Source: a virus
Lineage: Duplodnaviria; Caudoviricetes
Virus record (IMG/VR): IMGVR_UViG_3300037631_000215
Location: 1 to 24,115 of that record
Strand: one strand, 5' to 3'
Length of the DNA stretch: 24,115 nt
Shown: positions 1 through 24,115 of the stretch, in pieces
Numbering within the stretch: position 1 is the stretch's first letter
How the letters are laid out: each line of letters begins with the position of its first letter
Notes under the pieces: generated by a model
Told to the model about the DNA's origin: nothing
Database searches by the model: none
Seen by the model: only the letters and a program-made list of their open reading frames with translations
Made by a program: the position numbers and the translations under genes

Positions 1-1
1 T

Positions 2-2677
2 AGAACATCTAGTCGATTTCAAGAAGAGGCAGCGGCTGCTAGAAGAGATGCTTTAGCTAGGCAGGAAGCTCAACGTAAGGCAGCGGAAAAAGCAGCGGCA
101 GATGCAGCAGCGCGTAAAGCAGCTCAACGTAAGGCAGCGGAAAAAGCAGCGGCAGATGCAGCAGCGCGTAAAGCAGCTCAAGCGGAAGAGGCTAGAAAGG
201 CTAAAGCAGCGGCAACTCGCAAACCCGTACCTGTTATGCCTATGGGCAATGCTTATACTTCCGTAGGCCCAAATCTTAAATCTGCGTATACACCTACTGC
301 GCCTATTGCACCGCCTCCTGTGGGCACTGCTGCAAAACGTGGTGATAAGCGTGCTCCGGGAACTAAACGACCCGCTGCGGCACCACCACCCACACCCACA
401 ACACCAAAACCTACGCCAGTGCTAGGTTCTTCTGCGCCACCTGAACTCAAATCAAGCACACCTAAGCCTGTAACCTCAACACCTAAGCCGATGGCAGACC
501 CAGCGATAGCTGCTGACGCTTTAAAAAACATGCGAGCCATGACTAAGAACATGACTCCAGAACAGCTACGTGGGATATCAACATATGCGCCGGGGTTGGC
601 TGAACAGCTAAGGGGGCCAACAACACCCAAGAGTGCCATTCAGTCGTACAAAGACACGCTACTAGGTGCCGCTGACAAGAATGTGTACGACGTTATAGAC
701 GATGTAGACGAAGTAGATGATTTCTACGACATGATGTTCAGGGGTAGTGTATTAGAGCCGCTAGAAACAGATAAAAAAGCAATAACAGCTAGAGATACAA
801 CGGATGGTAAAGCCAGAGGAAGTCAGTATTTGTCGGGCAAACGTGGCGATGTGTTTGCATTTACCCCTGACGAATATATATCTGAGGTAGGTGCCCCCGA
901 GTATTTGAAAGGCTTAAAGAGCGGCGTTGGTACAGACAAGGATGTAATTCGATCTGCCTATGGCTCTATAGCTAATACCGGCGGTACAGATACTGCGGCG
1001 GCACTAAGTAACTACTATGGGTTTGACGTTGTGCCTAGTGGTTCTGCTTCAGATATTAAGAACTTTGGTGGTAACTACGAAGAGCATACAAACGCTTCAC
1101 AAGAACAGATCTCCGAGTTTCAGTCACTTATCAAGCCCGTACTTGCCGAAACTATACCCTACCTACAAGCCACTGAAGGTTTAGACTACCAAGACGCATT
1201 GTTAGAAGCATACAAACGCGACCCCATGATCCAGTCTATGTACGCCAAATATGGTGTGCAGCCGGTACGGCAAACAAAAGACGGGTCTACCTACCTCTAT
1301 GACCCCATGACTTTCGGTGAAATACGCACCAAGGAAGTCAAAGACAGCTCTGTTAAAGACGCACTCAAGGTAGCCGCTATTGTAGGTTTATCGCTTGTTG
1401 GCGGTGGAGCACTGGCTGGTACGGCTGCATTTGGTGGTGGTACGTCTGCTGCTGGCTCTGCATTAGCCTACGGCACAACATCAGCTGGTATTACCGCAGC
1501 TACAGGCGGGGACACTAACGACATTCTAAAATCCTTTGCACTTGCTGGTGCAGGCGGATACGCAAAAGGTCTTAATGCGGCGGCACAGGCAGCAGCAGAT
1601 ACAGCTAGTGGGGCCGCACAAGCACTGAGTCCGTTTTCTGGGGGAGTTACTAGCGCGGCTGACGCGGCAAAAATGCAGGAGAAGCTGAAGCTGCTTACCA
1701 CCGCTGCCGAAACTACACAAAAAACTGCCGATACGTTTGGTAAGGTAGTGCAAGGAGCTAAGTTCATAGACGCTGCTGTAGACGGAGATATAGCTGGCGC
1801 TGCGGTCTCTGCGTTCGGCCCTAAATTTACTACAGCGGCGATGGACAAAGTTGGGCTGAATGAGAAGTTTTTAGAGGGATACAACATAAACCAAGATGAT
1901 GCTGTTGCAGGGCTTGTTAAAACTCAGATCGAGTTAACAAAAGGCACCGATTTTGGCGATGCTATAGCTAGAGGTTTTGGCGAGTACATCATGGAAGGTG
2001 GTGCATTAGCGCCTAACAACGTAAAAACACCCAAGTTCATCAAAATGATAGGCGATGTTATTAAAGCCTCGGGTAGCATGTTCGACGACGCAATCCTACA
2101 ACCTGTTAAGGGTTTCGTAGAAGGTACGGTTGAGGTACTAGGTGACGTAGCAGAGCCTGTGGTTGACGTAATCGAAGACGTAGCAGGTGCAGTAGTAGAT
2201 AAAGCACCACTTATAGAAGATGCAGTAAGGGCTACAGGTTCAGCAATAGAGGACGTTGTTAAGCCGATAGTCGACCCCCTAATCGACGCTGCACCTGTAG
2301 TAGAAGACGCAGTACGGGCAATAGGCTCTACTGTAGACGACGTAATTATAGAACCAGTAAAAGAGTTAGTAGAGGGCATAGTAGAAGCTGCACCAGATGT
2401 AGACCTACCAGATGTAGACCTACCAAGGCCCACACCTTCACCTAGCCCTAGTCGTAGCTCTACACCTACACGTACCCCTTCCATCATACGTACCCCCGGC
2501 ATTATAGAAGAACGAGGTGCTGAGTTGTTTGACCTTGGCGGAGAGCAAGAAAGAAAAGTAGACCCAGTAGAGGCTTACTTAGCTAGTTTAGCTGCTGGGG
2601 GCATGGCAAATGGTGGTGCAGTCAGAAGTTCTTATGGTAATCTTGACGAGCTGCTACGTATAGTTGGAGGCAAGTGA
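2..2677 (+). CDS. Probable internal virion/cargo protein, 5'-truncated by the window edge (Ala/Lys-rich repeats, Pro/Thr-rich linker, Gly/Ala hydrophobic segment, acidic repeats, C-terminal MANGG motif)
   Basis: The frame of ORF 236..2677 is open back to base 2 (RTSSRFQEEAAAARRDALARQEAQRKAAEK...), so the true start lies upstream of the window. The stop overlaps the next start (GTGATG). Composition and position resemble podophage ejection genes. Confidence 0.7.
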   Translation, partial: RTSSRFQEEAAAARRDALARQEAQRKAAEKAAADAAARKAAQRKAAEKAAADAAARKAAQAEEARKAKAAATRKPVPVMPMGNAYTSVGPNLKSAYTPTAPIAPPPVGTAAKRGDKRAPGTKRPAAAPPPTPTTPKPTPVLGSSAPPELKSSTPKPVTSTPKPMADPAIAADALKNMRAMTKNMTPEQLRGISTYAPGLAEQLRGPTTPKSAIQSYKDTLLGAADKNVYDVIDDVDEVDDFYDMMFRGSVLEPLETDKKAITARDTTDGKARGSQYLSGKRGDVFAFTPDEYISEVGAPEYLKGLKSGVGTDKDVIRSAYGSIANTGGTDTAAALSNYYGFDVVPSGSASDIKNFGGNYEEHTNASQEQISEFQSLIKPVLAETIPYLQATEGLDYQDALLEAYKRDPMIQSMYAKYGVQPVRQTKDGSTYLYDPMTFGEIRTKEVKDSSVKDALKVAAIVGLSLVGGGALAGTAAFGGGTSAAGSALAYGTTSAGITAATGGDTNDILKSFALAGAGGYAKGLNAAAQAAADTASGAAQALSPFSGGVTSAADAAKMQEKLKLLTTAAETTQKTADTFGKVVQGAKFIDAAVDGDIAGAAVSAFGPKFTTAAMDKVGLNEKFLEGYNINQDDAVAGLVKTQIELTKGTDFGDAIARGFGEYIMEGGALAPNNVKTPKFIKMIGDVIKASGSMFDDAILQPVKGFVEGTVEVLGDVAEPVVDVIEDVAGAVVDKAPLIEDAVRATGSAIEDVVKPIVDPLIDAAPVVEDAVRAIGSTVDDVIIEPVKELVEGIVEAAPDVDLPDVDLPRPTPSPSPSRSSTPTRTPSIIRTPGIIEERGAELFDLGGEQERKVDPVEAYLASLAAGGMANGGAVRSSYGNLDELLRIVGGK
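67..181 (+). repeat. Perfect 54-bp coding tandem repeat (2 copies plus a partial), encoding AQRKAAEKAAADAAARKA
   Basis: 67-120 is identical to 121-174, followed by a partial agctcaa at 175-181. Confidence 0.95.
2393..2425 (+). repeat. 15-bp coding tandem repeat (PDVDL x2)
   Basis: ccagatgtagaccta at 2393-2407 and 2408-2422, then cca. Confidence 0.85.
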
Positions 2678-3573
2678 TGGCGGACTACTATGGTGATATT
2701 GCTAGGGAATACATGAGCGGTACATCTGCTAATGATTCTACGTCTTTGGGAAACTATTTTAGTCTGGGCGATGGGTCAGAAGTAACTTCTGTGCAAAATC
2801 CAAAACCAAATTATTATGGGTCTGACGATATGCTGTTGGATCTTTTTCAGTTTGATCGGGGTGATAGGGATACTCAAGACATACTTGACTTTCTTGCGGG
2901 TACAAAAGAAAACGACTACGACCCTACATTTATGGACAGGGTAGGTGGTGTTCTAAGCCAATTCTTCCCAGAAAGAAAAGGGTCTGGCGGTGCTAGCGGG
3001 TTACTTGGGCTGCTAGGCCCATTGGCCTTAACCAGTTTCTTAAAAGACCGTGGTGCGTTTGACCCTGACATAGCACCTGTTGGCTACCAAGGTAAAATAC
3101 CCGAGTACACTGCAATACGAGAACAAGTTACAGGTAGAGACGATACAGACCGTCGTCCCGGCAGTGGTGGTAGACGCTATTTCTCTGACACCATGTATGC
3201 CAAGAAGCCTGAAGGCCAGCAGCCTATGTCTGTTGAAGAAGCTCAAGCTAAAGCTAAAGCACAAGCAAGTGGGTTTGCCGATGGTGGTCGCGTGCTAGAA
3301 GATGGCGGCTATCTACAAGGTGATTCGGACGGGCAAGCAGACCTAGTTCCCGGCGATATTGATGGCGTGCAAGAGGCGCGTTTGAGTCACGGTGAGTACG
3401 TGTTGCCTGCCGATTTAGTCGCTATACTAGGTAACGGTAATTCTGATGCAGGTGCCGCAGCACTGGACGACTTTATGTCTTCAGTACGTAAGAAAGCTAC
3501 AGGCACACCGAAACAACAGAAAAACATCGACGCAGATCAAGTGCTTGCGATGTTATCCAAGAGGATGTCGTAA
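2677..3573 (+). CDS. Probable virion protein with a C-terminal 'FAxGG...G..DG..D.VP...LSxGEYV' domain
   Basis: GGAGG RBS at 2666-2670 before ATG 2677. FADGG...QGDSDGQADLVP...ARLSHGEYVLPAD resembles the GG..GPGTGTSDSIPAxLSNGEFV motif familiar from phage tape-measure/virion proteins. Confidence 0.65.
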   Translation: MADYYGDIAREYMSGTSANDSTSLGNYFSLGDGSEVTSVQNPKPNYYGSDDMLLDLFQFDRGDRDTQDILDFLAGTKENDYDPTFMDRVGGVLSQFFPERKGSGGASGLLGLLGPLALTSFLKDRGAFDPDIAPVGYQGKIPEYTAIREQVTGRDDTDRRPGSGGRRYFSDTMYAKKPEGQQPMSVEEAQAKAKAQASGFADGGRVLEDGGYLQGDSDGQADLVPGDIDGVQEARLSHGEYVLPADLVAILGNGNSDAGAAALDDFMSSVRKKATGTPKQQKNIDADQVLAMLSKRMS

Positions 3574-3576
3574 GCT

Positions 3577-4803
3577 ATGGTTGATACAGTAGTAGACCCC
3601 AACAGTCCCGTAGGACAAATTTCCGGCAGTTCACAAGGACTGTCCGAATTCGCTGGCCCGTATGTTGGTGAGATGCTTGGCAAAGCACGAGCACTCGCTG
3701 ATAAGCCCTATGAAGCCTACGGTGGCCCACTTACTGCCGGTGCTAGCGGCCTACAAGATAAGGCTTTTGCGGGCTACGCAGGGTTAGATCCCAACCAGCA
3801 AACTGGCATAGCTTCTTTTGGCGGTGATATGACTGCTGGTGGTACGTTTGGTTTTGGCAGTGCCGCAGGACAAGGTTACGAAGCAGGGTACACACCGGGA
3901 TCGTTTACAGGTGCCGCACCTATGATGCCCCCTGCACTAGATGAATTTGGGCGGTTTAATCCCATTATCCCGAGAGGAGGCGAACCGGCACCTCGATTTA
4001 GCGACCATAGGGCGCGTTTTCTTGAGGACACTAGACTCAAAGAACAACCTGTTTTTGGGCGGCAACAACCTCCGCAATCTCCGGTGGGGCAGTACATGAA
4101 CCCCTACCTACAAGCTGCATTAGAGCCGCAACTACGCGAAGCACGTCGCCAAGCGGATATTAGTCGTGTTGCTGACGCTGGCCGATTAACTCGTGCCGGT
4201 GCTTTTGGCGGTTCGCGCCAAGCCATTATGGAAGCAGAGGGCGGACGTAATCTGGGAACGCAGCTAGCTGATATTACAGGCAGAGGGTACTCCGAAGCAT
4301 TTACACAAGCGCGAGATCAGTTCAACAAAGAACAAGAAATGCAGCGGTTAGCAGAAGATGCACGCCGTGGTCAGTTTAACGTAGAAGCTGGACGGCTATC
4401 CGAATTCGATGAACGCCGTAGACTACAGTCAAACGAAGAAGCTCGACGTGAAGTAGAGCGGCAAGAGCGGGAACGTGAGCAGTTTAATGAGCAGGAACGC
4501 CGCAGAATCGCAGCAGAAGAAGCTGACCGCCGCTACGGCCTAAGCGCATTACGTGATATGCGTGCCGCTGGACAAGAAGAACGTGGTATTGAACAAGAAG
4601 GCATCACTGCTGACTACTTGCAGTATCAACAAGAACAACAGTATCCATATGAACAGTTAGAGTTTATGCAATCCATGCTACAAGGCCTACCGATCACTGC
4701 CACATCTCGGCAGTTTGTTGAACCCGGAGGGTTTCAAGACTTATCTGGTGGCTTAGGCGGACTTCTTGCACTTCTTAGAGGAGGGCCACAGTATGCTATC
4801 TAA
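3577..4803 (+). CDS. Probable DNA ejection/pilot-like internal virion protein
   Basis: QYMNPY, AGAFGGSRQAI and PYEQLxFMxSMLxGLP motifs are typical of podophage internal proteins (recalled, not searched). It also has a long Q/E/R helical region and a Gly/Leu-rich C-terminus. Confidence 0.65.
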   Translation: MVDTVVDPNSPVGQISGSSQGLSEFAGPYVGEMLGKARALADKPYEAYGGPLTAGASGLQDKAFAGYAGLDPNQQTGIASFGGDMTAGGTFGFGSAAGQGYEAGYTPGSFTGAAPMMPPALDEFGRFNPIIPRGGEPAPRFSDHRARFLEDTRLKEQPVFGRQQPPQSPVGQYMNPYLQAALEPQLREARRQADISRVADAGRLTRAGAFGGSRQAIMEAEGGRNLGTQLADITGRGYSEAFTQARDQFNKEQEMQRLAEDARRGQFNVEAGRLSEFDERRRLQSNEEARREVERQEREREQFNEQERRRIAAEEADRRYGLSALRDMRAAGQEERGIEQEGITADYLQYQQEQQYPYEQLEFMQSMLQGLPITATSRQFVEPGGFQDLSGGLGGLLALLRGGPQYAI

Positions 4804-6529
4804 CCCCCTCAGTCAGATCGAACGTACGAAAGACGCCTACGCAGGTAACATGCAGGGGCTAGAAAAGCGTGCCAACATGACCAAAGAACTGGTCGATTTG
4901 CTTGCCATGCAGCAGCTCAAGAAAGATCTTGATGCGGTAAAACGCAACCAAGCTATGCAAGCGCAAGGCAACCCTGCGACTATTAAAGAACAAATGCAGC
5001 AGGGGTTGATGGGTGAGTACCGCCAACAAGCTGCCAAAGAGATGGGCGTAGGCCCAAGCGAAGCAGATACGGTAGCTCGTGCACAACAAGGTATGCCTCA
5101 AGGTGGCCAACGTATGCCACAAGGCGCTCCACAACAGATGCCACAGGCTGGCGCACAACAAATGGCACAAGGCGTTATGAGCCAAGCACAGCCAGTCAAA
5201 CTAGCTGGCGGCGGTATTGTTGCGTTTCAGGAAGGTGGCCTGACCGACGAAAAACGAGAGATGCAGGAGCTTATAGAAAGGCTTAGAGAACGTAGGGCAG
5301 ACGCACCTTTAGTCCCCGCTTTTCTTACAGAACATACTATAACTCAAGAAAGAGCTAGACGTAGAGGAAGCCCTGTCTTAGAAGACGTGGCGGAACGAAT
5401 AGCGGAAGCCGATGTAGCCGAACCGAGCGAAGGCGCTATTGCAGCCTTAGAAGGAACACCCCTTGAAGGTGCACTTACCCGCGACATGCTTCCAGCAGCG
5501 GAAGGCACCCCTGCATCGGGGATCATGCTTGCTGGTGTACCTGATGAAGAGCCAGCTACAGCTCCAGCCGAAATACAGCCCGCCGCAGGCCTAGCCGCTG
5601 TAGCCCAAACTCCAGCAAAAACAAGTGGGGAAGGCGAAGAACCCGGCATACGTGAACTGCTTATGCAAAAACTGCGAGCCGATATTGGACGAGATCCAGA
5701 AGCCGCAGGTGCTAGAAGGGCGGCGATGATTAGAAGAGAGCTGGGTCTGGATGAAGGTATAGCTACATTAGCCGATAGAAAGGCTCGGCGGGAACAAGCA
5801 TTTCAAGATATGCAGCCATCACGTAGAGACAACCTTATAGATCTACTGACCGCTGGTGGTAGAGGCGGTATTACTGGTGTAGGTGTACGCGACAGGCAAC
5901 TACGTGATGCCGCTAGAGAACGCCGTATGGCTTACGAAGATAAGTTAGACGATATAGAAAACACTTCTATGGAGCTTCGTCGCAGTATCGGCACTGCCGC
6001 AGCGAACGAGTACAGTAAAGCCGCCACGCGAGATCTTCAGACAATGAACAATGCAGCTACAGTGCTGCAACGCATGGACGTAGAAGATCGTCAGAGAGTT
6101 GAAGCTGATCTAACTAGAAAACGTCAAGAAGCTAAACTTGAGATCGACAGAACCAATGCCCTCGGTAAGTTGCTTGGGTCTACTAAGACCTTCGCGGAAG
6201 CGGCTGAAAAACTTACAGAGGGTATTAGCAGCATTTCAGAGCGTATTCGTGACCCTTACGAGACACGTCGTGCCTTGTTAGAGCAAAGAGCTTTGGGCGG
6301 TGATGAACAGGCGAAGGAAGACTTAAAGAATTTAGAAAATACTATCAGCCTTCAGATTATCAACGACCCAGAGTACATACGCCTACAGACAATGCTAGAA
6401 AGCCTTGATACGGAAAGACTCGCATCGCAGGATCAACGAGCCGCACTAGCCGCAGGATTAAGAGGGGTACAAGTTGCAGACGTTAGCGATGAAGACGAGT
6501 CTCTTGTAGCTAGCTACGAAGGGCGCTAA
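4793..6529 (+). CDS. Probable internal virion protein (Q/M-rich N-terminus, LAGGG/FQEGG motifs, coiled-coil C-terminus)
   Basis: Long ORF. Strong RBS GAGGAGG at about 4778-4784 precedes ATG 4793, which is preferred over the track's TTG 4766. It lies between other cargo-like genes. Confidence 0.65.
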   Translation: MLSNPLSQIERTKDAYAGNMQGLEKRANMTKELVDLLAMQQLKKDLDAVKRNQAMQAQGNPATIKEQMQQGLMGEYRQQAAKEMGVGPSEADTVARAQQGMPQGGQRMPQGAPQQMPQAGAQQMAQGVMSQAQPVKLAGGGIVAFQEGGLTDEKREMQELIERLRERRADAPLVPAFLTEHTITQERARRRGSPVLEDVAERIAEADVAEPSEGAIAALEGTPLEGALTRDMLPAAEGTPASGIMLAGVPDEEPATAPAEIQPAAGLAAVAQTPAKTSGEGEEPGIRELLMQKLRADIGRDPEAAGARRAAMIRRELGLDEGIATLADRKARREQAFQDMQPSRRDNLIDLLTAGGRGGITGVGVRDRQLRDAARERRMAYEDKLDDIENTSMELRRSIGTAAANEYSKAATRDLQTMNNAATVLQRMDVEDRQRVEADLTRKRQEAKLEIDRTNALGKLLGSTKTFAEAAEKLTEGISSISERIRDPYETRRALLEQRALGGDEQAKEDLKNLENTISLQIINDPEYIRLQTMLESLDTERLASQDQRAALAAGLRGVQVADVSDEDESLVASYEGR

Positions 6530-6532
6530 AAC

Positions 6533-9500
6533 ATGGCAAGAGTTTCAGTAGCCAGAATTGAAGCGGCTATTCAAAAAGCGGAAGCTCTTGGAGATACGGC
6601 TAATGCCAACCAACTACGCGCTGCGTTAGCAAGGAGCGCACCACCTGCCCCGACTATACCGACGCAGCCGACAGGCCCGTCAGACCTTGATAGAAGGCGT
6701 GCCGAACTAGAAGCTAGGATAGCTGCAAGAGAAGCCGCACCAGTCGCACCTACAGAAACAGGGTTCTTTGAAGACATTACCTCTGGATTCGGTGCAGGTG
6801 TTGTCGGTGTAGGTGAGATGGCTGCACTTGGTCTTGCCGCTCCGTTGGAAGAAGAAAACGAACTTGCCGCCCGCGAGCGTATTCAGTCCGTTGCTGAGTC
6901 TTTTCGTCCCGAAGGTGGTGACCCAGACTCTGTTACCTACAAACTAAGTTCTGCGCTTGGTTCTATTGCTGGCCTCGCTGCTGTCCCCGCTGCCGCAGCA
7001 TTTACTCCTGTAGGTACTGTCGGTGCTCTTGGCCTTGGCGCGTTAGCCGCTGGTGCCGCTGGTGCTGGTGAGGCAAGTGAACGTGCCCGTGCAGCCGACG
7101 CTACAGAAGAAGAGCGTGGGTCAGCCACCCTGCGTGGTACAGCAATCGGCCTGCTGGACGTACTGCCCATCGCACGGGTATTGCCGCTAAGTAAGATGCC
7201 CGAACTCGCCAAGCTAGTAGATAAGATACCGCCTGAGAAGGTAGAGACTATTGGCGAACGTATCTACAGCGCAGGTATAACCGGCGGTGCGGAAGCCGCA
7301 CAGGAAGCCGCGTCTAACGTCTTACAGAACTTGAACGAGCAGGAGTACAACGCCGCTGCTGAGACGTTTGGTGGTACCGCAGAAGAAGCCGCATTGGGTG
7401 GTGGTGCCGGTGCTATCTTGCAGGGTCTTGTTGACCTGTTCGCCCCACGCAGAGGCGCTAAGACTGTTGGTGATACTGTTGCTCCCGAAGAAGCTCCACC
7501 ACGCCTCGAAGAAGATCAAGTACAGGGTGAGCTGTTTGCACGTCCTACACAGACAGTTGAGCCGGATACAGGCGGAGCACTTACCGACTTCAATGTAGAC
7601 CAGATTAATTCTGCGGTAGAAAGACTTACCGCACGGGGGGTTGCGCCAAACACAATTACTGAAGAGGCTGTGTTTGACGAAATCCTAGCCGCTGAAGAAC
7701 GAGCGGACGCGGCTGCACCAGAACAGTTAACTATCGAAGGCGCAATTGACGCCGCCGAAACTGCTGAAGTCCAAGCCATGATCGACGCAGATGAGACTGC
7801 CGAAATCGAAGCTATGGTGGCAGAAGATGACGCTGCTAAAGCCGCTGCTGATGTAGAACGGGCGCAGGCCAGAAAAAGGTCTGAAAGGGAAACCGCTATC
7901 GGGCAGCAGGTGGATGAAGAACTAGACGCCACTGAAACTAGACGCCGTGAAATACTGGCAGACGTAGTAGAGAAGCAACCTACACGGCAGCTTGGTACGT
8001 TACGTACTAGGTTCTCCCGCGCCTTGGAAGAAGTGAACCTTGATCCAGAGCCTACGGCAGCCGAAAACGCTTCTATGGAACGGGTAATAGATATAAGCCG
8101 TGCAGAGCCTGTACCGCAGGATGATCTTCCTTCTGACTCTGATGTAGCAGCAATAGAAGCGCGGATACGAGAAGCGCGTGAAGATGAAGGAATCACTGAT
8201 ACTTCAGAACTACGTCAAGAATCTTTCGCTGGGTTGGGTCGCAGAGAAGCGCCTACCGAACAAGAGGCCACGCCCGAACCACGCATAATCACCGAAGAAG
8301 ATCTTACTACCGCTGGGTTCAAATCCAATGCTGCTGTACGTAAACGTGTTACGGGTAAAGATCTAAACGATCCAGAAGTCCGGGCAGATCTAGTTAAGGC
8401 TGGACAAAGGTTCAAGAGCCAAGAAGTTAAGACTGGTGTAGACCGTCTACTGCAAGGAGTACCTAGTGAGCAACGTGATTTATTTGCCGACACCAAAAGA
8501 GAACCTGTCGCAGCAGGAAGTGGAACAGGCGATGCAGTTGATCTACAGAGCGTGGAAGTCCCTACAGGACGTGCGAATACCGTGGAATCTGGCCCATCTG
8601 TCGGAGGAGCAGTGGCAGATGCTGGAGGAGGCACTGGACGATCTGTTGCTGGAGAAGGAAGAGAGCAAACTACATTAACGCCAACCCGTGAGGTTAAGCC
8701 TGAAATAGCTGATGCAGGACGTGTTTTAGCTGCCGCTAGACGCGCTATGGCAGAAGCAGAAGAGGCTGTAGCGGCGAAGCCCACACAGAAGAATCAACGC
8801 GCCTTAAAACAGGCAGAGAGGCGGTTTGCTCAGGCGGTTGGATTGCTAAACCAACGATTGGCTGATGTAGATACGCAGGCCATACCTGAAGAGACTGTAG
8901 AGCTGCAACGTCGTGCAGGGCAACAAATGTCAGCTACTGGCATTAGACCAGCTATGGCTGCTGCCGCACCAACTACCGTAGAAGAGGTTACGGCGAAAGA
9001 ACCTACAGTCGAAGAAGCCCGGACAACCGAACAACAAGCTGCTGACAAGCAAAGTCTTTTAGCTGAACGTCGTAAGGCTCGTGACGAACTAATGGCTGCT
9101 GATCCCGACCTAAGCAAAGCTGAAGCCATGCGAATAGCATCTGGGCAGGTTCTTTACGCCCCTCCAAGAGAATATCTTGAGGCACTGGATGCCCCACTAC
9201 CAGACGTTGCCGCTAAAGCAGTGCTCAACAATGAATTACGTCGCGCCCTGCTAGATATAGCTGACAAGTCAGGAGATAAGTTCGTATCTCGCGTAGCCAA
9301 GCGACTGTCTGAGTTTACTGGTGACACTAGAATACTGGCGGTACCGGCAAGCCAATTAGGTAAAGTAGATGGGCAGCAAGTTGATGGGCGTTTCATAACC
9401 GCTGATAACACCATCGTGCTGAACAGGAACTTTTCTAACACTCAGGTACTACTACATGAGATGGCGCACGCAGCGACAATCAATGTTCTACGTAACCCGT

Positions 9501-12500
9501 CGCATCCAACTACCAAGAAGCTGACGAAGCTGTACGAAAGCAGCAAGGAGTATCTGGATCAGGAGTATGGGTCTACGAATGTAGCAGAGTTTGTTGCCGA
9601 AGCGTTTACCAACCCAGAGTTCCAGAGCCAGCTAGCTCGGATCAACCCAGACGGTAAGCCACTCAGTATCTGGCAAGAGATTATTCGTACGGTATCCAAT
9701 CTGCTTGGGTTGGGCAAAGAGCGCGGCACTGCACAGCGCGAAGCTCAACGCCTAATCGAAGACATACTGGCACCTGCTGCCAAGCACCGTGGCGCACCTG
9801 CACTGAACTCGCTGTCTACACGCGATGGTGTACCCAAGGTAATAGACACCATAGCCACACCCAAAGGCACAGTAGCCGATTCCGTCAAGAAAGTTACCGA
9901 TGAGTTCAGAGCTTTGACGGGTGTTGGTACTAAAGGCGGTGGGCCACTGAAGAAAGCCCTACTGTCGCTGATGCCGAACCAAGCAGCGCAGGACATCATA
10001 GAAGATGCCGGTGTAGTCGGATCTGATAAGGTCTTTACAGCTATTGAACTACAGCGCGGCGACCTGAACCGTAACGAAGCCTCTGTACGTGCGGTATTGC
10101 AGCCCATACGTGAGTGGGGTGCGAAGCAGTCTAAAGAGACGATGGATGCGTGGAACAACTTAATTTACGACAGCACCGTTGACCAAGTAGACCCAGAGCT
10201 AACGCTGCAAGAAGCGAAAGATCGTTATAAACAGCAGACTATAGAACTCGAAGACGACGCTGGTAACATCACGACGCAGCTAAAGATAGACCGCTACAAA
10301 GAACTGCGGGCAATCTACGACAGCAAAACGGTTGGTGCCGATGGTCGGCGGGCGTACTCAAACTTACGTAAGCTGTACAAAGATCAGTACACGCAGATGA
10401 CCGCTGCACTGGAAGGCCGTATCGACGGACTGCCTATAGAAGAACAAGCAAAGGCTAATCTGAAGCAGGGCATCTACAACAAGATGCTTGAGAACACCAA
10501 GCTAGAGCCGTACTTCCCATTGACACGTACTGGTTCGTATTTCTTGGATGTAAGAGATCCAGATGAAGGTATCAACTCGGCAGTGTTTGCCTTTGAAAGC
10601 GGCGGGGCACGGCTACGCGCTATGGAAGAGTACGCCAAACAAGGCTACAAAGTAGACGCTTTTGACGCAAGTGATACCGCTTCGTACAAAGAAGCGCCGT
10701 CAGGGTCTTTTGTGTCTAGTGTGTTAGGGCTAACTAACGCGGCAAAAACTGGCCTCCCCGCAGATCAGAAACAGCAGTTTGAAGCGGTGGAAGAACAGAT
10801 CGTACGGTTGTTCGTGGAGCACCTACCCGAATCTTCGTTTGCTAGGTCTCTGCTAGGACGTAAAGGTACTCAGGGTTACGATGTAGACGCTATAGATGCG
10901 GCACGTACGAAAGCCTTTGATCTTGGTCGGCAGGTTGCCCGTATTAAGAACTCTAGGCTGATAGACCAAGCAACGCAGGAAGTTATCGAAGCTAACCCAG
11001 AGATGCGTGGTAGCGTGGAACTAGAAGAAATACAGAACCGTGCTAAGTTCGCTGCAAGCCCTCCTCTGGACAATTACGCAAAAAATGCAAATCGCTTTGC
11101 GTTCCTATACACAATCGGCTTCAACGCCTCGTCCGCGTTAGTTAACCTGTCTCAAATACCCCTATTCGCATACCCCATGCTGGCAGGTAGGTATGGGTTT
11201 AACGCGACCAAGACAGCATTAGGAGGCTCCACTAAGTTGTTTATGGGTTCTCCAAAGAACCGAACCTCGGAGAGCCTGTTTGGTGACGAGCAAACGCCAA
11301 GGTCTGTAAAAGACGCCTTGATGAAGGGCGACCTAAATGCTGCTAGGGCGGCACTGGCAGACTCGGCAATGCCTTCGATAGAAAACTACTACACGATAAC
11401 TCGTGACGCTGAAGGTAGGCCCACCTACACGGTACGAAAAGACCTAGACCTAGACAGCGACAGGGTTACAGAGTTGGAGGAGATGATCCCGCTAGTAACG
11501 CTTGCAGAGCGTCGTGGGCAACTTAATTCGTCTTTCATAGCAGACACCCTTAGCACCAGTGAAGCGGGTCGTAAGATGAGCTTCATGGATAAGGTTACAA
11601 ACGCTTCAGCATTTATGTTTCACGAAGCGGAAGTAATGAATCGCCAAGTGACCATGATGGCAGCGTATAAGCTAGCACTAAAGAAATTAGTGGGAAGTAA
11701 GAAACCTACAGCGGAGCAACAGCAGCAAGCCGCTGAACAGGCCATATATGAGACCCAGCAGATTAACGGTGGTGCAACGCTAGAGACTGGGCCACGCCTA
11801 GCAAGAAAAGGCATTGGTCGAGTAGCTTTGATGTACAAGACCTACGGCATCCAGATGTATTACACGATGCTGAAATCCGCACGACAGTTAGCGAAGAACA
11901 TAGCCCCCGGCGATGACGCGCAAAGTAGAGCCTTACGCGCAGAAGCCTTCAAACAGCTTGCGGGAGTTCACTTATCCGCGCTCTTCTTCGCTGGGGCACA
12001 GGGTCTGCCGCTATATGGCGCTGTCGCCATGCTTCACGATCTCCTCAAGGAAGACTACGAAGAGGATGCAGATACTGCATTGCGCGGCTACCTAGATAAC
12101 GATGCGCTATTCAAAGGCGCTCTGTCCGAGATAACCGGTCTTGACGTGTCACAGCGTGTGAAGCTGACCGACTTGCTGTTTGAGGCCGACAGGTTTAACA
12201 GCGACCCTTCGCCGGAAGAAGAGTTTGCTCACCTGTTCGGTGGCCCTGCATGGAGCGTGTACTCTAGAGGAAGAAAGGGTGTAGATAAGATAGCTGACGG
12301 TGAACTGCTGGCAGGTATAGAAGATATGATGCCGGGCGCTGTACGTAACCTGTATAGAGCTGTTTACAAGTACCCGCATGACGAAGGTATCCTGACTCGC
12401 CGTGGCGACCCCGTATACGACGACATCACGAACGGTGACTTATTCTCTCAGCTATTAGGCTTCCCACCCACCGAATACACTAGGGCTATGGAAGAGACAT

Positions 12501-12790
12501 CTGCTGCCAAACGTCTGGATGTGGCTGCCCAAACTGCGCGGCGCAAGATACTCAAACGCTACTATGTAGCCTTACGTTTCGGTGATAATGACGGTGCCCT
12601 AGAGGCACTGGACGACATGATGGAGTTTAACCAGTCTGAGGCTGTACAACTGAACCCAGCCGCGTTCATCTCATCTGACACCATAGAACGGTCTCTAAAC
12701 AGGCACATGGCTACTACTGCCAAGATGCACAATGGTGTGCTGTTATCTCCTTATGTAAAGACAGCAGCGGATCAAGAAGGGTACTTGTAA
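6533..12790 (+). CDS. Giant internal virion/large polyvalent-type protein with zincin-like metallopeptidase (HEMAH) and a PLxRFG-like C-terminal region
   Basis: 2085 aa with N-terminal Gly/Ala hydrophobic segments, VLLHEMAH (HEMAH at 9455-9469) plus downstream EFVAEAF, and PYFPLTRTG (about 10508-10534). It is the last gene of the structural operon. Confidence 0.75.
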   Translation: MARVSVARIEAAIQKAEALGDTANANQLRAALARSAPPAPTIPTQPTGPSDLDRRRAELEARIAAREAAPVAPTETGFFEDITSGFGAGVVGVGEMAALGLAAPLEEENELAARERIQSVAESFRPEGGDPDSVTYKLSSALGSIAGLAAVPAAAAFTPVGTVGALGLGALAAGAAGAGEASERARAADATEEERGSATLRGTAIGLLDVLPIARVLPLSKMPELAKLVDKIPPEKVETIGERIYSAGITGGAEAAQEAASNVLQNLNEQEYNAAAETFGGTAEEAALGGGAGAILQGLVDLFAPRRGAKTVGDTVAPEEAPPRLEEDQVQGELFARPTQTVEPDTGGALTDFNVDQINSAVERLTARGVAPNTITEEAVFDEILAAEERADAAAPEQLTIEGAIDAAETAEVQAMIDADETAEIEAMVAEDDAAKAAADVERAQARKRSERETAIGQQVDEELDATETRRREILADVVEKQPTRQLGTLRTRFSRALEEVNLDPEPTAAENASMERVIDISRAEPVPQDDLPSDSDVAAIEARIREAREDEGITDTSELRQESFAGLGRREAPTEQEATPEPRIITEEDLTTAGFKSNAAVRKRVTGKDLNDPEVRADLVKAGQRFKSQEVKTGVDRLLQGVPSEQRDLFADTKREPVAAGSGTGDAVDLQSVEVPTGRANTVESGPSVGGAVADAGGGTGRSVAGEGREQTTLTPTREVKPEIADAGRVLAAARRAMAEAEEAVAAKPTQKNQRALKQAERRFAQAVGLLNQRLADVDTQAIPEETVELQRRAGQQMSATGIRPAMAAAAPTTVEEVTAKEPTVEEARTTEQQAADKQSLLAERRKARDELMAADPDLSKAEAMRIASGQVLYAPPREYLEALDAPLPDVAAKAVLNNELRRALLDIADKSGDKFVSRVAKRLSEFTGDTRILAVPASQLGKVDGQQVDGRFITADNTIVLNRNFSNTQVLLHEMAHAATINVLRNPSHPTTKKLTKLYESSKEYLDQEYGSTNVAEFVAEAFTNPEFQSQLARINPDGKPLSIWQEIIRTVSNLLGLGKERGTAQREAQRLIEDILAPAAKHRGAPALNSLSTRDGVPKVIDTIATPKGTVADSVKKVTDEFRALTGVGTKGGGPLKKALLSLMPNQAAQDIIEDAGVVGSDKVFTAIELQRGDLNRNEASVRAVLQPIREWGAKQSKETMDAWNNLIYDSTVDQVDPELTLQEAKDRYKQQTIELEDDAGNITTQLKIDRYKELRAIYDSKTVGADGRRAYSNLRKLYKDQYTQMTAALEGRIDGLPIEEQAKANLKQGIYNKMLENTKLEPYFPLTRTGSYFLDVRDPDEGINSAVFAFESGGARLRAMEEYAKQGYKVDAFDASDTASYKEAPSGSFVSSVLGLTNAAKTGLPADQKQQFEAVEEQIVRLFVEHLPESSFARSLLGRKGTQGYDVDAIDAARTKAFDLGRQVARIKNSRLIDQATQEVIEANPEMRGSVELEEIQNRAKFAASPPLDNYAKNANRFAFLYTIGFNASSALVNLSQIPLFAYPMLAGRYGFNATKTALGGSTKLFMGSPKNRTSESLFGDEQTPRSVKDALMKGDLNAARAALADSAMPSIENYYTITRDAEGRPTYTVRKDLDLDSDRVTELEEMIPLVTLAERRGQLNSSFIADTLSTSEAGRKMSFMDKVTNASAFMFHEAEVMNRQVTMMAAYKLALKKLVGSKKPTAEQQQQAAEQAIYETQQINGGATLETGPRLARKGIGRVALMYKTYGIQMYYTMLKSARQLAKNIAPGDDAQSRALRAEAFKQLAGVHLSALFFAGAQGLPLYGAVAMLHDLLKEDYEEDADTALRGYLDNDALFKGALSEITGLDVSQRVKLTDLLFEADRFNSDPSPEEEFAHLFGGPAWSVYSRGRKGVDKIADGELLAGIEDMMPGAVRNLYRAVYKYPHDEGILTRRGDPVYDDITNGDLFSQLLGFPPTEYTRAMEETSAAKRLDVAAQTARRKILKRYYVALRFGDNDGALEALDDMMEFNQSEAVQLNPAAFISSDTIERSLNRHMATTAKMHNGVLLSPYVKTAADQEGYL
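8466..8678 (+). CDS. Putative overprinted 70-aa protein nested (+1 frame) in the giant virion gene
   Basis: AAGGAG at 8454-8459 lies 6 nt before GTG. The product reads as a protein-like amphipathic sequence (MSNVIYLP...LAHLSEEQWQMLEEALDDLLLEKEESKLH), and the host frame is a Gly-rich low-complexity linker here. Confidence 0.6.
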   Translation: MSNVIYLPTPKENLSQQEVEQAMQLIYRAWKSLQDVRIPWNLAHLSEEQWQMLEEALDDLLLEKEESKLH

Positions 12791-12832
12791 AAAACCCCCT
12801 TACCGCAAGAAGGGGTAGTTACGGTAAGGGGG
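12789..12832 (-). terminator. Rho-independent terminator-like hairpin between the convergent modules
   Basis: 11-bp inverted repeat cccccttaccg (12795-12805) / cggtaaggggg (12822-12832). The A6 at 12789-12794 gives a U-tract on the - strand. Confidence 0.7.
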
Positions 12833-12892
12833 GTAGGAAGGCGATAAGACCTTTCAGCAGGAGACCGGACGACCTTATCAGGGCGGATCGTA

Positions 12893-13120
12893 TCATACCA
12901 ATCTCCAGACGCGAACCCCTAAAAAACGACCTTCTAGGACGCCCTTGGCCCGTATATCCCACTCCATTTCGTCTACACAGATGCGTTTAATCTGCTGTAG
13001 CGCCTTGTCCGTGTTGATACACGGCACAAATATCGAACTCCCTACCACCATAGCACCCCAGTCCACCACGATACGTACCCCGTCAGGGTTCAAGTCATAC
13101 GTCTTGAGCGTTATCTCCAT
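12893..13120 (-). CDS. Small hypothetical phage protein (MxVGxS..V...RVWR type)
   Basis: 75 aa, start overlaps the upstream stop, last gene before the terminator. The motif is shared with 23555..23821. Confidence 0.7.
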   Translation of the reverse strand: MEITLKTYDLNPDGVRIVVDWGAMVVGSSIFVPCINTDKALQQIKRICVDEMEWDIRAKGVLEGRFLGVRVWRLV

Positions 13121-13389
13121 GTCTTACGTAGCTTACCTTTCACGATACGGTAGCGGTTGTATATGTTATTAACCGTGTGCGGCTGAAACCCCAACTCCCG
13201 AGCAATGTCCGCACGTTTAATCCCCTTATTGTGCAGTTTCAGCACTAGCCTAATCTGGTCTTCAGTGTAGACCGGCTGATACCTACCACTTCTCCTGTCA
13301 TATGGGGATACGGTGACACGTTTACCCTTTTTCCCCAACTCCACTACTTTCTCCTGCGCTCGTATCGCTGCCATGAACGTCGCCGTCAT
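13111..13389 (-). CDS. Helix-turn-helix DNA-binding protein
   Basis: YTEDQIRLVLKLHNKGIKRADIARELGFQPHTVNNIY is a classic tri-helical HTH. The start is uncertain (13389 or 13374) and overlaps the primase 3' end. Confidence 0.7.
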   Translation of the reverse strand: MTATFMAAIRAQEKVVELGKKGKRVTVSPYDRRSGRYQPVYTEDQIRLVLKLHNKGIKRADIARELGFQPHTVNNIYNRYRIVKGKLRKTWR

Positions 13390-16285
13390 CTAAACTTTCT
13401 CCATCTTCGTTAGTTGCATTAAACACCTTGCAGTCAACTATCAGCACTCTATATGCAGGCATAGCCGACCCTATGTGCGTGCCTTTACCTAACCGCATAG
13501 ATCCACGCTTACCACCTAACTTGTTAATCAGGTCGCTCGTGAATGCGCCATAGTTAATCTGATGTGTGGCGCACCAAGCCTTCAAGAACCTCGGAACTAA
13601 GTACGCTTTCTTTGTGTCTGTCTCGAACCGCGCCACTAACCTACCTTTCGGTAGTGCGTCGGGTATGACGATACTATCCAACCCATTACCAGAACCACTG
13701 CGTAGGTCGTCCGTGCTCTTGATTACCAGTATGTTGTTATAGTTTTCAGTCAGGTAGTCGTTAAGTGTTTGTTCTACTGATGACCCCATATCGTTAACCG
13801 ATTGCAGGTTTAGTTTAAGTAGGTTAACAGTCCACTTAAATAAGCCCTTCATGTCGTAGTCGATTAGCTCCAGTTTGTTGGCGATGTACGCCCCAGCTAG
13901 TGTGGTAGCAGCTCCGGCAGACCAGAAACGGTTTTCTGATGTAAGCCCTGCCGCCTCATCAATCTTACGCTGGAACCCAAGTACGAGCTTCTTAACGTCT
14001 TCTAAGTTCTGCATGACCCACTGAATATAAATAATCCCAGCGTGCCCATAGTTTTCTTCGATAGACCTATCGAACGCATCCGTACCTTTCTTCTCCTCCG
14101 TGCTGGTGAATACCCGTTGCGCCCTCCATTCCATTATCCTCTGCGCCTCTGCTTTCGGCGCTTGCTTCTCGGCTGCAATACGCTCAATGACACTGGCATT
14201 ACCTGTAGTTACACATGAGAGGTGCCACGGTTCACCACGAGCACGTTCAAGGTTAGCCCCACCAGCCATACGCCCGCGCTGTTCGCCAGAAGATATTTGA
14301 TACGCTAAGTCACTTAGCTGCTCACTTTTCTCATTGGTCAATTCGTCTATGTAAAACGGCAAGTTGTGCAGCACCTCCGCACGGTTAAACTTTATCGCGT
14401 CGGTATCCTTTGCGGTTATCATCATGCCCTTCTGAGCACCCCACACCGAACCCGCTACCCGTATAGCTGCTGTCTTACCGCACCCGCTAAGTGGGCTGTG
14501 TATGTGTAACGCGCAAGCATTCTGAGGCAAGAAACTCATCAGCGGAGAACCGAACGCTGTACTCACAACGTACTGGTGCATAACCAGTTCAGGCCGCGTG
14601 TTGTAGAAATTAGCCATCTTTTTCCACGCCTCCAACGTACCCTTCGGCTTGAGGTATGGGATTAGTGCGGCTGTCGGTGTGGACGGGGGGTTGTGCTCAA
14701 TACGGTCTGCGCGTATTTCACTGTTTCCTACGACAAAGGCGTCCATGTTCTCGTCTACCCAACCGAACTGGCGACGTGCCGTGGCTGCTGTAGAGGTTGC
14801 TTGTAATTCGTTTACCCAAGTAATCATATATTGCATTAAATCGTTTAGTTGAGGGATGGCAACACCTTGCATCGCCATGTTTTTCCTAAATTCTTCTCGT
14901 GAAGTGACCGCCGTAAGAGGCATTGTAAATTCACGTACGCCGTCTTGTGGCAGGTGTATCCTACAAACTACGGACTCCCCGTCTTCTATATCTAATAGCC
15001 GCTGCGTAATGTAGATGTCGTTGTGGTAGATGACATGCTCGTCAACTTCCCCGTCTTGGCTTATGTTCCTGACATACACACCGCCGTTCTGACCACGGAA
15101 GTATGGGCGCGGGTAGACAGGTATAACGTGTTGTGTAGAAAGTTCTTGGCTAGCCGAACCCGGAAGTAACGTACCTTCTAGTAAATCACTCGACTCACCC
15201 GACTCACCCGACTCAACGACATATGTGCCGTCTTCGTTGGCTTCTGCTTCAGCCACCTTGCGCCCTAACACAATCGGTGAACTGATCTTGCCCCAGTGTG
15301 GGCACTCTGTGCAGACACCGCCTTCATTCTCGTCGAATGTTGTGCAGCGGTACGGCCCCTTAATCAGATCCAACTTCTTCAGCGTTAGCTCTGGCGTGTA
15401 TTCGGGGTGCTGGTTTGAGATCTTATGTGCAGCCTTTTCACCGTCTTCGCAGAACTTAGCGATGGACAGGCCTGCCCTCCACATAGGCTCACTCGTCTCG
15501 GCTTGGCCTTTTATTATCCGGCGTAGTTGCTCACACCCGTTACCGTTCTGTGCCTTGAGCAATATGGTTCTGAATTCGTGCTTGTAGTTCTGAATGATTG
15601 CATCACGTAGGCTTGCTGGCCCCTCCGCAGGTACGTACTTCTTGGGAACTGGTATCGTGTCCATCCCCAGCTTACTGGCAAAGAAGTCAAAGTTAACCGT
15701 ATCGGGAGTCTTACCTATGACTTCTACTGGCGCAGGGGTATCAGGTTTGTGGTTATGCGTACCCACTATGCGAAGAACCCGCGCTATGTCAGCAGGTACT
15801 GCGGGGTCTATCTCAAGCCCAAACTCTTTGCACTTGGCCTTGAACTGGTCAGCCACTACCTTCCACTGCTCTACAGCGACGGGTTCAGATAGCACCCAGT
15901 AAACGTGTATGCCACGACCAGAGTTAACGATAAGAGGCTTTGGTAATTCTAGAGCTACGATAAATTCTTGTAGCCTGCGTAACGCCTCTCCCTGTGTAGC
16001 GAACCCCTCGTTCTTAGCTACTTTGTCTTCGCCAACGTCCAAGTCTAAGAAGAATGACTTAATCTGTTTAGCGTCATCACCTTTGCGAGTACCTTCTTCC
16101 TTGAAGTTACTCATCGCAAAGTACATATCCCACCCTTCACTGTCGTGATATTCGGCGGCTTCTGCTAATTCATCTGTTGAGTGAAAGTATGTCTGCCGTA
16201 CCCCGTTCGACGCTAGGCCGTATTGTAGAGCGACGTACACACCTTCTGTGGGTAATACCCACCGTAAAAATTCTCTTGTATTCAT
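13322..16285 (-). CDS. Primase-helicase: N-terminal AEP (RepB'-like) primase, Cys-rich domain, DUF927-like region and P-loop helicase
   Basis: AEP-type motifs FFLDLD, NSGRGIHVYW and ARVLRIVGT; Cys cluster (CEQL...CTTF...CTECPH); Walker A SGCGKT and Walker B FYIDE. ATG 16285 is preferred over TTG 16297. Confidence 0.85.
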   Translation of the reverse strand: MNTREFLRWVLPTEGVYVALQYGLASNGVRQTYFHSTDELAEAAEYHDSEGWDMYFAMSNFKEEGTRKGDDAKQIKSFFLDLDVGEDKVAKNEGFATQGEALRRLQEFIVALELPKPLIVNSGRGIHVYWVLSEPVAVEQWKVVADQFKAKCKEFGLEIDPAVPADIARVLRIVGTHNHKPDTPAPVEVIGKTPDTVNFDFFASKLGMDTIPVPKKYVPAEGPASLRDAIIQNYKHEFRTILLKAQNGNGCEQLRRIIKGQAETSEPMWRAGLSIAKFCEDGEKAAHKISNQHPEYTPELTLKKLDLIKGPYRCTTFDENEGGVCTECPHWGKISSPIVLGRKVAEAEANEDGTYVVESGESGESSDLLEGTLLPGSASQELSTQHVIPVYPRPYFRGQNGGVYVRNISQDGEVDEHVIYHNDIYITQRLLDIEDGESVVCRIHLPQDGVREFTMPLTAVTSREEFRKNMAMQGVAIPQLNDLMQYMITWVNELQATSTAATARRQFGWVDENMDAFVVGNSEIRADRIEHNPPSTPTAALIPYLKPKGTLEAWKKMANFYNTRPELVMHQYVVSTAFGSPLMSFLPQNACALHIHSPLSGCGKTAAIRVAGSVWGAQKGMMITAKDTDAIKFNRAEVLHNLPFYIDELTNEKSEQLSDLAYQISSGEQRGRMAGGANLERARGEPWHLSCVTTGNASVIERIAAEKQAPKAEAQRIMEWRAQRVFTSTEEKKGTDAFDRSIEENYGHAGIIYIQWVMQNLEDVKKLVLGFQRKIDEAAGLTSENRFWSAGAATTLAGAYIANKLELIDYDMKGLFKWTVNLLKLNLQSVNDMGSSVEQTLNDYLTENYNNILVIKSTDDLRSGSGNGLDSIVIPDALPKGRLVARFETDTKKAYLVPRFLKAWCATHQINYGAFTSDLINKLGGKRGSMRLGKGTHIGSAMPAYRVLIVDCKVFNATNEDGESLDDGDVHGSDTSAGESSGVGEKG

Positions 16286-16297
16286 GGTTGCACCCAA

Positions 16298-16359
16298 TGC
16301 CGAGAGACACTATGGCAGGGATGTCGGCGCATCCTTTTCGGCAAAACCTAGCCATAGTG
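16298..16359 (-). promoter_or_regulatory. Structured intergenic element (three-way junction with GCCGA-containing loops) upstream of the primase gene
   Basis: Closing stem cactatggc 16308-16316 / gccatagtg 16351-16359; inner hairpins ggatg-tcggcg-catcc (16319-16334) and tttt-cggc-aaaa (16335-16346); tgccgaga at 16298-16305. Confidence 0.55.
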
Positions 16360-16375
16360 GAGTGATTGTTAGTGG

Positions 16376-17125
16376 TTAGTCATCCCAACCGTCAACAATG
16401 GCACTCAGATCGTCGTCATCTTCCTTGGGTGCGGGGGCAGATTTCTTTACGACCTTCTTGGGTTCCTCCACTTCGGAGGTATCTGGCTCATCGCCAAATA
16501 TATCGTCAGAGTCATCGTCATCTAATGCGACATCGGTGCTCTTGACACTGCTAGTAGTATCACTAAACGGGTTATCAGGTTGTGCTACGAAGCCGCCTTC
16601 CACAACACCGAAGGGCGAACGTGACACCATCGGCACATATTCGATCACCTGTACGCCGTTCAGACGTAGGCTAACGCCATTGTCACGCATAGAGTACGGC
16701 ACGAAAGCAAAGGCAAGGTTCACGGTGCTACCGCTGGTTAGCTGGAAGTCCGCTGGCAGCTTGTTGTTCTGCGCGTCTACTTGCAGTGGGGGCGTGGTCT
16801 TGTCGGTGCCGTAAGCACCTTTCAGCTTGCACTTGCCGATGTAGTTGCCGTCATCATCCTTCTTGAAGGGTAGGGCAAACTTGTCAGGCCAGCTTTTTTC
16901 TTTCTTGGCTTTATAGGCCACTGCCATTGCCTTGTATAAGGCTTTAGCTTCGCTTTCAGACATCACGAAAGACATCTCGTATGCCGCGCCGTCATCCAGC
17001 GGGTCACACTTAACAGACCCACCCTTACCGCCGTTCGCTTTGTTATCGAACTTGTAGGTAGCGTCGAGTCTTGGGTAGAGGGCTTTTACGCCTTCGATTG
17101 TGTAGTACATATTTGCTTCAGCCAT
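16376..17125 (-). CDS. Probable single-stranded DNA-binding protein (T7 gp2.5/DUF2815-like OB fold with acidic tail)
   Basis: AAGGAG RBS; signature GSTVNL...Y....GVSLRLNGVQVIEY; acidic C-terminal tail ending GWDD; adjacent to the primase gene. Confidence 0.75.
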   Translation of the reverse strand: MAEANMYYTIEGVKALYPRLDATYKFDNKANGGKGGSVKCDPLDDGAAYEMSFVMSESEAKALYKAMAVAYKAKKEKSWPDKFALPFKKDDDGNYIGKCKLKGAYGTDKTTPPLQVDAQNNKLPADFQLTSGSTVNLAFAFVPYSMRDNGVSLRLNGVQVIEYVPMVSRSPFGVVEGGFVAQPDNPFSDTTSSVKSTDVALDDDDSDDIFGDEPDTSEVEEPKKVVKKSAPAPKEDDDDLSAIVDGWDD

Positions 17126-17136
17126 TGTTGGTCTCC

Positions 17137-17793
17137 TTAACTTAGGCTATTTATTGTGAACCCTTCAGTCGCAGCGAAAGGCGAACCCTCGCGGTTGTGG
17201 GGCACGATGTCGAAAGCAATCGCTGCTAACGTCTCATCGTCATCCACCATCAATCTAACTTTCTGTAGTTCCTCTTCTTCTAACGGTCTTTGTGGGTAAA
17301 AGAACAGCTTTGGCACGGGGCTACCCGCATCAAAACTTATCTTTGTCACCACTGCTGCACTGGGCGTCCCATGCCCACTCAAAAATTTGGCGTAAGCCTG
17401 TAGAGGCATAGAGCTTCTACCTTGAGCTTTACCAAATATGGATGAGGCAGGTACCTGCAACTGGTACACAGTATCTAATGCTTGCTCTTCAACAATCGCT
17501 AGCCGCTGGCTAAACCTGCAAGCCCTACCCCCTCCAGTGCCAGAACCTCGGACGTTATTGGTGCAATCAATACACCGCATACTTTGTCTCTGGTCTGGCG
17601 GCACTTCAGGTGCGGGTCTCTGGGTATCGTTCGACCAGCATGTCGGCAGACGTTTGGCGCTAGGGTCGTAGGCATCTTTGTAATACGAGCGCGATACTGC
17701 CGCTGCGTTTACGATAACTACGTCTATCGCTGTACTGTCTGCTTGCTGGTCTAACCCAGTAAACCTATTACCCTGTATGCTGATTCGGCGCAC
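17137..17793 (-). CDS. Conserved phage replication-module protein, possible Zn-binding ssDNA-binding/annealing protein
   Basis: RRISI.G..F, CWS...CIDC..N..GSG....RAC (4 Cys), QLQVPASSIFG and PKLFF. Its start overlaps the upstream stop. Confidence 0.6.
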   Translation of the reverse strand: MRRISIQGNRFTGLDQQADSTAIDVVIVNAAAVSRSYYKDAYDPSAKRLPTCWSNDTQRPAPEVPPDQRQSMRCIDCTNNVRGSGTGGGRACRFSQRLAIVEEQALDTVYQLQVPASSIFGKAQGRSSMPLQAYAKFLSGHGTPSAAVVTKISFDAGSPVPKLFFYPQRPLEEEELQKVRLMVDDDETLAAIAFDIVPHNREGSPFAATEGFTINSLS

Positions 17794-18044
17794 TATACGT
17801 CCGCATCAGGATCAAACGCTGTAGGGTCAAAGTCGTCTACAACAGCCTCTTCCGTTGCTTCTTCCTTAGACGCACCGCCCTTTAATAGAGCTTCTGCAAT
17901 ACTCGCCAAGGCGAATCGCTGCGTTTTACCTACCTTGATGTACGTATTCTCTGGAATTACGCCATCCCTCACCCACTTACGGGTCGTGGATAATGACACA
18001 CCAAAGTGCTTTGCGACATCTTCAATCGGAACTAATTGCTCCAT
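17793..18044 (-). CDS. Excisionase/MerR-like (HTH_17-type) DNA-binding protein with acidic tail
   Basis: IEDVAKHFGVSLSTTRKWVRDGVIP..YIKVGKTQRF matches a winged-HTH pattern. ATG overlaps the upstream TGA. Confidence 0.8.
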   Translation of the reverse strand: MEQLVPIEDVAKHFGVSLSTTRKWVRDGVIPENTYIKVGKTQRFALASIAEALLKGGASKEEATEEAVVDDFDPTAFDPDADV

Positions 18045-18454
18045 CACGCTTTCCTTATTGTGAGTGCGAACTCTGCGTCTACGTTCAAGCCCTTTGGCAG
18101 AAGGTCTGGGTTCTCTTCCAAGAACTCCCGTACGTTCTTCTGGTTCAGGCGCTTATCCAAGAACTCAGGCACACCATGCTCAAGAATGAACTCGTGCATG
18201 TGCTCCCAATCGCTAGTCCAATACTTCTGCTTAACCGTACGGTAAAACGTACCAGCATCGGTCTTGACGCTTTTGATGTCGTTCTCTTTCAAGTAACTCA
18301 GTAGCGCACTCTTTATTTTATTTTGCTGATTGACTAGCTTGTCATCAGCCTCCTTAAATTCCGCAGATAGGCGTTCCCGTTCAGCCTTAATCTTGAGGTA
18401 AACCCCAGTCATCTTGCCTAGCGGCACACCGTCTACGTCTTTTGCATCAGCCAT
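18044..18454 (-). CDS. Conserved hypothetical phage protein (N-terminal coiled coil)
   Basis: 136 aa with RBS GGAAGGA at 18463-18469 (- strand), in operon context in the replication module. Confidence 0.75.
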   Translation of the reverse strand: MADAKDVDGVPLGKMTGVYLKIKAERERLSAEFKEADDKLVNQQNKIKSALLSYLKENDIKSVKTDAGTFYRTVKQKYWTSDWEHMHEFILEHGVPEFLDKRLNQKNVREFLEENPDLLPKGLNVDAEFALTIRKA

Positions 18455-18484
18455 GATCTTCGTCCTTCCATTGCCGAGAAAGGT

Positions 18485-18513
18485 AATATAGTGGTAGGTA
18501 ATGGCTTAATCAA
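18485..18513 (-). promoter_or_regulatory. Putative sigma70 promoter TTGATT-N17-TATATT
   Basis: -35 TTGATT (18513-18508), 17-nt spacer, -10 TATATT (18490-18485), at the intergenic gap ahead of the HTH/SSB/primase genes. Confidence 0.6.
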
Positions 18514-20044
18514 GTATTTCTTTGTAAAGGTCGATAATTTTTGTATGTGTGTCTATTTTGTTATCTAGTAATGCGTACACACGCTTTTCTATGTGAGATC
18601 CTTGTAACTGTACCACTGTGCACTTATGGTCTTGCCCCGCTCTGTGGATGCGAGCGTTAGCCTGTGCGTATGTTTCTACCGAACTGGTTGGCCCCCACCA
18701 TACGATTGTATTGGCAGCGGTCAGCGTAACGCCGTGTGCCGCAGCCTGCGGTTGGATGACCAGCACCCGTGGGTTGTCCGTCTCTTGGAACTCCTTGAAT
18801 ATGCGCGTCCGCTCTGTGGCACTGACAGCCCCACTAATGACTTCGGTAGGTATCTTGTCCTTGCGTAGCTTGTCAGTAAGTAGCTGGATCGTATGCTTGA
18901 ACGGCACGAACACGAGTACCTTTTTGCTGGACTCGTCGATTACCTCACGCAGTACCTTGTATCGGTGCTTGATGTCGAACTCCACCACCTCTTTGTCATC
19001 GGTGTACACCGCACCAGAGCTTATTTGCAGTAGCTTGTTCATGTTGACCGCCGCTGTAGCTGCCGTGACTGTCTCTTCCGCAGCCTCCATGACCATGCGG
19101 TTCTTCAGTTCTTTGTAATACTTCTCTTGCTGACGAGTCAGCGGTACCTCACGGGTTGTATACACGATGTCAGGTAGGTCAAGACACTCTTCCTTGGTAA
19201 ACCGTATCGCCGGTTGCAGTGCACTAAATACTGTCTCGGTGGCATCGGGCTTGGGCACCCACTTGAAGTTAGTCACTTTGTACATGACCTGATCGCGGAA
19301 CGAGCCAAAGAAGCGTGGCACAGCTTTCGGGTTAACAAGTTTAGCCAGACCGTACGCATCCAGCGGACTCTGTGCAGCGGGTGTACCCGTCATCATCCAC
19401 AGCCACGTATCAGGGCTGAGTAGCTTGTTGAGTGTCTTCCACCTGTCAGTCTGGGCATTCTTGTAGTGCGTGGCTTCATCTACAATCACTAGGTCAAACC
19501 CACCGTTGGCTATGGCGTCCGCCACGATTGCTACACCGTCGTAATTTATTATCACGAACTCCGCATCGCTTTCGATTACAGCGGCTCTCTTCTTTGCCGA
19601 ACCATGAGCCACGTCTACCTTGCGGTGCATAGCAAAACTAAACAGGTCTTCTCGCCACGCCGAATCCATAATAGATAGAGGGCAGATGACCAGAACACGT
19701 TTGATACGGCCTTGCCTCATCAGGAAGTCCGCTGCCCAGATAGCACTAGCGGTCTTGCCTGTACCCTGCTCGTTGAAACAGAACGCACGTTTGTTGAGTG
19801 TCAGGAACCCTGCCGTGGTCTTCTGATGCTCGAACGGTTTGTACTTGCCCGTCCATTTATACTTACCTTCGATGGGCGATGGCGCTTTTATGTTTAGATT
19901 CTTGAGTACGTGAGCCTCGTCTACGCCCCAGTTAACCACCACACGGTTACCTGATAATTCCTTACTCTTTGGTATGACCTCGGTAACTTTCCGTGGATCA
20001 CGTAGCCGCAGTAGCAGCGCCTTGTTATCTATTACTTTCACCAC
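18506..20044 (-). CDS. SNF2-family (SF2) DNA helicase
   Basis: Motifs EQGTGKT, VICPLS, IVDEATH, MTGTP, GVTLT and QANARIHRAGQ. Confidence 0.92.
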   Translation of the reverse strand: MVKVIDNKALLLRLRDPRKVTEVIPKSKELSGNRVVVNWGVDEAHVLKNLNIKAPSPIEGKYKWTGKYKPFEHQKTTAGFLTLNKRAFCFNEQGTGKTASAIWAADFLMRQGRIKRVLVICPLSIMDSAWREDLFSFAMHRKVDVAHGSAKKRAAVIESDAEFVIINYDGVAIVADAIANGGFDLVIVDEATHYKNAQTDRWKTLNKLLSPDTWLWMMTGTPAAQSPLDAYGLAKLVNPKAVPRFFGSFRDQVMYKVTNFKWVPKPDATETVFSALQPAIRFTKEECLDLPDIVYTTREVPLTRQQEKYYKELKNRMVMEAAEETVTAATAAVNMNKLLQISSGAVYTDDKEVVEFDIKHRYKVLREVIDESSKKVLVFVPFKHTIQLLTDKLRKDKIPTEVISGAVSATERTRIFKEFQETDNPRVLVIQPQAAAHGVTLTAANTIVWWGPTSSVETYAQANARIHRAGQDHKCTVVQLQGSHIEKRVYALLDNKIDTHTKIIDLYKEILD

Positions 20045-20262
20045 TAGGACTCCGGCTTAAATAGAACAAGTTGGTGTTTAGCCAAAGCATTCAAGAGTTC
20101 AAAGAAAGAATCTGCACCAAGCCCATTTATGTTATGTATATCTTTTGCAGTCCACTCAGCCAAGTCGCTTACATATTCAATGCCCCTACCCCCTAAACAG
20201 TTTCGTGTGCGTGCATTAAGGCTTAACTCCTGTATACGCATCTCTGTCTTGATTGAATTCAT
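20044..20262 (-). CDS. Stand-alone RNA polymerase alpha subunit C-terminal domain (alpha-CTD)-like protein
   Basis: IQELSLNARTRNCL...IEYVSDL...NGLGADSFFEL aligns without gaps to E. coli RpoA VDDLELTVRSANCL...IHYIGDL...PNLGKKSLTEI (recalled sequence). A duplicated GGAGAAC RBS lies upstream. Confidence 0.85.
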   Translation of the reverse strand: MNSIKTEMRIQELSLNARTRNCLGGRGIEYVSDLAEWTAKDIHNINGLGADSFFELLNALAKHQLVLFKPES

Positions 20263-20283
20263 TTGTTCTCCGTTCTCCCATGC

Positions 20284-20481
20284 AAAAAAGCGCGAAGTGG
20301 GTGTCCACTACACGCGGTTAAAAACCCCGCCTTCGGTCACACGGACGGGAACGTGTGCAAAAAACCGCCTAATGACTATAGGAACTGCAAACCGGTAAGG
20401 CATCAGACGGCTGACCTAAAAAGTCCCGCCATACGACCACACCGGACGGGAACGGTGCCAACAGGCAGGAAGTGCCTTGGC
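20284..20481 (-). ncRNA. Putative structured RNA array: two pseudoknot repeats alternating with hairpins, each followed by U5-6
   Basis: Identical 12-mer cggacgggaacg at 20342-20353 and 20443-20454 inside covarying stems. The loops are complementary to downstream GGCGGG. G-U pairs and U-tracts indicate the - strand. Confidence 0.6.
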
Positions 20482-20583
20482 CTAAACTGTTATCGCTAAA
20501 GTAAGAACTAAAGACAGTACGTTGATCGCCACGATAATGCCGATACCGACCAGTATGCCTGTCTTTATATCTTCCTTACTCAC
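20482..20583 (-). CDS. 33-aa single-pass membrane peptide (below the ORF-track cutoff)
   Basis: GTG start overlaps the HNH stop (GTGA). It translates as MSKEDIKTGILVGIGIIVAINVLSLVLTLAITV*. Confidence 0.6.
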   Translation of the reverse strand: MSKEDIKTGILVGIGIIVAINVLSLVLTLAITV

Positions 20584-20879
20584 TGTCTACGTCGAGGTCT
20601 ATGCCCCGCTTTCTTGGGCTTCTGCCCGTTACGGCTGCGATTAGCGCTCTTGCTCTCTATACGCACGCCGTCTTTGTTGCTGCCACCCTTACTCAACATC
20701 TTGTTGTGGCTGACATCCTTACCTTCCCGCTTATCCGCTCTGCCATCTTTGTTAGCATCACGCCCTACCTTATCCATAGCACGCCTAGCACGTTGCCTCT
20801 CCATTCGGGCTTCGTGTGCAGGGCTACCCACTGGCGGGTTCTTCTGCTTCTTACGGTCTGCTTTGTTCTTGTACGGCAT
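20580..20879 (-). CDS. HNH-like small basic endonuclease
   Basis: KDVSH....SKGGSN....RIES.SANRSRN matches a beta-beta-alpha-Me-like pattern. The likely start is ATG 20879, coupled to the upstream stop (TAATG). Confidence 0.65.
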   Translation of the reverse strand: MPYKNKADRKKQKNPPVGSPAHEARMERQRARRAMDKVGRDANKDGRADKREGKDVSHNKMLSKGGSNKDGVRIESKSANRSRNGQKPKKAGHRPRRRQ

Positions 20880-21550
20880 TAGTTCTTTCCGTTGTGCGGA
20901 CATTCCAACACTGGGCACCATGCTTTACACAGTCCGCTGGGGTTGGGGTTCCACGTATCGTTCTCAAAAGCTGTTTCCATGTCGCTGTATTTACTCAGCC
21001 ACTTAGTCCACATCTTCTCCTCTTCCTCTATGGTGTAGCGATCCCTTATCAGGTCGTTACTTACCACAAACAACAGCCCAGCCCGAACGGTCTCCACTTC
21101 GGGGTAGTGCTTGAAGGTAGCCAAAGCCATAAGCTCTAGCTGCCCTTTGTCAGCATATCTTGCCGACTTGCCGGTCTTGTAGTCAATCACCCATGCAAGG
21201 TTGTCCTCGCGGTTCAAGATCACAAGATCGGCAATGCCTCGGAACCAAACATCATCAGCAAAGAAGCTACACGCTTCCAGATCCTTGGTCAGTCCCATCT
21301 TGATCTCGCACAGCTTCTCGCCTTTCTTGGCGTTCAGTGCATCTAGCATACCCTGTGCGTAGCTAAACCGTGGGTCAAGTTCACCACCGTCGCGGATGTA
21401 TTCTTCCGCAGCTTCGTGAAAAGCTGTTCCATACAACGTAGCCTCAGACTCCTTGAACGGGTACTGCTTGAGCACCTTCTCATGGTAGAACTGCTTAGGG
21501 CATTGCTGGAATGCCTTGATCTTACTGAACGACCACGGTGCTATGCTCAT
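20879..21550 (-). CDS. PD-(D/E)XK exonuclease, Cas4/RecB-like
   Basis: WSFS....QQCP, GTAFH, RGIADL, VIDYKTGK, QL..A and C-terminal CKAWCPVLEC (Cys cluster). Confidence 0.88.
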   Translation of the reverse strand: MSIAPWSFSKIKAFQQCPKQFYHEKVLKQYPFKESEATLYGTAFHEAAEEYIRDGGELDPRFSYAQGMLDALNAKKGEKLCEIKMGLTKDLEACSFFADDVWFRGIADLVILNREDNLAWVIDYKTGKSARYADKGQLELMALATFKHYPEVETVRAGLLFVVSNDLIRDRYTIEEEEKMWTKWLSKYSDMETAFENDTWNPNPSGLCKAWCPVLECPHNGKN

Positions 21551-21735
21551 GGAGAATCAAGTATCAGATTTAATTCACGTAACTCAGCTATAAGTAGTGC
21601 CATGAGAGCGTGGTCAAATGTTATATCTCTATTGTTCATGACTTCTTGTACATATGTCGCATCGTCTATAACGGCATCAGCGTTGTCGCGTCGCACTAGC
21701 TTTCGCTGCTCTTCCCGTTCGTGGTAACTCATCAT
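21547..21735 (-). CDS. Hypothetical protein
   Basis: 62 aa, with ATGA overlaps at both ends with its neighbours. Confidence 0.65.
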   Translation of the reverse strand: MMSYHEREEQRKLVRRDNADAVIDDATYVQEVMNNRDITFDHALMALLIAELRELNLILDSP

Positions 21736-23564
21736 TCACAGTCTCCATATGCGTATGCCATACCACTCTCACATTCAAGTGGTAACCCCTTAGCCCATGT
21801 CGGGACGTACCTCATGCACTTCTCGACGTACTGCTGGGCTTCTTCTGCTTCAGACTCAGGTACACATGCGATAACTGAGTCGTGAACTGTTAGTACCGCT
21901 CGGTACTTATTATTTATTAGTAACATCTGATCGCCTATCACACAACGTGCTAAGGCTTGGCAGACATTCTCTATCACCTTCCCACCGTAGATCCGCGTTC
22001 GGCCTCGGCGTGTCCTGTAACTATACTCCGTCCCCTGCGAGTTTTGCTCTCCCTTGAGATCCTCATAACGCATTAAGAGCTTAGAAGGTAGACGTATAGA
22101 TTCCCGGTTTCCTATAACTTCAACCACACCCTTCTTACCAAACTGATAAGTTTCACCGTTCGCCATACGCGAGACCATGTTCTGAGCTTCACGCCACACA
22201 TGGCTGATCTTCCAATTCGCATTGCGGTAGATTTCGATGATACGCCGTGCTTCATCAAGTGATATGTCCGTACCAAATGACTTCAACTGCGCCTGAAACT
22301 TCACTGCACCCATGCCGTAACCAGCACCGAGGATCGTAGTCTTACCCACGAACCGCTGATCCTTCGTTATCTGGTCTTCGGGCACTTCATAGATCCGTGC
22401 CGCCATTTTGATGTACACGTCTTCCTTTTTACGGAACGCATCGGTCAAGTCATCCTGCCCAGCGAACCACGCCAACACCCGTGCCTCAATCTGCGACGAG
22501 TCACAGTCTATAAGTATGTGGCCTTCGGGAGCGACGATACTTCTCTTTAACATCTTACCGTTTGGCCCACGGCTCGGTAGGTTTTGCAGGTTGATCTTGT
22601 CATCCCCACCCCACCTGCCAGTGTGTGCCGCATAGTATCGCACAGGAACCGGCAGAGTTCCGCGATTGGATATGTCAATGAACCGCTGGGTACGGGTCTC
22701 TTCCAACGTGCTTTTGTTACCCAACCTAGCAGCGACTAGCGCCTGCACTTCTGAGTTCTCGTGCTCGGCAAGAGCTTTGAACCCTTCATCAGTCTTGGCG
22801 AATGCGTAGGCTTCTTTTTCTGTGGTGGGGCTGATCTTGGTGGGCGGCTCAACGCCTTTAGATCTGAGTAGGTCGGCAAATTTGTCGTTACTCATCAGCT
22901 CTTTCTTGTCGGTCACGCCAGCAGCACATAACAACTTATCTTTATGTTCTTTGATCTTCTCAAGATGTTGGCCCAGTAAGTCTTGATCTAGCTCCAACAT
23001 AGGATGTATGAACATACGTAACGTACAGTCAATGATCCTGAGTTCTTTCTTAGGGAACCCCTGCTTCATAAAGATGCTAAACAGCTTATAGGTAAGCTCT
23101 ACGTCGTTGATGCAGTAGTCACCGTAACGATCTAGCTCATCGTCAGTAAAGTCTAGGCGGCGTTTGTCCAGCGCGTTGAGTATCTCAGTACCCTTGGCAC
23201 CTACGTTGTATCGTTCCGCAAGCGCCTTGAGACTTCCACCAACCTCCACCCCATGTACAGCACGGGCAATGCAAAGAGTATCAACCCAAACCCGAGGGCG
23301 AATATCAAATAGCCAAGATAATATAGCGCCATCGAACATAGTGTTGTGAGCCAGCACCATGCTGTTAGCCCAGTCAAACTCGTCGAAGTACCCTTTAAGT
23401 TCTTCATGCGTGCCTGATGCCCATTCGGTGTTGCCATTGTTTACCTTCACCCCCACACCTACGATCTCAAAACGAGGGTCGCGGATGTATTCTTCGGTTG
23501 TCATCTTAGTCAGAGAGAAGTCTTTACTATAATACGTCTCGAAGTCGAGCGTTATTAAGTCCAT
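21732..23564 (-). CDS. polA: Phage family A DNA polymerase with 3'-5' exonuclease domain
   Basis: ExoI LDFET, ExoII AHNTMFD, ExoIII YCINDV; TGRW and NLQNLP; motif A DSSQIEAR, motif B RFVGKTTILGAGYG, motif C VHDS. Confidence 0.93.
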   Translation of the reverse strand: MDLITLDFETYYSKDFSLTKMTTEEYIRDPRFEIVGVGVKVNNGNTEWASGTHEELKGYFDEFDWANSMVLAHNTMFDGAILSWLFDIRPRVWVDTLCIARAVHGVEVGGSLKALAERYNVGAKGTEILNALDKRRLDFTDDELDRYGDYCINDVELTYKLFSIFMKQGFPKKELRIIDCTLRMFIHPMLELDQDLLGQHLEKIKEHKDKLLCAAGVTDKKELMSNDKFADLLRSKGVEPPTKISPTTEKEAYAFAKTDEGFKALAEHENSEVQALVAARLGNKSTLEETRTQRFIDISNRGTLPVPVRYYAAHTGRWGGDDKINLQNLPSRGPNGKMLKRSIVAPEGHILIDCDSSQIEARVLAWFAGQDDLTDAFRKKEDVYIKMAARIYEVPEDQITKDQRFVGKTTILGAGYGMGAVKFQAQLKSFGTDISLDEARRIIEIYRNANWKISHVWREAQNMVSRMANGETYQFGKKGVVEVIGNRESIRLPSKLLMRYEDLKGEQNSQGTEYSYRTRRGRTRIYGGKVIENVCQALARCVIGDQMLLINNKYRAVLTVHDSVIACVPESEAEEAQQYVEKCMRYVPTWAKGLPLECESGMAYAYGDCE

Positions 23565-23821
23565 GATTTACCGTCCTTTTCTGTCAGCCAGATGCGGTGC
23601 TCGCCGTCGTTGCTGATCTTACGGCTCGTGATGTTCCAGCCCCTACGTCTGGCAGATATGCGGAACGCACGTACCTTGTGCCCGTAGGGATCATGCACGA
23701 CAAACGAATCCCCCAAAGACATACGCTCTAACGTGTCTTCATAAAGGCGCTGATGCTTGTATTGCTTATCAAACAGCAGCACCCCTTTTTCGATCACGAT
23801 TTCTTCTAAGTCATCGCTCAC
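23555..23821 (-). CDS. Small hypothetical phage protein (MxxGDSF.V...RIW type)
   Basis: 88 aa, overlaps both neighbours, and shares a motif with 12893..13120. Confidence 0.7.
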   Translation of the reverse strand: MSDDLEEIVIEKGVLLFDKQYKHQRLYEDTLERMSLGDSFVVHDPYGHKVRAFRISARRRGWNITSRKISNDGEHRIWLTEKDGKSWT

Positions 23822-24000
23822 TCTGTTTCCTTTTCTACAACACGGGTGACAATCACGTCAGTAGTGGTGGGTTTGCGTAGCCAATTGCCCCAAGTGCCAC
23901 GGTCATCTATGATGGCAAACCGTGCCTCCTCGTCGTTCTTGGCCTCTACTATCACCTGACGCTCCACAGTCTCCGAAAAAACTACAACAAACTTCTTCAT
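23818..24000 (-). CDS. Hypothetical protein
   Basis: 60 aa with a VIVEAKNDEEA beta-alpha motif common in small phage proteins. It starts just after the upstream stop. Confidence 0.65.
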   Translation of the reverse strand: MKKFVVVFSETVERQVIVEAKNDEEARFAIIDDRGTWGNWLRKPTTTDVIVTRVVEKETE

Positions 24001-24001
24001 C

Positions 24002-24115
24002 TCAACCCCCTAGACGTTTGATCTCGGCGTCGATGTAGAACCGGATCTTCTTCGCATCGCGTAGCTCGTCGCTGTGAGACGCCTCACCCATGCGGTAACA
24101 CGCACGGAATATCTC
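24002..24115 (-). CDS. 3' end of a DUF3310-like phage protein (truncated by the window edge)
   Basis: Open frame EIFRACYRMGEASHSDELRDAKKIRFYIDAEIKRLGG*, resembling the DUF3310 C-terminal 'Y..R.G.K....DL.KA.WY' pattern. Confidence 0.55.
   Translation of the reverse strand, partial: EIFRACYRMGEASHSDELRDAKKIRFYIDAEIKRLGG

Follow-up and report, generated by a model that had tools for sequence, protein, structure and literature searches.

Most known cases of full nesting of one gene in another in tailed phages are spanins. The Rz/Rz1 spanins of phage lambda are like the locus described here in that a complete small gene lies in the +1 frame of a larger phage gene and in that the architecture changes within families. 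Unlike Rz1, the nested product described here is soluble and acidic and has no Cys, lipobox or hydrophobic segment; unlike the spanins, its gene lies in that of a virion-type protein of 2085 aa, with no co-variation between the two products. An assignment to the o-spanins (Rz1 type) was tried and rejected, since there is no lipobox Cys, the maximum 19-residue hydropathy is -0.04 and the host gene is not an i-spanin. In the accessible text of Kongari et al. (PMC6139136), no spanin family mixes embedded with separated members, whereas the present family has both.

The giant host gene resembles the polyvalent proteins of Iyer et al. (PMC5512222, accessible text) in its HExxH motif with a downstream Glu and in its DarB/PLxRFG-like C-terminus. 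It differs from them in that one linker here is the by-product of a second gene; a word search of the accessible text of that paper returned 'overlapping' 0 times and 'nested' in a structural sense only.

A third comparison concerns the host protease Lon. Cragan et al. (PMC11986505, accessible text) describe autonomous Lon degrons with an invariant terminal His in several phyla. Their consensus is x-L/I-L/I/V-H with notable variation tolerated, several of the tabulated degrons deviate from the strict motif, and Asp/Ser before the tail is associated with weaker Lon recognition. LarA, according to the accessible text of PMC10665427, binds and activates Lon via a terminal-His tail. The nested protein shares a terminal His behind a hydrophobic residue with the SulA, Smg and Y2853 degrons and with LarA, and it is also like LarA in being small, with a predicted C-terminal helix and a short tail. 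Unlike these His-degron proteins, the nested family is phage-encoded and fits the strict motif in 12 of 95 distinct ends. No homology to SulA, Smg, Y2853 or LarA was found by the family searches.

T4 PinA is a small phage protein that binds a host AAA+ protease to protect phage proteins. The same is described for lambda CIII in the accessible part of its literature. According to the accessible text of PMC13083879, Lon degrades a phage packaging nuclease, and Dap2 of phage PaoP5 protects against this and is itself not degraded by Lon. The nested protein would be like Dap2 in its proposed mode (a small phage protein that binds a host AAA+ protease and protects phage proteins), and the analogy is loose because Dap2 is not a Lon substrate, whereas the tail of the nested protein is a candidate Lon degron. 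No homology to Dap2, lambda CIII or T4 PinA was found in the PHROG, PDB and BFVD searches. We know of none of the three as a nested gene.

The window, that is, the whole 24,115-nucleotide stretch analysed here, is a 24-kb linear virus record that is about 39% complete. Its replication arm (family A polymerase, SNF2 helicase and DUF927 primase) converges on a plus-strand module that ends with the giant gene. The relevant features are as follows.

3577..6529, plus strand: two upstream ejection-module genes, whose junction is the site of the stand-alone member in L215 and L216
6533..12790, plus strand: giant protein of polyvalent type, 2085 aa, closing the virion/ejection module, with matches to PHROG 10089/11358/30335 in its C-terminal part
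8454..8459, plus strand: Shine-Dalgarno sequence AAGGAG of the nested gene, read from the sequence, with a 6-nt spacer and then GTG at 8466
8466..8678, plus strand: nested gene for an acidic 70-aa protein (pI 4.6) with two predicted helices and neither a membrane nor a signal segment
9200..9799, plus strand: zincin-like metallopeptidase domain, with HEMAH at 9455-9469 and EFVAE from 9587

The nested ORF (8466-8678) runs for 70 codons from a GTG start to a TAA ending at 8678, in the +1 frame of the 2085-codon ORF 6533-12790, and spans host residues 645-716. The original prediction had reported a 70-codon +1 ORF with AAGGAG 6 nt before GTG and a product running from MSNVIYLP to SKLH, and we recovered the same coordinates, frame, spacer and ends. 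It had also described the giant frame as linker-like over this span, which agrees with a content of 18% Gly and 11% Val in host residues 645-716 compared with 7% and 6% protein-wide, and had placed a metallopeptidase domain about 0.8 kb downstream, where HEMAH begins 777 nt past the nested stop. Among 54 family members, taking the best of several candidate starts, 38 have a Shine-Dalgarno match of at least 5 nt and 49 one of at least 4 nt; the corresponding proportions for 12,194 other +1-frame starts are 3.5% and 19.9%. When the giant gene was recoded synonymously, 523 of 2000 recodings yielded some +1 ORF of at least 70 aa with a start codon, 18 of 2000 yielded such an ORF together with a Shine-Dalgarno match of at least 5 nt, and the 8466-8678 span was free of stops in 43 of 2000. 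Taken from the single sequence alone, the nested ORF is suggestive only; the comparative evidence is much stronger and far outweighs the recoding test.

When 21 sequences were compared across 67 codons, the nested frame had a pN/pS of 0.26 and the giant frame one of 2.37, with amino-acid identities of 71% and 43%, respectively. The nested frame is better conserved than the host frame in 209 of 210 pairs, which are non-independent. Variable columns at nested codon positions 1, 2 and 3 number 45, 25 and 63 of 67, respectively. When the whole giant gene of the window was scanned against eight relatives, third-position variation fell below first-position variation in 2 of 58 scan intervals, both on the nested ORF, and this third-position scan revealed no second nested gene anywhere in 6533-12790. 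All 22 loci found through the nested protein have it in the +1 frame within an open giant frame, and homologs at 30-40% identity retain the frame, the Shine-Dalgarno sequence and the tail. Two checks named in the original prediction thus came out in its favor: selection, examined in both frames, is purifying in the nested one, and the ORF, Shine-Dalgarno sequence, start, stop and nested position are kept in relatives among viral sequences. The nested ORF is almost certainly a real gene under selection.

A search of host residues 280-1050 in four non-carriers turned up no nested gene. These non-carriers have a different linker, rich in Pro/Glu/Ala/Lys, with stops in the +1 frame, and for this reason the Gly/Val/Thr linker of the giant protein is evidently a by-product of the nested gene. 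The earlier proposal that the linker is shaped by selection on the other frame is upheld by the pN/pS contrast and by the differing linkers of non-carriers. That giant genes without the nested gene also lack the Gly/Val/Thr linker is as compatible with insertion as with overprinting. On the by-product reading, a stretch of polyvalent protein that passes for a 'disordered linker' can be the trace left by an overlapping gene.

Searching 1.84 billion representatives with a profile returned 40 matches, which led to a 41-member alignment with 29-89% identity to the nested protein of the window. The family consists of diverse, unannotated proteins of about 60-80 aa with two helices, and three segments can be marked on the window.

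8466..8489, plus strand: MSNVIYLP N-terminal extension, found in the close clade only, with low model confidence (pLDDT 53 over residues 1-10)
8505..8654, plus strand: family core, residues 14-63, L[ST]xxx[VL]ExA ... PxxLxxL[ST]xxxW ... LxxL, from the alignment
8664..8675, plus strand: C-terminal S-K-L-H, family consensus S-x-[LIV]-H, candidate Lon degron, from the count of C-termini

P39, L42 and W50 are invariant in all 41 aligned members, and L14, E20, A22, L45 and L57 are each kept in 40 of the 41. The AlphaFold model has helices at residues 16-32 and 47-69 (pLDDT 83, pTM 0.64), in keeping with the folded helical product first proposed. The NVIxLP start, which had been put forward as a recurrent feature, is present in 29 of 54 members in one set and 0 of 32 in another; it is confined to the close clade and is therefore not a family feature. 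Pfam gave nothing above cut-off for the family, PHROGs no match, PDB sequences 0 matches at E 10 with the 41-member profile, and Foldseek against PDB and BFVD 0 at E 0.001. The Atlas yielded unnamed viral clusters alone at about 0.9 and no usable named match. A candidate relation to DUF2922 (PF11148) was rejected, at 20.8 bits against a gathering cut-off of 25.5, over 22 residues and in 6 of 41 members. Cultured phages, the nearest relatives RHph_TM29 and Rollin among them, yielded no homolog, and a family scan with P0048 as query returned no locus. No description of the family was found in the accessible, mostly non-subscription literature on phage genes that are nested or overprinted, on polyvalent proteins or on the internal proteins of virions. 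The gene arrangement is of a known kind; the protein family is new and comes with a functional lead that can be tested.

Among 44 distinct full-length giant genes, found via the giant protein and leaving out host genes cut at the 5' end, 30 carry the nested gene and 14 do not, so that, in this large group of uncultured phages, about two thirds of the full-length giant genes sampled contain a family member. All 87 HMM matches in 140 partly redundant loci are nested and in the +1 frame. On a quick host tree, presence or absence changes 7 times, with at least 4 gains or losses forced by well-supported branches, and the nested position varies from host residue about 330 to about 910. The gene was not found in the complete genome G008, in a first look of limited sensitivity that gave no candidate. 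In L050 (1591-1821) the first helix and the start are eroded and the second half and the tail are retained, and the copies in its close relatives L153 and L155 are intact. At L080:9561-9761 and L082:8474-8674, a 66-aa ORF ending in PLH lies right behind a distant giant gene and has no family-profile score. One locus with both the giant and the nested gene (L196, G040:C13:9392-9556) is on a 55-kb contig in a Ca. Methylopumilus MAG. As a host lead this is weak, being 1 of 301 genomes searched in that family and on a contig that may be misbinned.

Searches seeded by distant members gave 6 of 6 nested matches in one set, and in a second, 32 matches in 34 loci comprised 30 nested and 2 stand-alone members. 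The stand-alone members (L215:347-523 and L216:2113-2289, on metagenome contigs) are 58 aa long, with a strong Shine-Dalgarno sequence and the other two frames closed. They sit between two ejection-module genes upstream of the giant gene, and the giant gene of L216 has no nested copy within its locus. The gene upstream of the L216 copy is 36% identical to the 408-aa gene of the window (E 2e-10); the downstream gene is paired by position and a similar start alone, with no tblastn match, and L215 gave no tblastn match either. In an unrooted tree of 66 columns, from which the 5'-eroded L050 was left out, the stand-alone copies fall in a 95-supported clade with 12 nested members. Because of this grouping in a short unrooted tree, the evidence leans towards the nested state being older and the stand-alone copies having arisen by escape. 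The original prediction called the gene probably overprinted; the nested gene is real, and a de novo origin is not established, because stand-alone members exist. With nested and stand-alone forms in one family, the origin of nested genes becomes testable there.

The nested gene and the giant alleles appear to have separate histories. In L006, L007, L009, L010 and L019, blastn aligns nothing of the giant gene except the nested ORF, which matches at 74-85% starting with its codon 2 and reaching roughly to its stop, and the upstream genes match at 68-95%. The giant domains of L006, L009, L010 and L019 are 26-38% identical to those of the window; in L006, L009 and L010 the nested protein is 84-89% identical and the peptidase domain about 26%. 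All five are otherwise close phages that carry giant alleles 26-38% identical to the window's. The comparisons are suggestive of wholesale replacement of the ejection-protein gene among otherwise close phages. In tree tests with the host C-terminal data, the clade formed by the nested gene is rejected (p-AU 6e-5); with the nested DNA, one host clade is rejected (p-AU 0.003) and another is not (p 0.135). The protein-level test does not reject congruence (p 0.104), so that two of the four tests are without rejection. Nested identity correlates alike with the primase and with the host C-terminus (0.57 versus 0.59), and the two are not separable. We read this as exchange of the small gene, or as giant alleles swapped around it. 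The comparisons establish, at the level of sequence, a nested gene that is independent, selected, dispensable, exchangeable and tied to the ejection module, with a conserved His tail.

A scan of 6000-13400 for promoters of the sigma-70 type found none on the plus strand; internal initiation from late mRNA is therefore likely. Contigs from two RNA-labelled runs of one study (X1 and X2, word share 0.29 and 0.24) span the region evenly at flat depth, may derive from DNA and are uninformative about expression. At 8587-8726 of the window these contigs match both flanks and have 150 differing letters between, a variant across the second half of the nested gene.

The C-terminal tail is the feature that bears most directly on function. 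Before counting we left out P0013, a 1705-aa repeat protein, and P0008, a chimera. Of 95 distinct C-termini, 80 end in [LIV]H and 7 in [LIV]Q, and five others resemble fragments or run-on ends. Among long ORFs, 1 of 252 has an [LIV]H end; the corresponding figures are 36 of 3958 for the ends of other +1 ORFs and 0 of 140 for other small ORFs with a Shine-Dalgarno sequence. The stand-alone copies end in STIH and STVH, and because they keep the tail it is not imposed by the host frame. Of the 83 tails that end in His, 63 carry Ser at -4, and the tail is preceded by an acidic run. A terminal His after a hydrophobic residue, as in the published degrons, is found in the SKLH of the window and in the same 80 family ends. 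The suggestion that the xLH end is meaningful has therefore held up, with nulls below 1% and a match to a published class of Lon degrons. We consider it probable that the tail is a degron recognised by Lon.

Our preferred, tentative reading is that the nested protein occupies or modulates Lon, its functional target, so that ejection proteins persist to packaging. A small acidic two-helix protein would be made by internal initiation on the late virion mRNA, both its translation and its late timing being part of the proposal. Its histidine-ended tail would engage host Lon, which the protein would then occupy or modulate, the sparing of co-encoded proteins being the most speculative step. The large linker-rich ejection proteins from the same message might thus survive until packaging. 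In favor of this reading, the nested gene stays in the ejection module even as a stand-alone gene. Several features of the tail count against it: just 12 of the 95 ends fit the strict motif, that of the window fails with Lys at -3, 7 of 95 end in Gln, and the common Ser at -4 and the acidic run ahead of the tail recall the Asp/Ser context that PMC11986505 links to weaker recognition. A bare decoy also needs no conserved folded core, which suggests another binding surface. The wider picture, an unannotated phage family of Lon-engaging microproteins that travels as a swappable passenger in giant-gene linkers, can escape to a stand-alone state and shields ejection proteins by His-degron mimicry, is conceivable and rather doubtful. 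Should the tail function in the predicted way, it would provide an inexpensive means of testing for phage degron mimicry against Lon during virion assembly.

The protein might instead act on the ejection proteins as an assembly chaperone or loading factor, in which case the His tail would serve only to clear it afterwards. This would suit a gene that is always in the ejection module, nested or stand-alone, a conserved amphipathic two-helix core, and phages that also encode a GroES-like protein. We regard it as unlikely: 14 of the 44 full-length giant genes are without the nested gene, the search of limited sensitivity did not find it in G008, and the nested protein is nearly unchanged beside giant alleles of 26-38% identity. 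The nested gene does not co-vary with the peptidase, which argues against an allele-specific chaperone and equally against cognate immunity.

Accessory conflict genes typically have a patchy distribution and are exchanged between lineages. Both traits are seen here, and together with the conservation of E20 and A22 in 40 of 41 members they would suit a late anti-defence or host-control protein that binds a host factor other than Lon and uses its tail as a timer. Polyvalent proteins are also conflict-linked in the accessible text of PMC5512222. No target is indicated by any above-cut-off Pfam match or by PHROGs, PDB sequences, the named clusters of the Atlas or the fold libraries, and the family is slow-evolving rather than hypervariable; we judge this explanation, too, to be improbable.

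A cognate inhibitor or immunity protein of the HEMAH metallopeptidase, as the original prediction had offered, now seems very unlikely. The two are co-encoded, the gene lying 777 nt upstream, the peptidase motif is intact, and every full-length carrier inspected has HExxH. The non-carriers inspected retain HExxH as well, the distance from gene to domain varies by hundreds of residues, and the accessible text of Iyer et al. (PMC5512222) proposes autoproteolysis or effector roles, with no overlapping partner gene by word search. The reading is poorly supported because the gene is missing from 14 of 44 giant genes and because nested proteins of 85-90% identity accompany peptidases of 26% identity.

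Ribosomal frameshifting into the +1 frame, giving the giant protein an alternative C-terminus, is highly improbable. Two database proteins, P0008 and P0040, do fuse giant-frame to nested-frame sequence, but contigs matching P0040 at 99% keep the two frames apart, and an in-frame stop lies just ahead of the ATG, so the P0040 fusion probably reflects misassembly. In many members no more than 0-4 codons of open +1 frame precede the start led by the Shine-Dalgarno sequence, and stand-alone copies exist. That the ORF is no gene at all, being a chance ORF of the kind seen in the recodings or a conserved RNA or DNA element, is scarcely credible given the concentration of variation on its third positions, the retention of frame, Shine-Dalgarno sequence and tail in distant homologs, and the stand-alone genes in L215 and L216.

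The giant protein has PLxRFG/DarB-like matches in cultured phages, and we infer that it is packaged and ejected, with a virion location. The H, E and H of its peptidase and the downstream E are invariant in 27 aligned relatives, giving it the HExxH helix and downstream Glu by which polyvalent-protein MPTases are recognised. The giant genes of L042, L049, L051, L052, L061 and L224 have, upstream of the shared HExxH, a further one (HEIGH or HELGH). The nested gene is absent from the L042-L061 group and present in L224. The relative G022, for which 35 of 58 called ORFs were submitted to annotation, carries terminase, portal, GroES-like, major head and tail genes on the same strand, and its homolog of the 408-aa gene matches a 'DNA ejection protein' PHROG weakly (E 1e-3). 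Its GroES-like co-chaperonin gene (L233:6689-7060; PHROG 3188, E 2e-10) adjoins the portal gene. The polymerase is 32-35% identical to those of the nearest cultured phages. CRP-810-type phages were considered as the family of this phage and rejected by description, 'DNA polymerase' being absent from their paper and present here. Right after the giant stop, between the converging arms, a minus-strand hairpin with a T-run at 12795-12815 of the window is likely a terminator.

What the first reader, a model, noticed from the sequence alone, without database searches (positions are those of the whole stretch)
20284..20481. Non-coding array of covarying RNA pseudoknots alternating with hairpins, each closed by a U-tract
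Seen (read on the - strand): module A (20458-20418) is GCACCG-UUCCCGUC-CGGUGU-ggucguau-GGCGGGAC-UUUUU. Module C (20358-20320) is gCACACG-UUCCCGUC-CGUGUG-accgaa-GGCGGGG-UUUUU. The two share an identical 8-nt loop, but their stems differ while keeping pairing (compensatory change). Each loop pairs 6-7 bp with the downstream GGCGGG, giving an H-type pseudoknot. Between them, hairpin B (20412-20359) pairs AGCCGUCUGAUG with CAUUAGGCGGUU, reuses the same CCGUC/GGCGG helix, and ends in U6. Hairpin D (20316-20284) also ends in U6. A further hairpin containing UUCCUGCC lies at 20481-20457. The G-U wobbles imply the element works as RNA on the - strand. Inference: it may be a tandem attenuator/switch controlling the alpha-CTD and helicase genes. 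It could instead be processed into small pseudoknot RNAs that act as decoys, by analogy with type III TA ToxI pseudoknot repeats and phage pseudo-ToxI mimics. I do not recognise it as a known family.
Basis: partly seen in the sequence, partly recalled or inferred. Interest (0 to 1): 0.85.

Follow-up and report, generated by a model that had tools for sequence, protein, structure and literature searches.

The report
Knotted RNA arrays in marine phages
The gap holds two head-to-tail copies of a folded RNA of about 65 bases with no match in Rfam 15, which uncultured phages place in one to four copies right behind stop codons, and which likely works as a roadblock that stops the host's RNA-degrading enzymes, as similar knots do in flaviviruses.

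Summary
The pseudoknots are real, but they were parsed too small. Each is the 3' half of a ~65-nt unit: three-way junction (P1, P2, P3) plus a loop-to-tail pseudoknot. 'Hairpin B' and the 'further hairpin' are the P2 arms of the two units; hairpin D is a separate element. Two searches that left the tested pairing free recovered it. Relatives give 118 distinct units, arrays of 1-4, on the coding strand and starting at the upstream stop codon (71 of 86). No Rfam match; the only real matches among 185,579 prokaryote genomes lie on two phage-like contigs. U-tracts are not conserved (41 of 118), so an attenuator chain is unlikely; hardly any base is invariant, which argues against a ribozyme. Connectivity, fixed P1/P3, free P2 and a 14-16-nt ring match flavivirus class 1 xrRNAs, but PK1 and the short J2/3 are missing: works-like, not a member. 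Best reading: a 5'-to-3' nuclease roadblock (0.4), untested. Against it: some arrays end a transcription unit with no gene to protect. The scan probably noted this family before on other DNA (e1-9763377, e1-5926483).

The parts
20424..20485 (-). Unit 1: P1 5' 20482-20479, P2 20477-20463, P3 20458-20453/20444-20439, loop L3 20452-20445, P1 3' 20438-20435, linker 20434-20431, pseudoknot strand 20430-20424
   Evidence: (56.7 bits; this unit was in the training set)
20325..20419 (-). Cleanly absent from close relatives
   Evidence: (51.7 bits, not in the training set); absent in L123; contigs skip 98-99 nt here
20284..20316 (-). Hairpin D with U6 tail, just before the ribosome site; separate element, terminator-like or operator-like
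   Evidence: 39 of 80 loci of the HNH-like gene, also where no unit is present; stem changes keep pairing; -15.5 kcal/mol
20482..20583 (-).
   Evidence: homologues in 16 of 80 loci
20580..20879 (-). Small HNH-like gene (label by eye; only phrog_4590, unknown function, no Pfam match)
20044..20262 (-). RNA polymerase alpha-CTD-like gene, an accessory cassette
   Evidence: PF03118 E 5.9e-12; absent from close relatives such as L123-L125
18506..20044 (-). SNF2-type helicase gene

Best explanation
The two units are members of an uncatalogued phage RNA family with a three-way junction and a loop-to-tail pseudoknot, which likely folds into a ring around its own 5' strand and likely stalls host nucleases that work from the 5' end (RNase J, or scanning RNase E). 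Shown: the secondary structure by covariation, the coding-strand orientation, the start at the upstream stop codon, arrays of 1-4 that gain and lose whole units. Inferred: P1 and the pseudoknot form together; with only 3-5 nt between them, the strand P3'-P1'-linker would close a 14-16-nt ring through which the 5' strand passes; when decay of the long phage mRNA reaches the unit it would halt, leaving a stable RNA whose 5' end lies just before P1. Inside operons this would preserve the downstream genes, whose ribosome site lies free 13-25 nt behind the unit in 47 of 88 arrays; at operon ends it would leave a short non-coding product, like flavivirus sfRNA. Tandem copies would add protection.
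For: Loop left free in the search: 33 of 102 distinct hits pair loop with tail over 6 or more bases, none over 5, 69 over 4 or fewer; 32 of the 33 also have the P1 partner, against 19 of 69. P3 left free: 90 of 107 distinct hits form it. 15 of 19 pairs change on both sides in a 57-row alignment, 0 of 500 shuffles as high, slid controls 35-54% paired against 92% (rows were chosen for pairing, so this alone is not independent). P1 4 bp and P3 5 bp fixed, P2 free, ring 14-16 nt in 118 of 118 (the descriptor allowed 14-18); class 1 xrRNAs show the same pattern of fixed P1/P3, free P2, a 15-16-nt ring, tandem copies and non-canonical pairs at the outer end of P1 (PMC8374639 parts 1-2; PMC7527734 passages). 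An unpredicted fifth P1 pair covaries (A.G 49, U-A 7, G-C 3 of 70 cores; shuffled mean 44.7, 0 of 10,000 reach 59). xrRNAs block bacterial RNase J1 (PMC8374639) and pseudoknots impede scanning by RNase E in proportion to coaxial pairs (PMC9943677 section 11). Shape is kept while hardly any base is invariant.
Against: No functional test exists; the RNA runs on hand were contigs and show no ends. Two defining tertiary features of class 1 xrRNAs are missing: J3/1 is empty in 95 of 118, so PK1 cannot form, and J2/3 is 4-5 nt in 89 of 118 instead of 0-1. In several unrelated loci (L218, L429, L048/L417; by eye also L033, L213) the array ends a transcription unit and abuts the stop of a convergent gene, so no downstream gene is protected. 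The firmest positional constant is the upstream stop, which suits a 3'-end protector equally. In 37 of 88 arrays the stop overlaps P1, so each terminating ribosome would have to melt the unit. The hosts are unknown, so the presence of RNase J is unknown. The ring is a geometric inference, not a model; P1 and the pseudoknot could also be alternatives. 25 of 80 close relatives lack the unit at this site, so it is dispensable or replaceable.
Confidence: 0.4

Rival explanations
1. A 3'-end protector and boundary for the upstream gene, working like REP elements: transcription runs through, endonucleases cut downstream, and 3'-to-5' exonucleases trim back to the pseudoknot, which stabilises the upstream mRNA.
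For: 71 of 86 first units start within -20..+8 of a sense stop and 11 more follow another unit; 67 of 88 within -10..+8 against 14% at control positions; arrays fill whole gaps between convergent genes. REP behaviour is recalled, not read (search found no fitting paper).
Against: A plain hairpin would do; it does not explain fixed P1/P3 lengths, the short linker or the A.G pair. Dense phage gene packing alone puts intergenic elements next to stops, and the UUAG consensus itself creates stops.
Confidence: 0.2
2. The units are cut out at the A/U-rich spacers and accumulate as small RNAs that decoy a host defence protein, as pseudo-ToxI does for ToxN.
For: Head-to-tail arrays with 0-4 copies among close relatives; copies at operon ends with no gene to regulate; pseudoknot core.
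Against: Units differ in sequence and in size (P2 loop 3-38 nt), spacers shrink to 2 nt (L135), no own promoter is seen, and known antitoxins are 34-36-nt H-type repeats with tails that bind the toxin.
Confidence: 0.13
3. A device acting on ribosomes or RNA polymerase in cis: an insulator that uncouples termination from re-initiation, or a put-like antitermination element.
For: Starts at the stop codon and ends 13-25 nt before the next start in 47 of 88 arrays; hairpin D with U6 lies directly downstream in this phage group.
Against: Stop position varies from -10 to +6, with no fixed spacer as recoding signals need; copies at operon ends; mid-operon arrays of four. put is recalled, not read.
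Confidence: 0.12
4. Chain of intrinsic terminators or attenuators in which the pseudoknot helix replaces the terminator stem.
For: G+C-rich helix followed by an A/U-rich tail; 41 of 118 units have 4 or more U; arrays sit where terminators are expected between convergent genes.
Against: 77 of 118 lack the U run, including operon-end copies L218 and L429; up to four units precede the helicase gene; no conserved alternative structure or sensor is seen.
Confidence: 0.07
5. A self-cleaving ribozyme of a new or HDV-derived class that cuts in front of P1.
For: Phage intergenic arrays are typical homes of small ribozymes (own knowledge); the common loop and the RCUAA tail recall HDV-like ribozymes (recalled).
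Against: No Rfam ribozyme match; the HDV P2 stem and a twister-like closing stem are no better than shuffled (2.76 vs 2.85; 3.63 vs 3.64); the loop is wholly paired and changes freely, and the tail C is 69% conserved.
Confidence: 0.06

Closest known systems
Flavivirus class 1 exoribonuclease-resistant RNAs (xrRNA 1a, 1b)
   Same: Three-way junction P1/P2/P3 with loop L3 paired to the strand after P1; fixed P1 and P3, free P2; ring of about 15 nt; non-canonical pair at the outer end of P1; tandem copies behind a stop codon.
   Different: DNA phage, not an RNA virus of eukaryotes; no PK1; J2/3 of 4-5 nt; longer pseudoknot (6-8 bp); no sequence match to Rfam models; resistance untested.
Type III antitoxins ToxI/AbiQ/CptI and phage TE pseudo-ToxI
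   Same: Tandem pseudoknotted RNA units with variable copy number.
   Different: Extra P1 and P2, 60-100 nt, diverse copies, very short spacers, no toxin gene among the neighbours scanned, embedded in operons.
PeSL mobile cassettes of T4-type phages (PMC2839356, abstract)
   Same: Repeated intergenic modules at variable regions; recombination across them gains and loses units and gene cassettes.
   Different: No promoter and no terminator hairpin in the unit; conserved pseudoknot.
UG27 reverse-transcriptase ncRNA arrays (bioRxiv 10.64898/2026.09.22.753630, abstract)
   Same: Variable arrays of structurally conserved, sequence-diverse RNAs in phages.
   Different: No reverse transcriptase among the window proteins scanned (14 against PHROGs, 11 against Pfam); no constant partner gene.
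HDV-like ribozymes
   Same: P3 runs directly into P1; similar-looking loop (recalled).
   Different: No P2, no P4, no invariant catalytic C.

Membership tests
Class 1 xrRNA | Three-way junction with L3 pseudoknot to the 3' strand (PK2) | tested here: met
Class 1 xrRNA | 15-16-nt ring around the 5' end | tested here: inconclusive
   Strand count gives 14 (72), 15 (15) or 16 (31) nt of 118; no 3D model could be made
Class 1 xrRNA | PK1 between the 5' end and the junction | tested here: not met
   J3/1 empty in 95 of 118; no covariation of 5' bases with the junction among the top 30 pairs
Class 1 xrRNA | 0-1 nt between P2 and P3 | tested here: not met
   4-5 nt in 89 of 118
Class 1 xrRNA | Conserved U.A-U or C.G-C base triple | tested here: inconclusive
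   First P3 pair is variable (G.U, C-G, A-U) and shows no covariation with 5' bases; an invariant triple would not show
Class 1 xrRNA | Halts a 5'-to-3' exoribonuclease | not testable with these tools
   needs an enzyme assay or raw 5'-end reads
Type III antitoxin / pseudo-ToxI | Near-identical short repeats folding as a plain H-type pseudoknot with single-stranded tails | tested here: not met
   against PMC5086642 passages
Type III antitoxin / pseudo-ToxI | Repeats, terminator, then toxin gene (for a full system) | tested here: not met
   Next genes are alpha-CTD-like and helicase; a mimic would not need this
Type III antitoxin / pseudo-ToxI | Neutralises a toxin | not testable with these tools
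   bench test
HDV-like ribozyme | P2 stem between the strand before P3 and the 3' end | tested here: not met
   2.76 bp observed vs 2.85 shuffled
HDV-like ribozyme | Invariant catalytic C and conserved L3 | tested here: not met
   tail C 69%; loops vary with compensating tails
Intrinsic terminator (units 1, 2 and hairpin B) | Stem followed by a conserved U run | tested here: not met
   41 of 118 after the pseudoknot, 1 of 118 after P2; none listed here by the terminator scan
Any Rfam 15 family | Match to a covariance model | tested here: not met
   0 matches to E 5 in the window; 4 sub-threshold matches in 18 loci, none on a unit

The most novel reading that the evidence does not exclude
Marine DNA phages have independently evolved xrRNA-like knots, the first natural exoribonuclease-resistant RNAs acting in bacteria; they travel as a mobile, stackable module among unrelated phages, reshape mRNA decay gene by gene, and at operon ends yield sfRNA-like stable RNAs that trap host nucleases or decoy defence proteins.
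Probability: 0.3. Interest if true: 0.85.

Novelty: new variant of a known kind. Interest (0 to 1): 0.6.

Why it matters
xrRNAs are described from RNA viruses of eukaryotes; the review read here ends on the open question whether they exist more widely. A compact, heavily covarying family with the same wiring in bacterial DNA viruses makes that directly testable with one enzyme assay, and would give phages a protein-free way to steer host RNA decay. A 65-nt element with a free P2 arm that blocks RNase J or RNase E would also be a useful stabilising tag for bacterial RNA engineering. Even if the roadblock idea fails, this is a well-supported uncatalogued RNA family with many natural variants.

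Tried and rejected
Rfam on the window and 18 loci: nothing. tRNA/tmRNA: none. Cultured phages: 3 short chance matches of 27-31 nt among 50,697 records; helicase relatives reach only about 43% identity, so no host could be read off. Prokaryote genomes: 6 pattern matches, 4 without the structure or inside G+C-rich genes, 2 real on phage-like contigs of metagenome bins; their host labels (Sphingobacteriales, Sansalvadorimonas) were not trusted. A closing stem between the bases before P1 and the tail (twister-like) and the HDV P2 stem: no better than shuffled. Pairing of positions -2 and -3 with the linker: no signal (45 of 70 vs 44.0; 34 of 70 vs 39.0). Read-through or frameshift signal: no fixed spacer to the stop. 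Pairing of loop L3 with the alpha-CTD ribosome site in the minimum-energy fold: confined to that cassette, taken as chance. Rows dropped before counting: L202 and L044 (G+C 0.65 and 0.71) from 120 descriptor hits; 13 of 70 distinct cores were left out of alignment A1 (9 for long P2, 4 for doubtful parse) and the window's unit 1 was added under its own coordinates; matches with under 30 nt upstream. Literature searches aimed at a prior description listed none; the library lacks most subscription papers, and supplements of motif surveys and bioRxiv preprints were not seen.

Full report
Setting. The window is an uncultured phage contig: virion-like genes on the + strand and a replication arm on the - strand with DNA polymerase, PD-(D/E)XK exonuclease, a small HNH-like gene, an alpha-CTD-like gene, an SNF2 helicase, an ssDNA-binding protein and a primase. 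The finding lies between the HNH-like and alpha-CTD-like genes. A 33-codon hydrophobic ORF (20583-20482) fills the first part of the gap; it has homologues in 16 of 80 related loci. Habitat is taken as marine from the labels of laid runs and of some contig names; the host is unknown.

Observation. Rfam gives no match in the window and no match on a unit in 18 related loci. A pattern for the loop and its partner hit 120 viral stretches, about 510 estimated in the collection; 83 of 139 matches form the stem under the loop. Reading upstream showed a further stem: four bases before a variable hairpin pair with four bases right after the loop's stem, and they change together (GACC/GGUC, GGUC/GACC, GGGC/GCCC, GGCU/AGCC). 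The unit is thus P1 - P2 hairpin - linker - P3 - loop L3 - P3' - P1' - 3 to 5 nt - strand pairing with L3.

Is the structure real? Because a descriptor that demands pairing proves nothing by itself, two searches left the tested part free. With the loop and tail free, 33 of 102 distinct hits pair over 6-8 bases, none over 5 and 69 over 4 or fewer; 32 of the 33 have an exact P1 partner upstream against 19 of 69; the loops include several unrelated sequences, each with its own complementary tail. With P3 free, 90 of 107 distinct hits form 4-5 bp, 80 of these 90 have an exact P1 partner, and 16 of the other 17 are G+C-rich sequence. The descriptor found 120 distinct units in the loci then held, 118 after dropping two G+C-rich hits, and 0 in 1.22 Mb of shuffled loci. 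The eight highest corrected mutual-information values are all predicted pairs. On a 57-row alignment 92% of cells pair, 15 of 19 pairs change on both sides, and neither shuffles (0 of 500) nor slid structures (35-54%) come near (rows preselected, relatedness not removed). G.U pairs exchange with A-U and G-C, which fixes the strand and points to RNA. The ninth value was unpredicted: the base before P1 covaries with the base after P1' (A.G 49, U-A 7, G-C 3 of 70 cores; 0 of 10,000 shuffles).

Distribution. A covariance model finds two copies in the window and 1-4 copies in 55 of 80 loci of the HNH-like gene, all on the coding strand (my count from the table). The unit also occurs in phages with quite different replication genes, and behind a terminase-small-subunit-like gene (labels by eye). 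Among one genome each of 185,579 prokaryote species a strict pattern matched 6 times; only 2 are real, both on phage-like contigs. No cultured phage has it at blastn sensitivity. Whole units are gained and lost: L123 lacks unit 2 exactly, and contigs of three runs skip 98-99 nt across a 6-nt repeat. Other folded cassettes replace the units at the same site.

Context. In 55 of 58 loci long enough to judge, the coding strand is the unit's strand; 67 of 88 arrays start within -10..+8 of the stop of a sense ORF (control 14%), in 37 the G of UAG is the first base of P1; a ribosome-site-like motif and start follow 13-25 nt behind the last unit in 47 of 88 (lax pattern). A second count gave 71 of 86 behind a stop, 11 behind another unit, 4 otherwise; downstream 64 of 82 had a sense gene within 140 nt. 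Against a purely downstream role, arrays in L218, L429 and L048/L417 end a transcription unit and abut the stop of a convergent gene. U-tracts are not conserved (41 of 118). Hairpin D is a separate element, in 39 of 80 HNH-like loci with or without units and in none of the other phage groups.

Mechanism. Once tandem neighbours are included hardly any base is invariant: the pair closing P3 is G-C 59, U-A 29, U.G 2 of 90, and the first P1 pair and the last loop base also vary. That argues against catalysis or ligand binding and for a mechanical role. What is fixed is geometry: P1 4 bp, P3 5 bp, J3/1 0-1 nt in 115 of 118, linker 3-5 nt, with P2 free. If P1 and the pseudoknot coexist, three to five bases cannot span nine stacked pairs, so the 3' strand would close a 14-16-nt ring around the 5' strand (inference). 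Class 1 xrRNAs are wired this way: three-way junction, L3 pseudoknot, 15-16-nt ring, tandem copies, blocking any 5'-to-3' exoribonuclease including RNase J1 (PMC8374639, parts 1-2 of 5); fixed P1/P3 with free P2 and non-canonical pairs at the outer end of P1 (PMC7527734, passages). In hosts without RNase J, pseudoknots hinder scanning by RNase E (PMC9943677, abstract and section 11). I therefore commit to a 5' roadblock at 0.4. It is not an xrRNA by membership: PK1 cannot form and J2/3 is too long. A REP-like 3' protector (0.2) explains the tie to the upstream stop as well; a decoy (0.13), a ribosome or polymerase device (0.12), a terminator chain (0.07) and a ribozyme (0.06) follow. No call tested function.

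Novelty. No Rfam family and no paper in six targeted searches (listings only) describes it; most subscription papers and motif-survey supplements were not visible. PMC5086642 was seen as passages, PMC2839356 and bioRxiv 10.64898/2026.09.22.753630 as abstracts; REP, put and HDV details are recalled. The xrRNA reading was noted before the scan's notes were opened. Two of those notes, e1-9763377 and e1-5926483, probably describe the same family on other genomes; their sequences could not be compared, and they are not counted as support. Verdict: real, uncatalogued, structure well supported, function untested; new variant of a known kind; interest 0.6.

Noticed in passing
L142:2890-3050, L133, L175, L182, L183, L195: A second folded cassette of about 150 nt (hairpin whose loop can pair with a distant CCACC, nested stems) replaces or follows the units at the same site; no Rfam match.
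   Followed up: no
L139:3060-3140, L130, L140, L183: An 80-nt multi-stem cassette closed by GGGG/CCCC, with stem changes between loci, stacked behind the units.
   Followed up: no
L181:2780-2920, L176, L184-L194, L198, L200: A third cassette family (hairpin loop pairing past an A-rich linker, followed by a second pseudoknot-like element) occupies the site in relatives that lack the units; in L181, L187, L189 followed by 8-9-nt tandem repeats.
   Followed up: no
window 20284-20316 (-): Hairpin D: conserved before the helicase ribosome site in 39 of 80 loci; its 3' strand could alternatively pair with the bases just before the ribosome site. Terminator or translational operator.
   Followed up: partly
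L046:21-86, L152:2850-3000: A 50-codon accessory gene ends inside the 3' half of a unit or its remnant, suggesting that units serve as recombination points for gene cassettes, as PeSLs do.
   Followed up: partly
window 20044-20262 (-): Phage-encoded RNA polymerase alpha-CTD-like protein as an exchangeable cassette before the helicase; possible decoy for host activators.
   Followed up: partly
L429:300-620: Array of units abutting a convergent integrase-like gene (by eye), so some carriers may be temperate.
   Followed up: no
L193:2790-2820: GT dinucleotide run of variable length (L193, L194, L196, L199) behind the HNH-like gene, unusual in a phage.
   Followed up: no
window 6533-12790 (+): 2085-aa protein without Pfam match at the end of the virion arm.
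   Followed up: no
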